Origin: Escherichia coli | GTDB taxonomy: Bacteria > Pseudomonadota > Gammaproteobacteria > Enterobacterales > Enterobacteriaceae | Length of the DNA stretch: 64,000 nucleotides | Reading direction: 5' to 3' (one strand) | Assembly: GCF_003018255.1 (NCBI RefSeq) | Contig: NZ_CP027440.1 | Part shown: one piece after another, positions 1 through 64,000 of the stretch | Layout of the letters: every line of letters starts with the position of its first letter | How positions within the stretch are numbered: position 1 is the first letter of the stretch | Position numbers and translations under genes: made by a program | Notes under the pieces: model-generated | What the model was told of the DNA's origin: nothing | Databases searched by the model: none | The model's input: only the letters and a program-made list of their open reading frames with translations

Positions 1-277
<277 letters not shown>

Positions 278-455
278 TTACAAATCTCTGCCTGAGTCCA
301 GAAAGGCTTAATGCATCAGCAGCATTCCTCGCCTGTTTGCAACCGCGTAAGGTCATTCATCTGCATATGTGCTGCAACAATCTGGCGAGCAGACAAGCAC
401 ACTCCCATGAGACGCAGCGCGCGTTATTCTACGTGAAAACGGATTAAACGGCAGG

Positions 456-2396
456 TTAAACCGAGTATCTTTGTGAATATTTTTTCACGTTAGTATCAAG
501 TGGCTGTGAGGACGCGAAAAAATCCCCTTGCCCACCTGTAACACCGCGCTGAATCAGGGTCTGCCACTCGCTTCGCGAACGCACGCCGGTGGCGTAAACC
601 TGGGTGCTGGTCCCGGAGCAGGCTTCCACCAGGCTTTGAACCAGCAGCTGATTCTCCGTTCGCTTCTCAATGTTTCTGACCAGCCCCGGATGGAGCTTGA
701 GTAACTCAACATTAAGTTCTTTGATCCAACTGGTGCTTACCAGCGTCAAACCAGCCTGGTTGACGGCTACCCGTACCCCTAAAGCATTCACTAAACGAAT
801 AACAGGTTGTAAGCGACTGATATGTTGACCAACATCGGCCTCTGCAAGTTCAATAATTATGCGTCTTCGTTGCGATTTTTCACATTGCATTAACGTATCG
901 CGCAGCCAACGCTGAAAACGCGGGCGAATCAGCGACTCAACGGTAACCTGAATCGCCAGATTTTCCTCTGGCCAGTAACGCAATAGTGGAATAAGACGGC
1001 TGATTAGCAGGCGGTCATACTCTTCCGATAAACCAAACTGCAAGACCATCGGCATATACTCTGCCGAGCTAACCTCTTCATTACCATCGAAGATGCGGCA
1101 CATGAGTTCACGATGATGAACCCGGCCTTCGCGAGTAACCGCCGGTTTTTGATAAAGGCGCGGGCCGCCGCGACTGAGCATTTGCTCGATAAGCGTACGC
1201 CAGCGAACATTACCGCGTCCTTTTTCAGGCAACGAGTCATCGTAAATAGCCCAGCTATTGCCGCCCTGCAATCCCGCATTACGCGTGGCAGACTCTGCAT
1301 GTTCCATTACCTGCTCGGTATCCTGACCACTACGCCAGGCACAGATACCAATGTGGATCATATCGTCGCGATCGAGCATTTTATTGTTCGGCAAGGTATC
1401 GACGGCTTTGATTAACTGACTGGCGATGCTCTCTGCCTCTTTTAACGTCCGGTGCGGTAACAGCGCAGCAAAATCACTGCGGTGGTAACGCGCCAGCAGT
1501 GCGCCAGGGTAGCGCATCATAAATGTCGATAGCAGATTCGTCAGAGAGAAGAACTGTTCTTCAACCTGGCTGTGCCCCCAGGTATCACTCAACATATTGA
1601 AATCCGGCAGACGAATCATCATCACGATCCCGTGGGTACCTACTTTCTCTTGATCTTCCAGTAACGTTGCTAACTGATTATCGAAAAAGAGTCGGTTATT
1701 GAGGCCGGTTTTCATGTCCTGGGCGGCATAAGAGCGGATCAGCGTATCAAGACGGCTGTGTTGTTCGCGTGCGTTCTGAATTTCACAAAGCAGCGTATCC
1801 AGCGCACTGCTGGTTCTGGGCGGCCATTCATAGATGGTTCCCAACACATTAGAGCCACGCTCACCGTTTAAGATACGAGTAGCCCGGGTTTCCAGCAATT
1901 CTTGCCCGGCAAGTTGCCGTTGTAACCAGCGTACCGCCAGGAAGAGCATAAGAATGATAAAGCCAATCGCCCCCGTGAGCGGCGCGGTAGTCATTAAAGA
2001 ATGGAAATAGTTGCCCATCGGATCCTGATAAACCAGACGCAGCGACATCCCCGGATGCTTTATCAACGGAACGCTCAGTTCACGAAACAGATCGTTGGTG
2101 CCAACCGGACGATAACTACCATTTCTGGCCAGGGTATAAACCTGCTTATCACCATGGAGCAGGTCTACACGAACGATATCTGCCGACATCATTAATTCGG
2201 TAATTTGTGGCCTTAATGTGCTGAAGTCATTCGACACTAGGTGGGTATCAATCGCCGTCGCCACCGCCTGAACACGATGACTAAACTTATACTGAATGGC
2301 GTTGTAGAAACTTAGCGAACAGCCCAGCAAAGTCACAAAAATTGTTAACCCGGTGAGCAGCGTGACAAAGGCCGAAAATTTCGTCGTTAATCTCAT
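456..2396 (-). CDS. csrD: CsrD (YhdA), membrane GGDEF/EAL-like regulator of CsrB/CsrC sRNA turnover
   Basis: 646-aa ORF; N-terminal hydrophobic segments; degenerate GGDEF motif reads HRSDF; recognised from translation. Confidence 0.93.
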   Translation of the reverse strand: MRLTTKFSAFVTLLTGLTIFVTLLGCSLSFYNAIQYKFSHRVQAVATAIDTHLVSNDFSTLRPQITELMMSADIVRVDLLHGDKQVYTLARNGSYRPVGTNDLFRELSVPLIKHPGMSLRLVYQDPMGNYFHSLMTTAPLTGAIGFIILMLFLAVRWLQRQLAGQELLETRATRILNGERGSNVLGTIYEWPPRTSSALDTLLCEIQNAREQHSRLDTLIRSYAAQDMKTGLNNRLFFDNQLATLLEDQEKVGTHGIVMMIRLPDFNMLSDTWGHSQVEEQFFSLTNLLSTFMMRYPGALLARYHRSDFAALLPHRTLKEAESIASQLIKAVDTLPNNKMLDRDDMIHIGICAWRSGQDTEQVMEHAESATRNAGLQGGNSWAIYDDSLPEKGRGNVRWRTLIEQMLSRGGPRLYQKPAVTREGRVHHRELMCRIFDGNEEVSSAEYMPMVLQFGLSEEYDRLLISRLIPLLRYWPEENLAIQVTVESLIRPRFQRWLRDTLMQCEKSQRRRIIIELAEADVGQHISRLQPVIRLVNALGVRVAVNQAGLTLVSTSWIKELNVELLKLHPGLVRNIEKRTENQLLVQSLVEACSGTSTQVYATGVRSRSEWQTLIQRGVTGGQGDFFASSQPLDTNVKKYSQRYSV

Positions 2397-2547
2397 CCTT
2401 GTGTTAACTCCGATAGTGAGGAAGCGGGCATACTAGCAAATCAGATTTATCTCGCAATTTATTGCGCTTCATCGGCTTTGCTTTTCCATTAGCGAGTATA
2501 GTCTTCAGAAATTATTTTCCAATCCATCATGCACATGAGGACCACTT

Positions 2548-3522
2548 ATGCAGGCGTTACTTTTAGAACAGCAGGACGGCAAAACTCTCGCATCAGTACA
2601 GACTCTGGACGAAAGTCGCCTGCCGGAAGGCGATGTCACGGTTGATGTTCACTGGTCGAGCCTGAACTACAAAGATGCGCTGGCGATTACCGGTAAGGGA
2701 AAAATCATCCGAAATTTTCCGATGATTCCTGGGATTGATTTTGCCGGAACTGTACGCACCAGCGAAGATCCGCGTTTTCATGCCGGTCAGGAGGTGTTAC
2801 TCACTGGCTGGGGCGTTGGTGAAAACCACTGGGGTGGGCTGGCGGAACAGGCGCGAGTGAAAGGTGACTGGCTGGTTGCCATGCCGCAAGGGCTGGACGC
2901 GCGTAAAGCAATGATTATCGGTACTGCCGGTTTTACCGCCATGCTGTGTGTGATGGCGCTGGAAGATGCCGGTGTTCGCCCGCAGGATGGGGAGGTTGTC
3001 GTGACGGGTGCCAGTGGTGGCGTCGGCAGTACCGCCGTCACGCTGCTGCATAAGTTGGGTTATCAGGTCGTTGCCGTTTCCGGTCGCGAAAGTACCCATG
3101 AATATCTGAAAAGTTTAGGTGCCAGCCGTATTCTTCCTCGCGATGAGTTTGCTGAATCCCGTCCTCTGGAAAAACAAGTCTGGGCTGGGGCAATTGACAC
3201 CGTTGGCGACAAAGTGCTGGCAAAAGTGCTGGCGCAAATGAATTACGGCGGCTGCGTGGCGGCCTGTGGTCTGGCGGGTGGTTTTACTCTGCCAACCACG
3301 GTCATGCCATTTATTCTGCGTAATGTCCGTTTGCAAGGGGTGGATTCAGTAATGACGCCACCAGCACGCCGCGCACAAGCCTGGCAGCGACTGGTCGCCG
3401 ATTTACCGGAATCATTCTATACCCAAGCGGCAAAAGAGATATCTCTGGCAGAGGCACCGAAGTTTGCCGAGGCCATCATTAATAACCAGATCCAGGGTCG
3501 CACGCTGGTGAAGGTTAACTAA
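2548..3522 (+). CDS. acuI: Acrylyl-CoA reductase AcuI (YhdH), MDR-family NADPH oxidoreductase
   Basis: 324-aa ORF; Rossmann motif VVTGASGGVGS; recognised from translation. Confidence 0.93.
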   Translation: MQALLLEQQDGKTLASVQTLDESRLPEGDVTVDVHWSSLNYKDALAITGKGKIIRNFPMIPGIDFAGTVRTSEDPRFHAGQEVLLTGWGVGENHWGGLAEQARVKGDWLVAMPQGLDARKAMIIGTAGFTAMLCVMALEDAGVRPQDGEVVVTGASGGVGSTAVTLLHKLGYQVVAVSGRESTHEYLKSLGASRILPRDEFAESRPLEKQVWAGAIDTVGDKVLAKVLAQMNYGGCVAACGLAGGFTLPTTVMPFILRNVRLQGVDSVMTPPARRAQAWQRLVADLPESFYTQAAKEISLAEAPKFAEAIINNQIQGRTLVKVN

Positions 3523-4189
3523 CCATTTAGCAGGGAATAATAAGAGAGGGAACTCATTTTGAAATCATTATTCAATCGGTTAACGGGAAAAGCGGTTAGC
3601 CGGACAGCTTTCGTCGAACATCTTGGTCATGAAGTTGTACAACATCATCCAAACTGGAAAGTCATGATTTCGACTGACCATAAATTGATGCGCATTGATG
3701 CTCCACCAAACAGCCATTATTGATACGCCTCCGTCGCCTGTTAGGTTTATGGTGTTTTGCCTTGGCGACGCTACGCTTAATCTGTTACTGATTTCTGGTA
3801 CCATGGGGGGAATAATCTGATTTTATTTGATTGCAAATTAACCACTTAAACCTATTGAATGCGGAACATTGTCAGTCGGTTAATTTTGCGTGCTTTAGCA
3901 TTCACATCTTTCCGGACGATGCAGTGAAAATTGCGTAATCCTCAGCAACCGCTGCGTAATGTCGTCTATCTTGTCGCGATCCTGGCATCCCTACATTATT
4001 TGTGGTCTGTGAAGATTATCTCATTGCAGCCCCTCATCTTCGCAGGGCTGGCTTTACAGCTTTTCACCCTACGTTATAAGAAGTTCCGTCGATGATGGCG
4101 CTAATTTCGTGAATTGTGCGGCTTGTTGCAAATTACACGGTGTTGAAGGTTATTTACATGTTAGCTGTTGATTATCTTCCCTGATAAGA

Positions 4190-4499
4190 CCAGTATTTAG
4201 CTGCCAATTGCTACGAAATCGTTATAATGTGCGACCTCGTCCTCCCTGACGCAGTTTTTGCGCTGCGGAAAAGGTGACATTGGCGCAACGAAGGTATATT
4301 TTGTTTTTTGCCGGAGGATAGCAGCAGATCGCTGCACAATGTCCGTCAAGTCTAACATTGACACTCTGGGGCAAAATAGACCGGCGTCCCGGCCTGCTGG
4401 AATTTATCGCTATGCATACAGCTGTCGGGGCATACGCTTTACAGACGGCGGTGAAACGCCTGTCACAATCACACTAAACAAAGAGTACGGAACCCACTC
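4190..4499 (+). promoter_or_regulatory. Putative accBC promoter and long untranslated leader
   Basis: Perfect TATAAT at 4223-4228 about 270 nt upstream of accB ATG; accBC is known to have a long leader; -35 not convincingly identified. Confidence 0.3.
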
Positions 4500-4970
4500 A
4501 TGGATATTCGTAAGATTAAAAAACTGATCGAGCTGGTTGAAGAATCAGGCATCTCCGAACTGGAAATTTCTGAAGGCGAAGAGTCAGTACGCATTAGCCG
4601 TGCAGCTCCTGCCGCAAGTTTCCCTGTGATGCAACAAGCTTACGCTGCACCAATGATGCAGCAGCCAGCTCAATCTAACGCAGCCGCTCCGGCGACCGTT
4701 CCTTCCATGGAAGCGCCAGCAGCAGCGGAAATCAGTGGTCACATCGTACGTTCCCCGATGGTTGGTACTTTCTACCGCACCCCAAGCCCGGACGCAAAAG
4801 CGTTCATCGAAGTGGGTCAGAAAGTCAACGTGGGCGATACCCTGTGCATCGTTGAAGCCATGAAAATGATGAACCAGATCGAAGCGGACAAATCCGGTAC
4901 CGTGAAAGCAATTCTGGTCGAAAGTGGACAACCGGTAGAATTTGACGAGCCGCTGGTCGTCATCGAGTAA
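4500..4970 (+). CDS. accB: Biotin carboxyl carrier protein of acetyl-CoA carboxylase
   Basis: 156-aa ORF; Ala/Pro-rich linker; biotinylation motif EAMKMMN. Confidence 0.97.
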
Positions 4971-4980
4971 CGAGGCGAAC

Positions 4981-6330
4981 ATGCTGGATAAAATTGTTAT
5001 TGCCAACCGCGGCGAGATTGCATTGCGTATTCTTCGTGCCTGTAAAGAACTGGGCATCAAGACTGTCGCTGTGCACTCCAGCGCGGATCGCGATCTAAAA
5101 CACGTATTACTGGCAGATGAAACGGTCTGTATCGGCCCTGCTCCGTCAGTAAAAAGTTATCTGAACATCCCGGCAATCATCAGCGCCGCTGAAATCACCG
5201 GCGCAGTAGCAATCCATCCGGGTTACGGCTTCCTCTCCGAGAACGCCAACTTTGCCGAGCAGGTTGAACGCTCCGGCTTTATCTTCATCGGCCCGAAAGC
5301 AGAAACCATTCGCCTGATGGGCGACAAAGTATCCGCAATCGCGGCGATGAAAAAAGCGGGCGTTCCTTGCGTACCGGGTTCTGACGGCCCGCTGGGCGAC
5401 GATATGGATAAAAACCGCGCCATTGCTAAACGCATTGGTTATCCGGTAATTATCAAAGCCTCCGGCGGCGGCGGCGGTCGCGGTATGCGCGTAGTGCGCG
5501 GCGACGCTGAACTGGCACAATCCATCTCCATGACCCGTGCGGAAGCGAAAGCTGCTTTCAGCAACGATATGGTTTACATGGAGAAATACCTGGAAAATCC
5601 TCGCCACGTCGAGATTCAGGTACTGGCTGACGGTCAGGGCAACGCTATCTATCTGGCGGAACGTGACTGCTCCATGCAGCGCCGCCACCAGAAAGTGGTC
5701 GAAGAAGCACCAGCACCGGGCATTACCCCGGAACTGCGTCGCTACATCGGCGAACGTTGCGCTAAAGCATGTGTTGATATCGGCTATCGCGGTGCGGGTA
5801 CTTTCGAGTTCCTGTTCGAAAACGGCGAGTTCTATTTCATCGAAATGAACACCCGTATTCAGGTAGAACACCCGGTTACTGAAATGATCACCGGCGTTGA
5901 CCTGATCAAAGAACAGCTGCGTATCGCTGCCGGTCAACCGCTGTCGATCAAGCAAGAAGAAGTTCACGTTCGCGGCCATGCGGTGGAATGCCGTATCAAC
6001 GCCGAAGATCCGAACACCTTCCTGCCAAGCCCGGGCAAAATCACCCGTTTCCACGCACCAGGCGGTTTTGGCGTGCGTTGGGAGTCTCATATCTACGCGG
6101 GCTACACCGTACCGCCGTACTATGACTCAATGATCGGTAAGCTGATTTGCTACGGTGAAAACCGTGACGTGGCGATTGCCCGCATGAAGAATGCGCTGCA
6201 GGAGCTGATCATCGACGGTATCAAAACCAACGTTGATCTGCAGATCCGCATCATGAATGACGAGAACTTCCAGCATGGTGGCACTAACATCCACTATCTG
6301 GAGAAAAAACTCGGTCTTCAGGAAAAATAA
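4981..6330 (+). CDS. accC: Biotin carboxylase subunit of acetyl-CoA carboxylase
   Basis: 449 aa from ATG 4981 ([16 protein letters not shown]); ORF-track start 4942 is an in-frame upstream extension into accB. Confidence 0.97.
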
Positions 6331-6346
6331 GACTGCAAAAGCGTCA

Positions 6347-6373
6347 AAAGGCCGGATTTTCCGGCCTTTTTTA
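6347..6373 (+). terminator. Rho-independent terminator after accC
   Basis: GGCCGG-ATTTT-CCGGCC hairpin followed by TTTTTT; positions checked against an overlapping ORF frame. Confidence 0.8.
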
Positions 6374-6438
6374 TTACTGGGGATCGACAACCCCCATAAG
6401 GTACAATCCCCGCTTTCTTCACCCATCAGGGACAAAAA

Positions 6439-6681
6439 ATGGACACTCGTTTTGTTCAGGCCCATAAAGAGGCGCGCTGGGCGCTGGGGCTGACCCTTTT
6501 GTATCTGGCGGTATGGTTAGTAGCCGCTTACTTACCTGGCGTTGCCCCCGGTTTTACCGGTTTTCCGCGCTGGTTTGAGATGGCCTGCATCCTGACGCCG
6601 CTGCTGTTTATTGGACTGTGCTGGGCGATGGTGAAATTTATCTATCGCGATATCCCACTGGAGGATGACGATGCAGCTTGA
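6439..6681 (+). CDS. yhdT: Small DUF997 membrane protein YhdT
   Basis: 80-aa ORF with two hydrophobic segments; 3' end overlaps panF start by 11 nt. Confidence 0.85.
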   Translation: MDTRFVQAHKEARWALGLTLLYLAVWLVAAYLPGVAPGFTGFPRWFEMACILTPLLFIGLCWAMVKFIYRDIPLEDDDAA

Positions 6682-8122
6682 AGTAATTCTACCGCTGGTC
6701 GCCTATCTGGTGGTGGTGTTCGGTATCTCTGTTTATGCGATGCGTAAACGGAGCACTGGCACCTTCCTTAATGAGTATTTCCTCGGCAGCCGCTCTATGG
6801 GCGGTATTGTGCTGGCGATGACGCTCACCGCGACCTATATCAGTGCCAGTTCGTTTATCGGCGGGCCTGGAGCTGCTTATAAATACGGCCTGGGCTGGGT
6901 ATTGCTGGCGATGATTCAGCTTCCTGCAGTCTGGCTTTCGCTCGGTATTCTCGGCAAGAAGTTCGCAATTCTTGCGCGCCGCTACAATGCGGTGACACTG
7001 AACGACATGCTGTTTGCCCGCTACCAGAGTCGTCTTTTGGTGTGGCTGGCGAGTTTGAGTTTGCTGGTCGCGTTTATTGGCGCGATGACCGTGCAGTTTA
7101 TCGGCGGCGCGCGCCTGCTGGAAACCGCGGCGGGTATTCCTTATGAAACCGGGCTGCTGATTTTCGGTATCAGCATTGCGTTGTATACCGCCTTTGGTGG
7201 CTTTCGCGCCAGCGTGCTGAACGACACTATGCAAGGGCTGGTGATGCTGATTGGCACCATTGTGCTGCTTATTGGCGTGGTACATGCCGCAGGTGGCTTA
7301 AGCAACGCAGTAGAGACGTTGCAAACCATCGATCCGCAACTGGTTACGCCACAAGGCGCTGACGATATTCTGTCGCCTGCCTTTATGACGTCGTTCTGGG
7401 TACTGGTGTGCTTTGGCGTGATTGGCCTGCCGCATACTGCGGTGCGCTGTATCTCTTATAAAGACAGCAAAGCCGTACATCGGGGGATCATCATCGGTAC
7501 GATTGTGGTCGCAATCCTGATGTTCGGTATGCACCTGGCCGGAGCGTTAGGTCGGGCGGTGATCCCCGATCTCACCGTACCGGACCTGGTGATCCCGACG
7601 TTAATGGTAAAAGTGTTGCCACCGTTTGCTGCCGGGATCTTCCTGGCTGCACCTATGGCTGCGATCATGTCGACAATTAACGCCCAACTGCTGCAAAGTT
7701 CCGCTACGATCATTAAAGATCTCTATCTGAATATCCGTCCGGATCAAATGCAAAACGAGACGCGTCTGAAGCGGATGTCGGCGGTAATTACGTTAGTTCT
7801 CGGTGCGTTGCTGCTGCTTGCCGCCTGGAAGCCGCCAGAAATGATCATCTGGCTGAATTTGCTGGCCTTCGGTGGGCTGGAAGCCGTTTTCCTGTGGCCG
7901 CTGGTACTGGGTCTTTACTGGGAACGCGCCAACGCCAAAGGCGCGCTAAGTGCGATGATTGTTGGCGGCGTACTGTATGCCGTACTCGCGACGCTGAATA
8001 TTCAGTACCTGGGCTTCCACCCTATCGTGCCCTCGTTACTACTAAGTTTGCTGGCTTTCCTGGTCGGAAACCGTTTCGGTACATCCGTCCCGCAAGCTAC
8101 CGTTTTGACTACTGATAAATAA
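6671..8122 (+). CDS. panF: Sodium/pantothenate symporter PanF (SSS family)
   Basis: 483 aa from ATG 6671 ([10 protein letters not shown]); multi-pass membrane protein recognised from translation. Confidence 0.95.
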
Positions 8123-8133
8123 AGAGTTTTGCC

Positions 8134-9015
8134 ATGCCTTGGATCCAACTGAAACTGAACACCACCGGCGCGAACGCGGAAGATCTTAGCGATGCGCTGA
8201 TGGAAGCGGGTGCCGTTTCTATCACTTTTCAGGATACCCACGATACGCCTGTGTTTGAGCCGCTGCCGGGCGAAACGCGCCTGTGGGGCGACACCGATGT
8301 GATTGGTCTGTTCGACGCTGAAACCGATATGAACGACGTGGTGGCGATTCTGGAAAACCATCCGCTGCTCGGCGCGGGCTTCGCGCATAAAATCGAACAA
8401 CTGGAAGATAAAGACTGGGAGCGCGAATGGATGGATAATTTCCACCCGATGCGCTTTGGTGAACGGCTGTGGATCTGCCCAAGCTGGCGTGATGTGCCGG
8501 ACGAAAACGCCGTCAACGTGATGTTAGATCCAGGGCTGGCGTTTGGTACGGGTACCCATCCAACTACCTCTCTGTGCCTGCAGTGGCTCGACAGCCTCGA
8601 TTTAACCGGTAAAACAGTCATCGACTTTGGCTGCGGTTCCGGCATTCTGGCTATCGCGGCGCTGAAACTGGGTGCAGCAAAAGCCATTGGTATTGATATT
8701 GATCCGCAGGCGATTCAGGCCAGCCGCGACAACGCGGAACGTAATGGCGTCTCTGACCGTCTGGAACTCTACTTACCGAAAGATCAGCCAGAAGAAATGA
8801 AAGCCGACGTGGTGGTCGCTAACATCCTTGCAGGCCCATTACGTGAACTGGCACCGTTAATCAGCGTCCTGCCAGTTTCAGGCGGTTTGCTGGGCCTTTC
8901 CGGTATTCTGGCAAGCCAGGCAGAGAGCGTTTGCGAAGCTTATGCCGACAGCTTCGCTCTGGACCCGGTCGTGGAAAAAGAAGAGTGGTGCCGCATTACC
9001 GGTCGTAAGAATTAA
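8134..9015 (+). CDS. prmA: Ribosomal protein L11 methyltransferase
   Basis: 293-aa ORF; SAM-binding motif DFGCGSGIL; recognised from translation. Confidence 0.96.
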
Positions 9016-9275
9016 CCTTCGCATCGCCGTAGGGTGACGCAGAGCGAAGTGCGAGCGATGTCACAAAAGGCACGTTAATTTGCCGATTATTTACGCAAAT
9101 TTGCGTGCCAAAATTTTCATTCATAAAGAAAAATTGAGAACTTACTCAAATTTCTTGGAGTGTAAATTTTAGTCACTATTTTCTAATATGATGATTTTTA
9201 TGAGTAATTATCGCGCCACGCTCATTTTAAATGCAATTCTTTGATCCATCTCAGAGGATTGGTCAAAGTTTGGCC

Positions 9276-9312
9276 TTTCATCTCGTGCAAAAAATGCGTA
9301 ATATACGCCGCC
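9276..9312 (+). promoter_or_regulatory. dusB-fis operon promoter (fis P)
   Basis: -35 TTTCAT (9276-9281), 17-bp spacer, -10 TAATAT (9299-9304), then GC-rich discriminator ACGCCGCC typical of stringently and growth-rate controlled promoters; positions checked against an ORF frame. Confidence 0.6.
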
Positions 9313-9343
9313 TTGCAGTCACAGTATGGTCATTTCTTAACTC

Positions 9344-10309
9344 ATGCGCATCGGACAATATCAGCTCAGAAATCGCCTGATCGCAGCGCCCATGGCTGGC
9401 ATTACAGACAGACCTTTTCGGACGTTGTGCTACGAGATGGGAGCCGGATTGACAGTATCCGAGATGATGTCTTCTAACCCTCAGGTTTGGGAAAGCGACA
9501 AATCTCGTTTACGGATGGTGCACATTGATGAACCCGGTATTCGCACCGTGCAAATTGCTGGTAGCGATCCGAAAGAAATGGCAGATGCAGCACGTATTAA
9601 CGTGGAAAGCGGTGCCCAGATTATTGATATCAATATGGGTTGCCCGGCTAAAAAAGTGAATCGCAAGCTCGCAGGTTCAGCCCTCTTGCAGTACCCGGAT
9701 GTCGTTAAATCGATCCTTACCGAGGTCGTCAATGCAGTGGACGTTCCTGTTACCCTGAAAATTCGCACTGGCTGGGCACCGGAACACCGTAACTGCGAAG
9801 AGATTGCCCAACTGGCTGAAGACTGTGGCATTCAGGCTCTGACCATTCATGGCCGTACACGCGCCTGTTTGTTCAATGGAGAAGCTGAGTACGACAGTAT
9901 TCGGGCAGTTAAGCAGAAAGTTTCCATTCCGGTTATCGCGAATGGCGACATTACTGACCCGCTTAAAGCCAGAGCTGTGCTCGACTATACAGGGGCGGAT
10001 GCCCTGATGATAGGCCGCGCAGCTCAGGGAAGACCCTGGATCTTTCGGGAAATCCAGCATTATCTGGACACTGGGGAGTTGCTGCCCCCGCTGCCTTTGG
10101 CAGAGGTTAAGCGCTTGCTTTGCGCGCACGTTCGGGAACTGCATGACTTTTATGGTCCGGCAAAAGGGTACCGAATTGCACGTAAACACGTTTCCTGGTA
10201 TCTCCAGGAACACGCTCCAAATGACCAGTTTCGGCGCACATTCAACGCTATTGAGGATGCCAGCGAACAGCTGGAGGCGTTGGAGGCATACTTCGAAAAT
10301 TTTGCGTAA
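9344..10309 (+). CDS. dusB: tRNA-dihydrouridine synthase B
   Basis: 321-aa ORF; TIM-barrel Dus family recognised from translation. Confidence 0.96.
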
Positions 10310-10334
10310 ACAGAAATAAAGAGCTGACAGAACT

Positions 10335-10631
10335 ATGTTCGAACAACGCGTAAATTCTGACGTACTGACCGTTTCTACCGTTAACTCTCAGGATCAGGTA
10401 ACCCAAAAACCCCTGCGTGACTCGGTTAAACAGGCACTGAAGAACTATTTTGCTCAACTGAATGGTCAGGATGTGAATGACCTCTATGAGCTGGTACTGG
10501 CTGAAGTAGAACAGCCCCTGTTGGACATGGTGATGCAATACACCCGTGGTAACCAGACCCGTGCTGCGCTGATGATGGGCATCAACCGTGGTACGCTGCG
10601 TAAAAAATTGAAAAAATACGGCATGAACTAA
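10335..10631 (+). CDS. fis: Nucleoid-associated DNA-binding protein Fis
   Basis: 98-aa [101 protein letters not shown]. Confidence 0.98.
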
Positions 10632-10655
10632 TTCAGGTTAGCTAAATGCTTGATT

Positions 10656-10693
10656 AAAAAGGCGCTACTCGGCATGGGGAAGCGCCTTTTTTA
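10656..10693 (+). terminator. Rho-independent terminator after fis
   Basis: GGCGCT...AGCGCC inverted repeat followed by TTTTTT. Confidence 0.75.
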
Positions 10694-10716
10694 TAGGTGT
10701 CACAAAGGGAGTGACC

Positions 10717-21500: not shown

Positions 21501-22259
21501 ATGAGCCAAATTTTACTGCAACCTGCTAACGCGATGATTACGCTGGAAAACGTCAATAAATGGTATGGGCAATTCCATGTTTTGAAAAATATAAATTTAA
21601 CCGTGCAACCGGGAGAACGGATCGTTCTGTGTGGCCCTTCTGGTTCCGGTAAATCGACAACCATTCGTTGTATTAATCATCTGGAAGAACATCAACAGGG
21701 ACGGATCGTGGTGGATGGCATCGAACTTAATGAAGATATCCGCAATATTGAGCGCGTCAGGCAGGAAGTGGGAATGGTCTTTCAGCATTTCAATCTCTTC
21801 CCTCATCTGACCGTTCTACAGAACTGTACCCTGGCACCGATTTGGGTACGCAAGATGCCTAAGAAAGAGGCTGAAGATCTGGCGTTGCATTACCTTGAGC
21901 GGGTGAGAATTGCCGAACATGCCCAGAAGTTTCCCGGACAGATTTCTGGTGGTCAGCAGCAACGCGTTGCCATTGCGCGTTCGCTGTGTATGAAGCCGAA
22001 AATTATGTTATTTGATGAGCCAACGTCGGCGCTCGATCCTGAGATGGTGAAAGAGGTGCTGGATACGATGATTGGGCTGGCGCAGTCGGGTATGACAATG
22101 CTGTGTGTAACACATGAGATGGGGTTTGCACGAACCGTCGCTGACAGGGTGATTTTTATGGATCGTGGGGAGATAGTGGAACAAGCTGCACCGGATGAGT
22201 TTTTTGCGCATCCTAAATCAGAGCGTACGAGGGCATTTTTATCGCAGGTGATCCATTAA
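21501..22259 (+). CDS. yhdZ: Amino-acid ABC transporter ATP-binding protein
   Basis: 252-aa ORF; Walker [13 protein letters not shown] signature SGGQQQRV. Confidence 0.95.
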
Positions 22260-22278
22260 TTGAATGTTAGTTCGAAAA

Positions 22279-22307
22279 GCAAAAAGGCCATCCTTTCGGA
22301 TGGCCTT
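22279..22307. terminator. Bidirectional hairpin terminator ending rrnD (minus) and yhdZ (plus)
   Basis: GGCCATCC-TTTC-GGATGGCC flanked by an A-run upstream and T-rich sequence downstream; positions checked against an ORF frame. Confidence 0.8.
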
Positions 22308-22319
22308 TCGCTTGATTTG

Positions 22320-22439
22320 ATGTCTGGCAGTTCCCTACTCTCGCATGGGGAGACCCCACACTACCATCGGCGCTACGGCGTTTCACTTCTGAGTTCGGCA
22401 TGGGGTCAGGTGGGACCACCGCGCTACTGCCGCCAGACA
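22320..22439 (-). rRNA. rrfF: 5S rRNA, distal copy of rrnD
   Basis: 120-nt match to E. coli 5S on reverse complement; coordinates checked against an overlapping ORF frame. Confidence 0.97.
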
Positions 22440-22476
22440 AATTCTTTTCTAATCTGCCGAACTTTAACCTAAAAAG

Positions 22477-22552
22477 TGGTGCTGATACCCAGAGTCGAAC
22501 TGGGGACCTCACCCTTACCAAGGGTGCGCTCTACCAACTGAGCCATATCAGC
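22477..22552 (-). tRNA. thrV: tRNA-Thr
   Basis: 76-nt reverse-complement match to GCTGATATGGCTCAGTTGGTAGAGCGCACCCTTGGTAAGGGTGAGGTCCCCAGTTCGACTCTGGGTATCAGCACCA. Confidence 0.97.
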
Positions 22553-22564
22553 ACGCTAAATTTG

Positions 22565-22684
22565 ATGCCTGGCAGTTCCCTACTCTCGCATGGGGAGACC
22601 CCACACTACCATCGGCGCTACGGCGTTTCACTTCTGAGTTCGGCATGGGGTCAGGTGGGACCACCGCGCTAAGGCCGCCAGGCA
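22565..22684 (-). rRNA. rrfD: 5S rRNA, proximal copy of rrnD
   Basis: 120-nt match to E. coli 5S on reverse complement. Confidence 0.97.
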
Positions 22685-22781
22685 AATTCTGTTTTATCAA
22701 CACGTCTCGTTATGACATGTCGATTTAATCTGTATCAGGCTGAAAATCTTCTCTCATCCGCCAAAACATCTTCGGCGTTGT

Positions 22782-25686
<2,905 letters not shown>

Positions 25687-25860
25687 TCACAACCCGAAGA
25701 TGTTTCACTTCAGAGTTGCGAAAATTTGAGAGACTCACGAACAACTTTCGTTGTTCAGTGTTTCAATTTTCAGCTTGATCCAGATTTTTAAAGAGCAAAA
25801 CTTCGCAGTGAACCTTTGCAGGTACACTCTGAAGTATTTTTTATTTAATCACTACAGAGA

Positions 25861-25936
25861 TGGTGGAGCTATGCGGGATCGAACCGCAGACCTCCTGCGT
25901 GCAAAGCAGGCGCTCTCCCAGCTGAGCTATAGCCCC
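25861..25936 (-). tRNA. alaU: tRNA-Ala (UGC), spacer tRNA
   Basis: 76-nt reverse-complement match to tRNA-Ala-UGC; coordinates checked against an overlapping ORF frame. Confidence 0.97.
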
Positions 25937-25978
25937 ATAACATGTAGTTAAAACCTCTTCAAATTTGCCGTGCAAATT

Positions 25979-26055
<77 letters not shown>

Positions 26056-26123
26056 GTAGAGGTTTTACTGCTCATTTTCATCAGACAATCTGTGTGAGCA
26101 CTGCAAAGTACGCTTCTTTAAGG

Positions 26124-27665
<1,542 letters not shown>

Positions 27666-27789
27666 AAAAGTTTGATGCTCAAAGAATTAAACTTCGTAAT
27701 GAATTACGTGTTCACTCTTGAGACTTGGTATTCATTTTTCGTCTTGCGACGTTAAGAATCCGTACCTTCGAGTGCCCACACAGATTGTC

Positions 27790-27809
27790 TGATAAATTGT
27801 TAAAGAGCA
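27790..27809 (-). promoter_or_regulatory. rrn leader boxA antitermination element
   Basis: Reverse complement reads TGCTCTTTAACAATTTATCA; positions checked against an ORF frame. Confidence 0.8.
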
Positions 27810-27849
27810 GTTGCGACGCGGCTTTCAGCTCACTGTCGCGAGGTGGCGT

Positions 27850-27877
27850 ATATTACGCTTTCCTCTTTCAGAGTCAA
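27850..27877 (-). promoter_or_regulatory. rrnD P2 promoter
   Basis: Minus strand: -35 TTGACT (27877-27872), 16-bp spacer, -10 TAATAT (27855-27850). Confidence 0.75.
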
Positions 27878-27957
27878 CCCCGAATTTCAGGATTTTTTCT
27901 CTTTGTTGTTACGACCATCTTGTGAAGTGTTTCACGTTGTCGTCTCAACGGAGGCGC

Positions 27958-27985
27958 ATTATAGGGATCCCAATTTTTTGCACAA
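27958..27985 (-). promoter_or_regulatory. rrnD P1 promoter core
   Basis: Minus strand: -35 TTGTGC (27985-27980), 16-bp spacer, -10 TATAAT (27963-27958), GC discriminator GCGCC; A/T-rich tract upstream (27986-28080) fits the UP element/Fis-site region. Confidence 0.75.
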
Positions 27986-28137
27986 GTACTTTTTTGATCT
28001 TTTTTTCTGTTTGTTGCTTTTTCACCCTTTTTGCTGCATTCGCACACAAAACGGTGCTTTTTTGCATGCTAAAAGACTTGCACAAGGCCAATAATGCACC
28101 CAAAGTCATTAGTAAATCATTTATTGTTGAGGTGAGT

Positions 28138-28692
28138 ATGTCTGATGTTTTACGCCCATACCGCGATCTTTTTCCACAAATCGGCCAGCGCGTAATGATC
28201 GACGATAGCAGCGTCGTGATTGGTGACGTTCGTCTGGCTGATGATGTGGGGATCTGGCCGCTCGTTGTGATTCGTGGAGATGTACATTATGTACAGATCG
28301 GAGCACGCACCAATATCCAGGATGGCAGTATGTTGCATGTCACTCATAAATCCTCGTACAACCCAGATGGCAACCCATTAACCATTGGCGAAGATGTCAC
28401 TGTTGGTCACAAGGTGATGCTCCACGGCTGCACCATTGGCAATCGAGTTTTGGTTGGGATGGGCTCAATTTTACTTGATGGCGCAATAGTAGAAGATGAT
28501 GTGATGATTGGTGCGGGTAGCCTGGTCCCACAAAATAAACGGCTGGAGAGCGGATATCTGTATCTCGGTAGCCCCGTCAAACAGATCCGCCCGTTAAGTG
28601 ATGAAGAGAAGGCTGGGTTACGCTATTCCGCGAAGAATTACGTGAAATGGAAGGACGAATATCTGGATCAGGGTAACCAGACCCAACCTTGA
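28138..28692 (+). CDS. yrdA: Hexapeptide-repeat (gamma-carbonic-anhydrase-like) protein YrdA
   Basis: 184 aa from ATG 28138 (MSDVLRPYRDLF); left-handed beta-helix repeats; ORF-track start 27811 runs through the rrnD promoters. Confidence 0.92.
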   Translation: MSDVLRPYRDLFPQIGQRVMIDDSSVVIGDVRLADDVGIWPLVVIRGDVHYVQIGARTNIQDGSMLHVTHKSSYNPDGNPLTIGEDVTVGHKVMLHGCTIGNRVLVGMGSILLDGAIVEDDVMIGAGSLVPQNKRLESGYLYLGSPVKQIRPLSDEEKAGLRYSAKNYVKWKDEYLDQGNQTQP

Positions 28693-28925
28693 TCATCTTC
28701 ACTTTGTTCCTGAATTAAGTTTTCCGCTTCTTCTTCCAGGTCCCAGCGATGCTGACGAAAACTCGCTAACCACTGTTCTGGCGTATCTCCAGTAAAGCGA
28801 TACGCCAGACTCTCGCCAGAGATCGCACATGTCAGTTGCATACCATTCACGAGAGCGGGAAAACATACACATCTTTTATTCTCGTCCCACTCTTCCCTAT
28901 CCGGAAACTGGATGGCCTGATTCAC
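28668..28925 (-). CDS. yrdB: DUF1488 protein YrdB
   Basis: 85-aa acidic ORF; 3' end overlaps yrdA 3' end by 25 nt on the opposite strand. Confidence 0.85.
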
Positions 28926-29740
28926 GCTGACAATTCCTGTTGCAATAGTTTGATGACCGGTTCTACATCAGGCAGAACGCCATGCCAAAGAAGGAAGGCA
29001 TGAGCCGCCTGTGCCACCAGCATTCCTAAACCATCAGCATTACGCTTTGAGCCTCGCTGCTCACACCATGCCAGAAAAGGAGTTTTTCCTTTCTGATAGA
29101 ACATGTCATAGCAATAAATGCCTGGATGAATAAGCGATGACGGGATCGCCGGAATATCACCACTGATGCCACTGGATGTTGCATTAATAATGAGATCAAA
29201 CTCATGACCTTCCAGTTCGTCCATACCCAACGCCTGAATACTGCCAGTGTGCGCAAACAATTTAGCCAACTCTTCCGCGCGGGATACCGTCCGATTAGTG
29301 ATTGTCACCGCACAGTCCAGGGAAAGAAGTGGCAGTAGTACGCCGCGAGAAGCTCCACCAGCGCCGATGAGCAGAATACGTAAACCAGGACGGATAAAAG
29401 ACAGACGTTCCAGATCGCTTAACAAACCTATACCATCGGTATTGTCACCCAGCAGGCGTCCATCTTCTAACCGCTTGAGGGTATTAACAGCACCAGCCAA
29501 CGCTGCCCGTTCAGTAAGCTCATCCGCTCTGGCAAAAGCCTCTTCTTTAAAAGGTACCGTCACATTCGCACCTTTACCACCAGCACTAAAGAAAGCGTTC
29601 AGTGTGTTGATGAAATCATTGATGGGTGCCAACACGCGCCCATAGGGATGTTCAATATTCAGTTGCTGAGCAAATTGCTGATGAATGAATGGCGATTTGC
29701 TGTGGGCTATCGGATTACCAAAAACAGCATAGGTTTCCAT
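28922..29740 (-). CDS. aroE: Shikimate 5-dehydrogenase
   Basis: 272 aa from ATG at 29740 ([20 protein letters not shown]); ORF-track start is a 9-codon upstream extension. Confidence 0.95.
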
Positions 29741-29744
29741 TATG

Positions 29745-30317
29745 TTACCCCTGTCGAAACAGTTCACCCGTCAGGGCATCGCGGATTTCTGAAGGATTTA
29801 AACGCCCCCCCGTTTCACCAGGCACAACCGGGAACGCCGCGCCAAATTGTGCGCGAACTTCGTCTACTGTTCGACAAGGTGGCAATCCACTCAAGTTGGC
29901 ACTGGTAGAAACCAGCGGTTTACCATAAGCCTGGCACAAAGCAACCACCAACGGATGGTCGGTGACTCGTACAGCAAGCGAATCAAAGCGGCCCGTCAAC
30001 CAGCGCGGTGTTGTCGCAGGCGCGGGAAAGACAAAGGTGACAGGACCTGGCCAGCGGGAAAAAATGGTTTCACGCTGCGCATCAGTCAGCATGGTGTCAT
30101 CAATATAGGGTTTAAGCTGCTCGTAATTTGCCGCGATTAAAATCAGCCCCTTATCAACCGGACGCTGTTTTAACTCCAACAGTCGCATCACTGCTGTTTC
30201 GCTATCAGGATCGCACCCGACACCGAAAACGGCTTCCGTTGGATAGGCGATGACACGTTTTTCATTGAGGACATCTATCGCAGCTGCGATAGCGTCTCCT
30301 TGCAGGTTATTATTCAC
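29745..30317 (-). CDS. tsaC: L-threonylcarbamoyladenylate synthase TsaC (YrdC), t6A tRNA modification
   Basis: 190 aa; start reads as GTG (window CAC at 30315-30317) followed by NNNLQ; YrdC/Sua5 fold recognised. Confidence 0.9.
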
Positions 30318-30321
30318 GTTA

Positions 30322-30864
30322 TTATTCCGCCGAAACCGGCTTTCCACATTGTTTACTGGCACAAAAGTGTTTTACACCCTGCGCGGTTTTCTTTTCGATG
30401 AGTAGCGGATAATGACACTCAGGGCATTCTCCAGCTATGGGTTTGAAGTTAATGGCAAATTGACACTCCGGGTAGCGATCACAGGAGTGAAATGTTTTGC
30501 CATAACGGGAACGGCGCTGGACCAGATGGCCCGTCCGACATTGGGGACAGGTAATTGCTGTTTCGTCCGGTTTATCGATAAGTTCGGTATGTTCGCATTC
30601 AGGGTAGTTACTGCAACCAATAAACATACCAAAGCGTCCCTGGCGTAATACCAGATTTGCGCCACATGCAGGGCAAACCTGCCCCTCCAGAACTTTGACA
30701 ATATGTCCATCCGCTGAAGATTTCAGAGGACGGACGTAGTCACACGCCGGATACTGTGAGCATCCAAGAAACGGACCGTGTTTCCCGGATCGAATAACCA
30801 GTTCAGCCCCGCACTTTGGGCAGGACTCATTATTACGCACCGTGAACAGTGCTGATTTCGCCAT
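30322..30864 (-). CDS. yrdD: Topoisomerase-I-type zinc-ribbon DNA-binding protein YrdD
   Basis: 180-aa ORF with four repeated Cys-x2-Cys...Cys-x-Cys zinc-ribbon modules. Confidence 0.9.
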
Positions 30865-30892
30865 AACAACTTATGCTGAATTAAAGAAATGA

Positions 30893-31366
30893 TTAATGCA
30901 GCATACCTTCATTCACTTCAAAGAGTAATTCTTCCATTTGCTGGTACGCATTTTCGCAGCCCGGAATATTGAACAACACCATCAGGATTACCCATTTCAG
31001 GTCTTCCAGGTCGAACTCTGCGGTATCCAGCGCGAGCACTCGCTCTATCACCATTTCACGGGTTTCAAGGTTAAGCACCTGAATTTGCTCAAGGAAAAGC
31101 AGAAAACCACGACAGCTGGCATCCAGCCTTTCACACTCTTCAGGGGTATAAATACGCATGGAGAGTGGATCAGAGGCCAGTTGCATCGGTTCTGCCAGTC
31201 CTTCCTGATAATCCGCAAGCTTTTCCAGCCAAAGCAGGGCATTGTAGATATCTTCTCGATCAAATCCTGCGTCGGTAAGATCCTGTTCAAGTTTGTCTTG
31301 ATCCACACGCAACTCAGCTTCTGTGTGAATATAGGTTTCAAACAAATACATTAGTACGTCGAACAT
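30893..31366 (-). CDS. smg: Smg protein (DUF494)
   Basis: 157-aa acidic ORF recognised from translation. Confidence 0.92.
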
Positions 31367-32462
31367 GGCATGCCCTCCTCAATCGGACATAGCCGCCGGG
31401 TACAGCTGCGATCCATCCTGCTAACTCCAGTTCGAGTAGTTGAGTTACTACCTCTGGCACAGGTTGGCCGGCACGTTCAGCGACGACGTCAACAGGTGTT
31501 ACCTCATCTCCTACGTTAGCCAGGAGCTCAGGAAATGGCAATGCCACGTCTTCCTGATCTGGTGAATAAAATGAATTTTCAGGGGCGTCTGGCAACCAGT
31601 GCAATCCAAATTGCAAGTTTTCCAGAATTTCTTCCGGTTCCGTCACAAGAATCGCACCTTGTTTTATTAACCAGTGAGGCCCTTCGCTTCCCGGATTCCC
31701 TAATGGACCCGGCAAGGCAAAAACTTCACGCCCCTGCTCAAGCGCACAACGTGCTGTCACCAGCGAACCACTGCGCAAAGCCGCTTCCACCACCAGTACA
31801 CCTTTACTTAGACCACTGATAATGCGATTTCTTCGTGGGAAATTGTAAGCAAGGGGTGGAACATCGAGGGGAAATTCCGAGACAAGAGCACCACCATGTT
31901 CAAGCAAACTGGTAGCCAGTCGGGCATGGCGACGCGGATGAATGGTATTAAGTCCATTCCCCAATACAGCAATGCTGACGCCATTTACCTGTAAGGCCGC
32001 TTTATGCGCCACACCATCGATTCCACGCGCCAGTCCACTCGTAATTGTCACTCCACGCGTCGCCAGAGTTTCGCAAAATAATCGTCCCCATCGCTCGCCA
32101 TACCATGAATGCGCCCGACTCCCCACTACGGCAAGCTGAAATGAATGCAGCGCGTGCAGTTCTCCTTCAACAAACAGTGCGCCGGGGTAATCTGTCGTCG
32201 CAAGAAGTTGAGGAGGATAAAATTCGCTGTCCGCAGGAATTAAATGATGGTTGGGTTGCTCCAACCAAGAAAGTGAGCTTTCGATACTCTTTCGCGGAAA
32301 TGAAAGAAAGCGTTGTGCCTGCCGCAATGTAAGCCCAGTTTGCTGCAATACAACCGCATCAATATTCGACTGTTTTGCCAGCCAGTGAGCTATACGGACC
32401 ATATCATCGCCGTACAAGCTGCTGATGCTCATTAAACGCAGCCAAATTTCTGTATCGACCAT
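31338..32462 (-). CDS. dprA: DNA processing protein DprA (Smf)
   Basis: 374-aa ORF; Rossmann-like DprA domain; 3' end overlaps smg start by 29 nt. Confidence 0.95.
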
Positions 32463-32591
32463 CCTTATCTCCCTGCCATAAGCAGCCTTAGCAATCTTTG
32501 CGATTGGTCAGTGATGCTGTCAATCAGAGGGGGATTTGTCTAGAATAGAAGAAATAATCTTTCTAACTCCTGAACACATCTCTGGAGATTT

Positions 32592-33101
32592 ATGTCAGTT
32601 TTGCAAGTGTTACATATTCCGGACGAGCGGCTTCGCAAAGTTGCTAAACCGGTAGAAGAAGTGAATGCAGAAATTCAGCGTATCGTCGATGATATGTTCG
32701 AGACGATGTACGCAGAAGAAGGTATTGGCCTGGCGGCAACCCAGGTCGATATCCATCAACGTATCATTGTTATTGATGTTTCGGAAAACCGTGACGAACG
32801 GCTGGTGTTAATCAATCCGGAGCTTTTAGAAAAAAGCGGCGAAACAGGCATTGAAGAAGGATGCCTGTCGATCCCTGAACAACGTGCTTTAGTGCCACGC
32901 GCAGAGAAAGTTAAAATTCGCGCCCTGGACCGCGACGGTAAACCATTTGAACTGGAAGCAGAGGGTCTGTTAGCCATCTGTATTCAGCATGAGATGGATC
33001 ACTTGGTCGGCAAACTGTTTATGGATTATCTGTCACCGCTGAAACAACAACGTATTCGTCAGAAAGTTGAAAAACTGGATCGTCTGAAAGCCCGGGCTTA
33101 A
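32592..33101 (+). CDS. def: Peptide deformylase
   Basis: 169-aa ORF; metal-binding motifs EGCLS and HEMDH. Confidence 0.98.
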
Positions 33102-33115
33102 GGATAAGAACTAAC

Positions 33116-34063
33116 GTGTCAGAATCACTACGTATTATTTTTGCGGGTACACCTGACTTTGCAGCGCGTCATCTCGACGCGCTGTTGTCTTCTGGTCATA
33201 ACGTCGTTGGCGTGTTCACCCAGCCAGACCGACCGGCAGGACGCGGTAAAAAACTGATGCCCAGCCCGGTTAAAGTTCTGGCTGAGGAAAAAGGTCTGCC
33301 CGTTTTTCAACCGGTTTCCCTGCGTCCACAAGAAAACCAGCAACTGGTCGCCGATCTACAGGCTGATGTTATGGTTGTCGTCGCCTATGGCTTAATTCTG
33401 CCTAAAGCAGTGCTGGAGATGCCGCGTCTTGGCTGTATCAACGTTCATGGTTCACTGCTGCCACGCTGGCGCGGTGCTGCACCAATCCAACGCTCACTAT
33501 GGGCGGGTGATGCAGAAACTGGTGTGACCATTATGCAAATGGATGTTGGTTTAGACACCGGAGACATGCTCTATAAGCTCTCCTGCCCGATTACTGCAGA
33601 AGATACCAGTGGTACGCTGTACGACAAGCTGGCAGAGCTTGGCCCACAAGGGCTTATCACCACGTTGAAACAATTGGCAGACGGCACGGCGAAACCAGAA
33701 GTTCAGGACGAAACTCTTGTCACTTACGCCGAGAAGTTGAGTAAAGAAGAAGCGCGTATTGACTGGTCACTTTCGGCAGCACAGCTTGAACGCTGCATTC
33801 GCGCTTTCAATCCATGGCCAATGAGCTGGCTGGAAATTGAAGGACAGCCGGTTAAAGTCTGGAAAGCATCGGTCATTGATACGGCAACCAACGCTGCACC
33901 AGGAACGATCCTTGAAGCCAACAAACAAGGCATTCAGGTTGCGACTGGTGATGGCATCCTGAACCTGCTCTCGTTACAACCTGCGGGTAAGAAAGCGATG
34001 AGCGCGCAAGACCTCCTGAACTCTCGTCGGGAATGGTTTGTTCCGGGCAACCGTCTGGTCTGA
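33116..34063 (+). CDS. fmt: Methionyl-tRNA formyltransferase
   Basis: 315-aa ORF ([20 protein letters not shown]); start codon reads GTG. Confidence 0.97.
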
Positions 34064-34108
34064 TAGTCCACTCTTCTAAGCCCGGTCTTGCCGGGCATTT
34101 TTATACTT

Positions 34109-35398
34109 ATGAAAAAACAACGTAATTTACGTAGCATGGCGGCCCAGGCCGTTGAACAAGTCGTCGAGCAAGGGCAATCATTAAGCAACATTCTGCCACC
34201 GCTCCAGCAAAAAGTTTCCGATAAAGACAAAGCACTTCTTCAAGAGTTGTGCTTTGGCGTACTGCGTACGCTTTCGCAGTTAAACTGGCTGATTAATAAG
34301 TTAATGGCCCGTCCGATGACCGGCAAACAGCGGACCGTGCATTACCTGATTATGGTTGGTTTGTATCAACTGCTTTATACCCGCATACCACCTCATGCTG
34401 CGCTGGCTGAAACGGTTGAAGGCGCTATCGCAATTAAGCGCCCGCAACTTAAAGGGTTGATAAACGGTGTATTACGCCAGTTCCAGCGTCAGCAAGAAGA
34501 GTTATTAGCCGAGTTTAATGCCAGTGATGCACGTTATCTGCATCCTTCCTGGTTGCTGAAGCGTCTGCAAAAAGCGTATCCAGAGCAGTGGCAATCCATC
34601 GTCGAAGCCAATAACCAGCGTCCGCCAATGTGGCTGCGCGTTAATCGTACGCATCATTCCCGCGACAGCTGGCTTGCATTGCTGGATGAAGCAGGAATGA
34701 AAGGTTTCCCGCCTGCGGATTACCCTGATGCTGTACGTCTGGAAACACCTGCACCTGTTCATGCGCTACCTGGTTTTGAAGACGGATGGGTTACCGTTCA
34801 GGATGCCTCAGCACAAGGTTGCATGACCTGGCTTGCGCCACAAAACGGTGAACACATTTTGGATCTTTGTGCCGCCCCCGGCGGTAAAACAACGCATATC
34901 CTTGAGGTGGCACCAGAAGCGCAGGTTGTTGCGGTTGATATTGACGAACAGCGCCTCTCTCGCGTTTACGACAATTTAAAACGCCTTGGTATGAAGGCAA
35001 CCGTGAAACAAGGTGATGGCCGCTACCCTTCCCAATGGTGTGGCGAGCAACAGTTTGATCGCATTTTATTAGATGCGCCTTGTTCAGCAACCGGTGTGAT
35101 TCGTCGCCATCCGGATATTAAATGGTTACGTCGCGATCGCGATATCCCGGAACTCGCGCAATTGCAGTCTGAAATTCTCGACGCCATTTGGCCGCATTTA
35201 AAATCCGGTGGAACCCTGGTCTATGCCACCTGTTCGGTGTTACCGGAAGAGAATAGCCTGCAGATTAAAGCCTTTTTGCAACGTACCGCTGATGCCGAAC
35301 TTTGCGAAACAGGAACACCAGAGCAACCGGGTAAACAAAATCTGCCTGGTGCCGAAGAGGGCGACGGCTTCTTTTACGCTAAGCTAATCAAAAAGTGA
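34109..35398 (+). CDS. rsmB: 16S rRNA m5C967 methyltransferase RsmB (Sun)
   Basis: 429 aa from ATG 34109 ([13 protein letters not shown]); NusB-like N-domain plus SAM methyltransferase; ORF-track start 34088 is an upstream extension. Confidence 0.95.
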
Positions 35399-35419
35399 TG
35401 AGATAACGGGTCGCGACTG

Positions 35420-36796
35420 ATGAAAATTATCATTCTGGGTGCCGGCCAGGTTGGCGGCACACTGGCGGAAAACCTGGTTGGCGAGAACAACGATATTACT
35501 GTTGTCGATACCAACGGTGAGCGTCTGCGGACCTTGCAGGATAAATTTGACCTGCGAGTCGTGCAGGGGCATGGCTCTCATCCACGCGTATTGCGGGAGG
35601 CAGGTGCCGACGACGCCGATATGCTGGTTGCTGTAACTAGTTCAGATGAAACCAATATGGTTGCCTGCCAGGTAGCCTACTCACTTTTCAACACCCCTAA
35701 TCGCATCGCTCGTATCCGCTCACCAGACTACGTGCGCGATGCCGATAAACTATTTCATTCAGATGCTGTACCGATTGATCATCTGATCGCACCAGAGCAG
35801 TTGGTTATCGATAATATTTACCGACTGATTGAGTATCCCGGCGCATTGCAGGTGGTGAACTTCGCTGAGGGTAAAGTCAGCCTGGCTGTGGTTAAAGCCT
35901 ATTATGGCGGCCCGCTGATTGGTAATGCACTTTCGACCATGCGCGAACATATGCCCCATATCGATACTCGTGTGGCAGCAATTTTCCGCCACGATCGCCC
36001 CATTCGTCCGCAAGGTTCGACCATTGTTGAAGCTGGTGATGAAGTGTTCTTTATTGCCGCTTCACAGCATATCCGCGCGGTGATGAGTGAATTACAGCGA
36101 CTGGAAAAACCGTATAAGCGGATCATGCTGGTTGGCGGCGGTAATATCGGTGCAGGGCTGGCGCGTCGTCTGGAAAAAGATTACAGCGTTAAACTCATCG
36201 AACGTAATCAGCAGCGCGCTGCCGAACTGGCGGAAAAGTTGCAGAATACGATCGTCTTTTTTGGTGATGCGTCGGATCAAGAACTGCTGGCCGAAGAACA
36301 TATCGATCAAGTTGATCTGTTTATTGCTGTCACCAACGATGACGAAGCCAATATCATGTCCGCCATGCTTGCCAAACGTATGGGTGCGAAAAAGGTGATG
36401 GTATTGATCCAGCGTCGCGCTTATGTGGATCTGGTTCAGGGGAGCGTGATCGATATTGCGATTTCACCGCAACAAGCAACTATTTCTGCGTTGCTTAGCC
36501 ATGTGCGAAAAGCTGATATTGTTGGTGTTTCCTCACTGCGCCGCGGCGTAGCAGAAGCTATTGAAGCCGTTGCTCACGGTGATGAAAGCACCTCACGCGT
36601 TGTCGGCAGAGTCATTGATGAAATCAAGCTACCGCCAGGAACGATTATTGGAGCGGTGGTACGTGGAAACGACGTGATGATTGCCAATGACAATCTGCGC
36701 ATTGAGCAAGGCGATCACGTAATTATGTTCCTCACAGATAAAAAGTTTATTACCGACGTCGAAAGACTCTTCCAGCCAAGTCCTTTCTTCTTGTAA
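35420..36796 (+). CDS. trkA: Potassium uptake system NAD-binding protein TrkA
   Basis: 458-aa ORF with duplicated Rossmann GxGxxG ([19 protein letters not shown]). Confidence 0.97.
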
Positions 36797-36799
36797 TTA

Positions 36800-36829
36800 A
36801 TAAGGCGTCTAATGACGCCTTATTATTTC
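36800..36829 (+). terminator. Rho-independent terminator after trkA
   Basis: AAGGCGTC-TAAT-GACGCCTT hairpin followed by T-rich tract. Confidence 0.8.
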
Positions 36830-36925
36830 CCTTTGATTATCAGGGATTAATTAAATTCACTCCTGGCAGGAAAATAGCTTAACATTTGTTAGACTTATGA
36901 TTGTCGGCTTCATAGGGAGAATAAC

Positions 36926-37336
36926 ATGAGCATTATTAAAGAATTTCGCGAATTTGCGATGCGCGGGAACGTGGTGGATTTGGCGGTGGGTGTCATTATC
37001 GGTGCGGCATTCGGGAAGATTGTATCTTCACTGGTTGCCGATATCATTATGCCACCTCTGGGGTTATTAATTGGCGGGATCGATTTCAAACAGTTTGCTG
37101 TCACGCTACGCGATGCGCAGGGGGATATCCCTGCTGTTGTGATGCATTACGGTGTCTTCATTCAAAACGTCTTTGATTTTCTGATTGTAGCCTTTGCCAT
37201 CTTTATGGCGATTAAGCTAATCAACAAACTGAATCGGAAAAAAGAAGAACCAGCAGCCGCGCCTACACCAACTAAAGAAGAAGTATTACTGACAGAAATT
37301 CGTGATTTGCTGAAAGAGCAGAATAACCGCTCTTAA
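36926..37336 (+). CDS. mscL: Large-conductance mechanosensitive channel
   Basis: 136-aa [54 protein letters not shown]. Confidence 0.98.
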
Positions 37337-37551
37337 CAAGCGCCTGAAAGCAGAAGGCCAGTGGTAAAAAAGTGATTTACTTTCTTGCCACTGGCCTCCC
37401 AGTTCCCCCGATTGCCATGTTTTCCTTTTCGCATGTAACTGCCTTTCCCTTTCTTATTTCTCTCTACGCGCTGTCGGAATAAGGGATCATGTAGTAATGC
37501 TTCTATCGCATTATCCTTTATCTGCCCTTTAGTATGCTGATATCGGCTCAT
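37333..37551 (-). CDS. arfA: Alternative ribosome-rescue factor A (YhdL)
   Basis: 72-aa [75 protein letters not shown]; 3' end overlaps mscL stop by 4 nt. Confidence 0.92.
37355..37397 (-). promoter_or_regulatory. Stem-loop inside the arfA 3' coding region (known RNase III processing hairpin)
   Basis: 10-bp arms AGGCCAGTGG / CCACTGGCCT around a 23-nt loop; positions verified codon by codon against the arfA frame. Confidence 0.8.
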
Positions 37552-37606
37552 AAAAACTCCAATTGGTTATTTAACGGCGCGAGTGTAATCCTGCCAGTGT
37601 AAAAAA

Positions 37607-38032
37607 TCAACAGCCACTCTTAACGCCACTCGCCCCTTGTTCAAGAGCTTCAAGAATCGAGCAATAAACACTGCTATGGGCGGTCCCACAACAGGCATCG
37701 TTAAGGCGTTGGAGGGAACGCTGCATACTCTGCAACTCGGCTATCCGTGCTTCGACTTCCTGCAATCTTTCCTGCACAATGCCTTTTGACTCCTGACAGG
37801 TATGGTGTTCAGGATCGATACGGATCGACAGCAACTCGCGGATCGACTCTAGACTGAAACCTAGTTGTCTGGCATGGCGGATAAATTTCAATCGCTGGAG
37901 ATCGCTTTCGGTATACAGGCGAAACCCACCTTCAGTACGCACTTCATGCTCCATCATCTGCTGTTTTTCGTAATAACGAATCGTGTCGGGTGTTACTTCC
38001 GCCATTTTTGCCAGCTCACCAATGCGATACAT
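37607..38032 (-). CDS. zntR: MerR-family Zn(II)-responsive transcriptional regulator
   Basis: 141-aa ORF; N-terminal MerR HTH; C-terminal Cys/His metal site. Confidence 0.96.
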   Translation of the reverse strand: MYRIGELAKMAEVTPDTIRYYEKQQMMEHEVRTEGGFRLYTESDLQRLKFIRHARQLGFSLESIRELLSIRIDPEHHTCQESKGIVQERLQEVEARIAELQSMQRSLQRLNDACCGTAHSSVYCSILEALEQGASGVKSGC

Positions 38033-38042
38033 ACATACTCCA

Positions 38043-38411
38043 CTAGTTATCGTTGATTTTATTCAACAACTTGTCAGCATAATCGCCGCGTAAAAAATCG
38101 GTGCTCAGTCCAGCTTGTCGCAGCTTCAATTCCAGTAATGACAATCGACGGCTAACCTCTTGATATTGCGGATCATCGTGACGGATACCTCTCAGGATAT
38201 CCAGAAGCTGAATTGCTTCCCTCCGCTGCTCAAGTTCTGGCGGTAAGCAACCGGCATTCTTCAGCAAGCGATACCCCGCACGTAATTCCGGTGGCACATG
38301 AGAATCATCAGCCAGTATCAATGGTTCGCCGCTACCTGCCAGGTTATCAAACTCACCTTTCGCTTGCGCTTCTGCTATATGACGCTCTGCCCACTGGTCA
38401 AGTAACCACAT
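38043..38411 (-). CDS. yhdN: DUF1992 protein YhdN
   Basis: 122-aa ORF recognised from translation. Confidence 0.88.
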   Translation of the reverse strand: MWLLDQWAERHIAEAQAKGEFDNLAGSGEPLILADDSHVPPELRAGYRLLKNAGCLPPELEQRREAIQLLDILRGIRHDDPQYQEVSRRLSLLELKLRQAGLSTDFLRGDYADKLLNKINDN

Positions 38412-38474
38412 ATATACTCCAGGGGATGAACAAAAAGAGTACAGCTATTGTAGATAAGTGGGGATGCTACGGGT

Positions 38475-38506
38475 ATAAAAAAACCCGCCGGGGCGGGTTT
38501 TTTTAC
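38475..38506 (-). terminator. Rho-independent terminator at the end of the alpha operon
   Basis: GC-rich hairpin (ACCCGCC / GGCGGGT) between an A-run and a T-run, 12 nt past the rplQ stop. Confidence 0.8.
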
Positions 38507-38517
38507 GTTGCTTCAGA

Positions 38518-38925
<408 letters not shown>

Positions 38926-38941
38926 TTAACCTGTGATCCGG

Positions 38942-39931
38942 TTACTCGTCAGCGATGCTTGCCGGTGGCCAGTTTTCCAGGCGCATGCCCAGAGACAGTC
39001 CACGGGAAGCCAGCACGTCTTTAATCTCAGTAAGAGATTTTTTACCAAGGTTAGGCGTTTTAAGGAGCTCAACCTCGGTACGCTGTACCAGATCACCGAT
39101 ATAGTGGATAGCTTCTGCTTTAAGGCAGTTAGCAGAGCGGACAGTCAATTCCAGATCGTCAACAGGGCGCAGCAGGATCGGATCGAACTCTGGTTTCTCT
39201 TCTTTCACTTCAGGCTGACGTACATCACGTAAGTCAACGAAAGCTTCCAGTTGTTCAGCCAGAATGGTTGCCGCACGACGAATCGCCTCTTCAGGATCGA
39301 TTGTGCCGTTGGTTTCCATTTCGATGACCAGCTTGTCCAGGTCGGTACGCTGTTCTACACGCGCTGCTTCAACATTGTAGGCAATACGCTCCACAGGGCT
39401 GTAGCATGCGTCGACCAGCAGACGGCCGATTGGGCGCTCATCTTCTTCCGAATGAATTCGGGTAGAAGCCGGCACATAACCACGACCGCGCTGAACTTTG
39501 ATACGCATGCTAATAGACGCGTTCTCATCGGTCAGGTGGCAGATCACGTGCTGCGGCTTGACGATTTCGACATCACCGTCGTGGGTGATATCGGCTGCAG
39601 TCACAGGGCCAATGCCAGATTTATTCAAGGTAAGAATAACTTCATCTTTGCCCTGAACTCTCACCGCCAGCCCTTTCAGGTTGAGCAGGATTTCCAGGAT
39701 ATCTTCCTGAACGCCTTCTTTGGTGCTGTACTCATGTAGTACACCATCAATCTCAACCTCGGTCACCGCGCAACCCGGCATCGATGAGAGCAGAATACGG
39801 CGCAGTGCGTTACCCAGAGTATGGCCAAAGCCACGCTCTAAAGGCTCAAGGGTCACCTTGGCGTGCGTCGAACTCACTTGCTCGATATCAACCAGGCGCG
39901 GTTTTAGAAACTCTGTCACAGAACCCTGCAT
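38942..39931 (-). CDS. rpoA: DNA-directed RNA polymerase alpha subunit
   Basis: 329-aa [51 protein letters not shown]. Confidence 0.99.
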
Positions 39932-39956
39932 TGTGTCCTCTCTTTGGTACTAAGCT

Positions 39957-41003
<1,047 letters not shown>

Positions 41004-41016
41004 TCAATCACCCCGA

Positions 41017-42999
<1,983 letters not shown>

Positions 43000-43006
43000 C
43001 TGCTAC

Positions 43007-44140
<1,134 letters not shown>

Positions 44141-44145
44141 CTACC

Positions 44146-45453
<1,308 letters not shown>

Positions 45454-45480
45454 TTACTCCCGTGATTCAATTGGTGACAA

Positions 45481-45789
<309 letters not shown>

Positions 45790-45800
45790 GTAACCCTACC

Positions 45801-47157
<1,357 letters not shown>

Positions 47158-47192
47158 AGAAAAAATAAACGGCTCATTTCTGAGCCGTTTAT
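47158..47192 (-). terminator. Rho-independent terminator at the end of the S10 operon
   Basis: AAACGGCTCA-GAAA-TGAGCCGTTT hairpin (minus-strand sense) followed by TATTTTTTCT, 24 nt past the rpsQ stop. Confidence 0.85.
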
Positions 47193-47215
47193 TCGTATCG
47201 AGAGAGTGTACTGTA

Positions 47216-49144
<1,929 letters not shown>

Positions 49145-49149
49145 CTACC

Positions 49150-49431
<282 letters not shown>

Positions 49432-49444
49432 TTATCCTCTAAAA

Positions 49445-51840
<2,396 letters not shown>

Positions 51841-51860
51841 TCAATCGCTCAATGACCTGA

Positions 51861-52378
<518 letters not shown>

Positions 52379-52409
52379 CGTATTGCTAGTAAAGTAAACA
52401 GCCTTCGGG

Positions 52410-52829
52410 TTATCTCTCAAGTTCGTTCAGCGCATTTTTGACACGCTCTCTTAAACCGGCTTTCTCGTCGCTTTCTTCTACAGTATTTTCTTCGTCTTCA
52501 GAAGAAGAGGGAGCATTCTCAACCGCGACGTCTGGGTCATCTTCCTCCTCGACGGATTCGACGACGGGGAGTGGCTGTTTTTTGAAGAAATAGTGTTGTG
52601 TTGATTGTTTAAAAGCGGGCGTTTCAGCCTCTACAGTGACTTCTGCTTTTACTATCCAAAGCGCCCATAGCTGCCTGGCATACCCACCAACCAACACCAT
52701 TCCTGCAAACCACAGGCAAATCAGCAATAAACAAATGACATATATTATGGTGCTGTGTTTTTGTCGGGAGAAGATACCAGGGTGACCTGTTTCTTTCTGC
52801 TCACGCGCGGCGATATAGAATTCAAACAT
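52410..52829 (-). CDS. gspB: GspB (PinO), accessory protein of the type II secretion locus
   Basis: 139-aa ORF with a single TM segment and acidic C-terminus. Confidence 0.88.
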   Translation of the reverse strand: MFEFYIAAREQKETGHPGIFSRQKHSTIIYVICLLLICLWFAGMVLVGGYARQLWALWIVKAEVTVEAETPAFKQSTQHYFFKKQPLPVVESVEEEDDPDVAVENAPSSSEDEENTVEESDEKAGLRERVKNALNELER

Positions 52830-52830
52830 G

Positions 52831-54300
52831 TCATTTCCCCTTCACTGTTGTTTCCGGGGAAATATTTGCTTCATCCCGATATAAGTAGGCACTCTCCCCT
52901 GCCACCTGCCAGAGATGTACTAACGTTGAAAAGCCAACAACACCGTCAGTTTTCAAGTGGTGGCTTTTTTGAAATTGCTTTATTTTTTCTACCAACAAGG
53001 GACGCCACTCTGCCGAAGGTTCTGTCGAAATATGCAATGCGCGGTTTAACATCGTTTCCAGCCAGAGAATCTCTTCCTCGCTGCTATCACGCGTAATGGT
53101 ACTCTCCCCTTCCGGCGACATTTTCCATAACAGAAGATAATCACCCGTCCATACCGACTCAAACCATTGATGTGTCAGCGTCCAGGTTTGCTGCCCTACG
53201 AGGACATCAACGGTAGCATCACCGACGCGAACGACCACAACAGGCAATTTTTTGTCCCCGACTTTAAGCGATGCGATCCAGGGCAAATTCTGATCTACCA
53301 ATGTTTGTAAAGAAGCATTCCCACTTTTACATGCCAGCCCCGCTCTTACTGCCTGATCGCACCAGGCCGAATCAGCTGGGACCTCGTACCCCCATACGCC
53401 GTATAACACGCTTAGCGCCTCACTATCGCGCATCACTACATGAGCAATATCCTTAGTCATATCTTGTTTAACTACTGGCGTTACGGGTACCAGCCACGCA
53501 GGAACGGGGAACGGATCTGTGAAAGAGGACAGCAGTAGCCAACCACAGGTAAGTGCGATAATGGTTCCACTCATCACCACGGCAAGCTGCATTTTCCGGG
53601 GGCGGTTATCACCTAATACGCGGTAAATCATTCGCCAATGTTTTGCAGTGAAAACGCTGGTCTGCTCGGCTTGCTGTAATAAGCTAATTGTTTCGCCGGC
53701 AAGCGCCAGCTTTCTGCGATCTCCCCGACATAATAAAGCTATCCGTTTCAGAACTCTGGCAGTTAAAAGGAGATCGGGCTGGTCAATATTCTGACCTTCA
53801 AGGATGCTTGCCTTAAGCTCGTGCTCCATCAGACGTCCTGTTGAGACAAGTTCAATGCCCTGTTTTTTAAAATCACGTTCGACTTTTCGATCGGGTCTGC
53901 CGATCAGCAAAAATTGACCGTCAGGAATAAGAGATATCGCGCGTTGGAGATCATCAAGTATGCGGCGGTGATTCAGGTGAGCATTTTCAATAATAATAAG
54001 AGGGCAGCGACTATCAGTTCGATGAAGCGCATGCAGTAATTGACCCGCCATCTCATCTCGCGTCCAGGCGCTGTCACGGCAGCCCTGTTCAGCCGCATTA
54101 TCGTCGGTAACGATCCATGCGGCCTTACCTTGCGAGGAAACAACGAGGCTTAAAGTAATCACACGGCGATGTTTATCTTTTTGTAGTTGCTGCGCCAGCC
54201 AGGTTTTTCCACTTCCAGCCTCACCCAACAAATAGCACAGACGCCAGGTCTGACGTTTCTCACGCAACCAGGAAAGAATAACTTCTCTTCTCGTAGACAT
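52831..54300 (-). CDS. gspA: GspA, ExeA-like AAA ATPase of the type II secretion locus
   Basis: 489-aa ORF; Walker A GEAGSGKT near N-terminus; central TM segment. Confidence 0.9.
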   Translation of the reverse strand: MSTRREVILSWLREKRQTWRLCYLLGEAGSGKTWLAQQLQKDKHRRVITLSLVVSSQGKAAWIVTDDNAAEQGCRDSAWTRDEMAGQLLHALHRTDSRCPLIIIENAHLNHRRILDDLQRAISLIPDGQFLLIGRPDRKVERDFKKQGIELVSTGRLMEHELKASILEGQNIDQPDLLLTARVLKRIALLCRGDRRKLALAGETISLLQQAEQTSVFTAKHWRMIYRVLGDNRPRKMQLAVVMSGTIIALTCGWLLLSSFTDPFPVPAWLVPVTPVVKQDMTKDIAHVVMRDSEALSVLYGVWGYEVPADSAWCDQAVRAGLACKSGNASLQTLVDQNLPWIASLKVGDKKLPVVVVRVGDATVDVLVGQQTWTLTHQWFESVWTGDYLLLWKMSPEGESTITRDSSEEEILWLETMLNRALHISTEPSAEWRPLLVEKIKQFQKSHHLKTDGVVGFSTLVHLWQVAGESAYLYRDEANISPETTVKGK

Positions 54301-54479
54301 AGAACTTCCTGTTTTAATTATTGATTATCCTTAATCATAAAAATAATGTATGCATTTATTAATTAAATACATATTACTAATATAAATAAATTTTGCTTGA
54401 TTCATGCAAGCGGCATTAATACTATTTATACTAACGTCAATATACAACCCACCCAATCTATTTTATTAGAACATACATC

Positions 54480-55295
54480 GTGCCCACACTACGCTTCCCC
54501 TTCCATCTGGCGAATCATAATAAAGATGCTGCCATCAATATATTGATTATATTTATAAGCATAGGGTTGATTATTTTTAATGTGAATTATTTCCATACAA
54601 CTATAGTTAAAAATGGACAGATCATTAATCAACCAACAAACGCATTTCAGTCTGAGTTCAGCCTTGCCGCTTTATGGCGTAACGAAAATCATGCTGGGGT
54701 AAAAGATGCAAATCCCGTGGCAGTTAATCAGGAAACACCTAAGCTCTCTATAGCGCTTAATGGCATTGTACTCACATCGAATGATGAGACTTCTTTTGTC
54801 TTAATTAATGAGGGGAGCGAACAAAAGCGATACTCCCTCAACGAAGCCCTTGAGTCAGCGCCGGGAACGTTTATTAGAAAAATAAATAAAACCAGCGTTG
54901 TGTTTGAAACTCACGGGCATTACGAAAAAGTAACTCTCCATCCAGGGCTACCTGACATCATCAAGCAGCCTGATTCAGAAAGTCAAAATGTACTCGCTGA
55001 TTATATTATCGCCACGCCGATACGTGATGGAGAACAGATATACGGGCTTCGATTGAACCCTCGTAAGGGCCTCAATGCATTTACCACCAGCTTGCTACAA
55101 CCAGGGGATATCGCCCTCAGGATCAATAATCTTTCGCTGACCCACCCTGATGAGGTTTCACAGGCATTAAGTTTACTGCTAACTCAACAAAGTGCTCAGT
55201 TTACAATTCGTCGCAACGGCGTACCCCGCTTGATAAATGTTTCCGTCGCGGAACTTACAGGAATGAATGGACAGCGTCATGAAAGGACTCAATAA
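54480..55295 (+). CDS. gspC: Type II secretion system protein C
   Basis: 271-aa ORF with N-terminal TM anchor; start codon reads GTG. Confidence 0.9.
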
Positions 55296-57231
55296 AATCA
55301 CCTGCTGCTTGCTGGCAGCACTACTCATGCCTTGTGCAGGGCACGCTGAGAACGAACAATACGGCGCTAACTTCAATAACGCCGATATCCGCCAGTTCGT
55401 GGAAATAGTGGGTCAGCATCTTGGCAAAACGATCCTGATCGACCCTTCGGTACAGGGAACCATTTCCGTACGCAGTAATGATACGTTTAGCCAACAGGAG
55501 TACTACCAGTTCTTTTTAAGTATTCTTGATCTTTACGGTTATTCCGTGATCACGCTGGACAATGGTTTTCTGAAAGTGGTGCGCTCAGCTAATGTAAAAA
55601 CATCGCCAGGGATGATTGCTGACAGTTCTCGTCCAGGCGTAGGTGATGAGTTGGTCACCCGAATCGTACCGCTTGAGAACGTTCCTGCTCGTGACCTGGC
55701 TCCCCTGCTCCGCCAGATGATGGATGCGGGTAGCGTCGGTAATGTTGTGCATTATGAACCCTCCAACGTTCTTATTCTGACCGGTCGTGCCTCCACCATT
55801 AATAAACTGATTGAAGTCATAAAGCGCGTTGATGTCATCGGCACAGAGAAGCAGCAAATTATTCATCTGGAATATGCGTCAGCGGAAGATCTCGCCGAAA
55901 TTTTGAATCAATTAATCAGCGAAAGCCACGGTAAAAGCCAGATGCCTGCCCTCCTTTCCGCGAAGATTGTGGCGGATAAGCGAACCAACTCTCTTATCAT
56001 CAGCGGGCCGGAAAAAGCACGCCAGCGCATCACTTCATTACTGAAAAGCCTTGATGTAGAAGAGAGCGAGGAAGGAAATACTCGGGTTTATTACCTGAAA
56101 TATGCTAAAGCCACGAATCTGGTGGAAGTGCTAACCGGTGTTTCCGAAAAGCTGAAAGATGAAAAAGGGAATGAGCGTAAGCCCTCCTCTTCTGGCGCGA
56201 TGGATAACGTCGCCATTACCGCCGATGAACAGACTAACTCTCTGGTCATTACCGCTGACCAGTCCGTCCAGGAAAAACTCGCCACGGTAATTGCGCGTCT
56301 GGACATTCGCCGTGCACAGGTGCTGGTTGAGGCAATCATCGTTGAAGTTCAGGATGGAAATGGACTTAACCTCGGCGTGCAATGGGCGAATAAAAACGTT
56401 GGAGCACAGCAATTTACCAATACCGGATTACCGATTTTTAACGCTGCGCAAGGTGTGGCTGATTATAAAAAGAATGGTGGGATCACCAGCGCGAATCCTG
56501 CCTGGGATATGTTTAGCGCCTACAATGGCATGGCCGCAGGCTTTTTCAATGGCGACTGGGGCGTATTGTTGACTGCGCTGGCCAGTAACAATAAAAATGA
56601 CATCCTCGCCACCCCGAGCATCGTAACGCTGGATAATAAACTCGCGTCCTTCAACGTTGGTCAGGATGTGCCGGTGCTATCTGGCTCTCAGACCACTTCT
56701 GGGGATAACGTCTTTAATACTGTCGAACGCAAAACGGTGGGCACAAAACTCAAAGTCACTCCGCAGGTCAATGAAGGCGACGCGGTACTGCTCGAAATAG
56801 AGCAGGAGGTTTCCAGCGTTGACTCTTCGTCTAATTCGACGCTCGGCCCGACATTTAACACCCGAACTATTCAAAATGCCGTGCTGGTCAAAACCGGTGA
56901 AACGGTGGTCCTGGGCGGATTGCTGGATGATTTTTCTAAAGAGCAAGTGTCAAAGGTTCCTCTGCTTGGCGATATTCCTTTAGTGGGGCAACTCTTCCGC
57001 TATACTTCGACCGAGCGCGCTAAACGCAACCTGATGGTATTTATCCGCCCAACGATTATCCGTGACGATGATGTTTATCGCTCACTGTCAAAAGAGAAAT
57101 ACACCCGCTACCGTCAGGAGCAACAACAGCGAATCGACGGGAAATCAAAAGCGCTGGTTGGCTCGGAAGATTTGCCGGTGCTGGATGAGAACACGTTCAA
57201 CAGCCATACCCCTGCGCCCTCGGCACGGTAA
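55279..57231 (+). CDS. gspD: Type II secretion system outer-membrane secretin
   Basis: 650 aa from ATG 55279 ([23 protein letters not shown]); signal peptide, N-domains and C-terminal secretin domain; overlaps gspC 3' end. Confidence 0.95.
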
Positions 57232-57240
57232 GGCATTCTT

Positions 57241-58722
57241 ATGAGAATTCACTCACCGTACCCCGCCAGTTGGGCGCTGGCACAACGAATTGGTTATCTC
57301 TATTCAGAGGGCGAGATTATTTATCTCGCCGATACGCCATTCGAACGGTTACTCGATATTCAACGTCAGGTTGGCCAGTGCCAGACCATGACCAGCTTGT
57401 CACAGGCTGATTTTGAAGCCCGGCTGGAAGCGGTGTTCCATCAGAATACCGGTGAGTCGCAACAGATTGCGCAGGATATCGATCAATCCGTCGATCTTCT
57501 CTCGCTTTCGGAAGAGATGCCCGCAAATGAAGATCTCCTGAATGAAGATTCAGCGGCACCGGTTATCCGCTTGATCAATGCGATTTTGAGTGAGGCCATC
57601 AAAGAAACCGCCTCCGATATCCACATTGAAACCTATGAAAAAACAATGTCGATCCGTTTTCGCATCGACGGCGTTTTGCGGACAATTTTACAGCCAAACA
57701 AAAAACTGGCGGCACTGCTTATCTCCCGAATTAAGGTCATGGCTCGTCTTGATATCGCCGAAAAACGTATTCCACAGGATGGACGTATTAGTTTGCGTAT
57801 CGGGCGACGTAACATAGATGTCCGCGTATCCACACTGCCGTCCATCTATGGTGAACGCGCCGTGCTCCGTCTGCTGGATAAAAACAGCCTCCAGCTTTCA
57901 TTGAACAACCTGGGGATGACGGCAGCGGATAAACAGGATTTAGAAAATCTCATCCAGCTTCCACACGGTATTATCCTGGTGACCGGACCGACAGGCTCCG
58001 GTAAAAGCACCACGCTCTACGCCATCCTTTCGGCGCTGAATACTCCCGGCCGCAATATTCTGACGGTAGAAGATCCCGTGGAATATGAGCTGGAAGGCAT
58101 TGGGCAAACGCAGGTGAATACCCGTGTGGATATGTCTTTCGCTCGCGGCCTGCGCGCCATACTTCGCCAGGACCCGGATGTCGTCATGGTGGGGGAAATT
58201 CGTGATACAGAAACCGCGCAGATTGCGGTTCAGGCCTCGCTCACCGGCCATCTGGTACTCTCAACACTCCACACTAACAGTGCATCAGGCGCAGTGACCC
58301 GGCTCCGCGACATGGGCGTCGAATCATTCCTGCTTTCGTCTTCCCTGGCAGGGATTATCGCGCAACGTCTGGTTCGTCGCCTGTGTCCGCAATGCCGACA
58401 ATTCACGCCCGTATCACCCCAACAAGCGCAGATGTTTAAATATCATCAGCTCGCGGTGACAACAATTGGCACTCCCGTAGGCTGCCCTCATTGCCATCAA
58501 TCCGGCTATCAGGGGCGCATGGCGATCCACGAAATGATGGTGGTGACGCCGGAATTACGGGCCGCTATTCATGAAAATGTGGATGAACAAGCACTGGAGC
58601 GACTGGTCCGGCAACAACACAATGCCTTAATCAAAAATGGCCTGCAAAAAGTGATAAGCGGTGACACCTCCTGGGATGAGGTTATGCGCGTCGCCAGTGC
58701 CACGCTGGAGAACGAAGCATGA
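57241..58722 (+). CDS. gspE: Type II secretion system ATPase
   Basis: 493-aa ORF; Walker [10 protein letters not shown]; C-terminal tetra-Cys motif. Confidence 0.96.
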
Positions 58723-59915
58723 ATTATCGCTATCGCGCCATGACCCAGGATGGTCAAAAATTGCAGGGGATCATTGATGCTAACGATGAACGTCAGGCAC
58801 GACTGCGGCTGCGTGAAGAAGGGCTTTTCCTGCTGGATATTCGCCCCCAAAAAAGTTCGGGAGTAAAAACACGTCGCCCGAGGATCAGCCATAGTGAACT
58901 GACGCTTTTCACCCGGCAGTTGGCAACCTTAAGCGCAGCGGCATTACCTCTGGAAGAGAGCCTTGCCGTAATCGGTCAACAAAGCAGTAATAAACGACTG
59001 GCTGATGTGTTAAATCAGGTACGCAGCGCCATCCTTGAAGGGCATCCCCTTTCCGATGCGTTACAACATTTTCCCACGCTTTTCGATTCGCTCTACCGTA
59101 CCCTGGTTAAAGCGGGCGAAAAGAGCGGGCTGCTGGCCCCGGTGTTGGAAAAACTGGCTGATTACAATGAAAATCGGCAGAAAATCCGCAGCAAACTCAT
59201 TCAGTCGCTGATCTACCCCTGCATGCTGACTGCGGTGGCGATTGTGGTCGTGATTATTCTCCTCACTGCTGTCGTGCCCAAAATTACCGAACAGTTCGTG
59301 CATATGAAGCAGCAACTGCCGCTGAGTACACGCATTCTTTTAGGTCTGAGCGACACGTTGCAACATACCGGCCCGACATTACTAGCGACAGTGTTTATTG
59401 TCGCTGTAGGTTTCTGGCTCTGGTTAAAACGCGGCAATAACCGCCACCGTTTTCATGCCATGTTGCTGCGCGTTGCACTCATCGGCCCGCTGATTTGCGC
59501 CATTAACAGCGCACGCTATCTCCGCACTTTAAGTATTTTGCAATCCAGCGGCGTCCCTCTGCTGGATGGGATGAATTTGTCCACCGAAAGTCTCAGCAAC
59601 CTCGAAATCCGCCAGCGTCTGGCAAATGCGGCAGAAAACGTTCGGCAGGGTAACAGCATTCATCTTTCGCTGGAACAAACGGCAATCTTCCCGCCGATGA
59701 TGCTCTACATGGTGGCCTCTGGCGAAAAAAGCGGGCAGCTCGGCACGTTAATGGTCAGAGCAGCAGATAACCAGGAGACACTCCAACAAAATCGGATCGC
59801 CTTAACGCTCTCCATCTTCGAGCCAGCACTCATTATTACGATGGCACTGATCGTCCTGTTTATTGTCGTCTCGGTACTCCAACCTCTTCTTCAACTTAAC
59901 TCAATGATTAATTAA
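58719..59915 (+). CDS. gspF: Type II secretion system inner-membrane platform protein
   Basis: 398-aa polytopic ORF; start overlaps gspE stop by 4 nt. Confidence 0.95.
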
Positions 59916-59924
59916 GGAAAGTAT

Positions 59925-60362
59925 ATGCGCGCAACGGATAAGCAACGCGGTTTTACATTACTGGAAATTATGGTGGTGATCGTCATCATTGGCGTACTTG
60001 CCAGCCTGGTGGTTCCCAACCTGATGGGCAATAAAGAAAAGGCGGATAAACAAAAAGCCGTCAGCGATATTGTGGCGCTGGAAAACGCCCTGGATATGTA
60101 CAAGCTCGACAATCATCGCTATCCAACCACAAATCAGGGACTTGAATCCTTAGTCGAAGCGCCGACACTGCCACCGCTGGCCGCAAACTATAACAAGGAA
60201 GGTTATATCAAGCGTCTGCCTGCCGATCCCTGGGGCAATGATTATGTCCTCGTTAATCCTGGTGAACATGGTGCATACGATCTGCTTTCAGCAGGGCCCG
60301 ATGGTGAAATGGGAACCGAGGACGACATCACCAACTGGGGTTTGAGCAAGAAGAAAAAGTAA
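59925..60362 (+). CDS. gspG: Type II secretion major pseudopilin
   Basis: 145-aa ORF; prepilin leader and processing motif [13 protein letters not shown]. Confidence 0.96.
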   Translation: MRATDKQRGFTLLEIMVVIVIIGVLASLVVPNLMGNKEKADKQKAVSDIVALENALDMYKLDNHRYPTTNQGLESLVEAPTLPPLAANYNKEGYIKRLPADPWGNDYVLVNPGEHGAYDLLSAGPDGEMGTEDDITNWGLSKKKK

Positions 60363-60369
60363 GTCAGCG

Positions 60370-60879
60370 ATGAATCAGCAACGCGGGTTTACCCTGCTGG
60401 AGATGATGCTGGTGCTGGCGCTGGTCGCTATCACGGCAAGTGTGGTGCTCTTCACATATGGTCGGGAGGATGCCGCCAACACTCGTGCGCGCGAAACAGC
60501 GGCGCGGTTTACCGCTGCACTTGAATTAGCCATCGACAGCGCTACGCTCAGTGGTCAGCCTGTCGGTATCCATTTCTCTGATTCAGCATGGCGCATTATG
60601 GTACCGGGCAAAACACCATCAGCCTGGCGCTGGGTTCCATTACAAGAAGATGCCGCAGACGAGAGCAAAAATGACTGGGATGAAGAACTCTCAATTCATC
60701 TTCAGCCATTTAAACCTGATGACAGCAACCAACCGCAGGTGGTGATTCTGGCCGACGGACAAATCACGCCCTTCTCTTTGTTGATGGCTAACGCAGGGAC
60801 CGGTGAGCCGCTCCTGACGTTAGTCTGTTCAGGATCATGGCCCCTGGATCAAACGCTCGCCAGAGATACCCGCCCATGA
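60370..60879 (+). CDS. gspH: Type II secretion minor pseudopilin H
   Basis: 169-aa ORF; prepilin-type N-terminus [13 protein letters not shown]. Confidence 0.93.
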
Positions 60880-61253
60880 ACAAACAATCAGGGATGACAC
60901 TGCTTGAAGTCTTACTGGCGATGAGTATTTTCGCCACTGTTGCGCTGGCTTTAATGAGCAGCATGCAAGGGCAACGAAATGCCATCGAGCGGATGCGTAA
61001 TGAGACGCTGGCGCTGTGGATCGCAGATAACCAGCTTAAGTCGCAAGATACATTCAACGATGAAAACACGTCCAGTTCAGGCAAAGAGATAATTAATGGC
61101 GAAGAGTGGAACTGGCGCAGCGATGTCCATTCAAGCAAAGACGGCACGCTTCTGGAACGCACCATAACGGTGACGTTACCCAACGGTCAGAAAACCGCTC
61201 TGACTCGTTATCAGAGCATCCATGATAGATCCGGGCAGGCGCAAGATGATTAA
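60876..61253 (+). CDS. gspI: Type II secretion minor pseudopilin I
   Basis: 125 aa from ATG 60876 ([17 protein letters not shown]); overlaps gspH stop by 4 nt. Confidence 0.92.

Positions 61254-64000: not shown

Follow-up and report, generated by a model that had tools for sequence, protein, structure and literature searches.

Identification of csrD in the window

The stretch of DNA analysed here (the window, 64 kb in length) is ordinary E. coli core chromosome that extends from mreB through the ribosomal protein operons. Positions 456-2396 hold a single open reading frame of 646 aa, complete with ATG and stop codon, on the minus strand; read on the plus strand, this interval is riddled with stop codons. 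The coordinates and the protein length proposed in an earlier reading of the letters alone (the sequence-only reading) were exact, and the strand, which had not been given, can be added to them. The features of the locus, in window coordinates, are as follows.

456..2396, minus strand: csrD coding sequence, 646 aa, ATG at 2396-2394, stop codon included at 456-458 (list of open reading frames and translation)
2397..2547, minus strand: csrD 5′ leader and promoter region, common to the divergent acuI (reading of the sequence)
2310..2378, minus strand: predicted transmembrane helix 1, approximately aa 7-29 (Kyte-Doolittle 19-residue windows above 1.6 at aa 6-31)
2007..2297, minus strand: GAPES4 periplasmic sensor domain, aa 34-130 (Pfam PF17157, E = 2.4e-36, profile positions 2-98 of 98)
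1923..1997, minus strand: predicted transmembrane helix 2, approximately aa 134-158 (Kyte-Doolittle windows above 1.6 at aa 133-159)
1257..1727, minus strand: degenerate GGDEF domain, aa 224-380 (Pfam PF00990, E = 6.3e-33, profile positions 1-160 of 161)
1470..1484, minus strand: HRSDF at the position of the GG(D/E)EF active site, aa 305-309 (alignment to active cyclases)
513..1190, minus strand: degenerate EAL domain, aa 403-628 (Pfam PF00563, E = 1.9e-38, profile positions 4-234 of 236)
1095..1109, minus strand: ELMCR at the position of the EAL / ExLxR motif, aa 430-434 (alignment to active phosphodiesterases)

The protein was recognised by the NCBIfam equivalog model NF008281 (RNase E specificity factor CsrD) with a score of 974.5 bits against a cutoff of 663 (E = 2e-293), the alignment spanning positions 1-632 of the 633 in the model. 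The next-best NCBIfam family, LapD, scored 169 bits against its own cutoff of 1020. Identical DNA is annotated as csrD in RefSeq, and the annotated neighbours in the records of strain JNE23-011 and of K-12 give the gene order mreB-csrD-acuI; the K-12 record reads mreC, mreB, csrD (b3252), yhdH/acuI, the yrdF/yrdE pseudogenes and accB. The name csrD, which the gene had received from the sequence-only reading, is thus borne out by family score, annotation and synteny. When complete E. coli genomes were searched, the initial 3600 bases of the window were matched in 5425 of 5426, with csrD, acuI and mreB annotated there, and csrD alone was matched over at least 80% of the gene, again in 5425 of the 5426.

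Domain architecture

The Pfam scan and the hydrophobicity profile together revealed the architecture typical of CsrD, i.e., transmembrane segment, GAPES4, transmembrane segment, GGDEF and EAL. The GAPES4 domain lies between the two hydrophobic segments (approximately aa 7-29 and 134-158), in line with the literature, in which CsrD is described as residing in the inner membrane (PMC5027483; PMC9276943). In the predicted layout, a transmembrane helix, the periplasmic GAPES4 domain, a second transmembrane helix, a linker, the GGDEF domain and the EAL domain would follow one another in a protein anchored in the inner membrane.

The GGDEF domain

HRSDF occurs once in the protein, at aa 305-309, and is encoded by CACCGCAGTGATTTT at window positions 1470-1484 of the minus strand. 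In phmmer alignments to solved diguanylate cyclases, the CsrD segment “laRYhrsdFaallP” was placed over “vaRYGGEEFsviLa”, “aaRYGGEEFamifP” and “laRYGGEEFvlllP”. We also used for comparison five active enzymes taken from the K-12 genome (NC_000913), the cyclases DosC and DgcZ and, for the EAL domain, DosP, PdeH and PdeK. DosC and DgcZ share the Pfam GGDEF domain with CsrD, can be aligned to it over the full domain length, and keep an intact GG(D/E)EF that CsrD is without. In a MAFFT alignment, HRSDF occupied the identical five columns as GGDEF of DosC (aa 374) and GGEEF of DgcZ (aa 206). By these alignments HRSDF is in the homologous A-site position and is more than a string match, and an intact GG(D/E)EF A-site is absent from CsrD by comparison with DosC, DgcZ and the PDB cyclases. 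That HRSDF stands in place of GG(D/E)EF was the central observation of the sequence-only reading, and it holds in each of these alignments.

The strand that contacts metal and substrate is altered as well. In place of IDVDKFKEIND (DosC) or LDIDRFKLVND (DgcZ), CsrD has IRLPDFNMLSD; relative to DosC, the changes are D to R262, D to P264, K to N267 and N to S270. From the structures of PleD and WspR, we take the Asp residues of this strand to bind metal and its Lys and Asn to contact the substrate. Some GGDEF domains carry in addition an inhibitory RxxD motif five residues upstream of the A-site, which is optional and is used by some degenerate receptors too. No RxxD I-site was found in the ungapped register of CsrD, where YPGA stands opposite RSSD of DosC.

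HRSDF was invariant in the seven E. coli alleles compared. The Ser-Asp pair of the motif has been reported to be conserved across Enterobacterales, and the HRSDF motif of CsrD is named explicitly in a 2026 review (PMC12910134).

The EAL domain

The top matches in a PDB search with the isolated EAL domain were LapD and FimX. Since these are themselves degenerate receptors, active E. coli K-12 enzymes were chosen for the motif alignment, and the EAL domain was aligned to the phosphodiesterases DosP, PdeH and PdeK, which share the Pfam EAL domain with CsrD and can be aligned to it over the full domain length. CsrD has ELMCR where DosP has EALAR, and ELAE (E516 and E519) where DosP has EITE. Residues E430, R434, E516, E519, K567 and Q623 are kept. 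Those lost are the central Leu of the EAL motif (M432), the Asn (Q483), both Asp residues of DDFGTG, which reads NQAGLT at aa 546-551 (N546 and Q547), the Asp of KxD, which reads K567-L-H569, and both Glu residues of EGVE, which reads T603-G-V-R606. DosP, PdeH and PdeK keep E(A/L/V)L, the Asn, DDFG(T/M)G and EGVE, and CsrD is without them. Because the Asn, the Asp pair, the Asp of KxD and the Glu positions of EGVE are replaced, most divalent-metal ligands are gone. The replaced positions of the two domains serve as metal ligands or general base in active enzymes (RocR, TBD1265 and BlrP1 for EAL; PleD and WspR for GGDEF).

CsrD thus lacks the complete residue set of an EAL phosphodiesterase. 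The complete ExLxR of receptors of the LapD/FimX type is absent too, since CsrD has E-L-M-C-R with Met in place of Leu; ELMCR was invariant in the seven E. coli alleles compared. The domain scan and the alignment to active enzymes, which the sequence-only reading had proposed as a check, accordingly found both domains and degenerate catalytic positions in both. The loss of the EAL motif (ELM) and of most metal-binding residues, by which the second domain is degenerate too, is an addition to that reading.

Could some diguanylate cyclase or phosphodiesterase activity, even if weak, be retained despite the altered motifs? Both domains are full length by Pfam, and several catalytic residues of EAL persist, as listed above. 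Against this, many catalytic positions are replaced: in the GGDEF domain, both Gly and the first acidic residue of the A-site motif, together with the two Asp, the Lys and the Asn of the DxD strand; in the EAL domain, the Asn, the Asp pair of DDFGTG, the KxD Asp and the two Glu of EGVE. Synthesis and hydrolysis of c-di-GMP have also been reported absent (PMC5027483). We consider residual activity exceedingly improbable.

Another reading of the same residues is that CsrD is a c-di-GMP receptor that uses its degenerate EAL domain as do LapD, FimX and CsrD of Erwinia amylovora, so that c-di-GMP would modulate CsrB/C decay. Like CsrD, LapD (of Pseudomonas fluorescens) and FimX combine inactive GGDEF and EAL domains that serve signalling and not catalysis, and they are the best sequence matches in the PDB (3pjw, E = 3.6e-33, for LapD and 4j40, E = 5.7e-21, for FimX); in addition, E430 and R434 of ExLxR as well as Q623 are kept in CsrD. 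LapD and FimX bind c-di-GMP through EAL, and what they govern is a periplasmic protease or the assembly of pili, whereas the output of E. coli CsrD is sRNA decay, and the LapD equivalog score (169 bits) stays far below its cutoff (1020). A further precedent is the orthologous CsrD of Erwinia amylovora, which shares the TM-GAPES4-TM-GGDEF-EAL architecture, a degenerate A-site (FRSDF) and csrB regulation via RNase E, and binds c-di-GMP via its EAL motif with a Kd of ~4 uM (PMC9276943, Kharadi and Sundin 2022). However, the Erwinia protein keeps the Leu of ExLxR (EIL), and its L435M substitution abolishes binding; E. coli CsrD has Met, Met432 in the window protein, and binding of c-di-GMP to purified K-12 CsrD was undetectable (PMC9276943). 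E. coli CsrD also seems to mediate no response to c-di-GMP (PMC5027483). A receptor role for the window protein is therefore very unlikely in our estimate.

Allelic variation and selection

The window protein and K-12 CsrD (YhdA, b3252) are the same in length (646 aa), in HRSDF and ELMCR, in layout and in their neighbours mreB and acuI. Alignment of the full-length proteins gave 635 identical residues out of 646 (98.3%) with no gaps and no frameshift relative to the K-12 reference. The gene differs from K-12 csrD at 38 bases, which fall in 26 synonymous and 11 non-synonymous codons. The resulting residue differences from K-12 CsrD, the protein on which the published experiments were done (V60T, S100T, S101N, V149L, R204C, V228M, T284S, G326S, Q425R, Q464L and K511R), are conservative or lineage-typical, and all lie off the motif positions. 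We considered whether they mark an unusual allele and rejected this: each is also present in at least one other sampled E. coli lineage, and they are therefore ordinary polymorphisms.

Compared with six other E. coli alleles, csrD of the window has a Nei-Gojobori dN/dS of 0.03-0.15 (about 0.1) and is under purifying selection. The sequence-only reading had recorded the gene as intact, and the K-12 length, the gapless alignment and these ratios agree with it.

Loss of catalytic motifs could superficially suggest that csrD is a decaying relic, a pseudogene in the making that is functionless now, and at least one natural strain (873.10) has an IS66 insertion in the gene. Yet the frame in the window is uninterrupted and full length, dN/dS is low, 5425 of the 5426 complete genomes contain a near-full-length match, the degenerate motifs are themselves kept across alleles, and csrD has a phenotype on CsrB/C stability (PMC5027483). 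The evidence on conservation and selection already refutes gene decay, to which we assign a practically negligible probability.

No base distinguishes csrD of the window from that of E. coli strain 200164, whose protein is WP_001241447.1. The protein of strain JNE23-011, WP_456285085.1, was considered as the same protein, this strain being the top BLAST hit with a printed identity of 100.0%, and was rejected, as one base differs at window position 1558. The base-by-base check showed that this position, in csrD codon 280, gives E280 in the window and G280 in JNE23-011, and this single-base difference accounts for the newly issued accession of the latter; WP_001241447.1, the allele of the window, is the older accession of the two.

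A natural disruption of csrD was seen in E. coli O18ac:H14 strain 873.10 (NZ_CP061754.1, locus 1-4262), where tnpA, tnpB and tnpC of an IS66-family element lie inside the 5′ part of the gene. In RefSeq, a csrD CDS (WP_191111777.1) is still annotated for the 3′ remainder, whereas a pseudogene is given for the 5′ piece. In one further genome among the 5426, csrD was not matched at all.

The csrD 5′ leader

A comparison of 157 nt over the 5′ leader (window 2391-2547) showed no difference from K-12. The start codon lies within ACACAAGGAUGA. On the minus strand, one GGA at 2396-2398 overlaps the start codon, and a second GGA lies within the Shine-Dalgarno sequence (cGGAGtt) in the region 2396-2412. 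Judged by the CsrA consensus, these two motifs resemble CsrA-binding motifs. As putative CsrA sites they would fit the modest repression of csrD by CsrA that has been reported (PMC5027483).

The surroundings of csrD were also scanned with promoter and terminator consensus elements, and hits were no more numerous than in shuffled sequence. A lone promoter-like match was found in the leader at 2522-2495; since the number of hits did not exceed that in the shuffles, a csrD promoter is not claimed.

Other features of the window

A fragment between acuI and accB (3708-4095, plus strand) is annotated in RefSeq as a 5′-truncated pseudogene of the “sulfoxide reductase heme-binding subunit YedZ” type. 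K-12 has the pseudogenes yrdF and yrdE at this site, and the fragment looks like a relic conserved across strains. A complete rRNA operon is present at 22322-27665 on the minus strand. It comprises 16S, tRNA-Ile, tRNA-Ala, 23S, 5S, tRNA-Thr and another 5S, in the rrnD-type order that is expected at this position. The spacer just upstream of 23S contains a match to the Rfam family StyR-44 (25694-25793), and the alpha-operon leader (Alpha_RBS) was found at 41341-41452.

Compared with JNE23-011 (NZ_AP045067.1), the window has a single mismatch up to 10.8 kb and three between 28 and 50 kb. In contrast, approximately 170 mismatches are spread over yhdJ-acrS-acrEF-yhdWXYZ (10.8-22 kb; ~10800-22300), a pattern of base differences which suggests a recombination mosaic. 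The high mismatch counts at 22-26 kb are probably due to an alignment offset in the rRNA operon.

Function of CsrD

E. coli CsrD is known to be without critical catalytic residues, with no apparent synthesis of, hydrolysis of or response to c-di-GMP (PMC5027483, Vakulskas et al. 2016), and it is listed as the degenerate GGDEF-EAL protein of E. coli (PMC5635695, Sarenko et al. 2017). CsrD is no nuclease itself; turnover of CsrB/C requires RNase E and PNPase, and csrD genetics show an effect on the stability of both RNAs (PMC5027483). [quoted passage not shown] The sequence-only reading had described CsrD as a c-di-GMP-independent factor that targets CsrB and CsrC for decay, in agreement with the literature on E. 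coli (PMC5027483; PMC9276943). The current model goes beyond “targeting” of the RNA: controlled by EIIA-Glc, CsrD overcomes the protection that CsrA gives to the RNase E site (PMC5027483). Independence of c-di-GMP is valid for E. coli and not for every orthologue, since Erwinia amylovora CsrD binds the dinucleotide.

The identity of the gene, its intactness, its domain layout, the degeneracy of its catalytic positions and the purifying selection acting on it are established by the present analysis. We conclude that positions 456-2396 are almost certainly the chromosomal csrD (yhdA) gene of E. coli, intact and functional, and that its product is a regulatory adaptor in which both nucleotide-cyclase-related domains are catalytically dead. 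No feature of the sequence speaks against this. CsrD would neither make nor break c-di-GMP, because of the HRSDF A-site, the strand that lost its Asp, Lys and Asn, the missing I-site and the degenerate EAL domain. As an adaptor, it would let RNase E cleave CsrA-protected CsrB and CsrC when unphosphorylated EIIA-Glc binds its EAL domain. Judging by the 98.3% identity to K-12 CsrD, the allele of the window should likewise be required for RNase E-dependent, EIIA-Glc-activated decay of CsrB and CsrC.

The CsrD GGDEF domain was found to contact the GGDEF domain of DgcT in a two-hybrid assay (PMC5635695). One can imagine that the degenerate A-site is a working contact surface for RNA, for the CsrA-CsrB complex or for a partner such as the DgcT GGDEF domain, and that lineage substitutions, for example R204C (in the linker after the second transmembrane helix) or Q464L (in the EAL domain), might tune the response. 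We regard this as a speculative idea that is more likely wrong than right by a good margin, and nothing in the window specifically favours such a reading of HRSDF.

The csrD copy described here is already known and adds nothing to the published record; the sequence-only reading, too, had recorded it as an intact csrD and not as a novelty. The result serves only as a quality check, in that a known degenerate GGDEF-EAL regulator is recognisable from raw sequence. CsrD itself is biologically important because glucose transport is linked, through sRNA decay, to the Csr global regulon.

Follow-up and report, generated by a model that had tools for sequence, protein, structure and literature searches.

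In other Gammaproteobacteria, accB and accC form a cluster with aroQ, the gene of a type II 3-dehydroquinate dehydratase. Escherichia coli shares with this aroQ-accB-accC cluster the promoter block, the 5' UTR blocks, the aroQ start context, the last 16 aroQ codons, the spacer and the start of accB, but ~313 nt of aroQ are deleted, so that no dehydroquinase is possible and the only role left to the wreck is that of accBC leader. A second described system is the methionine sulfoxide reductase operon msrPQ (yedYZ), the working E. coli copy of which lies elsewhere, between hiuH and zinT, and has a longer, different C-terminal tail; in the window analysed here (a 64,000-nt stretch of E. coli contig NZ_CP027440.1, to which all positions refer) msrP is gone and only a frameshifted msrQ remnant is present. 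The closest relatives of all are the pseudogenes yrdF' and yrdE' of K-12, which show the same features as those of the window with no essential difference (yrdF 3404495-3404637 equals 3559-3701, and yrdE 3404638-3405031 equals 3702-4095). Finally, Yersinia sRNA 190 (Ysr190, RF02764), found at three Yersinia loci with 96-131 bits, is homologous to window 4203-4302, from the -35 region to the U-tract, and the first ~30 positions of its model are promoter DNA including the -10. The E. coli sequence differs in falling below the gathering score of this family, and the modelled structure is undetected in Enterobacteriaceae.

Between the acuI stop and the accB start, the window contains an interval of 977 bp (3523-4499). 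The original prediction had presented it as a long stretch without an accepted gene, in which a small ORF was a candidate. Its coordinates were all correct (the 977 bp, the TATAAT at 4223-4228, and ORFs at 3559-3723 on the plus and 3580-3804 on the minus strand), but that reading is replaced by contents of another kind, namely the yrdF' stub, an msrQ relic, a promoter and a gutted aroQ. The statement that the interval lacks an accepted gene holds insofar as no functional gene is annotated there; K-12 (NC_000913.3) nevertheless carries two pseudogene features inside it, yrdF (b4697) and yrdE (b4646). Both are called pseudogenes in a table note of PMC7648144, and PGAP places a YedZ pseudogene within the gap in a strain identical to the window. 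Compared with K-12, there are ~33 differences, all of them scattered substitutions within ~3620-4070, and zero in 4071-4520. The gap is a largely known and ordinary finding, yrdF' and yrdE' being already catalogued; what is new relative to the K-12 annotation is the identification, by sequence homology, of their likely parent genes. As a full explanation, we hold it to be very probable that the gap holds several gene remnants together with a single working promoter, with the following features.

2548-3522, plus strand: acuI (yhdH), the intact left border, a 324-aa ORF with TAA at 3520-3522, annotated in matching E. coli records.
3543-3550, plus strand: Shine-Dalgarno-like AGAGAGGG, 8 nt before the TTG and passed down from the DUF1444-like gene, whose intact copy in strain SCU-313 has the same sequence ahead of it.
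3559-3701, plus strand: pseudogene yrdF', comprising the initial 47-48 codons of a 276-aa DUF1444-like gene (NC_000913.3 b4697, 3404495-3404637).
3580-3804, minus strand: spurious 74-codon antisense ORF with ATG start, spanning the yrdF'/yrdE' deletion junction.
3702-4104, plus strand: yrdE' pseudogene, msrQ/yedZ from ~codon 66 to the end (NC_000913.3 b4646 covers 3702-4095, the PGAP YedZ pseudogene 3708-4095).
4167-4235, plus strand: the ancestral aroQ-accBC operon's promoter block, conserved with at most 14 mismatches per 69 nt in 40 loci.
4180-4196, no strand assigned: FadR-box-like element immediately preceding the -35, near-invariant across genera, with the sequence CCTGATAAGACCAGTAT (reverse complement ATACTGGTCTTATCAGG).
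4201-4206, plus strand: -35 hexamer CTGCCA, from a consensus scan; PMC2760140 supplement file 3 gives this -35 region, as TAGCTGCCA, alongside the mapped start.
4223-4228, plus strand: -10 hexamer TATAAT, followed by the G+C-rich discriminator GTGCGAC, invariant in 40 of 40 loci with the block.
4237 (K-12 3405173), plus strand: approximate site of transcription initiation, at -263 relative to accB (PMC2760140 supplement file 3).
4237-4338, plus strand: former aroQ 5' UTR, which now opens the accBC leader and is 67-77% identical to the region from promoter to aroQ ATG in aroQ-bearing genera.
4339-4477, plus strand: apparent relic of a gutted aroQ that has lost ~313 nt; still recognisable are the start context CACAATG (ATG 4339-4341) and, at 4430-4477, the final 16 codons with the TAA stop.
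4478-4499, plus strand: aroQ-accB spacer with the accB ribosome-binding region, 100% identical to nine other genera or species (alignment A3).
4500-4970, plus strand: accB, the intact right border, with ATG at 4500 (ORF list and E. coli annotation).

The ancestral gene order would have been csrD(-)-acuI-msrP-msrQ-aroQ-accB-accC, with a DUF1444-like gene placed between acuI and msrP in the Escherichia lineage. In the window's allele, a single deletion would have joined the DUF1444-like gene at codon 47-48 to msrQ at ~codon 66, taking with it the terminator of the DUF1444-like gene, all of msrP and the msrQ start. Left over would be yrdF', still equipped with the TTG and Shine-Dalgarno sequence of its parent, and yrdE', an msrQ tail with a frameshift. 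Another deletion, of ~313 nt, presumably older and seen in Citrobacter too, would have gutted aroQ; we infer both this order and the independence of the two events. The old aroQ-accBC promoter would still be used, with its FadR-like box, -35, TATAAT at 4223-4228 and G+C-rich discriminator, and transcription from near 4237 would produce a leader of ~263 nt, composed of the aroQ 5' UTR, what is left of aroQ itself and the 22-nt spacer, that runs into accB. Such a history would supply the reason for a spacer of ~1 kb in front of an essential operon and for the length of the accBC leader.

The aroQ part of this reconstruction draws on a map of 80 accB loci taken from outside Salmonella, E. fergusonii and the cryptic clades. 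Intact aroQ adjoins accB in 69 of them (Pfam DHquinase_II, 5.8e-60), including Vibrio, Aeromonas and Pasteurellaceae, and is reduced to C-terminal scraps in Escherichia, Citrobacter, Superficieibacter and Phytobacter. With AroQ of E. cloacae as the tblastn query, window 4430-4474 corresponds to residues 136-150 with 14 of 15 identical, and nucleotide alignment A3 has the aroQ start context on one side of the deletion and the last 16 aroQ codons on the other. Identity of the relic to other genera amounts to 94-96% over 4430-4477 and 28-46% over 4339-4429; as this central part is not recognisably aroQ, it is the flanking segments and synteny that carry the gutted-gene reading. The start ATG and the C-terminal codons stand in different frames, no intact 150-codon ORF is left, and a Pfam search with the 62-aa ORF from ATG 4339 gave no match. 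The distance from promoter to accB ATG is 260-264 nt in Escherichia and Citrobacter versus 575-594 nt in most aroQ-bearing genera. The former aroQ 5' UTR contains an invariant GGTGACA (4273-4279) and GAAGGTATATTTTGTTTTTT (4290-4309). At the nucleotide level, constraint on the aroQ 3' end of aroQ-bearing species showed no marked effect (third-position entropy 1.01 vs ~1.25). From these alignments, the accBC leader appears to consist of the old aroQ 5' UTR and a gutted aroQ. The relic is annotated neither in K-12 nor by PGAP, and no link between aroQ and the E. coli accB leader was found among the papers listed. The original prediction had overlooked three gene relics, those of the DUF1444-like gene, msrQ and aroQ.

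Because the leader varies less than the adjacent coding DNA, it may be more than an inert fossil. Only two variable sites occur in its 263 nt (4237-4499) among nine E. coli strains, and in all four aroQ-less lineages the 5' UTR blocks persist, as do the final ~50 nt. An exapted regulatory RNA at 4237-4499 could mediate the autoregulation of AccB, which is reported to control accBC without possessing a DNA-binding motif (James and Cronan 2004, cited second-hand), and the cataloguing of Ysr190 from the homologous Yersinia region fits this idea. We nevertheless consider it unlikely. Fold z-scores are unremarkable, with -0.8 in the 5' 80 nt and -1.3 over the full leader (+0.4 to -2.1 across single sequences and the whole leader), and RNAalifold found no consensus structure among 38 Enterobacterales 5' UTRs and almost none among 18 Enterobacteriaceae (-3.55 kcal/mol, 9 pairs), where the only element is a small hairpin with some compensatory changes. 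In an Rfam scan of 3300-4700 at E <= 1, the sole hit was a sub-threshold Ysr190 with 25.3 bits against a gathering score of 66; a covariance model built from the Yersinia Ysr190 structure recovered Yersiniaceae, Hafniaceae and Pectobacteriaceae but no Enterobacteriaceae at E <= 1.

Two variants of the regulatory-leader idea can be told apart. One is an attenuator on the hairpin and U-tract at 4233-4309. The U-tract itself (4297-4309) is invariant, the adjoining stems are weak and variable, and a simple terminator scan of the gap found none; in a Term-seq table covering -200 to 0 only, the sole 3' end, a weak one at -63, is neither Rho-dependent nor intrinsic (Rho 0.93; intrinsic 2.1, below 3). 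The other is an upstream ORF of 62 codons, running from the fossil aroQ ATG 4339 to a point 28 nt into accB. This frame stays open in E. albertii by virtue of two compensating 1-nt indels, but in Citrobacter it comprises 5-9 codons, and the upstream ORF has no well-placed Shine-Dalgarno sequence. Moreover, accB itself shows 96% identity at third codon positions when E. coli is compared with E. albertii, so recombination instead of constraint may lie behind the similarity of the two species. Slightly less likely again is that the aroQ carcass has been co-opted as a cis element for growth-rate coupling of accBC together with AccB autoregulation, the parts of which would be the 5' UTR blocks, the fossil aroQ start codon with its 62-codon ORF and the last ~50 nt. 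Segments 4167-4235, 4273-4279, 4290-4309 and 4430-4499 are in any case conserved targets for dissecting AccB autoregulation and FadR/ppGpp control. A long-range pairing of GUGACA (4274-4279) with UGUCAC (4462-4467) was considered separately and rejected: both elements are invariant, so that covariation is no test, the 5' copy is changed in Pluralibacter (L040) and Erwinia endophytica (L031), and the Pluralibacter 3' copy carries no compensation.

Returning to the leader as a remnant read from an old operon promoter, the accBC promoter is, judged by conservation, the ancient aroQ-accBC promoter, conserved from Escherichia to Yersinia. Carriers of the promoter block extend from Escherichia to Yersinia, Serratia, Hafnia and Edwardsiella, and the block shows 0 variable sites in the nine E. 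coli strains. CTGCCA, a 16-nt spacer and TATAAT together give 10 of 12 consensus matches; a promoter scan of 3400-4600 returned 4 sites versus 1.8 +/- 1.2 in shuffles, and the hexamer by itself is thus weak evidence. Upstream of the -35, the element at 4180-4196 is a putative FadR box, an assignment that we base on the FadR consensus. FadR control of accBC is mentioned, as a second-hand citation, in PMC11602165.

The pairing of TATAAT 4223-4228 with a long accBC leader, as put forward in the original prediction, agrees with a published start and with the invariance of the hexamer in 40 related loci. Mendoza-Vargas et al. 2009 (PMC2760140) list an accB start at -263, supported by 7 reads of 454 sequencing, together with a -35 in the CTGCCA region and the TATAAT -10. 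The same source marks this start 'New', by comparison with the promoter described up to 2009, with the entry 'multiple promoters: yes', and gives a second start at -40 with 1 read. The TATAAT might, on these grounds, not be the main accBC promoter, the principal start lying ~50 nt further upstream or near accB. A lone perfect hexamer would not by itself contradict this. An upstream position would also suit the primer-extension start that Li and Cronan in 1993 reportedly placed ~300 nt upstream of accB. We regard such a principal start elsewhere as improbable all the same, as the -35, -10 and discriminator are invariant or nearly so in 40 loci from several families, while the DNA upstream of 4167 shows no conservation between genera. 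In aroQ-bearing genera the block lies ~100 nt upstream of aroQ, where the operon promoter belongs, the reads favour -263 over -40, and the Yersinia Ysr190 RNA maps to the homologous place. The supplements of the Cappable-seq, Kim 2012 and Shigella start-site papers do not contain accB.

The relics upstream of the promoter have another parentage. In other Enterobacterales the gene order is csrD-acuI-msrP-msrQ-aroQ-accB-accC, and the tblastn map of the 80 accB loci places msrP-msrQ directly upstream in 46 Enterobacterales loci, the intact neighbours carrying Pfam Oxidored_molyb and Ferric_reduct. yrdE' is 74.6% identical to K-12 msrQ over 390 nt (range 73-75%) and 66-69% identical to syntenic Citrobacter msrQ, with a tblastn match to MsrQ residues 101-193, and its tail FRR*WR* corresponds to FRQWWR* in syntenic MsrQ proteins. 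Frame translations reveal a frameshift and several in-frame stops, among them a premature TGA at 4093-4095 ahead of the ancestral TAA at 4102-4104. Without its first ~65 codons and any intact frame, yrdE' is a relic and not a member of MsrQ/YedZ (Ferric_reduct, PF01794).

The plus-strand ORF 3559-3723, which starts with TTG and spans 54 codons, is by homology the stub of a catalogued pseudogene and not a new gene. Its parent is intact in strain SCU-313, where a 276-aa gene begins at the same TTG with the same Shine-Dalgarno sequence and the same acuI neighbour. Window 3400-3699 is 98.7% identical to positions 1501-1800 of locus L003, whose protein shares all 47 of the first 47 residues with yrdF', and the match extends to the intact gene in L096 and E. 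albertii. In place of window 3700-3802 (103 bp), L003 has 858 bp, so that yrdF' lacks 229 of 276 codons; of 5426 E. coli genomes, 670 (~12%) contain the 858-bp segment, and E. albertii has the gene too. A terminator-like hairpin follows the intact gene and is missing from the window. Against Pfam DUF1444 (PF07285), the 276-aa protein scores 17.1 bits with a cut-off of 23.8 (E = 0.0041, aligned residues 29-270), and we use the name DUF1444-like only, since the score lies under the gathering threshold, although some PGAP records say DUF1444 domain-containing protein. A blastn comparison of the E. coli msrQ 3' end with the yrdF start gave no significant DNA homology.

It is very unlikely that 3559-3723 is a functional small-protein gene created or kept by the truncation. 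Translation of a 54-aa peptide is conceivable, as the ORF has a good ribosome-binding site (AGAGAGGG, 8 nt before the TTG), is probably co-transcribed given that no terminator-like site separates it from acuI, and is open at 54 codons in 9 of 9 E. coli strains. The first 47 codons of yrdF' contain 2 synonymous and 6 non-synonymous variable codons in the nine E. coli strains sampled, with no sign of purifying selection. These codons are, moreover, the start of a gene intact in 12% of E. coli and in E. albertii, K-12 annotates the ORF as pseudogene yrdF, and the 54-codon form arises only from the deletion. Past 3701 the frame runs out of phase into the msrQ relic and stops at 3723, and this tail of 6-7 codons varies by strain (APPNSHY, TPLNSYY or TPLNSHY). 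A Pfam search with the 54-codon product gave no match, and, as weak negative evidence, the terms yrdF, yrdE and acuI and the start prefix 340449 are absent from the supplement of one ribosome-profiling small-ORF study.

Polymorphism among the nine strains follows the division into debris and working DNA. Variable sites per 100 nt number 7.0 in yrdF' and 10.7 in yrdE', compared with 3.3 in acuI and 3.0 in accB, and 0-1.1 across 4167-4499. yrdF' and yrdE' appear to drift at about the neutral rate; the relics presumably have no function of their own, and the relic DNA at 3559-4104 is probably dispensable. For genome scanning this is a useful negative, in which a plausible start and ribosome-binding site in a long core gap would be deletion debris.

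The original prediction had allowed that quite possibly neither ORF is real, and this fits a plus-strand pseudogene stub and an antisense frame that is broken by stops in most strains. That the antisense ORF 3580-3804 is a real gene has next to no probability: although ATG-initiated and 74 codons long in the window, it straddles the junction at ~3701 and so did not exist before the deletion, and a stop interrupts its frame in 7 of the 9 E. coli strains, K-12 included. Its counterpart in the intact allele differs in the N-terminal half.

As the original prediction had it, the gap between acuI (end at 3522) and accB (start at 4500) measures 977 bp. The surrounding 1.2 kb is 100% identical in strain 104 and was found in 5425 of the 5426 complete E. 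coli genomes. The predicted promoter and leader of accBC hold up, while the notion of an unexplained interval does not: the gap is made up of known pseudogenes and an unannotated aroQ relic, an ordinary finding whose core was already known. Window positions of the pseudogenes equal K-12 positions (NC_000913.3) minus 3400936.

Pseudogene features in the acuI-accB gap
3559-3701: yrdF (b4697), K-12 3404495-3404637, pseudogene feature of NC_000913.3
3702-4095: yrdE (b4646), K-12 3404638-3405031, pseudogene feature of NC_000913.3
3708-4095: YedZ pseudogene, annotated by PGAP in a strain identical to the window

Both yrdF and yrdE were called pseudogenes in the paper that cloned the region (PMC7648144), and a PGAP-annotated K-12 assembly has no feature in the gap.

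The TATAAT predicted at 4223-4228 was recovered and, in a consensus scan, pairs with CTGCCA at 16-nt spacing (10 of 12 consensus matches). It lies in a 69-nt block, GTTGATTATCTTCCCTGATAAGACCAGTATTTAGCTGCCAATTGCTACGAAATCGTTATAATGTGCGAC (4167-4235), found in 40 loci, each with ≤14 mismatches, that range from Escherichia to Yersinia, Serratia, Hafnia and Edwardsiella; the hexamer is invariant in all 40, and no conservation of DNA was seen 5' of 4167. The original primer-extension paper reportedly mapped initiation to a site about 300 nt upstream. The accB start published at -263 (7 reads; -35 TAGCTGCCA, -10 GTTATAAT, spacer 16 nt) agrees with this hexamer and puts transcription initiation near window 4237; a second start at -40 had 1 read (Mendoza-Vargas et al. 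2009). Directly 5' of the -35 element, CCTGATAAGACCAGTAT resembles a FadR box and may represent one; PMC11602165 cites control of accBC by FadR.

The accB ATG lies 264 nt from the promoter block in both E. coli and E. albertii, 260-261 nt in Citrobacter and 575-594 nt in most other genera; in these last, an intact aroQ of 150 codons (Pfam DHquinase_II, 5.8e-60) accounts for the added length. Across 80 accB loci (one genome per species, with reference proteins mapped onto them), aroQ adjoins accB in 69, Vibrio, Aeromonas and Pasteurellaceae among them, and C-terminal scraps alone occur in Escherichia, Citrobacter, Superficieibacter and Phytobacter. In an alignment of accB leaders across genera, E. 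coli matches the aroQ-bearing genera throughout the promoter and the 5' UTR (4237-4338), in which GGTGACA and GAAGGTATATTTTGT are invariant, and keeps CACAATG, the context of the aroQ start codon (ATG at 4339); a gap of ~313 nt in E. coli is followed by the last 16 aroQ codons, TAA at 4475-4477 and a 22-nt spacer.

Identity of E. coli to Kluyvera or E. cloacae
Promoter: 94%
5' UTR: 67-77%
4339-4429: 28-40%
4430-4477: 94-96%
aroQ-accB spacer: 100%

Given the low identity of 4339-4429, it is on the flanks and synteny, and not on the middle, that we identify 4339-4477 of the accBC leader as a gutted aroQ relic. The relic is annotated neither in K-12 nor by PGAP; among the papers listed by a literature search on aroQ and accB none described it, and those containing both words do not, judged by title, concern E. 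coli.

That the leader is more than a fossil has a low probability. The Rfam family Ysr190 reaches 96-131 bits at the homologous site in Yersinia but 25 bits in E. coli. In the three Yersinia loci it lies over the aroQ-accBC promoter and 5' UTR (L064 5380-5481, L044 5238-5339, L042 5380-5481); as its first ~30 model positions hold the -35 region and the TATAAT, the 5' boundary of the family probably includes untranscribed DNA. A covariance model of the Ysr190 structure found no match in Enterobacteriaceae, RNAalifold gave little consensus structure in the leader region, and leader fold z-scores were ordinary. In E. coli the fossil aroQ ATG opens a 62-codon ORF (4339-4527) whose last 28 nt lie within accB; it stays open in E. 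albertii via two compensating 1-nt indels, with 9 residues altered, but it runs for only 5-9 codons in Citrobacter. Term-seq data contain one weak RNA 3' end at -63 (window 4437, K-12 3405373), neither Rho-dependent (Rho score 0.93) nor intrinsic (terminator score 2.1) (Adams et al. preprint, supplement file 3). This end coincides with the start of the recognisable 3' relic of aroQ.

Sequence variation in 9 E. coli strains (variable sites per 100 nt)
acuI 3' end: 3.3
yrdF' (5' stub): 7.0
yrdE' (msrQ/yedZ relic): 10.7
4105-4166: 1.6
Promoter block: 0
5' UTR: 1.0
4339-4429: 1.1
4430-4499: 0
accB 5' end: 3.0

The yrdF' and yrdE' relics drift, and the 430 bp 5' of accB are very low in variation. 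E. albertii is ~98% identical to E. coli over 4339-4499, and third codon positions of the two agree at 96% in accB (4500-4970 vs 6001-6471 of the E. albertii locus), 84% in accC and 74% in acuI. Because of the accB value, a recombination tract over leader and accB could explain the leader's likeness to E. albertii; strong codon constraint could also account for the accB third positions.

The predicted 54-codon ORF (3559-3723, TTG start, AGAGAGGG 8 nt 5' of it) exists and, given the position of yrdF, begins exactly at the start of that pseudogene. In strain SCU-313 the same TTG opens an intact 276-aa gene; the locus is colinear with window 3400-3699 and 3803-4600, and 858 bp (1801-2658) stand for window 3700-3802. 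Of 5426 complete E. coli genomes, 670 (about 12%) contain this segment, and E. albertii also carries the gene (271 aa). The protein weakly matches Pfam DUF1444 (17.1 bits, below the cut-off of 23.8) and has very few relatives among 5.8 billion proteins searched. One relative with 63% identity (metagenome contig L004, 3898-4731) has genes of plasmid or phage type around it (KfrA_N, Aca2_YdiL, DUF7352), which hints at a mobile family; another, with 78% identity, sits on a metagenome contig between an AcuI-like gene and the Tat-signal start of msrP. Although the 54-codon ORF is open in all 9 strains compared, the variable codons of its first 47 are 2 synonymous and 6 non-synonymous, and its last 6-7 codons, which read yrdE' out of frame, vary from strain to strain. 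The 74-codon antisense ORF was likewise found at 3580-3804; it spans the deletion junction and has an in-frame stop in 7 of the 9 strains, K-12 among them. The doubt originally expressed over both ORFs was justified.

The yrdE' relic is 74.6% identical to K-12 msrQ across 390 nt, beginning at msrQ nucleotide 197, and its translations show a 23-letter stretch in one frame and a 47-letter stretch in another, with stops between. Its tail corresponds to the FRQWWR* terminus of syntenic MsrQ, which makes the TAA at 4102-4104 the ancestral stop. The order csrD(-) - acuI - msrP - msrQ - accB - accC is found in 46 of the loci, acuI being absent from some; genera with the msrP-msrQ order are Citrobacter, Enterobacter, Kluyvera, Erwinia, Pantoea, Serratia, Yersinia, Pectobacterium, Hafnia, Edwardsiella and Budvicia. 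Within the 80 loci, both the DUF1444-like gene and truncation of msrQ are confined to Escherichia. In the window allele msrQ survives from about codon 66 on; in the intact-DUF1444 allele and in E. albertii it survives only from codon 100-120 or so, together with what by eye is an apparent scrap of the msrP start. As the remnants differ, neither allele derives from the other, and we infer two independent deletions; the common ancestor would have had the order acuI - DUF1444 - msrP - msrQ.

A terminator-like hairpin lies 3' of the gene in the intact allele and was lost from the window allele. A consensus scan found no terminator-like site in 3400-4600; its absence from 3523-4236, between acuI and the accBC promoter, follows from the deletion of the DUF1444 gene's terminator. 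Transcription of acuI may therefore read through the relics towards accBC.

The working E. coli msrPQ is located elsewhere, with hiuH and zinT on either side. Functional MsrQ ends in LRSLFNRLRKQVHNKLSV there (L088, the K-12 msrQ locus, 3550-3619), vs FRQWWR in syntenic orthologues. The K-12 MsrQ tail and the DUF1444-like N-terminus (MKSLFNRLTGK; window 3562-3585 compared) have SLFNRL in common. DNA similarity between the K-12 msrQ 3' end and the start of the DUF1444-like gene was not significant; a 6-residue match was reached in 38 of 200,000 tail shuffles, and the shared SLFNRL may be a trace of msrPQ relocation.

Follow-up and report, generated by a model that had tools for sequence, protein, structure and literature searches.

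YhdT, a small DUF997 protein, is a candidate accessory partner of the sodium/pantothenate symporter PanF

The small inner-membrane protein YhdT is probably a dedicated partner of the sodium/pantothenate symporter PanF, most likely acting as an accessory subunit whose synthesis would immediately precede that of PanF on a shared mRNA. We favor this reading with moderate confidence on the basis of gene order and sequence conservation. In Escherichia coli, the yhdT and panF reading frames overlap and the panF ribosome-binding site lies within yhdT, and this junction anatomy is conserved. The linkage between the two genes is strict, holds in both directions, and crosses phyla. Moreover, the YhdT protein is under purifying selection. 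From these observations we infer that YhdT may associate physically with PanF and affect its activity or stability, and that translation of the two genes may indeed be coupled.

Organization and conservation of the yhdT-panF junction

The window analyzed is a stretch of 64,000 nucleotides from the E. coli chromosome (contig NZ_CP027440.1), in which the local order is accB, accC, an intrinsic terminator, yhdT, panF, prmA, dusB, and fis. The relevant features of this region are as follows.

6346 to 6370, plus strand: intrinsic terminator located 3′ of accC, consisting of an 11-pair stem followed by a T run
6371 to 6438, plus strand: 5′ region of yhdT, between the accC terminator and yhdT
6439 to 6681, plus strand: yhdT coding sequence, 80 amino acids, DUF997, predicted two-helix membrane hairpin
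6660 to 6665, plus strand: panF Shine-Dalgarno sequence GGAGGA, within YhdT codons L74-E75-D76
6665 to 6667, plus strand: alternative in-frame panF ATG, which would make the overlap 17 nt
6671 to 6681, plus strand: yhdT/panF overlap of 11 nt, from the panF ATG to the yhdT TGA
6671 to 8122, plus strand: panF coding sequence, sodium/pantothenate symporter, 483 amino acids; PF00474, TIGR02119
8134 to 9015, plus strand: prmA, beginning 11 nt 3′ of the panF stop codon on the same strand

The yhdT open reading frame comprises 80 codons and ends with the TGA stop codon at positions 6679 to 6681. The original prediction that yhdT overlaps the start of panF by 11 nt is evident in the sequence and agrees with the RefSeq annotation, which likewise places the panF start at the ATG at position 6671. 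Two in-frame ATG codons are present between positions 6665 and 6673 (ATG ACG ATG). The GGAGG sequence at 6660 to 6664 is separated by 6 nt from the ATG at 6671 and by 0 nt from the ATG at 6665, and this spacing makes the former the better panF start. Several other Enterobacterales carry ATGATG at the equivalent location, and the true N terminus of PanF may differ by one or two residues among species.

When one genome per species was scanned for a DUF997 motif, 281 loci were confirmed, and the best 80 of these, all from Enterobacterales, were analyzed. In every one of the 80 loci, panF is located directly downstream of yhdT. An overlap of exactly 11 nt, counted from the panF start codon (73 ATG, 6 GTG) through the last base of the yhdT stop codon, is found in 79 of the 80 species, and the junction conforms to the consensus CTGGAGGAnnnnnATGnnnnnTGA. 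The panF Shine-Dalgarno sequence is kept as CTGGAGGA in nearly all of these 80 loci. In Izhakiella (positions 4233 to 4249 of contig L054), the downstream ATG has been lost and the ATG located 6 nt upstream is the only start, which results in an overlap of 17 nt. Given that the genes overlap in 80 of 80 species, the overlap and the Shine-Dalgarno sequence inside yhdT constitute a conserved trait of Enterobacterales rather than an accident of one genome. One record, labeled Chryseobacterium sp. 18061 (CACSKA010000008.1), carries an Enterobacteriaceae-like YhdT (83% identical) and PanF (91%) with the 11-nt junction, and is probably a contaminant or mislabeled.

The terminator that follows accC sets the accBC transcript apart from yhdT-panF. 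A simple scan revealed no sigma-70-like promoter in the interval from 6371 to 6438, nor anywhere between 6250 and 8300, and yhdT has only a weak Shine-Dalgarno sequence of its own, AGGGA at a distance of 9 nt. The prmA gene probably shares a transcription unit with panF. The order accB-accC-DUF997-panF-prmA-dusB also is found in a distant metagenome contig (L083, 1126 to 7285) that encodes a YhdT 43% identical to that of E. coli, and wherein the spacer between accC and the DUF997 gene is ~570 nt versus 108 nt in the window. Farther upstream in the window, the interval between yhdH/acuI and accB (3559 to 4400; 260 to 796 of contig L001) contains a RefSeq 54-amino acid hypothetical protein and a truncated pseudogene. 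The latter is a decayed remnant of a YedZ-like sulfoxide reductase heme-binding subunit that is unrelated to yhdT-panF.

Among 5,425 E. coli genomes, there are 1,422 in which the match to window positions 6300 to 6900 begins only at 6440, and in these strains a D-tagatose utilization cluster of ~8.6 kb resides between accC and yhdT (window 6331 to 6440; 412 to 8999 of contig L175). This island is already known from strains of the B2 phylogroup (PMC9720028). Its insertion between accC and yhdT means that the whole 5′ region of yhdT, including the promoter, differs in those strains. The 11-nt yhdT/panF overlap is unchanged in them. One predicted protein of 184 amino acids (P0125) is a chimera that joins a DeoR helix-turn-helix and part of a DeoR sensor domain to the C-terminal two-thirds of DUF997. 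Because the DeoR regulator of the tagatose island is encoded just 5′ of yhdT in B2-type E. coli, this chimera looks like the product of a deletion or misassembly rather than a real fusion.

Linkage of DUF997 and PanF genes across bacteria

The open reading frame downstream of yhdT in the window corresponds to the SSF family of Pfam (PF00474) and to the panF equivalog TIGR02119 (759 bits versus a cutoff of 328), which places it among the sodium/solute symporters (SSS). The best 80 loci matched by a narrow DUF997 alignment (A4) were Enterobacterales only, and phylogenetic breadth was obtained from eight single-protein contigs and from a metagenome scan with a distant PanF. All eight distant DUF997 representatives, which are 31 to 47% identical to YhdT, are followed directly and in the same direction by a PanF-type gene. 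Thus, PanF is encoded downstream of DUF997 in 88 of 88 loci overall (80 from Enterobacterales and 8 distant). The eight distant junctions include overlaps of 11, 11, 8, 4, 4, and 4 nt and gaps of 9 and 43 nt. The downstream partners are 44 to 69% identical to E. coli PanF, compared with ~26% for PutP and ~22% for ActP, and each of the eight exceeds the TIGR02119 cutoff of 328 with scores of 523 to 701 bits.

The neighbors of these distant pairs are otherwise unlike, and include glucokinase, TetR, and DctMQ genes in one contig (L086), a PAS-GGDEF gene in another (L089), and coaX in a third (L091). In this last metagenome contig (755 to 3457), coaX, coding for a type III pantothenate kinase (PF03309), is followed by the DUF997 gene and a PanF-type SSS gene, with overlaps of 20 nt between coaX and DUF997 and 4 nt between DUF997 and the SSS gene. 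As judged by gene context, the presence of coaX is an independent tie of the DUF997-PanF pair to pantothenate metabolism. Pantothenate transport by E. coli panF is established in the literature, and panF is synthetic-lethal with panB, panC, panD, and panZ (PMC5120140). For distant members of the PanF clade, the same activity is putative and is suggested by contexts such as this one.

The reverse relationship was evaluated by a metagenome scan seeded with a PanF alignment in which the most divergent partner was placed first, an arrangement that made the best 80 matches diverse. A DUF997 open reading frame is located directly upstream and on the same strand in 77 of the 77 PanF-type loci that could be assessed among these best 80 matches. 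The remaining three end within 51 nt of the panF start and were excluded. The 80 loci form 25 clusters at 80% identity and encode proteins that are 48 to 93% identical to E. coli PanF. Source names assign members of the sampled pairs to Desulfovibrio, Synergistales, and Aeromonas, among others, besides Enterobacterales. The modal junction is an overlap of 11 nt in two clusters, 8 nt in four, 4 nt in nine, and 1 nt in four, and is a gap of 5 to 53 nt in six. The genes therefore overlap in 19 of the 25 clusters, and a Shine-Dalgarno core is present within the 3′ end of the DUF997 gene in 21 of the 25 when junctions are read by eye.

Co-occurrence of DUF997 genes with SSS symporters had been named as a check on the original prediction, and its outcome is strongly positive, with 88 of 88 loci from the DUF997 side and 77 of 77 from the PanF side, in samples that were both seeded from pairs already having a partner and from which PanF relatives lacking DUF997 could escape. 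As read from these loci, the linkage is two-way, cross-phylum, and specific to the PanF clade (TIGR02119). The earlier wording, wherein DUF997 genes adjoin SSS symporters, holds for this clade but is too broad for SSS proteins in general.

Features of the YhdT protein

YhdT matches the Pfam family DUF997 (PF06196) with an E value of 2.8e-28 (98.1 bits versus a cutoff of 26.3) and NCBIfam NF007918 with 167.6 bits (cutoff 107), the latter an entry named only “hypothetical protein”. No functional study of YhdT or DUF997 was found in the searchable literature. AlphaFold2 predicts a two-helix hairpin with helices spanning residues 3 to 31 and 44 to 67 (mean pLDDT 91), in line with the earlier description of YhdT as a small protein with two transmembrane segments. 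A search of 1.8 billion representatives at 50% identity recovered only 100 clusters related to YhdT, indicating that DUF997 is a small family.

Forty-seven diverse DUF997 members aligned with YhdT are 29 to 56% identical to it. Among the resulting 48 diverse members, P43 is invariant, and conservation is at least 90% for E11, W26, W45, F46, and C50. The conserved residues of YhdT are E11, L18, W26, A30, Y31, G41, P43, W45, F46, S/A49, C50, F/Y69, and L74. In an alignment of 84 DUF997 sequences (effective number 51), conservation clusters at the start of helix 1 (E11-A12), along this helix (L18, Y22, W26, A30, and Y31), and at the turn and the start of helix 2 (G41-x-P43-x-W45-F46-x-x-S/A49-C50). 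Conserved residues are retained even by lineages with a different junction. Among them is the C-terminal motif F/Y69-x-D/E-x-x-L74-D/E75, which persists in lineages that have longer tails and whose Shine-Dalgarno sequence sits elsewhere. The L-E-D segment thus belongs to the protein and doubles as the panF Shine-Dalgarno sequence in Enterobacterales.

The YhdT protein is under purifying selection. The median dN/dS among Enterobacterales is 0.15 for yhdT (73 non-overlapping codons) versus 0.06 for panF, where a dS of ~1.2 makes these values rough. At non-synonymous sites, YhdT evolves ~2.3 times faster than PanF, and the length of its acidic cytoplasmic tail varies. Conservation of a particular helical face, as measured by the helical moment, is not significant (~0.1), with 194 and 241 of 2000 shuffles reaching the observed value for the two helices. 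The group of YhdT proteins that carry the membrane-embedded residue E47 is exactly the Enterobacterales, and a hunt for a compensating PanF residue was fully confounded.

Basic residues flank the YhdT helices on the N-terminal (R4, K10) and C-terminal (K66, R70) sides. The positive-inside rule then predicts that the N and C termini face the cytoplasm and that the conserved turn faces the periplasm. SSS proteins begin outside the cell (N-out). If the ends of YhdT are cytoplasmic, then a simple YhdT-PanF fusion would be topologically impossible, which fits the lack of natural fusions. Indeed, none of the 100 representative clusters contained a natural DUF997-SSS fusion. One match of 637 amino acids (P0174) was rejected as a low-complexity false positive. 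In a human-gut contig (L152, 1594 to 2001), DUF997 is split over two reading frames, whereas it is intact in ~20 sister contigs from the same cluster. This split reflects either a frameshift pseudogene or a sequencing error.

We also modeled a fused chain, PanF-(G4S)6-YhdT, with AlphaFold2 from a 22-row paired alignment. The resulting model reaches a pLDDT of 79.7 and a pTM of 0.82, and the output, comprising pLDDT and pTM only, is uninformative on docking. The YhdT helices have pLDDT values of 83 to 92 in the fusion versus 92 to 97 alone. A Foldseek search with the fusion model recovered only the SSS fold. The solved folds closest to the PanF model are human SGLT1/2, SiaT, NIS, CHT1, and vSGLT, and no solved structure of YhdT, PanF, or YjcH was found.

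Translational coupling, published genetics, and possible roles of YhdT

In coupled overlapping gene pairs of bacteria, the stop and start codons overlap and the Shine-Dalgarno sequence of the downstream gene resides within the upstream open reading frame. The yhdT-panF pair is similar in its 11-nt stop-start overlap, in the location of the Shine-Dalgarno sequence inside yhdT, and in the occurrence of the overlap in 80 of 80 Enterobacterales. It is dissimilar in that no conserved structure masks the panF ribosome-binding site, and the case for coupling comes from this anatomy. The consensus RNA structure computed over the panF ribosome-binding site from 21 species (RNAalifold) contains 0 pairs. 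The minimum-energy fold of the E. coli sequence does pair the Shine-Dalgarno sequence with panF codons, but its z value is only -1.33, and an RNA structure that hides the panF start is not supported. Such masking is one possible mechanism of coupling and is not required for it.

The original prediction stated that the overlap implies translational coupling. The overlap and the Shine-Dalgarno sequence inside yhdT are compatible with this proposal, but the wording was too strong given that panF has its own strong Shine-Dalgarno sequence, that no conserved masking RNA is found, and that 6 of the 25 PanF clusters have gapped junctions. These gaps of 5 to 53 nt indicate that coupling has not been obligatory in evolution. 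Judged by the junction, coupling of yhdT and panF is plausible, and it is not needed to explain why the pair stays together.

Published genetic data are relevant to the function of YhdT, agree in direction with a partnership with PanF, and were absent from the original prediction. Of the genes screened in a genome-wide synthetic array, four alone (recA, recC, panF, and yhdT) showed synthetic lethality with each of panB, panC, panD, and panZ (PMC5120140). The Keio yhdT deletion behaves like the panF deletion with regard to panB, panC, panD, and panZ, which the authors attributed to disruption of panF or polarity, as the genes overlap (PMC5120140). This phenotype would fit a need for YhdT, a reliance of panF translation on coupling, or simple polarity. 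The Keio design reportedly retains the last seven codons of each deleted gene. If so, GAGGA and the panF ATG would be left in place, and polarity of the yhdT deletion is not self-evident.

Gene linkage backs the portion of the original prediction that assigns YhdT a role as a partner of PanF, and an accessory subunit is the form of partnership we consider most likely. YhdT would form a two-helix hairpin whose termini are cytoplasmic and whose conserved G-x-P-x-W-F-x-x-S/A-C motif is located at the turn on the periplasmic side and at the beginning of helix 2, and would be synthesized from one mRNA directly before PanF. Because the panF ribosome-binding site is located in the last yhdT codons and the frames overlap, ribosomes that finish YhdT may be delivered to the panF start or may keep it open. 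In this way, YhdT and PanF would be synthesized together and would enter the membrane next to each other.

Other roles would explain some of the same observations. YhdT could regulate PanF rather than serve as a structural subunit, binding the transporter to tune or inhibit uptake according to, for example, CoA or pantothenate status, much as other transporters are modulated by small membrane proteins. The linkage evidence is the same for a regulator as for a subunit, and the ~2.3 times faster non-synonymous evolution of YhdT and the variable length of its acidic cytoplasmic tail would suit such a function. However, the Keio yhdT phenotype, if not polar, mimics the loss of panF, which is the opposite of what is expected upon losing an inhibitor. 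A regulatory role also seems unlikely to us in that strict 1:1 linkage and overlapping translation suit co-assembly better than conditional regulation. A factor for PanF biogenesis or assembly, which helps the first helix, with its N-out orientation, to insert or fold or shields newly made PanF from degradation and is absent from the mature transporter, would be expected to be made immediately before PanF from the same mRNA, to show strict DUF997-PanF linkage, and to yield a panF-like phenotype when lost. The observations fit such a factor and a stable subunit alike. The parallel proteins MAP17, DUF4212, and DUF485, which are considered below, are instead described as subunits or components of transporters, and we judge an assembly factor to be quite unlikely.

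Conservation of the YhdT protein across phyla, with an invariant P and with E, W, W, F, and C at nearly invariant positions, argues against the proposal that yhdT is a translated leader only, whose translation brings ribosomes to the panF start or exposes this start and whose peptide is without function. This proposal draws on the overlap and the Shine-Dalgarno sequence within yhdT in 80 of 80 Enterobacterales (79 at 11 nt, 1 at 17 nt) and on the fact that the Keio yhdT deletion phenocopies the panF deletion (PMC5120140). We nonetheless regard it as very improbable given the yhdT dN/dS of 0.15, the retention of the DUF997 gene even when a gap of 5 to 53 nt is present, the strong Shine-Dalgarno sequence that panF itself has, and the lack of a conserved RNA that masks the panF ribosome-binding site, where the single-sequence fold (z = -1.33) is not unusual. 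Similarly, we see scant chance that the function of YhdT has nothing to do with PanF and that YhdT is a mere neighbor in a conserved operon. Although the whole accBC-yhdT-panF-prmA-dusB-fis region is syntenic in Enterobacterales, the pair persists when all other neighbors change (L086, L089, and L091), and DUF997 is present in all 25 PanF clusters examined. This explanation is therefore already disfavored.

The general idea of a small partner for an SSS transporter, on which our preferred assignment of YhdT as a PanF subunit draws, has precedents. Like YhdT, YjcH (DUF485, PF04341) is a small two-helix membrane protein whose gene is located directly 5′ of an SSS permease gene, actP, and overlaps its start, in this case by 4 nt in E. 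coli. DUF485 was called a transporter component by Price et al. based on RB-TnSeq cofitness with the adjacent SSS permease, without signs of polarity (10.1101/072470). The two systems differ in that ActP belongs to another SSS clade (PanF is ~22% identical to ActP), and in that the role of DUF485 draws on fitness data whereas that of DUF997 is proposed from gene linkage. Homology between DUF997 and DUF485 was considered and rejected, as hhalign returned a probability of 9.8% over 15 columns in a comparison wherein the YjcH profile was shallow (12 sequences, 75 to 100% identical).

A second precedent is DUF4212 (TIGR03647), which was predicted to be a small subunit from its hydrophobicity and conserved context and was later found to have cofitness with the downstream permease (10.1101/072470). 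The pairing of DUF4212 with SSS proteins of the VC_2705 family (TIGR03648) follows the same logic as that of YhdT with PanF, wherein a small subunit is proposed from gene context. However, neither the small-protein family nor the SSS subfamily is shared, and PanF matches TIGR03648 weakly (71 bits versus a cutoff of 321). Likewise, a DUF3311 gene adjoins, and is co-regulated with, the gene for the MctP monocarboxylate SSS permease (PMC9100948). Here again a small DUF gene lies beside an SSS permease gene and the association rests on context and co-regulation, but the families are not those of DUF997 and PanF.

Among eukaryotes, MAP17 (PDZK1IP1) is a small membrane accessory subunit of the human SSS/SLC5 transporters SGLT1 and SGLT2, and the SGLT1/2 chains that are closest in fold to the PanF model come from MAP17 complexes. 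In contrast to YhdT, MAP17 has a single helix and an unrelated sequence, and its complex has been solved whereas that of YhdT and PanF is hypothesized. In sum, the YhdT-PanF pair resembles the DUF485, DUF4212, and DUF3311 pairs but belongs to none of those families, with the sequence comparison covering DUF485.

These parallels raise a broader prospect, which we advance tentatively as something that could well prove wrong. PanF may be an obligate two-protein YhdT-PanF transporter in every lineage that has PanF, and bacterial SSS permeases may have acquired unrelated two-helix partners (DUF997, DUF485, DUF4212, and DUF3311) on repeated, independent occasions, in parallel with MAP17 in animals. 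This fold could then have a general and overlooked need for a small peripheral subunit.

PanF is the textbook importer of pantothenate (vitamin B5) in E. coli, and it figures in metabolic models, in studies of the uptake of coenzyme A precursors and antimetabolites, and in strain engineering. If PanF needs YhdT, then it would be misleading to express panF alone, to model transport as the product of one gene, or to ascribe yhdT phenotypes to polarity. If our assignment is correct, DUF997 would constitute a fourth, unrelated family of small subunits for bacterial sodium/solute symporters, where relatedness was compared by sequence for DUF485, and the parallel with MAP17 and SGLT proteins would be strengthened.

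Follow-up and report, generated by a model that had tools for sequence, protein, structure and literature searches.

The minus strand of the window (the whole stretch of E. coli DNA analysed here, 64,000 nt) carries a complete rRNA operon at 22320-27665, as delineated by Rfam and ARAGORN matches on the window. Its genes, the sequences bordering its last gene and its convergent neighbour are listed below.

26124-27665, minus strand: 16S rRNA gene, part of the rrnD-type operon
Between the 16S and 23S genes, minus strand: tRNA-Ile and tRNA-Ala (ARAGORN)
22782-25686, minus strand: 23S rRNA gene (Rfam RF02541, 2876 bits)
22565-22684, minus strand: rrfD, the proximal 5S gene, allele C3/C12/U13/G117 (Rfam RF00001, 93.2 bits)
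22477-22552, minus strand: thrV, tRNA-Thr (GGU), between the two 5S genes (ARAGORN; Rfam tRNA, 70.7 bits)
22440-22445, minus strand: AGAAUU, the 6 nt directly upstream of rrfF, a homology edge (comparison with other 5S copies)
22320-22439, minus strand: rrfF, the distal 5S gene, allele U3/A12/G13/A117 (Rfam RF00001, 90.2 bits, full length)
22315-22319, minus strand: CAAAU, the 5 nt directly downstream of rrfF, a homology edge (comparison with the proximal copy)
22282-22309, minus strand: intrinsic terminator hairpin past rrfF, a 12-bp stem followed by a T run (terminator scan), corresponding to T2 of K-12 rrnD
21501-22259, plus strand: yhdZ, amino acid ABC transporter ATP-binding protein, the convergent neighbour (252 aa open reading frame; annotated yhdZ in matching E. 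coli genomes)

The convergent yhdZ next door identifies the operon as rrnD, and the order 23S-5S-tRNA-Thr(GGU)-5S-convergent yhdZ is that of the E. coli-type rrnD distal end, an arrangement present in 5,375 of 5,426 complete E. coli genomes. An earlier note, made from the letters of this DNA, had held that rrnD ends in two 5S genes with tRNA-Thr between them; the tRNA-Thr(GGU) is indeed found at 22477-22552(-), and the gene names that the note used agree with the annotation of K-12 MG1655, in which the genes run rrlD-rrfD-thrV-rrfF, with rrfF adjoining yhdZ and rrfD adjoining the 23S gene. A 5S search of the whole window found no third 5S gene beyond these two. Both are members of RF00001 (93.2 bits for rrfD and 90.2 bits for rrfF, against a gathering score of 38), and in both the alignment covers model positions 1-120 of 120, so neither is truncated. 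Both genes most likely yield working 5S rRNA, and from the full conservation of rrfF outside the compensated pair described below, together with processing flanks common to the 5S copies, we infer that its RNA would be incorporated into ribosomes. The distal end of rrnD was reportedly described in 1980 by Duester & Holmes in Nucleic Acids Res 8:3793. The second 5S gene of rrnD is textbook knowledge, as the legend of figure 1 in PMC11883441 illustrates. The operon assignments in PMC4696680 place tRNA-Glu in the 16S-23S spacer of rrnD and tRNA-Ile/tRNA-Ala in rrnA, rrnE and rrnH, which does not fit the present locus, since rrnD of the window has tRNA-Ile and tRNA-Ala.

Two further observations concern the surroundings of the locus and one other E. 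coli genome. Among the 5,426 complete E. coli genomes, the best match to window positions 1-22300 shows 99.6% identity across 22.3 kb; no more than 77 records match at 99% or more and most lie at 95-99%, from which it follows that the source strain is not closely represented in these genomes. In E. coli IH5 (NZ_CP168269.1 4803257-4804625), the 23S-5S end abuts a truncated phage ‘host specificity protein J’ gene and is followed by neither tRNA-Thr nor a second 5S gene; this single-5S locus was not used in the tandem comparison. The IH5 genome holds 6 matching places against a median of 9, and the locus suggests a rearrangement or misassembly at an rrn operon.

Direct comparison of rrfD and rrfF, both 120 nt long, gives exactly four differences in the RNA sense:

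RNA position 3: C in rrfD (window 22682), U in rrfF (22437; ‘a’ on the plus strand); helix I, 5' strand
RNA position 12: C in rrfD (window 22673), A in rrfF (22428); loop A
RNA position 13: U in rrfD (window 22672), G in rrfF (22427); loop A
RNA position 117: G in rrfD (window 22568), A in rrfF (22323; ‘t’ on the plus strand); helix I, 3' strand

This bears out the earlier note, which had counted four differences between the tandem genes and had quoted the plus-strand strings ATGTCTGGCAG...CTACTGCCGCCAGACA and ATGCCTGGCAG...CTAAGGCCGCCAGGCA, all of them present in the sequence as written. Its central proposal, that the C-to-T change near one end is matched by G-to-A at the other and that the terminal helix is thereby kept, also stands: positions 3 and 117 pair with each other both in the Rfam consensus and in the thermodynamic fold, as C-G in rrfD and as U-A in rrfF. 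In RF00001, position 3 falls on model position 1 and position 117 on model position 119, which form the first consensus pair, and the Rfam alignment flags this pair as non-canonical in neither gene. Folding of both sequences with RNAfold, as the note had proposed, returns a 10-bp terminal helix in each, with energies of −50.7 kcal/mol for rrfD and −48.6 kcal/mol for rrfF, the latter being 2.1 kcal/mol less stable. The chance that four random differences include two partners that stay Watson-Crick is ~1%, but the comparative data on 3:117 combinations given below make a chance origin of the paired change irrelevant. The two further differences, which the note had placed in the adjacent segment, lie at positions 12-13 in loop A, right after the 5' strand of helix I. 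In a set of 76 distinct enterobacterial 5S sequences, 13 trinucleotides are seen at positions 12-14, so the unpaired differences sit at a hypervariable site, apparently an unconstrained one that varies among operons and strains.

The rrfF gene of the window is identical to rrfF of K-12 MG1655 at 120 of 120 positions, and its rrfD differs from K-12 rrfD only at position 13. The eight 5S alleles of K-12, with which the note had asked for a comparison, vary only at positions 3, 12, 92 and 117; U3-A117 occurs in rrfF alone, C and A at position 12 are found in four operons each, and U13 is absent from all eight. In 12 E. coli strains picked at regular intervals along the similarity ranking, the distal copy was U3/A12/G13/A117 in 11, and the proximal copy was always C3...G117 with C12, combined with U13 in eight strains and G13 in four. 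These allele counts make the window the majority E. coli state, and the rrfF allele, being that of the K-12 reference as well, is long established and already known. A further change in rrfF, U87>A, was seen in O157:H7 TB21-1 and in no other sampled strain.

Allele frequencies were counted in the 5,426 complete genomes with short 5' junction queries that include the unique tRNA-Thr spacer, for which only exact matches reach the top identity band, and with full-length 166-nt queries bearing a deliberate mismatch at an invariant position, to tell 0 from 1 mismatch by BLAST identity. The distal 5' junctions were distributed as follows:

U3/A12/G13: 4,913 of 5,426 genomes
U3/C12/U13: 64 of 5,426 genomes
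U3/C12/G13: 7 of 5,426 genomes
C3/C12/G13: about 14 of 5,426 genomes
C3/A12/G13: about 1 of 5,426 genomes

The exact full-length rrfF allele of the window (U3...A117) is present in 4,399 of the 5,426. Alleles other than those queried account for ~400 genomes in the 5' junction count and for ~1,000 in the full-length count, and E. coli lineages are clonal, so that none of these counts stands for a number of independent events. Positions 12 and 13 have been converted with U3 kept in 71 genomes, and C3 is present in about 15. A one-sided change at the other end, giving a U3.G117 wobble, occurs in 31-34 genomes. All 14 C3/C12 genomes have kept A117, which leaves a C.A mismatch in helix I. The sole fully converted allele queried, C3/C12/G13/G117, had 0 matches in the 5,426 genomes.

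The carriers of these one-sided alleles form recognisable sets. The C3/C12/G13 allele with A117 was found in the Z1323CEC series, TB4019, TB4328, E2, TUM3755 and OkiPb01695, mostly chicken isolates, and the C.A mismatch in rrfF has persisted in at least one circulating lineage. The U3.G117 allele, as against U3-A117 in MG1655, is carried by E. coli C, BL21(DE3) CP081489, Rosetta2, Origami2, TOP10, a J53 hybrid and mouse-gut O16:H48 isolates, several of these being laboratory strains in wide use or assemblies of such strains, and PG20180060, a sibling of the mouse-gut isolates, has C3.A117 in rrfF. Conversions of rrfF seem to arise on laboratory time scales.

The window and K-12 differ in what follows rrfF. 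Compared with positions 696-923 of the K-12 locus, window positions 22260-22319 are without a 168-nt unit that in K-12 comprises terminator T1 and the region of the small RNA rrF (rrF described in PMC8144298). In K-12 an 18-nt direct repeat, AACTGCCAGACATCAAAT, identical to the 5S 3' end, stands on either side of this unit; the window has a single copy, and the sequence after it is 104/105 identical to that past the second copy in K-12, which makes the only terminator of the window the equivalent of K-12 T2. Among 13 rrnD ends compared, the T1 and rrF unit is missing in six and present in seven. The second repeat, 168 nt downstream, matches the 5S gene of its own operon, reading CTGCCAGACAT in K-12 rrnD and CTGCCAGGCAT in rrnA and rrnB; it therefore tracks the local state of position 117, although the 150 nt in between are 97% identical across these operons. 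In Pseudocitrobacter faecalis, Escherichia whittamii and Klebsiella indica, the spacer between the proximal 5S gene and tRNA-Thr is ~150 nt longer and holds an rrF-like element ending in the 5S 3'-end repeat AAACTGCCAGGCATCAAAT, which places the element after the proximal and not the distal 5S gene in these species.

The same arrangement of alleles extends well beyond E. coli. A scan for 5S genes with U3 and A117, taking one genome per species and yielding at least 120 stretches, followed by location of the 5S genes in the fetched enterobacterial loci with blastn, returned among the matches listed a proximal C-G copy, tRNA-Thr and a distal U-A copy in Salmonella enterica subsp. diarizonae and arizonae. 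Also among the matches listed, the proximal C-G and distal U-A pairs recur in Klebsiella indica, Leclercia, several Citrobacter and Enterobacter species, Kluyvera, Kosakonia, Silvania, Pseudenterobacter, Superficieibacter, Escherichia whittamii, a Pantoea and a Dickeya. The two copies of a genome mostly agree at positions 12-13, and the bases there vary from genus to genus (UG, UU, AA, GA, AG, CG), which implies that homogenisation affects the interior of the gene and not pair 3:117. Providencia and Xenorhabdus show the opposite polarity, with U3-A117 in most copies and C3-G117 in the copy after tRNA-Thr. The distal copy there differs at two to three helix I pairs, all of them compensatory, with further changes at 2:118 and 6:114 in Providencia and at 4:116 in Xenorhabdus. 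An intrinsic tie of U-A to the distal position was considered and rejected, because in these two genera U-A is standard and the distal copy is C-G. One contig from these searches, CACSKA010000008.1, is labelled Chryseobacterium sp. 18061 and carries an enterobacterial 5S-tRNA-Thr-5S with layout and spacer identical to those of Citrobacter sp. 18056 from the same project; it looks like cross-contamination or a mislabelled assembly.

The genome scan is biased to carriers of the allele, and for this reason an unbiased sample was added from metagenomes, by a scan that took the tRNA-Thr 3' end as its anchor and was degenerate at the helix I positions. Pair 3:117 was U-A in 35, C-G in 28, U.G in four and C.A in one of the 68 distal copies recovered. 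The 29 distinct distal sequences comprised 12 with C-G, 13 with U-A, three with U.G and one with C.A (Fisher p = 1.2e-4, kinship ignored), so that in this set 3:117 behaves as a covarying base pair, with changes in both partners and few unpaired combinations. Among 23 distinct tandems in which both copies could be read, helix I was identical in ten, showed differences that include a compensatory double change in ten and was distinguished by a wobble only in three; a rule that tandem copies must differ is thus not supported. Helix I, 17% of the gene, held 26 of the 52 proximal/distal differences, and positions 11-14 held another 15.

The position of the paired difference relative to the borders of homology bears directly on its survival. 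Outside the gene itself, rrfF has only 6 nt on its upstream side (AGAAUU) and 5 nt on its downstream side (CAAAU) in common with the other 5S genes, and past these edges its flanks are ~30% identical to those of the other copies, with the exception of K-12-type strains, in which 150 nt downstream of rrfF are 97% identical to rrnA/rrnB. In a small sample of seven U3.G117 strains, this rrnB-like flank (97% identical to rrnA/rrnB) was present in six, and the flank of four of the six wobble strains contained rrnB-type marker bases. The combination of G117 with rrnB-type flank markers is as expected from a tract that enters at the 3' side and changes A117 to G. The seventh wobble strain, S103EC (NZ_CP076693.1 3739007-3739612), has a triplicate 5S-tRNA-Thr-5S-tRNA-Thr-5S array whose middle 5S gene is a hybrid, with U3 like rrfF and with G117 and a downstream flank like rrfD, as expected of a product of unequal crossing-over between the tandem copies. 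Conversion among E. coli rrn operons is frequent, efficient RecA recombination needs ~50 bp of homology, and conversion falls sharply with less (PMC8022953). At rrfF, a homology edge lies near the differences, the interior is homogenised and the ends are not, and flank markers have been co-converted, as an escape from conversion through limited flank homology would have it.

We therefore favour, with a probability of roughly 80%, the reading that the two 5S genes of the window are the ordinary rrfD and rrfF with which an Escherichia coli-type rrnD ends, and that rrfF bears an old compensatory substitution which conversion has not erased for want of flank homology. The substitution, C3-G117 to U3-A117, would be specific to this paralogue and would predate the split of Escherichia and Salmonella. 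Partners 3 and 117 lie at the two extremities of a 120-nt block of homology that has hardly any homologous flank, so that a conversion tract would homogenise the interior of rrfF and seldom get to position 3 or 117; the pair would survive because its partners stand at both ends of the block and a tract seldom reaches either. Conversion of both ends in one event, which would restore the pair as C-G, was never seen in the survey. Conversion of one end would yield U.G or C.A, of which especially C.A would weaken helix I, and such one-sided products are rare and probably selected against. The wider pattern across genera is what concerted evolution with limited flank homology predicts, and limited homology together with selection for pairing would be the cause of the persistence of the rrfF allele.

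Two sets of genomes are contrary to full protection by the homology edges. C3 occurs in the rrfF of about 15 genomes although homology on the upstream side extends for only 6 nt, and in K-12-type strains A117 is kept in nearly all despite the 150 nt of homologous downstream flank, so limited homology alone is insufficient in these strains. Because of these exceptions, selection against the wobble U.G or a low rate of conversion must be assumed in addition.

Of the alternatives, the one that survives best, although we consider it unlikely, is that selection keeps helix I of the tandem copies different in order to avoid cross-pairing in the common 5S-tRNA-5S precursor. The compensatory divergence that recurs in distal helix I, at 3:117 in Enterobacteriaceae, at 3:117 and 4:116 in Xenorhabdus and at 2:118, 3:117 and 6:114 in Providencia, would on this account be adaptive and not passive. 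When the helices of the 365-nt precursor were forced, the cross-paired fold beat the native one by 8.8 kcal/mol for identical copies and by no more than 1.0 kcal/mol for the actual C-G and U-A pairs, in either polarity; these energies take no account of folding during transcription, of ribosomal protein binding or of rapid processing by RNases. Avoidance of cross-pairing would also suit the reversed polarity and the additional differing helix I pairs of Providencia and Xenorhabdus, through which the difference recurs, as well as the finding that half of all proximal/distal differences in the metagenome sample fall in helix I. Differences at the gene ends are, however, equally predicted by limited homology, and the ten of 23 distinct tandems with identical helix I indicate that a difference is not required.

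Selection of U3-A117 for its own sake, with rrfF as a functionally specialised 5S gene (specialised ribosomes, altered binding or processing), appears improbable. The retention of distal U3-A117 across many genera since before the Escherichia/Salmonella split, even where the downstream flank would permit conversion of position 117, could be taken in this sense. The change is, however, an isosteric Watson-Crick swap close to where the terminal helix ends, and the gene is otherwise identical to other copies. Moreover, U-A has no fixed link to the distal place, given that U3-A117 is standard and the distal copy C-G in Providencia and Xenorhabdus, and 12 of the 29 distinct distal metagenome copies are C-G.

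Still less credence can be given to the idea that rrfF is a redundant copy drifting to a pseudogene, which would accord with its status as an extra, eighth copy and with the 2.1 kcal/mol by which its fold is less stable than that of rrfD. Against this, rrfF matches functional alleles at all 118 positions outside the compensated pair, scores 90.2 bits in RF00001, and has kept the AGAAUU and CAAAU flanks common to all copies, and the helix I changes of the distal copy are compensatory in every lineage examined. Assembly and sequencing errors (collapse, mis-polishing) can in principle befall tandem 120-nt repeats, but no other support was found for such an artefact, which can safely be dismissed since the distal allele is identical to K-12 MG1655 rrfF and recurs next to its own unique spacer in 4,399 of 5,426 independent complete genomes, the proximal allele is present in 8 of the 12 sampled strains, and the same 3:117 pair is found in other genera.

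As a discovery the paired difference matters little, its allele being already in the K-12 reference genome. The survey of it nevertheless supplies a small, clean example of concerted evolution halting where a homology block ends, and of a base pair that withstands homogenisation because its partners are the two ends of a gene and a single conversion tract seldom spans both. Searches of the literature on rrfF, 5S heterogeneity and gene conversion turned up no paper dealing with pair 3:117 of rrfF, and no description of the conservation of the distal pair across genera, of the one-sided conversions or of the reversed polarity in Providencia and Xenorhabdus was found in the literature searched. 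In practical terms, U3-A117 is a reliable marker of rrfF, holding for at least 92% of the complete E. coli genomes; it can separate transcripts of rrfF from those of the other seven 5S copies, can check assemblies of the rrnD end, and can reveal conversion or unequal crossing-over there.

Compared with K-12 MG1655, the locus has the same order, 23S-5S-tRNA-Thr(GGU)-5S next to yhdZ (rrfF, b3272; rrfD, b3274), and an identical distal 5S gene, including U3-A117 and A12/G13. It differs in having U13 where K-12 rrfD has G13, which gives four proximal/distal differences in the window and three in K-12, and in being without the 168-nt T1 and rrF unit after rrfF. Early RNA sequencing of E. coli MRE600 and K-12 is reported to have revealed 5S heterogeneity at positions 12 and 13, and the two unpaired differences of the window are at the same positions as this classical heterogeneity. 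The concerted evolution described for E. coli rrn operons (PMC8022953) has its likeness here in the interior of rrfF, which tracks the other copies, and in the one-sided conversions, which bring in rrnB flank markers; that study scored the 16S, 23S and 23S-5S spacer, not the 5S genes, and the escape of the rrfF ends is what we infer from the present data. Finally, compensatory changes in 5S helix I, an instance of the general covariation in rRNA helices (for 5S coevolution, PMC3433437), resemble those at rrfF in that a Watson-Crick pair is replaced via a G.U intermediate, and U.G intermediates are observed in the 31-34 E. coli genomes and in other lineages. Covariation of this general type is between orthologues of different species, whereas the two states at pair 3:117 stand side by side in paralogues of one operon, within one genome.

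Follow-up and report, generated by a model that had tools for sequence, protein, structure and literature searches.

The rrnD P1-P2 control region of Escherichia coli and the divergent yrdA gene: a probable case of compact back-to-back promoters

The control region of an Escherichia coli rRNA operon and the start of the yrdA gene adjoin each other in the stretch of DNA studied here (64,000 nucleotides of contig NZ_CP027440.1, referred to below as the window). This arrangement raises the question of whether the A/T-rich DNA upstream of the rRNA promoter, with its UP element and Fis sites, doubles as the 5′ region of yrdA, so that yrdA expression might be tied to rRNA promoter activity and local supercoiling, as an original prediction made from this DNA had proposed. 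The presence of the rrnD control region beside yrdA is already known in substance; this is a textbook locus, and its correct reading matters little as it stands. The points considered below are where the yrdA promoter may lie, how its position relates to the elements that serve the rRNA promoter, and how far the arrangement has been kept in related bacteria.

The segment between positions 27500 and 28800 was found by megablast in 5425 of 5426 complete E. coli genomes, with at least 80% of the query covered at one place in 5399 of the 5426, and the features beneath the matches are annotated as 16S rRNA, yrdA and yrdB. Rfam models revealed a complete rRNA operon on the minus strand, whose order, 16S-tRNA-tRNA-23S-5S-tRNA-5S, is that of rrnD; the K-12 names of its tRNAs are ileU, alaU and thrV. 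The content and flanks specific for rrnD are present, i.e., Ile and Ala spacer tRNAs, a 5S-thrV-5S tail, and yhdZ and yrdA adjoining the operon. The neighbours in the best-hit strain agree with this assignment: yhdZ flanks one side, and the other has yrdA, yrdB, aroE and tsaC. The rrnD operon and yrdA are divergent and both leave the same 473-bp gap, where the part between 27986 and 28137 has a G+C content of 36%, compared to 50% for the whole window. The features of the two transcription units are as follows (positions are those of the window).

22782-25686, minus strand: 23S rRNA gene (Rfam)
25797..25785, minus strand: spacer boxA, TGCTCTTTAAAAA, between tRNA-Ala and 23S (sequence reading)
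26124..27665, minus strand: 16S rRNA gene of rrnD, equivalent to K-12 rrsD (Rfam SSU_rRNA_bacteria, 1577 bits, full length)
27666..27949, minus strand: rrnD leader, from the P1 start to mature 16S rRNA (sequence reading and K-12 alignment)
27809..27797, minus strand: leader boxA, TGCTCTTTAACAA, identical to K-12 (sequence reading)
27850..27877, minus strand: rrnD P2, with -35 TTGACT (27877..27872), a 16-bp spacer and -10 TAATAT (27855..27850), identical to K-12
27958..27985, minus strand: rrnD P1, with -35 TTGTGC (27985..27980), a 16-bp spacer containing GGGATCCC and -10 TATAAT (27963..27958)
within 27985..27950, minus strand: G+C-rich (GCGCC) P1 discriminator, GCGCCTCC, identical to K-12 rrnD, with the start G at 27949
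28129..28692, plus strand: yrdA, with Shine-Dalgarno (SD) sequence GAGGT (28129-28133), ATG at 28138-28140 and the stop codon ending at 28692 (RefSeq annotation)

As can be seen, the region contains the canonical tandem P1-P2 promoters, UP element, leader and boxA of E. coli rrnD, in divergent orientation to yrdA. Alignment of a 530-nt region with K-12 MG1655 rrnD revealed 13 substitutions and one 1-nt indel, none of them inside named elements, and all named rrnD elements are base-for-base identical to those of K-12 MG1655. P1, P2 and the leader boxA, which had been proposed on the minus strand, were each found by sequence reading at the expected coordinates. The second boxA-like sequence that had been noted in the 16S-23S spacer is present at exactly 25797..25785; the 5′ end of a match to the Rfam model StyR-44 (25694-25793) reaches into its 3′ part (25793..25785). 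The distance of about 150 bp between the P1 -35 element and the yrdA ATG was measured as 153 bp from the upstream edge of the hexamer, which corresponds to 189 bp from the P1 start.

A consensus promoter scanner returned P2 as the sole site; P1 was missed because its -35 element agrees with the consensus at just three of six positions. Hexamer scores obtained with a position weight matrix (PWM) were 10.5 for P1 and 11.3 for P2, while the 95th percentile of shuffled sequence was 10.8. Since these scores are only near the 95th percentile of shuffles, it is the identity with K-12 rrnD that vouches for both promoters. In P1, positions 27950-27971 and 27980-27986 show conservation of 80% or more across 24 other Enterobacteriaceae. 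In E. coli rrn operons, boxA is known to bind NusB/S10 and to bring about antitermination. Twenty-one related loci have a leader boxA with no more than two mismatches at 327-351 nt from the start of yrdA; in a few loci of Providencia, Arsenophonus and Vibrionaceae it is farther away, at 405-484 nt. A published RNase III leader cut, listed as "Intergenic (rrsD-yrdA)" at K-12 position 3428875 (PMC5371410), falls at about 27778 in the window according to our own coordinate conversion.

YrdA is a γ-carbonic-anhydrase-like hexapeptide-repeat protein that matches PDB entry 3tio, "Protein YrdA", with an E-value of 1.6e-120; its best NCBIfam match is gamma-CA, with a score below the cut-off. A longer, 293-aa ORF with a TTG start codon (27811-28692) was considered as the real yrdA and was ruled out by the conserved SD and ATG at 28138 and by the PDB protein.

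A sequence-only promoter search on the yrdA strand, by consensus scan and PWM, identified nothing that exceeds the shuffle background. The top plus-strand match to the σ70 PWM scored 5.0, compared to a median top score of 7.7 for shuffles. This match is our candidate for the yrdA core promoter.

28078..28106, plus strand: candidate yrdA core promoter, with -35 TTGCAC (28078-28083), a 17-bp spacer and -10 CAAAGT (28101-28106)

Since the PWM score is under the shuffle median, what makes the candidate credible is its conservation. Twenty other loci from Escherichia and related Enterobacteriaceae genera have the pattern TTGnnn-N17-CAAAGT at 36-41 nt before the ATG. In Serratia oryzae, TTGACT-N17-CAAAGT is located 48 nt before the yrdA ATG, and Cedecea and relatives have the variants CAGAGT and CACAGT in place of CAAAGT. 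The length of the spacer is constant (17 bp) while its sequence varies, which points to a promoter signature. Transcription from the candidate would be predicted to start at about 28111-28114, leaving a leader of about 25 nt. A partly conserved -10-like sequence, AATAAT (28090-28095), could be the real yrdA -10 element instead. Promoters of two other classes were rejected, a σE promoter because the 20-bp gap to the -10-like element is too long, and a σ28 promoter because of a poor -35 element and wrong spacing. No match to a yrdA start site was present in the supplements of Kim 2012 or among the entries listed in the supplements of Ettwiller 2016. A yrdA::lacZ fusion has been reported to be expressed from the "natural promoter"; the same work describes an antisense RNA inside yrdA, and mutating the antisense -10 hexamer CATAAT left yrdA expression unchanged (Dornenburg et al., PMC2912661).

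Nearly all Enterobacteriaceae genera have 138 bp between the P1 -10 element and the candidate yrdA -10 element (CA[ACG]AGT); the others have 136-140 bp, and Serratia has 141 bp. Unlike this constant distance, that between the candidate -10 element and the ATG varies from 36 to 41 nt. The constancy of the 138-bp spacing despite a variable yrdA leader suggests that a set distance separates P1 from the candidate promoter. Such strict spacing hints at something more than passive packing and would count against a simple packing view.

The function of UP elements has been established by the Gourse laboratory, and both the UP element and the Fis site at -71 are established to serve rrn P1 promoters. 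For scoring of Fis-like sites, 15-mers were compared with the degenerate consensus G-N2-Y-R-W5-Y-R-N2-C, which was taken from the Fis literature and used as a heuristic. The UP element and the predicted sites (centres relative to the P1 start; no strand is assigned to the sites) are listed below.

27989..28009, minus strand: A/T-rich UP element of P1 (-40 to -60), 24% G+C
28013..28027: predicted Fis-like site centred at -71, GTTGCTTTTTCACCC, 7/9, with an overlapping site centred at -67
28033..28047: predicted Fis-like site centred at -91, 5/9, about -72 from the predicted yrdA start
28086..28101: predicted Fis-like sites centred at -144 and -145, GGCCAATAATGCACC and GCCAATAATGCACCC, 7/9 each

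Three Fis-like sites with scores of at least 7 are present in the window, compared to 0.84 expected from shuffles. When sites scoring at least 5 were counted in 30 Enterobacteriaceae loci, a site at -71 was present in all 30, at -91 in 26, at -144 in 11 and at -145 in 7; the overlapping site at -67 occurred in 24 loci, and every other position in no more than 6. Nearly all remaining Enterobacterales have a Fis-like site at -71/-72, while an extra one at about -111 is found in Erwinia, Pantoea, Serratia and Providencia, and one at -144 or -145 also in Yersinia, Serratia and Arsenophonus. G28013 and C28027, which border a T-run, are each conserved at about 0.9, as are G28033 and C28047, whose interior is variable; for the -144/-145 site, the bordering G and C are just 0.4-0.8 conserved. 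Conserved end G and C with a free interior are what Fis recognition predicts, and in this respect the sites, themselves predicted, behave as expected. Within the UP element, positions 27990-28005 are nearly invariant across genera in alignments that included 24 other Enterobacteriaceae, and the GATC at 27996-27999 is present in 28 of 29 aligned species. The rrnD control region was reportedly footprinted by Hirvonen et al. in 2001. Gaal et al., who refer to Hirvonen et al. on the activation of rrnD P1 by Fis, treated the interval from -397 to -60 of rrnD P1 as the "Fis sites" region (PMC5110994). Besides the candidate yrdA promoter, that interval covers about 200 bp of the coding part of yrdA.

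In P1 coordinates, the candidate yrdA promoter spans -129 to -157, about 70 bp past the UP element, and overlaps neither the UP element (-40 to -60) nor the -71 and -91 Fis-like sites; the -144/-145 Fis-like sites fall within its spacer. The idea that the UP and Fis region is also yrdA 5′ DNA thus holds in part: the 189-bp gap does contain the UP element and conserved Fis-like sites, but the UP element is probably not part of the yrdA promoter as well, because the candidate promoter lies some 70 bp beyond it.

A scan for YrdA in one genome per species yielded 80 loci. Outside Pseudomonas, all loci whose upstream sequence exceeds about 210 nt contain a P1-like core, TATAATGCGCC (no more than two mismatches), which is oriented opposite to yrdA at a distance of 144-269 nt from its start; boxA and the 5′ end of 16S come after this core wherever the contig reaches. 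In draft assemblies, the contig nearly always stops 200-600 bp upstream of yrdA, as expected where a repeated rrn operon begins. The yrdA-rrn pairing is found in Enterobacteriaceae, Erwiniaceae, Pectobacteriaceae, Yersiniaceae, Morganellaceae, Vibrionaceae (four genera: Enterovibrio, Salinivibrio, Grimontia and Vibrio) and Aeromonas. An rrn operon near yrdA was absent from all ten Pseudomonas loci. Enterobacterales and Vibrionaceae retain the yrdA-yrdB-aroE-tsaC block. Aeromonas still has yrdA abutting an rrn promoter, although neither aroE nor tsaC was found within about 3 kb downstream of yrdA.

Alignments of the gap, given in yrdA-sense coordinates, contain footprint blocks at 27950-27971 (P1 discriminator, -10 element and GGGATCCC), 27980-27986 (P1 -35 element), 28077-28081 (CTTGC, conservation 0.7-0.9), 28091-28095 (ATAAT, about 0.7), 28101-28106 (CAAAGT, 0.7-0.9) and 28129-28133 (GAGGT, 0.9), the last followed by the ATG. 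What is new here is that the divergent yrdA-rrn pairing is kept in Enterobacterales, Vibrionaceae and Aeromonas, with Pseudomonas lacking it. Also new are the apparent footprints of the P1 core, the UP element, the predicted -71 and -91 Fis-like sites and the weak candidate yrdA promoter, and the near-invariant 138 bp between the putative yrdA -10 element and that of P1. We regard the deep yrdA-rrn linkage, the 138-bp spacing and the symmetric Fis-like sites as modest leads, short of discoveries.

We propose that, probably though by no means certainly, rrnD P1 stands back-to-back with yrdA's own weak σ70-type promoter, with Fis-like sites and the UP element between them. The yrdA gene would be transcribed from TTGCAC-N17-CAAAGT (28078-28106) with a start near 28112, about 163 bp from the P1 start at 27949. 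The DNA between the promoters would house the P1 UP element and a Fis-like array, with sites at -71 and -91 in E. coli and also at -111 in other families. To call the DNA "shared" would then mean mainly that it is compactly packed, as is the rule for all seven E. coli rrn operons. Wherever a rearrangement broke the gap, one of the two promoters would suffer, and this offers a simple reason for the long-kept gene pair. If yrdA is coupled to rRNA synthesis, the most likely routes would be the central Fis-like sites and the negative supercoiling behind polymerases leaving P1. The Fis-like centres 28020 and 28040, which are at -71 and -91 for P1, are at about -92 and -72 for the predicted yrdA start, i.e., midway between the two starts; use of Fis common to both promoters is geometrically possible. 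Since two predicted sites lie midway and a third overlaps the candidate spacer, Fis might either activate or occlude yrdA, and the sign of the effect is not readable from the sequence.

Whether the back-to-back promoters would also be functionally coupled is a separate matter, on which the same evidence can be read in several ways. A tentative possibility is that the Fis-like sites activate both promoters, while supercoils generated at P1 help to open the weak yrdA -10 element; yrdA output would then plausibly follow rRNA synthesis, growth rate and the level of Fis. It is from position -71 that Fis activates rrn P1, and one Fis-like site is located at -71 from P1 and another at about -72 from the predicted yrdA start, although this symmetry hangs on the prediction of that start. 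The poor -10 element (CAAAGT) is of the type expected to need help in opening, and Aeromonas retains the pairing although aroE and tsaC are no longer adjacent. The 138-bp spacing of the two -10 elements, invariant across genera, also speaks for activation of both promoters, but kinship and constraint on P1 alone can preserve it. The yrdA gene and rrnD may also be read as independent, tightly packed neighbours whose spacing is held by constraint on the P1 upstream region. We consider it doubtful that the pair forms an ancient, selected bidirectional module, with the 138-bp spacing, symmetric Fis sites and a deliberately weak yrdA promoter that would respond to Fis and to the supercoiling left behind by polymerases transcribing the rRNA genes. 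Published work describes YrdA as a protein whose level increases with spermine at pH 8.5 rather than as one linked to growth rate (PMC1274320), and this argues against activation in step with rRNA synthesis. A literature search on yrdA with Fis, growth rate or b3279 found no report of yrdA in fis mutants or versus growth rate. The opposite effect, in which Fis bound at -144/-145 and dense protein traffic upstream of P1 occlude the yrdA promoter, appears decidedly unlikely; it would make yrdA lowest at peak rRNA synthesis and let it rise as Fis vanishes in late growth. The best-scoring distal Fis-like 15-mers (28086-28101, 7/9) do lie inside the candidate yrdA spacer, and -144/-145 sites recur in many Enterobacteriaceae as well as in Yersinia, Serratia and Arsenophonus. 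The G and C flanks of these sites, however, are conserved at just 0.4-0.8, and the predicted site is a match to the consensus alone.

Two further alternatives concern the identity of the yrdA promoter itself. The CTTGC...CAAAGTC block could be a protein-binding site, either within the upstream activating region of P1 or for another regulator, with the yrdA promoter elsewhere, e.g., at AATAAT (28090-28095). The low PWM score and the 0.7 conservation of ATAAT are in line with this, as is the fact that GTGAGA-N17-GATAAT/AATAAT is the top match at the aligned position in Kluyvera, Pseudocitrobacter and Pluralibacter, and a constant distance to P1 is also what one expects of a P1 accessory site. 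In E. coli, moreover, GACTT (28075-28079) is the inverted 5-bp counterpart of AAGTC (28103-28107), but this repeat is not conserved beyond Escherichia and Citrobacter. We nevertheless find a binding site unlikely, given that TTG and A2/T6 separated by an unvarying 17 bp are a signature of the σ70 family, and that the 36-41 nt between the block and the ATG fit a leader bearing an SD sequence. A σ32 heat-shock promoter for yrdA is highly improbable. ChIP-chip by Wade et al. (2006), as quoted in PMC2996942, listed a σ32 target at the yrdA promoter, and CTTGCA (28077-28082), followed after 15-16 bp by CCCAAAGT, loosely resembles CTTGAA-N14/15-CCCCATNT; the C-run here is CCCCC in K-12 and CACCC in the window. 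The two later papers discounted this target, as its probes map to repeated rrn DNA (PMC2996942; PMC3738151). Nor is the C-run conserved in other genera, which have ACC, GCC or ATC. We retain the weak σ70-type candidate at 28078-28106 as the probable yrdA promoter.

The close packing of rrnD P1 and yrdA has practical consequences, since mutations in the gap are easily mis-assigned. A published "yrdA -189" mutation coincides exactly with the rrnD P1 start. The σ32 ChIP "yrdA promoter" target, with its probes in repeated rrn sequence, was later discounted. Strains in which rrnD was altered by deletion or insertion 397 bp upstream of the P1 start (PMC5110994) also have yrdA and its promoter disrupted. 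If coupling were true, it would provide a growth-rate link for the widely conserved YrdA, a protein of unknown function, and the locus would be a natural test bed for supercoiling-mediated coupling beside the cell's strongest promoters. A bidirectional module, if true, would tie a γ-carbonic-anhydrase-like protein to ribosome synthesis.

For comparison, the upstream side of all seven K-12 rrn operons was inspected after each P1 had been located. The nearest neighbouring gene end and its distance from the P1 start are given below.

rrnH: end of gmhB, 77 bp, co-directional
rrnB: end of murI, 82 bp, co-directional
rrnA: end of hemG, 86 bp, co-directional
rrnG: end of clpB, 152 bp, co-directional
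rrnC: ATG of yieP, 189 bp, divergent
rrnD: ATG of yrdA, 189 bp, divergent
rrnE: ATG of purH, 331 bp, divergent

Since each of the seven P1 promoters has a neighbouring gene at 77-331 bp, sharing of upstream DNA is normal and rrnD is no exception; given these distances, DNA containing Fis sites belongs to or abuts the neighbouring gene in each K-12 rrn operon. The rrnB control region has Fis sites I-III at -71, -102 and -143 and a leader boxB-boxA-boxC antiterminator. Like rrnB, rrnD has the same TCCCTATAATGCGCC core with a 16-bp spacer, A/T-rich DNA between -40 and -60, a predicted Fis-like site centred at -71, P2 some 106 nt downstream, leader boxA TGCTCTTTAACAA and a second boxA in the 16S-23S spacer. 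It differs from rrnB in its P1 -35 element (TTGTGC) and start nucleotide (G), in its UP sequence, which contains GATC, and in the predicted distal Fis-like sites, which are at -91 and -144/-145 rather than at -102 and -143. It also differs in its neighbour: murI is co-directional with rrnB and ends 82 bp from the start, whereas yrdA is divergent from rrnD. In this respect rrnD-yrdA resembles rrnC-yieP, where P1 is likewise back-to-back with a protein gene at an identical 189 bp between the P1 start and the ATG, and rrnE-purH, which is divergent as well, though wider (331 bp). Coupling has been shown by experiment for the twin-domain pairs ilvY-ilvC and leu-500, while rrnD-yrdA is known here from sequence alone. 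Like these pairs, rrnD and yrdA are divergent, with predicted starts about 163 bp apart and one extremely active partner. A divergent neighbour that senses the supercoiling of a strong promoter or shares its activator is a known kind of mechanism.

The yrdA gene and an rrn P1 promoter are divergent neighbours in all Enterobacterales, Vibrionaceae and Aeromonas loci that contain sufficient upstream sequence (loci L002-L079 of the YrdA scan, one genome per species), an arrangement whose equivalent in the window spans positions 27949-28138. In Pseudomonas, the scan of YrdA loci revealed no divergent yrdA-rrn P1 adjacency. Neither aroE nor tsaC was found within ~3 kb downstream of yrdA in Aeromonas, and the adjacency of yrdA and rrn P1 is retained there despite the absence of these two genes from that region.

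Inspection of the DNA around rrnD P1 revealed two GATC (Dam) sites that are kept in most of the 29 aligned species:

27966-27969, GATC site within the P1 spacer, in GGGATCCC, kept in 25 of 29 species
27996-27999, GATC site at the centre of the UP element, kept in 28 of 29 species

As can be seen, the two sites, which are 30 bp apart, flank the P1 -35 hexamer. A hemimethylated GATC pair at this spacing could, speculatively, bind SeqA in principle. The alignment also contains two extra GATC sites, 10 bp apart (GATC-N6-GATC), in 17 of the 29 other Enterobacterales (for example, at the YrdA-scan loci L028, L030, L016 and L045). This pair is aligned to window positions 28034-28056, inside the region of the predicted Fis-like site centred at -91 from P1, and both of its sites have been lost in E. 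coli, E. albertii and Citrobacter.

The product of fis acts on Fis sites and that of rpoA on the UP element; both genes lie in the window (coordinates converted from L082, + 7499), which also contains the alpha and spc ribosomal protein operons and part of the S10 operon:

about 10324-10620, fis, ~17 kb from P1
about 38942-39931, rpoA

The 16S-23S spacer yielded an Rfam match whose 5′ end covers the 3′ portion of the spacer boxA:

25694-25793, minus strand, StyR-44 (Salmonella npcRNA 44), 106.9 bits, in the tRNA-Ala to 23S spacer

An antisense promoter was located within yrdA:

28286-28313, minus strand, TTGGTG-N16-CATAAT

Its CATAAT element is the sole CATAAT on the minus strand of yrdA, and the promoter matches the antisense RNA that Dornenburg et al. 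(2010; PMC2912661) described inside yrdA. The antisense transcript would head toward the yrdA promoter, the Fis-like sites and rrnD P1; no obvious terminator was seen between the antisense promoter and rrnD P1. At its other end, the yrdA coding region is convergent with that of yrdB, with a 25-nt overlap (28668-28692), and yrdA-yrdB is included as a convergent "excludon" in the list of PMC12288877.

A 293-aa ORF with a TTG start (27811-28692, plus strand) begins in the rrnD leader, crosses P2, P1 and the entire gap, and continues in frame into yrdA. It was rejected as the real yrdA, whose true start is the ATG at 28138; the ORF is a mechanical artefact that arises because no in-frame stop interrupts it.

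The rrnD-yrdA gap is mis-assigned to yrdA by variant callers. A copper-surface evolution study (PMC11960088) lists a mutation as "upstream (-189)" of yrdA, which by our coordinate arithmetic falls at the rrnD P1 start/discriminator (window position 27949). In a separate evolution study, a mutation within this gap lay in the rrnD discriminator.

In K-12, the P1 sequences of the remaining six rrn operons contain neither the UP-element GATC nor the spacer GGGATCCC, whereas both are present in rrnD P1. At the K-12 rrnC-yieP locus, 189 bp separate the P1 start from the ATG of the divergent gene yieP, the same distance as between rrnD P1 and yrdA.

Follow-up and report, generated by a model that had tools for sequence, protein, structure and literature searches.

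The 3'-to-3' coding overlap of the convergent genes yrdA and yrdB in Escherichia coli and related Enterobacteriaceae

The convergent genes yrdA and yrdB of Escherichia coli run into each other at their 3' ends. This raises the questions of whether both reading frames are genuine across the shared nucleotides, what has held the arrangement in place and whether it serves any regulatory purpose. We analysed a window of 64,000 nucleotides of E. coli DNA (contig NZ_CP027440.1), numbered from its first nucleotide; the features discussed here are collected in Table 1. The original prediction, a 3'-to-3' overlap of 25 nt, proved exact both by the coordinates of the open reading frames and by the K-12 and strain annotations. 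In K-12 MG1655, RefSeq places yrdA (b3279) at 3429236..3429790 and yrdB (b3280) at 3429766..3430023, which again overlap by 25 nt (K-12 coordinate = window coordinate + 3401098), and the RefSeq annotation of a sequence-identical strain gives the same overlap. Positions 28000-29100 of the window are 100% identical to strain DETEC-S792 and are matched by 5425 of 5426 complete E. coli genomes. The overlap is already known: the reference genome annotates it, and it has been catalogued among transcriptional overlaps. What is added here is descriptive: its fixity over one family, a phase that is unchanged between Vibrio and E. coli, and the contrast between a constrained YrdB end and a probable passenger tail of YrdA.

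Table 1. Features at the yrdA/yrdB junction, in window coordinates
Feature	Coordinates	Strand	Description and evidence
yrdA CDS	28138..28692	+	184 aa; ATG 28138, TGA 28690-28692; open reading frame, Pfam Hexapep, PDB 3TIO/3TIS, RefSeq
yrdB CDS	28668..28925	-	85 aa, DUF1488; GTG 28925-28923, TGA 28670-28668; open reading frame, Pfam, 2GPI, AlphaFold2
Convergent coding overlap	28668..28692	both	25 nt; yrdA Q178-P184 and stop, yrdB Q79-P85 and stop
aroE CDS	28922..29740	-	Annotation; TGA stop overlaps the yrdB GTG start as GTGA 28925-28922
9-bp imperfect inverted repeat	GATCAGGGT 28666-28674 / ACCTTGATC 28686-28694	both	Fold shows a stem
Stem-loop	CTGGCGTATC 28778-28787 / GATACGCCAG 28799-28808	+	Within yrdB codons 40-50; 10-bp perfect stem
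Rho termination region, reported centre	28818 (K-12 3429916)	-	Resolution of hundreds of nt

On each strand, the shared stretch comprises seven complete sense codons, a single base of another and the stop codon, and the earlier description of the last eight codons of each gene as lying on opposite strands of the same DNA is correct when the stop is counted. The yrdB codons involved read Q79-G80-W81-V82-W83-L84-P85. As read from the sequence, the two frames have their third codon positions in common throughout the overlap. The pair is placed among convergent CDS overlaps by its shared 3' ends, by genuine open reading frames that run to the annotated stops and by conservation in relatives. An antisense frame that stays open over seven codons is not improbable in itself, its chance being about (61/64)^7, or ~0.7; what exceeds chance is the conservation of the overlap, not its mere openness.

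YrdA is classed by sequence as a hexapeptide-repeat, gamma-carbonic-anhydrase-like protein. It matches the Pfam Hexapep profile with 68.7 bits (cut-off 27) and differs by two substitutions over 183 aligned residues from the crystallised E. coli YrdA (3TIO/3TIS; E 1.6e-120 for 3TIO), the 3TIO chain spanning YrdA residues 2-184. The Salmonella orthologue 3R3R (E 1.6e-105) also terminates in ...QP. A GAGG motif precedes the ATG at 28138. An AlphaFold2 model of YrdA built from 21 orthologues was poor (pLDDT 61.8). The frame remains open upstream of this ATG, forming a 293-aa open reading frame from a TTG (27811-28692, + strand), and a 2020 biochemical paper describes the expression of a 256-aa 'EcoCAgamma' with 72 additional N-terminal residues (WP_009008373.1). 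From Vibrio to E. coli, all YrdA orthologues start at an M-S/T-x-x-L-R-x-Y motif, and the current RefSeq protein is the 184-aa form. The N-terminal extension (27922-28137), which covers sequence upstream of the rrnD 16S gene, probably does not belong to the protein.

Conservation, proposed in the original prediction as a check on the yrdB frame, supports it. The DUF1488 profile (Pfam PF07369) aligns over its entire length (1-82 of 82) with YrdB residues 5-84 (E 1.5e-33; 115 bits against a cut-off of 22), and the structure of a DUF1488 homologue has been solved (2GPI). Homologues of 84-91 aa are found in many Gammaproteobacteria, including Enterobacterales and Vibrio; their Met-Asn-Gln start is invariant, and G80 is invariant among 26 distant homologues. 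YrdB is 85 aa long, with its stop codon at the same position, in 79 of the 80 species of the genome scan described below. The start codon in these species is ATG (49) or GTG (31), and it forms an [A/G]TGA junction with the aroE stop in 79 of them. A start/stop overlap of the GTGA type typically marks translational coupling. Where the gene encodes YrdB only, third positions have a diversity of 0.51 among 76 species and the other two positions 0.21 and 0.25, a skew that is expected of a coding frame. The AlphaFold2 model of YrdB (26 homologues) reaches a mean pLDDT of 93, with residues 81-83 (Trp-Val-Trp) forming a confident beta-strand. Together, these data indicate that yrdA and yrdB are both genuine protein-coding genes. 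The original prediction had also made yrdB the first gene of its string. By annotation, the minus-strand order of transcription is dprA-smg-yrdD-tsaC-aroE-yrdB, with yrdB at the end; a published operon list gives yrdD-tsaC-aroE-yrdB. Further along the same strand, smg and dprA (smf) are annotated with a same-strand overlap of 29 nt (31338-31366, - strand), which exceeds the usual 1 or 4 nt.

The conservation of the overlap was assessed with a scan of one genome per species, using eight close YrdB sequences as the query. It returned 80 loci, all of them from Enterobacteriaceae because the query consisted of these eight closer sequences; genera include Escherichia, Citrobacter, Salmonella, Klebsiella, Raoultella, Kosakonia, Kluyvera, Cedecea, Trabulsiella, Siccibacter and Franconibacter. 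Two E. coli records bring the set to 82 loci. The overlap is exactly 25 nt in 78 of these, and in the remaining four every change is on the yrdA side: the yrdA stop is shifted in three loci and yrdA is frameshifted in one. In Kosakonia sp. S29 and Phytobacter diazotrophicus, the yrdA stop comes two codons early (overlap of 19 nt), and in Siccibacter turicensis it is lost (40 nt). In strain YDC799 of Kluyvera genomosp. 3 (CP022114.1), the yrdA frame runs into an out-of-frame stretch, GRFCWMAWSLKTMS*, and stops 160 nt short of yrdB; either yrdA is a frameshift pseudogene there or the assembly contains a sequencing error. A misplaced stop in related genomes, the outcome that was to count against the overlap, is thus mostly not seen, the yrdB stop keeping its codon in 79 of 80 species and the yrdA stop moving in 3 of 82 loci. 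Within E. coli, the junction is found in 5406 of 5426 genomes, and both genes are annotated over it in 30 of 30 records sampled across the ranking. One contig, labelled Chryseobacterium sp. 18061 (CACSKA010000021.1), carries a typical Enterobacteriaceae aroE-yrdB-yrdA locus (YrdB identity of 70%, overlap of 25 nt) and probably reflects contamination or a mislabelled assembly.

Taxa beyond Enterobacteriaceae were followed singly through exact-protein look-ups of distant YrdB homologues. The tail-to-tail arrangement of aroE-yrdB and yrdA was present in each of the six taxa followed. The two genes overlap by 46 nt in Pantoea stewartii, 25 nt in Rouxiella (in a different register), 13 nt in Edaphovirga and 4 nt (TTAA) in Vibrio fortis, and they are separated by a gap of 11 nt in both Limnobaculum and Plesiomonas. 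All the spacing values found, within the family and beyond it (-11, 4, 13, 19, 25, 40 and 46), equal 1 mod 3, so the relative phase has stayed constant and the stop codons alone have moved. A constant phase with moving stops is what is predicted by the stop-codon-mutation model, which Lillo and Krakauer (2007; PMC2174442) found to fit convergent overlaps generally, counting 58 of them in E. coli.

The original prediction held that such an overlap constrains both sequences. This is borne out by low third-position diversity and by single substitutions that alter both proteins. Among 76 species, third-position diversity is 0.29 in the overlap and 0.53 and 0.51 in the flanks, and overall diversity is 0.176 against 0.265 and 0.324. 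Single substitutions couple Thr, Ile, Asn, Ser or Tyr at YrdA residue 182 with Val, Ile, Phe, Leu or Tyr, respectively, at YrdB residue 82. YrdA P184 (CCN) faces YrdB G80 (GGN). Position 28677 is C in all 76 species and position 28683 in 68 of them; the third base of yrdA codons 180 and 182 is C because each lies opposite the single Trp codon (YrdB W81 and W83). The yrdA TGA faces the T of yrdB codon 78 and the CA of codon 79, so YrdB residue 79 is Gln or His wherever the TGA stop is kept, and at the single locus with a TAA stop in yrdA it is Tyr. The resulting tail of YrdA in Enterobacteriaceae follows the pattern ..Q-x-[NS]-[QH]-x-x-P. In Edaphovirga, W83 of YrdB is replaced by Tyr; the change puts a TAG into the yrdA frame and reduces the overlap to 13 nt, a likely route of overlap shortening. 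In E. coli itself, the two proteins end alike, YrdA in DQGNQTQP and YrdB in DQGWVWLP, with the common pattern Asp-Gln-Gly, four residues, Pro and stop; each stop faces the Asp-Gln codons of the other gene and each Pro faces the other's Gly. This symmetry is limited to Escherichia and a few Citrobacter, and most genera have Ser at the YrdB end.

The two proteins differ in what is conserved near their ends. The last invariant residues of YrdA are K172, Y175 and L176, and the part encoded in the overlap (Q178-P184) comes after them. Outside Enterobacteriaceae, the YrdA tail past Tyr-Leu ranges from 2 to 13 residues, with unrelated sequences, and the alignment of gamma-carbonic-anhydrase homologues in the PDB to YrdA reaches only to about residue 170-179. 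All 76 species have C at position 28669 and TGA as the yrdB stop. A T instead of that C would turn the yrdB stop from TGA into TAA, a silent change, and would cut YrdA short at Q178. The invariance of this C hints weakly at some selection for keeping the YrdA tail, the signal being weak because the stops of neighbouring genes switch in just 4-10% of these species.

The 9-bp inverted repeat at the junction exists because, in E. coli, yrdA and yrdB both read Asp-Gln-Gly (GAT-CA(G/A)-GGT) across the other's stop. It was considered as a terminator and rejected, with z-scores of -1.1 (+ strand) and -0.2 (- strand), no U tract and absence from other genera. A terminator consensus scan of 28600-28950 found no site, and the G+C-rich hairpin with A tract and U tract of a bidirectional intrinsic terminator is not present at the junction. 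A stem-loop lies inside yrdB at 28778-28808, with an MFE of -17.9 kcal/mol and a z-score between about -2.5 and -3.5. The structure is stable in E. coli and likewise in some 40% of the species, and similar stems occur at the same place in many Enterobacteriaceae genera. Some of the stems in relatives carry changes on both sides of a pair. RNAalifold retrieved no consensus structure for this hairpin across species; its pairing was 70.6%, compared with 67.9% in column-shuffled controls, covariation was modest, and G-U asymmetry favoured neither strand.

Published transcript data agree with the antisense transcript overlap expected in the original prediction, through both an excludon listing and a Term-seq end inside yrdB. 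Supplementary file 1 of Adams et al. (2021, eLife) lists a Term-seq 3' end at K-12 3429912 (+ strand), classed as antisense to yrdB. It corresponds to window position 28814 (+ strand), 6 nt past the hairpin, which lacks a U tract, and 122 nt beyond the stop of yrdA, and is likely the 3' end of the yrdA mRNA. On the opposite strand, supplementary file 2 of the same study reports a Rho termination region centred at 3429916 (Rho score of 2.48, significance of 1.8e-7). In the ExcludonFinder list (PMC12288877), yrdA-yrdB is one of 165 convergent pairs called as excludons in half or more of 58 MG1655 RNA-seq samples.

Building on the coordinates, genuine reading frames, conservation, phase and coupled substitutions of the present analysis, we consider it very probable that this is a genuine tail-to-tail overlap generated by a stop-codon shift, in which the conserved end of YrdB fixes a dispensable YrdA tail; we infer that this tail is carried along as a passenger and that the overlap serves no regulation. 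According to this explanation, yrdA would have abutted yrdB since before the divergence of Vibrionales and Enterobacterales, the relative frame remaining constant while the stop positions moved, and shifts of a stop codon in such a spacer-less convergent pair would yield an ordinary tail-to-tail overlap. In Enterobacteriaceae, the yrdA frame would thereby extend seven codons into the antisense of the last codons of yrdB. These codons specify a conserved structured strand (G80, W81 and W83) under purifying selection, and selection on the yrdB end would fix the bases of the opposite strand and, with them, the YrdA tail and its TGA stop. The YrdA tail beyond L176 would probably be a passenger peptide of little or no function. 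As the two genes leave no space for a terminator between them, each mRNA must end inside the other gene. On the published data for transcript overlap, 3' end and Rho region, the yrdA mRNA would end at the hairpin 122 nt into yrdB and the operon strand would end through the Rho region.

Three other readings were weighed against this explanation. That yrdB is untranslated or mis-annotated, which would leave no true coding overlap, is scarcely credible. It would agree with the Mori et al. (2021) proteome supplement, where neither yrdA nor yrdB has an entry, and with a gene that has no assigned function and just mild phenotypes in the Keio deletion. The full-length DUF1488 match, the 84-91 aa homologues and 2GPI, the invariant MNQ start and G80, the excess of third-position diversity (0.51 vs 0.21/0.25), the constant length of 85 aa and the [A/G]TGA junction with aroE in 79 of 80 species, and the pLDDT of 93 all speak against it. 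A functional YrdA tail would turn Q178-P184 into true dual coding, with both proteins selected within the overlap. Position 28669, never T in 76 species though silent for yrdB, points in this direction, as does the retention of the seven residues in 78 of 82 loci. Yet all the conserved features of the tail are explained by the yrdB codons opposite (P184 by G80, the third bases by W81 and W83), and YrdA forms of 182 and 189 aa occur naturally within Enterobacteriaceae. Given also the unrelated tails of 2 to 13 residues in other families and the end of the PDB alignment at about residue 170-179, we regard a functional tail as quite improbable.

The remaining reading is that the overlap is kept for regulation as an excludon, in which convergent transcription would reduce expression of one side by the other, through double-stranded RNA and RNase III or through transcriptional interference. 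The ExcludonFinder listing, the yrdA 3' end 122 nt within yrdB, the close abutment preserved from Vibrio to E. coli and the recurrence in many genera of a hairpin at the mapped yrdA 3' end would all fit. Nevertheless, a coding overlap makes transcript overlap unavoidable, and the latter is hence no proof of regulation. Reciprocal expression data for yrdA and yrdB were not found, the overlap length varies freely among families (-11 to 46 nt), and support for conservation of the hairpin is weak, with no RNAalifold consensus, pairing barely above that of shuffled columns and no strand asymmetry. We judge regulation unlikely as the reason for the overlap. Its more specific form is quite improbable too: the spacer-less arrangement kept from Vibrio to E. 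coli and the hairpin within yrdB at which the yrdA mRNA ends would together make up a selected antisense switch, by which yrdA transcription would adjust the 3' end of the aroE-yrdB mRNA. The tight abutment from Vibrio to E. coli could itself have been selected, for example for antisense control.

With other convergent overlaps (PMC2174442), yrdA/yrdB shares the opposite strands, the common 3' ends and a length that changes by gain or loss of a stop. Its phase, 123:213, in which third positions face each other, is that of the common 4-nt TTAA/CTAG class, although among convergent overlaps of at least 5 nt this phase is the rarest (18%). It differs from them in its length, 25 nt instead of the modal 4 nt, and in being unusually stable, with one length across a whole family. 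The pair resembles excludons as a listed convergent excludon of MG1655, a call made from RNA-seq coverage. Most excludons, however, overlap in untranslated regions over a short spacer (mean of 95 nt in E. coli), whereas yrdA and yrdB overlap in their coding sequences (PMC12288877), and the feature that the pair shares with excludons is transcript overlap. The mscL-arfA pair (PMC10070815) is similar in consisting of convergent E. coli neighbours with 3'-complementary transcripts, and it too is in the excludon list; an antisense regulatory effect is reported for mscL-arfA, and nothing comparable is known for yrdA-yrdB. Bidirectional intrinsic terminators answer the same need, two convergent transcripts having to be ended within a short stretch. 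They do so with a hairpin flanked by A and U tracts, in contrast to the U-tract-less hairpin inside yrdB and the Rho-dependent termination on the other strand at this locus.

The yrdA/yrdB overlap is of little importance beyond the confirmation of the annotation and leaves current understanding unchallenged. The locus could conveniently serve as a natural test of dual-coding constraint or excludon-type interference. It shows that convergent genes without a spacer must terminate transcription within each other, and it is a clean, well-conserved case of one constrained C-terminus dictating the tail of its neighbour on the opposite strand.

Follow-up and report, generated by a model that had tools for sequence, protein, structure and literature searches.

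The 3′ end of dprA in Escherichia coli carries a block of 206 nt that is frozen at the nucleotide level across enterobacterial species, and this freeze points to a hidden start signal and a leader for the genes downstream. We favor, with moderate confidence, a model in which an internal promoter and a leader of about 140 nt drive smg through yrdB independently of dprA, so that the region would form a two-tier, non-uniformly coupled cluster. The gene string itself is textbook E. coli annotation and holds nothing new; its interest rests on the frozen block. Positions refer to the window, the whole stretch of 64,000 nucleotides of E. coli DNA that was analyzed (contig NZ_CP027440.1), unless MG1655 is named.

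Table 1. Positions of genes, candidate regulatory sites, conserved segments and RNA ends in the window.
Feature	Position	Strand	Description
dprA (smf)	31338-32462	minus	DNA-protecting / RecA-loading protein, 374 aa; first gene of the string
smg	30893-31366	minus	DUF494, 157 aa; starts 29 nt inside dprA, +1 frame
yrdD	30322-30864	minus	180 aa; three topoisomerase-I-type C4 zinc ribbons
tsaC (yrdC)	29745-30317	minus	L-threonylcarbamoyladenylate synthase, 190 aa; GTG start
aroE	28922-29740	minus	Shikimate dehydrogenase, 272 aa
yrdB	28668-28925	minus	DUF1488, 85 aa; GTG start
dprA-def divergent spacer	32463-32591		def and candidate dprA promoters
def promoter	32517-32522, 32541-32546	plus	CTGTCA, 18-nt spacer, TAGAAT; promoter scan
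Candidate dprA promoter	32523-32518, 32499-32494	minus	TTGACA, 18-nt spacer, AAAGAT; ranked second by the weight matrix
Candidate sigma-70 promoter	31513-31541	minus	-35 TTGCCA (31541-31536), 17-nt spacer, -10 TAACGT (31518-31513)
Frozen nucleotide block	31338-31543	minus	206 nt; dprA 3′ end, holds smg Shine-Dalgarno sequence and start codon
Sub-block A	31543-31455	minus	Part of frozen block
Normally evolving patch	31454-31431	minus	Between sub-blocks A and B
Sub-block B	31430-31338	minus	Part of frozen block
smg Shine-Dalgarno sequence	31374-31380	minus	GAGGAGG, 7 nt upstream of ATG at 31366; invariant across the alignment
Smaller synonymous-constraint patch	30893-30945	minus	smg 3′ end, just before the yrdD spacer
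Similar constraint patch	30337-30360	minus	24 nt; yrdD 3′ end, before tsaC
Span of further internal 3′ ends and Rho regions	28818-31158	minus	PMC7815308, supplementary files 1-3

Gene content and order

The region is the well-known E. coli same-strand cluster of six genes, dprA-smg-yrdD-tsaC-aroE-yrdB (Table 1), as called from the open reading frame listing, the sequence itself and the RefSeq annotation of an E. coli chromosome that matches it at 99.9% identity. The original prediction had counted five genes (aroE-tsaC-yrdD-smg-dprA), omitting yrdB. It was right that this is known E. coli organization and that the string diverges from def-fmt-rsmB: MG1655 has the same order (b4473, b3284-b3280), as do 5425 of the 5426 complete E. 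coli genomes. On the other side of a 129-nt spacer from dprA lies plus-strand def, with its start at 32592, and fmt and rsmB come after it. Most E. coli share 95-99% identity with this strain over the 5 kb.

DprA matches NCBIfam PRK10736 (705 bits) and the Pfam families SAM_SMF, DNA_processg_A and DprA_WH. TsaC matches PRK10634 (NCBIfam, 281 bits), AroE matches the NCBIfam shikimate dehydrogenase family (417 bits), and YrdB has a PDB relative, 2gpi. YrdD, with three Pfam Zn_ribbon_Top1 matches (182 bits), is a paralogue of the C-terminal region of topoisomerase I. Smg, a protein of unknown function, is the most conserved one of the string (entropy 0.11 at codon positions 1 and 2), and symbiont genomes of only 0.7 Mb still encode it. 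Among the six genes, dprA is conserved least (third-position entropy 1.34), its last ~200 nt excepted. tsaC is an essential gene and encodes a t6A enzyme.

The cluster is inherited as a unit throughout Enterobacteriaceae. Its order is kept in all 80 species, with all six genes present in 77 of the 80 loci and the remaining three loci cut by contig ends, and the full string is also present in Pectobacterium. Farther out, inserted purEK and hemF break the order in a Vibrio-like locus, and a distant locus (L088) has the order dprA, smg (a DUF494 gene) and a full-length topA, the last in the position of yrdD. The dprA-smg-topA(-like) arrangement is an ancient module. Reduced symbiont genomes without dprA and yrdD still keep smg-tsaC-aroE together, which indicates that dprA is dispensable to the rest of the string. 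The description of the string as joining functionally unrelated genes is thus only half right, since dprA-smg-topA(-like) is co-transcribed in Neisseria and smg-tsaC-aroE stay together in symbionts.

Junction geometry and translational coupling

From dprA to yrdB, the junction distances are -29, 28, 4, 4 and -4 nt. The open reading frame listing, annotation and sequence all bear out the 4-nt gaps previously described at aroE/tsaC and tsaC/yrdD and the 29-nt dprA/smg overlap; the 28-nt smg/yrdD gap was absent from that description. The tsaC/aroE gap reads CATA, the yrdD/tsaC gap reads TAAC and contains a second in-frame TAA, and the aroE TGA and yrdB GTG overlap by 4 nt (GTGA). At the far end, yrdB overlaps the convergent gene yrdA (28138-28692, plus strand) by 25 nt. 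These distances vary little among Enterobacteriaceae: all 80 species have a dprA/smg overlap of exactly 29 nt and an smg/yrdD spacer of 22-30 nt, the tsaC/aroE gap is 1-8 nt in 78 of 79, and the overlaps at aroE/yrdB (4 nt) and yrdB/yrdA (25 nt) recur in 75 and 71 of 77 species, respectively. The yrdD/tsaC distance ranges from -11 to +6 nt, values that are approximate since start codons of other species were projected from the E. coli proteins. Because the spacing is conserved across 80 Enterobacteriaceae species, the tight packing is not a chance feature of one strain.

The string had been taken as one translationally coupled operon. This holds for the geometry from yrdD through tsaC and aroE to yrdB, where stop and start codons form the classic coupling arrangement, but not for smg/yrdD, with its 28 nt, or for dprA/smg, where the dprA stop lies 26 nt past the smg ATG; the promoter-like site within dprA described below also speaks in part against a single unit. 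The aroE ATG follows the tsaC stop by 4 nt, with a Shine-Dalgarno-like AGGGG upstream of that stop, and the sequence upstream of yrdD contains no obvious Shine-Dalgarno sequence. The Shine-Dalgarno sequence of smg is strong; read in the frame of dprA, it gives two rare codons in tandem, AGG AGG. Because smg has this sequence of its own and the dprA stop lies beyond its ATG, the 29-nt overlap is weak evidence for coupling, and the sequence argues against smg translation depending on that of dprA.

A frozen block at the 3′ end of dprA

The frozen block stands out in an alignment of 74 species with a median identity of 73% to the window. Among codons for invariant amino acids, 30 of 39 are themselves invariant within the block, compared with 7 of 365 elsewhere (p about 1e-30), and 90-nt windows in the block contain 0.89 and 0.81 invariant columns versus a maximum of 0.64 in the def-fmt control. 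Of 5425 E. coli genomes, 5415 carry the block at 99% identity or more, and Pectobacterium and one further locus (L083) also retain it; it is absent, together with the promoter hexamers, from symbionts and from more distant taxa that keep dprA and smg adjacent. Recent transfer and a mutational cold spot are excluded as causes of the freeze because a normally evolving patch lies inside the block, between sub-blocks A and B. Smaller constraint patches occur at the 3′ ends of smg (third-position entropy 0.27 versus a gene mean of 0.91) and yrdD (0.12 versus 1.11), and the 90-nt window at 30984-30895 in the smg 3′ end has 0.72 invariant columns.

Searches for a structured RNA gave little. In Rfam, 27600-33200 matched nothing at E <= 1 except rRNA and its leader, and the block, searched up to E <= 10, matched no family, the only hit being a chance snoRNA match at E = 5. 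No tRNA or tmRNA, nor anything tRNA-like, was found in the block, whose predicted folding is not better than that of shuffled sequence (z = -1.33, -0.59 and +0.36) and whose invariance leaves no power to detect covariation.

Candidate promoters

The 5′ edge of the frozen block, at 31543, lies two bases before the -35 hexamer of a candidate sigma-70 promoter, TTGCCA-17-TAACGT. Its -35 and -10 hexamers match 5/6 and 3/6 consensus bases, with A at -10 position 2 and T at -10 position 6, the key -11 A and -7 T, and a spacer of 17 nt. The predicted start, near 31507-31505, would place about 140 nt of leader before the smg ATG. With a simple weight matrix, built after the site had already been noticed, it was the top score of about 20,000 minus-strand placements in 28600-32630; a separate promoter scan placed it below threshold, its -10 matching only 3/6 of the consensus. 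None of the 74 species departs from either hexamer, even at third-codon positions, whereas four-fold position 31530 of the spacer varies freely (T40 C15 A11 G8). Likewise, two Vibrio-like loci (L084 and L094) have identical hexamers, all four of their differences from E. coli falling in the spacer. Part of the hexamer conservation is protein-level, because the hexamers are located in conserved DprA residues (LPF...ANV), and a promoter would account for about 30 nt of conservation versus the 206 nt of the block.

No mapped start was found at the predicted position; the only published record is a single 454 read that starts inside dprA, 201 nt before smg and about 60 nt upstream of the prediction. 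This read shows that initiation can occur inside dprA, although its position is not that of the TTGCCA-17-TAACGT site. At the 3′ end of dprA, neither the MG1655 annotation nor that of the 99.9% identical chromosome marks a promoter, a leader or an RNA.

In the dprA-def spacer, the -35 hexamers of the def promoter and the candidate dprA promoter overlap back to back, and ATTGACAG and TATTCTAGAC are invariant in the 74 species. An RpoD SELEX peak in this spacer is the sole one listed in the region (PMC3946193). No CRP-S site, the mark of Sxy-dependent competence promoters (22 bp, TGCGA-N6-TCGCA core), with two or fewer mismatches was found upstream of dprA in 32463-32591, only a conserved TCGCA half-site being present.

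Transcript evidence

Term-seq 3′ ends (Adams et al., 2021; PMC7815308) were placed in the window with an offset of +3,401,098 to MG1655, verified on printed 61-mers. One end, which is not Rho-dependent, falls on the second base of the smg start codon (31365, MG1655 3432463), directly after a predicted hairpin covering the smg Shine-Dalgarno sequence. Further ends lie in smg (31158, MG1655 3432256), yrdD (30700, MG1655 3431798, Rho-dependent) and tsaC (29826, MG1655 3430924, 86 nt before aroE), and Rho termination regions lie in tsaC (30213, MG1655 3431311) and yrdB (28818, MG1655 3429916). The ends in smg and dprA are table entries in that study, undiscussed and unvalidated there; more generally, it reports that ORF-internal and 5′-UTR 3′ ends often mark regulation in leaders (PMC7815308).

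Internal promoters or terminators would split the string into independent units, and in this respect the evidence is divided: a promoter-like site lies in dprA and published 3′ ends and Rho regions lie within the string, but none of its junctions has an intrinsic-terminator-like site. Such sites are not enriched (7 versus 5.3 +/- 2.3 in shuffles). In supplements of long-read and start-site studies, no entry for the string genes was found. The cluster probably yields polycistronic RNA; RT-PCR evidence of co-transcription comes from Neisseria only.

Discussion

We infer that the hexamers form an active promoter, that the frozen segment is leader RNA and that coupling operates. In the model we favor, the first tier would be expression of dprA from a promoter located in the dprA-def spacer, with possible read-through. 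The second tier would start near 31506, from TTGCCA-17-TAACGT at the 3′ end of dprA, and would supply smg, yrdD, aroE, yrdB and the essential tsaC without relying on the competence gene; its leader of about 140 nt would double as dprA coding sequence. smg would be translated from its own strong Shine-Dalgarno sequence and yrdD after the 28-nt spacer, while tsaC, aroE and yrdB appear placed for termination-reinitiation coupling (4-nt gap, 4-nt gap and GTGA). Partial Rho-dependent termination and RNA processing within yrdD, tsaC and yrdB may grade expression. A bolder version, which we offer tentatively, treats the frozen block as an undescribed Enterobacterales regulatory element that combines an intragenic promoter with a leader RNA. 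A conserved partner would hold every base of this leader, perhaps Smg, in the manner of ribosomal proteins on their own leaders, and the element would set the levels of Smg and of the essential t6A enzyme TsaC independently of dprA; the 3′ end at the smg start would then mark a regulated state or a small RNA of about 140 nt.

It seems unlikely that all six genes instead form one transcription unit, expressed from the dprA-def spacer promoter and coupled throughout, with a freeze unrelated to initiation. The tight, conserved junctions, free of terminator-like sites and with no enrichment of such sites over shuffles, fit this reading, as do the co-transcription of dprA-smg-topA in Neisseria by RT-PCR (PMC5817196), the RpoD-binding peak reported in the smf/def spacer only (PMC3946193) and a shift of tsaC and aroE in the same direction in a tgt-mutant transcriptome. 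However, it does not account for the 206-nt synonymous freeze or for the fact that the best promoter-like site sits at the edge of this freeze, and it would make the essential tsaC depend on a promoter belonging to a competence gene that is itself poorly conserved. The Shine-Dalgarno sequence of smg and the dprA stop downstream of the smg ATG, the internal 3′ ends and Rho regions (PMC7815308) and the symbionts that keep smg-tsaC-aroE without dprA also count against it.

We consider it more doubtful still that the block is primarily a functional RNA, either a cis-element that governs translation of smg or the fate of dprA mRNA, or a small RNA cut from this mRNA and ending at the smg start, in each case with a conserved partner. 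Conservation does extend about 140 nt past any promoter, the Term-seq end at 31365 comes right after the predicted hairpin that would sequester the Shine-Dalgarno sequence, and small RNAs with such ends, derived from ORF-internal sites and 5′ UTRs, are documented (PMC7815308); by our reading, the block also has several GGA motifs, one of them within the Shine-Dalgarno sequence. Against this stand the lack of any Rfam match even at E <= 10 or of anything tRNA-like, a folding energy no better than in shuffles, the changes at locus L085, which break many predicted pairs, and the absence of a U-tract terminator in the block. A functional RNA is compatible with our favored model and largely nested within it.

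Overlapping coding, by a 21-codon ORF from 31416, a 49-codon antisense ORF (31370-31519) or a +1 frameshift at AGG AGG fusing DprA to Smg, is very improbable: smg does lie in the +1 frame of dprA, with its Shine-Dalgarno sequence forming AGG AGG in the dprA frame, Enterobacteriaceae and L085 keep the 21-codon ORF open, and two database proteins join the DprA C-terminus to Smg, but the ATG of that ORF is among the block's few variable sites (GGA, GGG or GGC), the antisense ORF has a variable start and an open length of 30 to 65 codons, the fusions are singletons with scrambled junctions typical of indel errors, and none of the candidates explains sub-block A.

The frozen block has several implications. 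Essential tsaC and the widely retained smg are probably independent of a competence-gene promoter, and calling "one coupled operon" from tight spacing alone, as the block illustrates, goes too far. Synonymous changes are not neutral in about 200 nt of coding sequence, which bears on recoding and on dN/dS estimates for the DprA C-terminal domain, and dprA knock-out designs may be polar on smg and tsaC. The block also offers a practical way into the study of Smg.

In E. coli, rpsU-dnaG-rpoD and the ftsQAZ region are familiar mixed-function operons that contain internal promoters. These share with the present cluster unrelated genes on one strand, promoters for essential genes within upstream coding sequence, and partial internal termination; their internal promoters were mapped experimentally, whereas ours is predicted from sequence and conservation only. 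In MG1655, smf(dprA)-smg-yrdD-tsaC-aroE-yrdB has identical genes, order, lengths and junction distances, an organization without difference from that in the window, and the Term-seq set of Adams et al. itself lists ends at the smg start codon and within smg, yrdD and tsaC (PMC7815308). A parallel outside the Enterobacterales is Neisseria meningitidis, where dprA-smg-topA is co-transcribed as judged by RT-PCR and disruption of dprA still leaves topA expressed (Hovland et al., 2017; PMC5817196). As in the E. coli string, dprA is followed there by smg and a topoisomerase-I-type gene. By contrast, the third gene in E. coli corresponds to the zinc-ribbon C-terminal part of topoisomerase I only, with tsaC-aroE-yrdB appended, and only Enterobacterales show the 29-nt overlap and the frozen block.

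Conserved gene order and packing

Gene coordinates were transferred from the RefSeq annotation and checked on the sequence and its ORF list, and the protein family assignments of the string genes are unambiguous. From dprA to yrdB, the junction distances are -29, +28, +4, +4, and -4 nt. The original prediction had listed aroE-tsaC-yrdD-smg-dprA, and the three distances it quoted agree with ORF list, annotation and sequence. Its five genes stand, but a sixth, yrdB, and the non-tight smg/yrdD junction had been missed. yrdB and the convergent yrdA share 25 nt, and def, fmt and rsmB run in the opposite direction from 129 nt upstream of dprA, which confirms the proposed divergence. The organization is, as had been stated, known and ordinary: the window is E. 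coli chromosome, the MG1655 layout is identical to that of the window, and the 5 kb around the string were matched in 5425 of 5426 complete E. coli genomes (best 99.9%, most 95-99%).

We located the six genes in 80 Enterobacteriaceae species, using a single genome per species, with Smg identities of 89-100%. All six were found in 77 of the 80 loci, that is, wherever the contig allows. dprA and smg overlap by exactly 29 nt in every species (80/80), and aroE and yrdB by 4 nt in 75 of 77; tsaC and aroE lie 1-8 nt apart in 78 of 79. Spacing ranges from 22 to 30 nt at smg/yrdD and from -11 to +6 nt at yrdD/tsaC, the latter range being approximate because start codons were projected from E. coli. 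Pectobacterium likewise carries all six genes. The window YrdB shares 97.6% identity with its MG1655 counterpart but only 87% with YrdB of the representative genomes of E. coli and E. albertii (loci L002 and L003); yrdB alleles are therefore divergent within Escherichia.

The dprA-def spacer contains the def promoter (CTGTCA-18-TAGAAT) and, by weight matrix, a candidate dprA promoter (TTGACA-18-AAAGAT). At 32517-32523, the def -35 CTGTCA (+) and a perfect TTGACA (-) overlap by five bases, so that the two promoters would lie back to back. Across 74 species, ATTGACAG, the def -10 and an 8-nt core at the -35 overlap do not vary. No CRP-S-type site was found within two mismatches upstream of dprA in this spacer. 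The 5-kb comparison also returned plasmid matches, because plasmids carry def copies, and these were rejected as part of the string: 32514-33109 is matched by about 870 plasmid records, 596 of them from Klebsiella and 258 from Escherichia, with a 96-99% identical copy of the chromosomal E. coli def gene that spans the def -35 hexamer to just past the def stop.

Coordinates of the string genes, of published RNA ends and Rho termination regions, and of related loci in reduced genomes
Feature	Window coordinate	Strand	MG1655 coordinate	Remark	Source
dprA	31338-32462	-
smg	30893-31366	-
yrdD	30322-30864	-
tsaC	29745-30317	-		GTG start
aroE	28922-29740	-
yrdB	28668-28925	-		absent from the original prediction
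Term-seq 3' end	31365	-	3432463	smg start codon, second base; not Rho-dependent	PMC7815308
Term-seq 3' end	31158	-	3432256	in smg	PMC7815308
Term-seq 3' end	30700	-	3431798	yrdD, 164 nt in; Rho-dependent	PMC7815308
Term-seq 3' end	29826	-	3430924	in tsaC, 86 nt before aroE	PMC7815308
Rho termination region	30213	-	3431311	in tsaC	PMC7815308
Rho termination region	28818	-	3429916	in yrdB	PMC7815308
Rho termination region	31190	+	3432288	antisense to smg	PMC7815308
Rho termination region	29074	+	3430172	antisense to aroE	PMC7815308
RNA 3' end	28814	+	3429912	antisense to yrdB	PMC7815308
smg-tsaC-aroE, locus L087				L087 3781-5958; 708-kb genome	AP014521.1
smg-tsaC-aroE, locus L089				L089 3729-5910

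A block frozen at synonymous sites in the 3' end of dprA

A string-wide alignment was made of 74 of the 80 species loci, whose median identity to the window is 73%. Conservation is lowest in dprA, with a third-position entropy of 1.34, except over its last ~200 nt: between 31543 and the stop codon at 31338, 90-nt segments have 81-89% invariant columns, compared with a peak of 64% in def-fmt. Above 67%, third codon positions must be invariant as well. Among codons for invariant amino acids, the codon itself is invariant in 30 of 39 within the block versus 7 of 365 in the rest of the string (Fisher p about 1e-30). Evolution is normal in one 24-nt patch within the block (31454-31431), where amino acids as well as synonymous sites have changed; the freeze therefore reflects selection, and neither recent transfer nor a low mutation rate explains it.

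Of 5425 E. coli genomes, 5415 carry the block as a single copy with at least 99% identity. Pectobacterium and a locus whose Smg is 77% identical keep it just as intact; at 52-62% Smg identity it has decayed, and in more distant loci it can no longer be recognized. A DNA-pattern scan of metagenomes returned one true locus, nearly identical to the Vibrio-like locus L084, and five chance matches, and a search upstream of smg in symbionts lacking dprA found no remaining homology to the block. As an observation the frozen block is robust and, as far as we could find, undescribed. Third codon positions are also nearly invariant in two smaller patches, one at the 3' end of smg (30893-30945) and one at that of yrdD (30337-30360). 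Each lies immediately before the start of the following gene and may be a ribosome-loading or coupling signal.

A candidate internal promoter and leader

A simple sigma-70 weight matrix, written after the candidate site had been noticed, was run on the minus strand of 28600-32630. Its top match combines TTGCCA (31541-31536), a 17-nt spacer and TAACGT (31518-31513), and the invariant run begins at 31543, at the edge of this match. The -10 candidate has only three of six consensus matches, but these include both critical bases; a separate promoter scan of the sequence did not call the site. Third codon positions within both hexamers are invariant in all 74 species, while the four-fold spacer site 31530 is variable (T40 C15 A11 G8), as are 31524 and 31523. 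These column counts give the candidate a promoter-like footprint. Vibrio-like loci have both hexamers unchanged and differ from E. coli at four positions, all of them in the spacer. Transcription starting near 31506 would place a leader of about 140 nt before the smg ATG, which is preceded, 7 nt upstream, by the strong Shine-Dalgarno sequence GAGGAGG. From these sequence features we infer that the block may comprise an internal promoter and its leader. The promoter would account for the block's 5' edge, but not for the freeze of the remaining ~170 nt.

Other readings of the block were also considered. Minimum-free-energy z-scores (-1.33, -0.59, and +0.36) are no better than those of shuffled sequence, RNAalifold on 10 and on 56 distinct block sequences detected almost no covariation, and the changes in locus L085, from another genome, disrupt many predicted RNA pairs; because almost nothing varies, the covariation analysis carries no statistical power. 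A 21-codon ORF overlapping the block and an antisense 49-codon ORF were both rejected, since their start codons sit among the few variable positions. A programmed frameshift fusing DprA to Smg was likewise rejected, its sole support being two singleton fused database proteins with indel-like junctions. In these proteins (P0048 and P0107), the DprA winged-helix C-terminus is joined in frame to Smg, and the junctions, at the 29-nt overlap, look like single-base indel errors. A known RNA family was dismissed: Rfam gave no match even at E <= 10, and nothing in the block is tRNA-like.

Published RNA data and operon structure

Window coordinates convert to MG1655 coordinates by adding 3,401,098, as verified on the 61-mers printed in a table of Adams et al. 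(2021; PMC7815308), where the string's 3' ends and Rho regions are table entries that the text does not discuss. The plus-strand 3' end antisense to yrdB suggests that the yrdA transcript extends into yrdB. One 454 read starts 201 nt upstream of smg, within dprA (Mendoza-Vargas et al., 2009), an RpoD-binding peak lies in the smf/def spacer, with smf treated as its own unit (Shimada et al., 2014), and yrdD alone has been reported as repressed by DNA relaxation. No entry for the string genes was found in the supplements of SMRT-Cappable-seq, Conway 2014, Kim 2012, and Cho 2014 or in the portion of the Cappable-seq data covered, and the published data examined include neither a mapped start at the predicted promoter position nor an E. 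coli full-length transcript covering the string. Upstream of the 16S gene, in the rrnD promoter and leader, 27787-28028 (-) has a sub-threshold Rfam match to the Yersinia sRNA Ysr197 (87 bits versus a gathering score of 167), and a strong "orphan" Term-seq 3' end lies in it at 27886 (MG1655 3428984; PMC7815308).

The original prediction of one translationally coupled operon thus holds in part. The coupling geometry is present and conserved at the last three junctions, but at the first, dprA/smg, expression of smg and the genes downstream appears to start independently, and the published data show attenuation within the string.

Modules in distant relatives

Beyond Enterobacteriaceae and Pectobacterium, the string splits into modules. 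A Vibrio-like locus, L084 (1756-8477), has the order LysM-dprA-smg-yrdD, purK-purE on the other strand, and tsaC-hemF-aroE. In it, a LysM gene precedes dprA, the dprA/smg junction is a 2-nt gap rather than a 29-nt overlap, purK-purE follow yrdD on the opposite strand, and hemF lies between tsaC and aroE. In two AT-rich reduced genomes, dprA and yrdD are gone but smg-tsaC-aroE persist beside def-fmt, which suggests that Smg has a housekeeping role tied to tsaC, not to DNA uptake. Because order, spacing and modules recur across relatives, the organization of the string is old, and it is already described. The genes had been called functionally unrelated; this stands for tsaC and aroE, but not for dprA-smg-yrdD, which descends from the widespread dprA-smg-topA module. 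In one distant locus, full-length topA comes after dprA-smg, the same gene arrangement as the dprA-smg-topA that is co-transcribed in Neisseria (PMC5817196).

Follow-up and report, generated by a model that had tools for sequence, protein, structure and literature searches.

Five genes in the Escherichia coli window, the 64,000-nt stretch of DNA analysed here, begin with GTG, namely yrdB, tsaC, fmt, rpsM and gspC (Table 1). With a probability of about 0.93 these are genuine GUG initiation codons, lying in contexts that explain how the weaker codon functions. The in-frame GTG codons upstream of tsaC are almost certainly not used, and the annotated downstream ATG is the likely start of yhdJ, yhdY and gspL. 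The five starts represent ordinary, already-known biology: they match the K-12 reference and textbook initiation, and nothing about them is new. The start of tsaC rests on experiment, as do less directly those of fmt and rpsM, and the starts of gspC and yrdB are proposed from comparison only.

Table 1. Start codons, alternative in-frame start codons and associated elements in the window
Feature	Position	Strand	Description
yrdB start GTG	28923-28925	-	overlaps the aroE stop codon as GTGA
tsaC start GTG	30315-30317	-	reads CAC on the plus strand; first codon of the tsaC CDS
tsaC CDS	29745-30317	-	190 aa; L-threonylcarbamoyladenylate synthase
yrdD tandem stops	30319-30324	-	yrdD stop TAA (30322-30324), lying 4 nt before the tsaC GTG and followed by another in-frame TAA; sequence ...GAATAATAACGTG
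In-frame GTG codons upstream of tsaC	30345-30362	-	GTG 30347 and GTG 30362, 10 and 15 codons upstream of the tsaC start, inside yrdD; would give 200 or 205 aa
fmt start GTG	33116-33118	+	14 nt past the def stop; AAGGA motif in the intervening sequence
rpsM (ribosomal protein S13) start GTG	41371-41373	-	only candidate for a start within its ORF
Alpha-operon leader (S4-binding pseudoknot, Rfam RF00140 Alpha_RBS)	41341-41452	-	includes the rpsM Shine-Dalgarno motif and GTG; consensus AGGAGUGcaUAgUGGCCCGUAU
gspC start GTG	54480-54482	+	first gene of the gspC-O operon
yhdJ alternative GTG	10711-10713	+	two codons upstream of the annotated ATG 10717; overlaps the GGGAG Shine-Dalgarno motif
yhdY alternative ATG	20387-20389	+	one codon upstream of the annotated ATG 20390; context taaggagtcATGATG
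gspL alternative GTG	62821-62823	+	one codon upstream of the annotated ATG 62824; context ataaggatcGTGATG
panF alternative ATG	6665		two codons upstream of the annotated ATG
yrdA alternative GTG	28132		two codons upstream of the annotated ATG
gspD alternative ATG	55267		four codons upstream of the annotated ATG
accC alternative CTG	4984		codon 2; same alternative codon as in K-12
def alternative TTG	32601		codon 4; same alternative codon as in K-12
rpoA alternative GTG	39917-39919		codon 5; same alternative codon as in K-12
rpsD alternative TTG	40563-40565		codon 5; same alternative codon as in K-12
rpsH alternative ATG	45439-45441		codon 3; same alternative codon as in K-12

Genomic context of the window

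The window comprises the E. coli chromosome segment from mreB to gspM, with the order mreB-accBC-fis-acrEF-rrnD-aroE-tsaC-def-fmt-(alpha, spc and S10 ribosomal operons)-gsp, and is the counterpart of the region 3.40-3.465 Mb of K-12. Its whole length aligns to positions 4023338-4087337 of the record of strain JNE23-011, the differences being scattered substitutions and a mismatch block in the rRNA operon, and the two sequences are 100% identical over 29000-35500. A 6.5-kb piece around the tsaC start has matches in 5425 of 5426 complete E. coli genomes. Reference starts were taken from the PGAP annotation of the near-identical strain JNE23-011 and from the curated K-12 record NC_000913.3, and the N-terminal and initiation evidence comes from K-12, not from the strain of the window.

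The substitutions relative to JNE23-011 cluster at 10800-22000 (yhdJ-yhdZ) and 61000-62300 (gspJ/gspK), a distribution which suggests patches of recombination. In the rRNA operon, at 22-26 kb, the mismatches are dense, probably because minor differences in length put the base-by-base comparison out of register. An Rfam match to StyR-44 (106.9 bits; 25694-25793, minus strand), a known rRNA-operon spacer element, directly precedes the 23S rRNA gene of the rrnD operon. The yhdW gene (18106-19131, plus strand) is intact in the window, where it encodes 341 aa, and is a pseudogene in K-12. A pseudogene remnant between acuI/yhdH and accB (3708-4095, plus strand) is present in both strains, being YedZ-like in the window and yrdE/yrdF in K-12.

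Start codons of the annotated genes

According to the PGAP annotation of the near-identical strain, the window contains 74 complete CDS, 69 of which start with ATG, five with GTG and none with TTG. The initial annotation, which was made from the sequence, had listed the GTG starts of tsaC, fmt, rpsM and gspC as mainly a caution for annotation and had proposed a comparison with reference start sites. All four codons lie where it had placed them, and identical GTG starts are used by both PGAP and K-12 NC_000913.3, so that no correction of the region is needed. Its list was incomplete, as it omitted the GTG start of yrdB and the alternative starts at panF, yrdA, gspD and tsaC. In K-12 MG1655 the corresponding genes yrdB (b3280), tsaC (b3282), fmt (b3288), rpsM (b3298) and gspC (b3324) have the same gene order, CDS lengths, start positions and GTG codons as in the window, and the contexts of the five starts are near-identical, differing only by strain-level substitutions.

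According to Hecht et al. (preprint), GTG is the initiation codon of about 14% of the genes of E. coli. At this rate 10.4 GTG starts would be expected among the 74 CDS, against the five (6.8%) observed (P(X>=5)=0.98; P(X<=5)=0.04), and an enrichment of GTG starts in the window is thus rejected. The shortfall is explained by the block of 28 ribosomal-protein genes, which holds a single GTG start; the frequency in the other genes is 4 of 46 (P(X<=4)=0.21).

Initiation contexts of the GTG starts

In all five genes the GTG aligns with the N-termini of the orthologues, as seen in the species sets for tsaC, fmt and yrdB, in the homologues of gspC and in the N-termini of S13. The ORFs of yrdB, fmt, rpsM and gspC contain no ATG, GTG or TTG upstream of the assigned codon and none within the next 10 codons, the GTG of fmt being the first possible start in its frame. 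The predicted Shine-Dalgarno duplexes of yrdB, tsaC, fmt and rpsM have free energies from -4.3 to -6.8 kcal/mol, and each of these four starts has a Shine-Dalgarno motif or an adjacent upstream stop codon, the stops lying anywhere from overlap to 14 nt away. N-terminal peptides of Fmt, S13 and YrdB were not found in the K-12 N-terminomics dataset.

At these codons GUG would be read by the initiator fMet-tRNA in the same way as AUG, presumably somewhat less efficiently. The yrdB, tsaC and fmt genes are internal operon genes, where ribosomes ending translation of the upstream gene could restart on the downstream one, that is, by translational coupling. Their arrangement resembles that of coupled gene pairs of the ATGA/GTGA type: aroE and yrdB share a GTGA, yrdD and tsaC are separated by 4 nt, and def and fmt by 14 nt. 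Between yrdD and tsaC the closeness of stop and start is retained in 80 species.

The tsaC and fmt genes

The strongest evidence concerns tsaC. In a 2026 N-terminomics study of K-12 (Table S1, PMC13245402) the peptide MNNNLQR, corresponding to TsaC residues 1-7, was assigned to a GTG start at NC_000913:3431413-3431415, which was classified as 'dbTIS' and had Ribo-RET and INRI-seq support. The peptide shows that the tsaC GTG is decoded as methionine, and the N-terminal proteomics and initiation profiling proposed in the initial annotation as a check therefore place the tsaC start at its GTG. Residue 7 of TsaC is Gly in the window and Arg in K-12. The E. coli YrdC/TsaC structures PDB 1HRU and 2MX1 align from residue 1/2 of the ORF; PDB sequences, here and for the genes below, are supplied by depositors and partly follow annotation, and are weak evidence for starts.

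In the strain of the window yrdD ends with TAA TAA, followed by a C and then by the tsaC GTG. The GGCGGA motif upstream of the GTG forms a duplex of modest stability with the anti-Shine-Dalgarno sequence (-5.0 kcal/mol), and re-initiation by ribosomes that have just completed yrdD would be the likely mechanism of tsaC translation. The yrdD stop is located between -7 and +8 of the tsaC GTG in all 80 species compared.

A 12-nt tandem duplication, AATAATAACGTG and AATAATAACCTG (30303-30326, minus strand), extends across the start of tsaC, the three Asn codons after the GTG repeating the tandem yrdD stops and the spacer in front of it. The duplication was found in only five Escherichia loci (L003-L007), the other genera having no upstream copy, and the repeat was set aside as a functional element and is regarded as a lineage-specific duplication.

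The formyltransferase gene fmt is located downstream of def. The E. coli formyltransferase chains in PDB entries 1FMT and 2FMT begin with SESLRIIF, which is residue 2 onwards of the fmt ORF and fits the removal of the initiator methionine. A literature search on fmt and GUG returned no direct statement. In the original cloning of fmt, described by Guillon and colleagues in J Bacteriol in 1992, the N-terminus was reportedly determined.

The 55-mer spanning the def-fmt junction also matches 95 plasmid places in E. coli assemblies, and part of def-fmt (32463-34108) is present in 879 PLSDB plasmids, mostly of Klebsiella and Escherichia, at 95-99% identity. These matches agree with a published finding that the deformylase genes carried by plasmids are in most cases identical to the chromosomal def of E. 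coli (PMC12690207).

Conservation of the fmt and tsaC start codons

Conservation was assessed in a set of 80 species, all of a single family, Enterobacteriaceae, whose loci were fetched with the TsaC protein. The codon aligned with TsaC residue 1 is GTG in 80 of 80 species, and the fmt start is GTG in 76 of 76. Among the 5426 complete E. coli genomes the GTG version of the 55-mer centred on the tsaC start occurs in 5425, as does that of the fmt-start 55-mer, and the ATG version of either occurs in none. In the species set the first base of both start codons is 100% G, compared with a majority base in 44-72% of species at neighbouring variable positions and 51% G at the yrdB start.

The invariance of these codons suggests that ATG is selected against, perhaps in order to set expression relative to the operon partners. 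On this reading the GTG codons would be more than neutral variants: selection would keep them for tuning or regulation, for example because low or IF3-sensitive initiation adjusts the amounts of the formyltransferase and of the t6A enzyme to those of their operon partners. The fixed G at the fmt and tsaC starts, as opposed to the free alternation of ATG and GTG at yrdB within the same loci, and the lack of any ATG variant at either start among the 5426 E. coli genomes are in favour of such a role. However, in 51 of the 80 species the G of the tsaC start falls within the overlapping end of yrdD and is under an additional constraint, conservation in itself reveals no regulatory mechanism, and the sampled species all belong to one family. 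We regard this reading as doubtful.

Still less likely, by analogy with known systems, would be a weak start codon that itself is the selected control point, with formyltransferase synthesis responding, for example, to the condition of the initiation machinery (IF3 or fMet-tRNA), as infC uses AUU. Start-codon autoregulation is represented by infC (AUU) and rpsT (UUG), and for the latter a weak start codon is believed to play the central part in autoregulation (PMC10931766). The fmt, rpsM and tsaC genes are likewise genes of the translation apparatus with a non-AUG start. Unlike the AUU of infC, GUG is a common start codon, and nothing here points to the GUG of fmt, tsaC or rpsM as a sensor.

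The yrdB and rpsM genes

Unlike those of fmt and tsaC, the start codon of yrdB varies among species, being GTG in 40, ATG in 38 and TTG in one of the 79 compared; within E. coli it is ATG in 2 of 5426 genomes. The exchange of GTG, ATG and TTG at a fixed site, followed by the conserved MNQAIQ, makes good comparative evidence for the start, and together with the GTGA overlap with the aroE stop it gives good grounds to mark this GTG as the probable initiation codon of yrdB. The solved homologue 2GPI starts with MNQSIIF, which aligns with MNQAIQF of yrdB.

The GTG of rpsM is preceded by a strong AGGAG Shine-Dalgarno motif (-6.8 kcal/mol). In hundreds of ribosome structures the S13 chain starts with MARIAG or ARIAG, and the rpsM-start 55-mer has GTG in 5425 of 5426 E. 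coli genomes, with the ATG variant in none.

The Shine-Dalgarno motif and the start codon of rpsM are parts of the alpha-operon leader. The leader matches the Rfam model over its full length (positions 1-110 of 110), scoring 102.7 bits where the gathering score is 38, and precedes rpsM-rpsK-rpsD-rpoA-rplQ, the gene order described for the S4-alpha operon. Protein S4 represses the alpha operon through the leader pseudoknot by trapping the 30S subunit (PMC3616713, PMC10931766), and the leader in the window has the same location and gene order as the known S4-alpha operator and no detectable difference from it. The strong Shine-Dalgarno motif and the S4-repressed pseudoknot leader would form the context in which rpsM starts from GTG. 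Of 120 metagenomic loci that encode ARIAGINIP, the start codon is ATG in 109 and GTG in 11, and the S4 leader was found both with GTG (L117, L118, L187 and L200) and with ATG (L192, L189, L162 and L199). Since the leader occurs with either codon, the idea that GTG is obligatory in it is rejected, and the GTG of rpsM is a lineage trait and not a requirement of the operator.

The gspC gene

Among the five starts gspC presents the weakest case. It is preceded by a 179-nt A/T-rich intergenic region, no Shine-Dalgarno motif was found upstream of its GTG (duplex free energy +0.2), and the start has neither a Shine-Dalgarno motif nor coupling to an upstream gene. The K-12 record labels the whole gsp system as cryptic, and the A/T-rich leader of an operon so labelled fits weak, Shine-Dalgarno-independent initiation, which would be the mode of translation of gspC. 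Because initiation on leaders of this kind is possible in the absence of a Shine-Dalgarno motif, the poor context reduces the confidence in the start but is compatible with it. The gene is missing from the K-12 N-terminomics table, and the INRI-seq supplement contains only an out-of-frame internal ATG for it. This ATG, detected in vitro, lies about 100 nt into K-12 gspC, where the window (about 54580-54585, plus strand) reads ATGTGA, a start followed by a stop. A PDB search for GspC yielded only distant homologues that lack the N-terminus and have no bearing on the start.

A mis-called start, the true one being a downstream TTG or GTG (codons 21, 29 or 35) or an upstream near-cognate codon, would accord with this poor context, with the lack of experimental support for GTG 54480 in the N-terminomics table and the INRI-seq supplement, and with the shorter products, of 245-263 aa, that gene callers predict for some gspC homologues. 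It is nevertheless improbable. From the in-frame stop upstream as far as the N-terminal membrane helix, GTG 54480 is the sole ATG, GTG or TTG, and the next in-frame candidates fall within this predicted helix, so that their use would truncate the membrane anchor. Moreover, a divergent Escherichia homologue (75-76% identity) keeps the same GTG in the same context, an ATG occupies the aligned position in a homologue at 42-46% identity, and both PGAP and K-12 annotate gspC at this codon. Judged by these comparisons, gspC very probably starts at GTG 54480.

Only 3112 of the 5426 E. coli genomes contain the 55-mer around the gspC start (54453-54507), compared with 5425 for tsaC, fmt and rpsM, which indicates that the gsp locus is absent or divergent in many strains.

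Alternative in-frame start codons

The initial annotation had also described in-frame alternatives one or two codons upstream of the yhdJ, yhdY and gspL starts, and all three are present as described (Table 1). PGAP and K-12 both take the downstream ATG for these genes, and the K-12 N-terminomics dataset contains no peptides for any of them. For yhdJ the free energy of the Shine-Dalgarno duplex is -7.9 with the ATG and -3.7 with the GTG. In yhdY the spacing from AGGAG is 2 nt to the upstream ATG and 5 nt to the annotated one, and in gspL the spacing from AAGGA is likewise 2 nt to the GTG and 5 nt to the ATG. Since the upstream alternative either overlaps the Shine-Dalgarno motif or sits no more than 2 nt from its end, the annotated downstream ATG, with a spacing of about 5 nt, is the likely start of yhdJ, yhdY and gspL, as judged from spacing and from the agreement between the annotations.

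The annotated ATG of yrdA is confirmed by two K-12 peptides, MSDVLRPYR and SDVLRPYR (PMC13245402). The same study reported minor alternative initiation sites downstream of the annotated starts of def, rpoA, rpsD, rpsH and accC, those of def and rpsH also with Ribo-RET support, and the window contains the same alternative codons.

Since its longest ORF begins 15 codons upstream, within yrdD, tsaC is the only gene of the five whose start is formally ambiguous. That translation truly begins at GTG 30347 or 30362, with GTG 30317 as an internal valine codon, is extremely improbable, as the length of the ORF from 30362 (205 aa) and the Shine-Dalgarno-like duplex at that codon (-4.1 kcal/mol) are opposed by the K-12 N-terminal peptide, which begins with Met at the codon equivalent to 30317 and has Ribo-RET and INRI support, by the upstream sequence, which follows the yrdD frame, and by the upstream tsaC frame, which is not kept among species, 20 of the 80 having no in-frame upstream start and six having spacer lengths that shift the frame. 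An extension of TsaC to 200 or 205 aa is rejected by the MNNNLQR peptide together with the frame breaks in other species. The peptide, the GTG in 80 of 80 species, the unkept upstream frame and the 55-mer settle the start of tsaC at GTG 30317.

Significance of the GTG starts

The relevance of these results is largely one of quality control: the starts read from the raw sequence are correct, and the annotation of the region can stand as it is. The strict, family-wide retention of GTG at fmt and tsaC, next to the drifting start codon of yrdB, is mildly interesting and hints at selection on start-codon strength in Enterobacteriaceae.

Follow-up and report, generated by a model that had tools for sequence, protein, structure and literature searches.

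The stem-loop at the arfA/mscL convergence of Escherichia coli, a probable RNase III-cut switch in the arfA message

On the Escherichia coli chromosome, mscL and arfA run towards each other on opposite strands and meet at their ends, and a long palindrome lies inside the 3′ part of the arfA coding sequence. Which of the two transcripts does this palindrome serve, and what does it do there? We addressed the question in a stretch of E. coli DNA of 64,000 nucleotides (the window, to which all positions refer), for which a sequence-only reading had already pointed to a hairpin in the arfA mRNA. The palindrome at 37346-37406 is, with high confidence, the stem-loop that regulates arfA mRNA in E. coli, an RNase III-cut switch that couples ArfA to tmRNA capacity. 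The element is already known from several papers and from the K-12 annotation, and its recovery here adds no new biology. Its value is that of a positive control, in which a true regulatory RNA element and its mechanism were correctly named from raw sequence.

Locus and structure of the stem-loop

Several complete E. coli genomes matched an 801-nt query around the site at 100% identity; the window is E. coli chromosome, and the matched segment carries mscL, arfA and zntR. Of 5426 complete E. coli genomes, 5425 contained the query; the mscL-arfA region was absent from the remaining one, and one copy was carried on a plasmid record. In Shigella flexneri, arfA is reported to have been lost via an insertion element (PMC3581467). 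The gene order around arfA is that of K-12 (trkA-mscL / arfA-zntR). A consensus terminator scan found a terminator-like hairpin with a T tract at 36798-36825 (+), between the trkA stop, which it directly follows, and mscL; this is consistent with transcription of mscL from its own promoter.

The coding sequence of mscL, for the large-conductance mechanosensitive channel, occupies 36926-37336 on the plus strand with its TAA stop at 37334-37336, and the product passed the NCBIfam equivalog model NF001841 with 283 bits against a cutoff of 225. The arfA coding sequence lies on the minus strand at 37333-37551 and consists of 72 codons followed by the TAA stop at 37335-37333, so that nucleotide n of arfA corresponds to window position 37552 - n. 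The RefSeq record of a 100%-identical, colinear E. coli genome places mscL and arfA at the same coordinates as these open reading frames. No HMM of NCBIfam matched ArfA. The Pfam family ArfA (PF03889) did match, with E = 3e-25, and the match was limited to residues 4-45; the hairpin therefore lies outside the functional domain. When the stops are counted, the two convergent reading frames share 4 nt (37333-37336). The sequence-only reading had assigned this 4-nt overlap to the stop codons, and the number is right for the whole reading frames, but the two TAA codons themselves have just 2 nt in common (37334-37335).

The same reading had described a 10-bp stem with a 23-nt loop. The two 10-mers, AGGCCAGTGG at 37355-37364 and CCACTGGCCT at 37388-37397, were found exactly at the place given and are indeed spaced by 23 nt; these 23 nt, however, are themselves paired, and the true loop measures 5 nt. 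The earlier stem is thus the outer part of a core inverted repeat at 37355-37397, for which an inverted-repeat search returned arms of 19 nt each (37355-37373 and 37379-37397, 89% complementary) and a 5-nt spacer at 37374-37378. Nor does it fall within the last 20 codons of arfA as had been proposed, since it covers arfA nt 155-197, or codons 52-66, and starts one codon earlier. When the 43-nt core was folded alone, it gave -25.7 kcal/mol with z = -7.1, and 0 of 200 shuffled sequences were as stable.

On the arfA-sense strand, RNAfold predicted a larger structure, in which 10 bp, a C·A mismatch, 8 bp and the 5-nt loop are followed by G·U-containing pairs that extend the base of the helix to 37346-37406 (-). 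This full stem-loop corresponds to arfA nt 146-206, codons 49-69. It contains 26 pairs in all over 61 nt and has a folding energy of -32.6 kcal/mol (z = -6.2), which none of 200 shuffled sequences reached; the minus-strand folding that had been suggested as a check did return a stable structure. The helix is a long imperfect duplex of about two turns, more stable than shuffled sequence, and it is positioned 3′ of the functional N-terminal domain of ArfA and 5′ of the stop (codons 49-69 of 72). Read in the mscL sense (+), the same palindrome folded with -28.1 kcal/mol and z = -5.5.

When both strands of the 64 kb, rRNA operon included, were folded in 42,628 overlapping 61-nt windows, the arfA hairpin came out as the most stable. 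The other very stable local fold, at 18115-18190 (+), was dropped as merely G+C-rich coding sequence (z = -1.4). At the arfA site, Rfam gave no family at the gathering threshold, and at a permissive threshold the only matches were chance ones to miRNA-precursor-like hairpins, with E of at least 0.35.

Other RNA elements were seen elsewhere in the window. A complete rRNA operon at 22322-27665 (-) has two 5S genes split by a tRNA-Thr gene, and tRNA-Ile and tRNA-Ala in its spacer, which is the rrnD arrangement; an Rfam StyR-44 match lies just upstream of its 23S gene at 25694-25793. An Rfam Alpha_RBS match of 102.7 bits at 41341-41452 (-) falls in the leader of rpsM, in the alpha ribosomal-protein operon, where this autoregulatory element is expected.

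Conservation and constraint at the nucleotide level

The arfA locus was scanned with one genome per species, and the best 80 of 296 loci, all from Enterobacteriaceae, were taken further. Both protein anchors were located in 78 of these 80 loci, which form the comparative set. In all 78 the hairpin was found at the same codon offset and mscL was adjacent and convergent. Within E. coli, the hairpin occurred once per genome and always under arfA in 5425 of 5426 complete genomes. A 383-bp contig labelled Arthrobacter sp. 18067 (NZ_CACSJJ010000125.1) carried an arfA nearly identical to that of Raoultella terrigena and is most likely an assembly contamination.

Codon usage differed sharply between the two parts of the gene. 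Among the 78 loci (from the best 80 of 296), about 100% of species shared one synonymous codon at each of the arm codons 50-55 and 60-66, versus 23-88% for the commonest codon over codons 1-49, where Met1 and Tyr4, with a single codon each, are the exceptions. This freezing of the arm codons, outside the Pfam domain, is a constraint at the nucleotide level. The length of the arfA reading frame ranged from 68 to 94 aa and its overlap with mscL from 0 to 65 nt in the same 78 loci, while hairpin and mscL stop were 18-20 nt apart in 68 of them. Such a mobile arfA stop codon is as would be expected if the stop is rarely reached.

The pairing itself was examined in the 74 distinct 70-nt sequences of the set. 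Standard pairs filled 91.6% of the pair cells, against 42-63% when the partners were slid by 1-3 columns, and RNAalifold returned a consensus structure for the hairpin. The apical closing pair covaries (CG in 45, UA in 26 and UG in 3 of the 74 sequences), and one G·U pair is invariant while another is G·U in 50 of 74, both of them possible on the arfA-sense strand only. Covariation is modest overall because 10 of the 26 pairs never vary. In the codon register of the arms, a third position in the 5′ arm faces a first position in the 3′ arm, a second faces a second and a first faces a third; any compensatory double change therefore alters an amino acid, and covariation is scarce. The folding energy was not decisive between the strands, as the arfA-sense fold was the more stable in only 50 of the 78 species; hence energy alone does not show which transcript is selected.

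The structure, its statistical significance, its near-identity with K-12, its conservation and the nucleotide-level constraint are shown by the present analysis. The comparative data provide a clean case of RNA-level selection inside a coding region.

Cleavage, termination and the mscL transcript

Over the stem-loop element, K-12 and the window are identical at 60 of 61 nt with no indels, and with this single substitution K-12 coordinates therefore transfer directly. The published K-12 arfA stem-loop spans nt 146-206 (PMC10070815), which exactly coincides with the helix predicted at 37346-37406. The one differing base is at 37357, G in the window and A in K-12. It replaces a G·U pair of the arfA-sense fold with G-C, eliminates an A·C mismatch of the mscL-sense fold and is synonymous in arfA (Gly65, GGC versus GGU in K-12). 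About half of the complete E. coli genomes match the 61-nt element of the window at 99% or more.

That the message is cut, its product tagged, transcription in part ended early and mscL subject to an antisense effect is taken from the K-12 literature and would hold in the window by analogy. According to PMC3989581 and PMC8012679, RNase III cuts the K-12 stem-loop towards the 3′ end of the arfA reading frame to give a non-stop mRNA, and the truncated ArfA, which lacks 17-18 residues, is active. PMC3989581 also reports that arfA mRNA is raised by synonymous mutations that break the stem or by disruption of rnc, and that the C-termini of the K-12 ArfA products agree with the cut site. Cuts in arfA in vivo were found again by transcriptome-wide mapping (PMC6212723, Fig. 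2), at sites that partly differ from those of the first study. The proposal, made from the sequence, that RNase III cleaves the arfA hairpin to leave a non-stop mRNA and a truncated active ArfA thus matches published K-12 experiments (PMC3989581, PMC8012679, PMC6212723). It omitted that truncated K-12 ArfA is normally tmRNA-tagged and degraded, and that ArfA builds up only when trans-translation is overwhelmed (PMC3989581 and PMC8012679); the hairpin is a sensor switch, more than a maturation step. It also omitted RNase III-independent premature termination and the 54-nt fragment that is antisense to mscL.

The cut sites were transferred from K-12, where they are quoted second-hand, and could err by about 1 nt. 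The upstream cut would fall at 37387/37386 (-), that is, arfA nt 165/166, and the downstream cut at 37363/37362 (-), nt 189/190 (PMC10070815). PMC10070815 gives the K-12 cleavage products as nt 166-189 and nt 190 to the stop. The K-12-derived upstream position would leave exactly 55 codons and no stop codon. On the predicted structure the quoted K-12 sites give a 3-nt overhang, versus the canonical 2 nt. In the K-12 RefSeq annotation, the ncRNA yrdG (b4846; 3438431-3438484, minus strand), named 'arfA-derived small regulatory RNA', starts at arfA nt 166. Its 54-nt counterpart in the window is predicted at 37333-37386 (-).

As for the other strand, the same DNA had been proposed as the probable 3′-end structure of mscL, and this is supported by the stem-loop that PMC10070815 describes in the 3′ UTR of mscL, at +1 to +63/64. 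With the extent given there, the mscL 3′ UTR (+1 to +64) lies at 37337-37400 (+) and contains the palindrome in the mscL sense, with a fold of -28.1 kcal/mol. RNase III cuts this mscL stem-loop in vitro and releases a fragment of about 25 nt (PMC10070815), and a 49-nt RNA from the mscL 3′ UTR was detected in an earlier study (cited in PMC10070815). As an antisense RNA, the fragment from arfA reduces the half-life of mscL mRNA (PMC10070815). As to the features of an excludon, the reading frames overlap by 4 nt in the window, and mscL is convergent in 78 of 78 loci; an overlap of the transcripts is reported in the literature (PMC10070815, PMC12288877). PMC10070815 assigns E. coli to the 'proximal' and not the 'overlap' class, though the annotated coding sequences overlap by 4 nt.

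Three other readings of the palindrome were weighed against a cleaved arfA switch. It might have arisen by chance, belong to the repetitive extragenic-type palindromes or be bound by a protein as DNA, and the 10-mer by itself is indeed no rarer than chance in the window, with 3 matches at up to one mismatch against 3.1 expected. Such an origin is nevertheless exceedingly improbable for the top local fold in 64 kb, at z = -6 to -7 with 0/200 shuffles as stable, which is kept in 78 species (from the best 80 of 296 loci), where its synonymous sites are frozen and one pair covaries. A REP/BIME-type repeat was rejected, as each of 5425 genomes has the palindrome at a single place, invariably inside arfA, and the window contains no other copy; and against a DNA site stand the G·U pairs, which extend the helix at the RNA level only. 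Less improbable, but still unlikely, is that the hairpin is chiefly a bidirectional terminator or 3′-end protector common to mscL and arfA, with RNase III cleavage incidental. That hairpin and mscL stop are separated by 18-20 nt in 68 of 78 species would fit such a role. So would the U-rich tract UUCUGCUUUC (6 U in 10 nt) at 37345-37354 (-), directly 3′ of the arfA-sense hairpin. But the consensus terminator scan called neither strand, and the mscL-sense tail CCCAGUUCCCCC has no U tract of the kind that directly follows the G+C-rich stem of an intrinsic (Rho-independent) terminator. A helix of 26 pairs with internal mismatches also exceeds typical terminators in length and is characteristic of RNase III substrates. 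Experimental reports bear on both sides. Ju 2019, as cited in PMC10070815, has the mscL 3′ UTR end at +64, 3 nt past the stem, and in K-12 cells without RNase III a short arfA mRNA still ends just past the inverted repeat, at UUCUGCUUUC, which was read as premature termination (PMC3989581); yet the same paper reports from experiment that the arfA mRNA level depends on RNase III and that ArfA C-termini lie at the cut site. This documented dependence on RNase III leaves a pure terminator without support as the main function; on the arfA strand, termination is a documented secondary role that adds to that of RNase III and does not replace it.

The element could also exist mainly for mscL, as a cis-antisense or excludon module that tunes MscL, with self-regulation of arfA secondary. 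Normal mscL mRNA levels were restored only by arfA variants containing nt 160-203, and the arfA fragment alone lowered mscL about 3-fold (PMC10070815); mscL-arfA is among the listed convergent excludons of E. coli (PMC12288877), and the two genes are convergent and adjacent in 78 of 78 loci. We nonetheless regard an mscL-centred purpose as very unlikely. The mscL effects are about 2-fold, as against an arfA switch on which the synthetic lethal interaction between arfA and ssrA rests (PMC8012679 and PMC3989581), and the G·U pairs that extend the helix are possible in the arfA sense alone. Moreover, a non-stop arfA mRNA is general according to reviews (PMC8012679), and many bacteria with arfA, for example Pseudomonadaceae, do not have mscL beside it (PMC10070815). 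An mscL-centred role therefore cannot explain the arfA hairpins that exist where mscL is elsewhere. The antisense effect on mscL is real but modest, at about 2-fold, and the regulatory switch of the arfA mRNA remains the preferred reading of the palindrome.

Downstream of the hairpin in the mscL direction, the plus strand at 37380-37480 is C-rich and G-poor, with a GC skew of -0.4 to -0.46. Such a composition would be compatible with Rho-dependent termination of mscL and subsequent trimming of the RNA as far as the hairpin.

A second, weaker arfA-sense hairpin, AAGAGCGG UUAUU CUGCUCUU, was located at 37314-37334 (-), a position that takes in the arfA stop and the final codons of mscL. Folded alone it gave -13.4 kcal/mol with z = -1.8, and 83.8% of its cells were paired in 70 distinct sequences, versus 52-57% with the partners slid. 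Two synonymous third positions of mscL covary in it (AU 31, GC 18, GU 8), and one pair is G·U in 68 of 70 sequences, which would be an A·C mismatch in the mscL sense. The hairpin is retained in most Enterobacteriaceae and lost in Buttiauxella and some Enterobacter, and in two or three genera its pairing was kept through amino-acid changes at the MscL C-terminus (KEQNNRS to KVQNNRTL). It competes with a small terminator-like hairpin at 37342-37328 from the consensus terminator scan, which is less well conserved. The hairpin at 37314-37334 may form the 3′-end structure of read-through arfA RNA. Given its maintenance by covarying synonymous sites of mscL and by some compensatory MscL changes, it could even be the true terminator or 3′-end protector of arfA transcripts that escape the main hairpin, an idea that we hold only tentatively and consider rather doubtful. 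If true, the coding end of mscL would be partly shaped by the RNA structure of the opposite strand.

Proposed mechanism and known counterparts

Taken together with the K-12 work, the switch in the arfA mRNA would operate as follows. The arfA-sense RNA would fold into an imperfect helix of about 26 bp that is a substrate of RNase III, and cleavage of the stem at about nt 165/166 and 189/190 would take off the last 17 codons and the stop codon. On the resulting non-stop message, ribosomes would run to the end. With spare capacity of trans-translation (tmRNA/SmpB), the 55-residue product would be tagged and degraded; with tmRNA saturated or absent, untagged truncated ArfA would be released, recruit RF2 and rescue stalled ribosomes. 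In this manner the hairpin would make ArfA synthesis a readout of tmRNA capacity. Two back-up routes may assist, in that the hairpin and its U-rich tail would give some premature termination, and any full-length ArfA would be unstable through its hydrophobic tail, as is reported for K-12 (PMC3989581). For the convergent gene, the same DNA read in the opposite direction would form the terminal stem-loop in the 3′ UTR of mscL, and the 54-nt fragment freed from arfA, antisense to that UTR, would lower mscL mRNA. The hairpin would thereby tie the back-up ribosome-rescue factor ArfA to tmRNA capacity, and would also link translation stress to MscL.

Three known systems are close to the element described here. 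The closest is the stem-loop in the 3′ coding region of E. coli K-12 arfA (yhdL), which has the same gene, position (nt 146-206), neighbours and released 54-nt segment; the window differs from it by one base (37357), and no difference in function was noted. Convergent-gene excludons and bidirectional terminators likewise involve tail-to-tail genes, overlapping 3′ ends, RNase III and one palindrome for both transcripts. Unlike in excludons in general, the palindrome here is located within the coding region of one partner gene, whose active protein requires the cleavage. In other Proteobacteria, arfA hairpins act as intrinsic terminators (reviews citing Schaub et al. 2012), and these share with E. 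coli a stem-loop in the 3′ part of the reading frame, a non-stop mRNA and control by tmRNA (PMC8012679). There, however, the truncation is reported to be achieved by termination of transcription and not by RNase III, whereas the E. coli type relies on a long imperfect helix and RNase III, with termination playing a minor part (PMC3989581).
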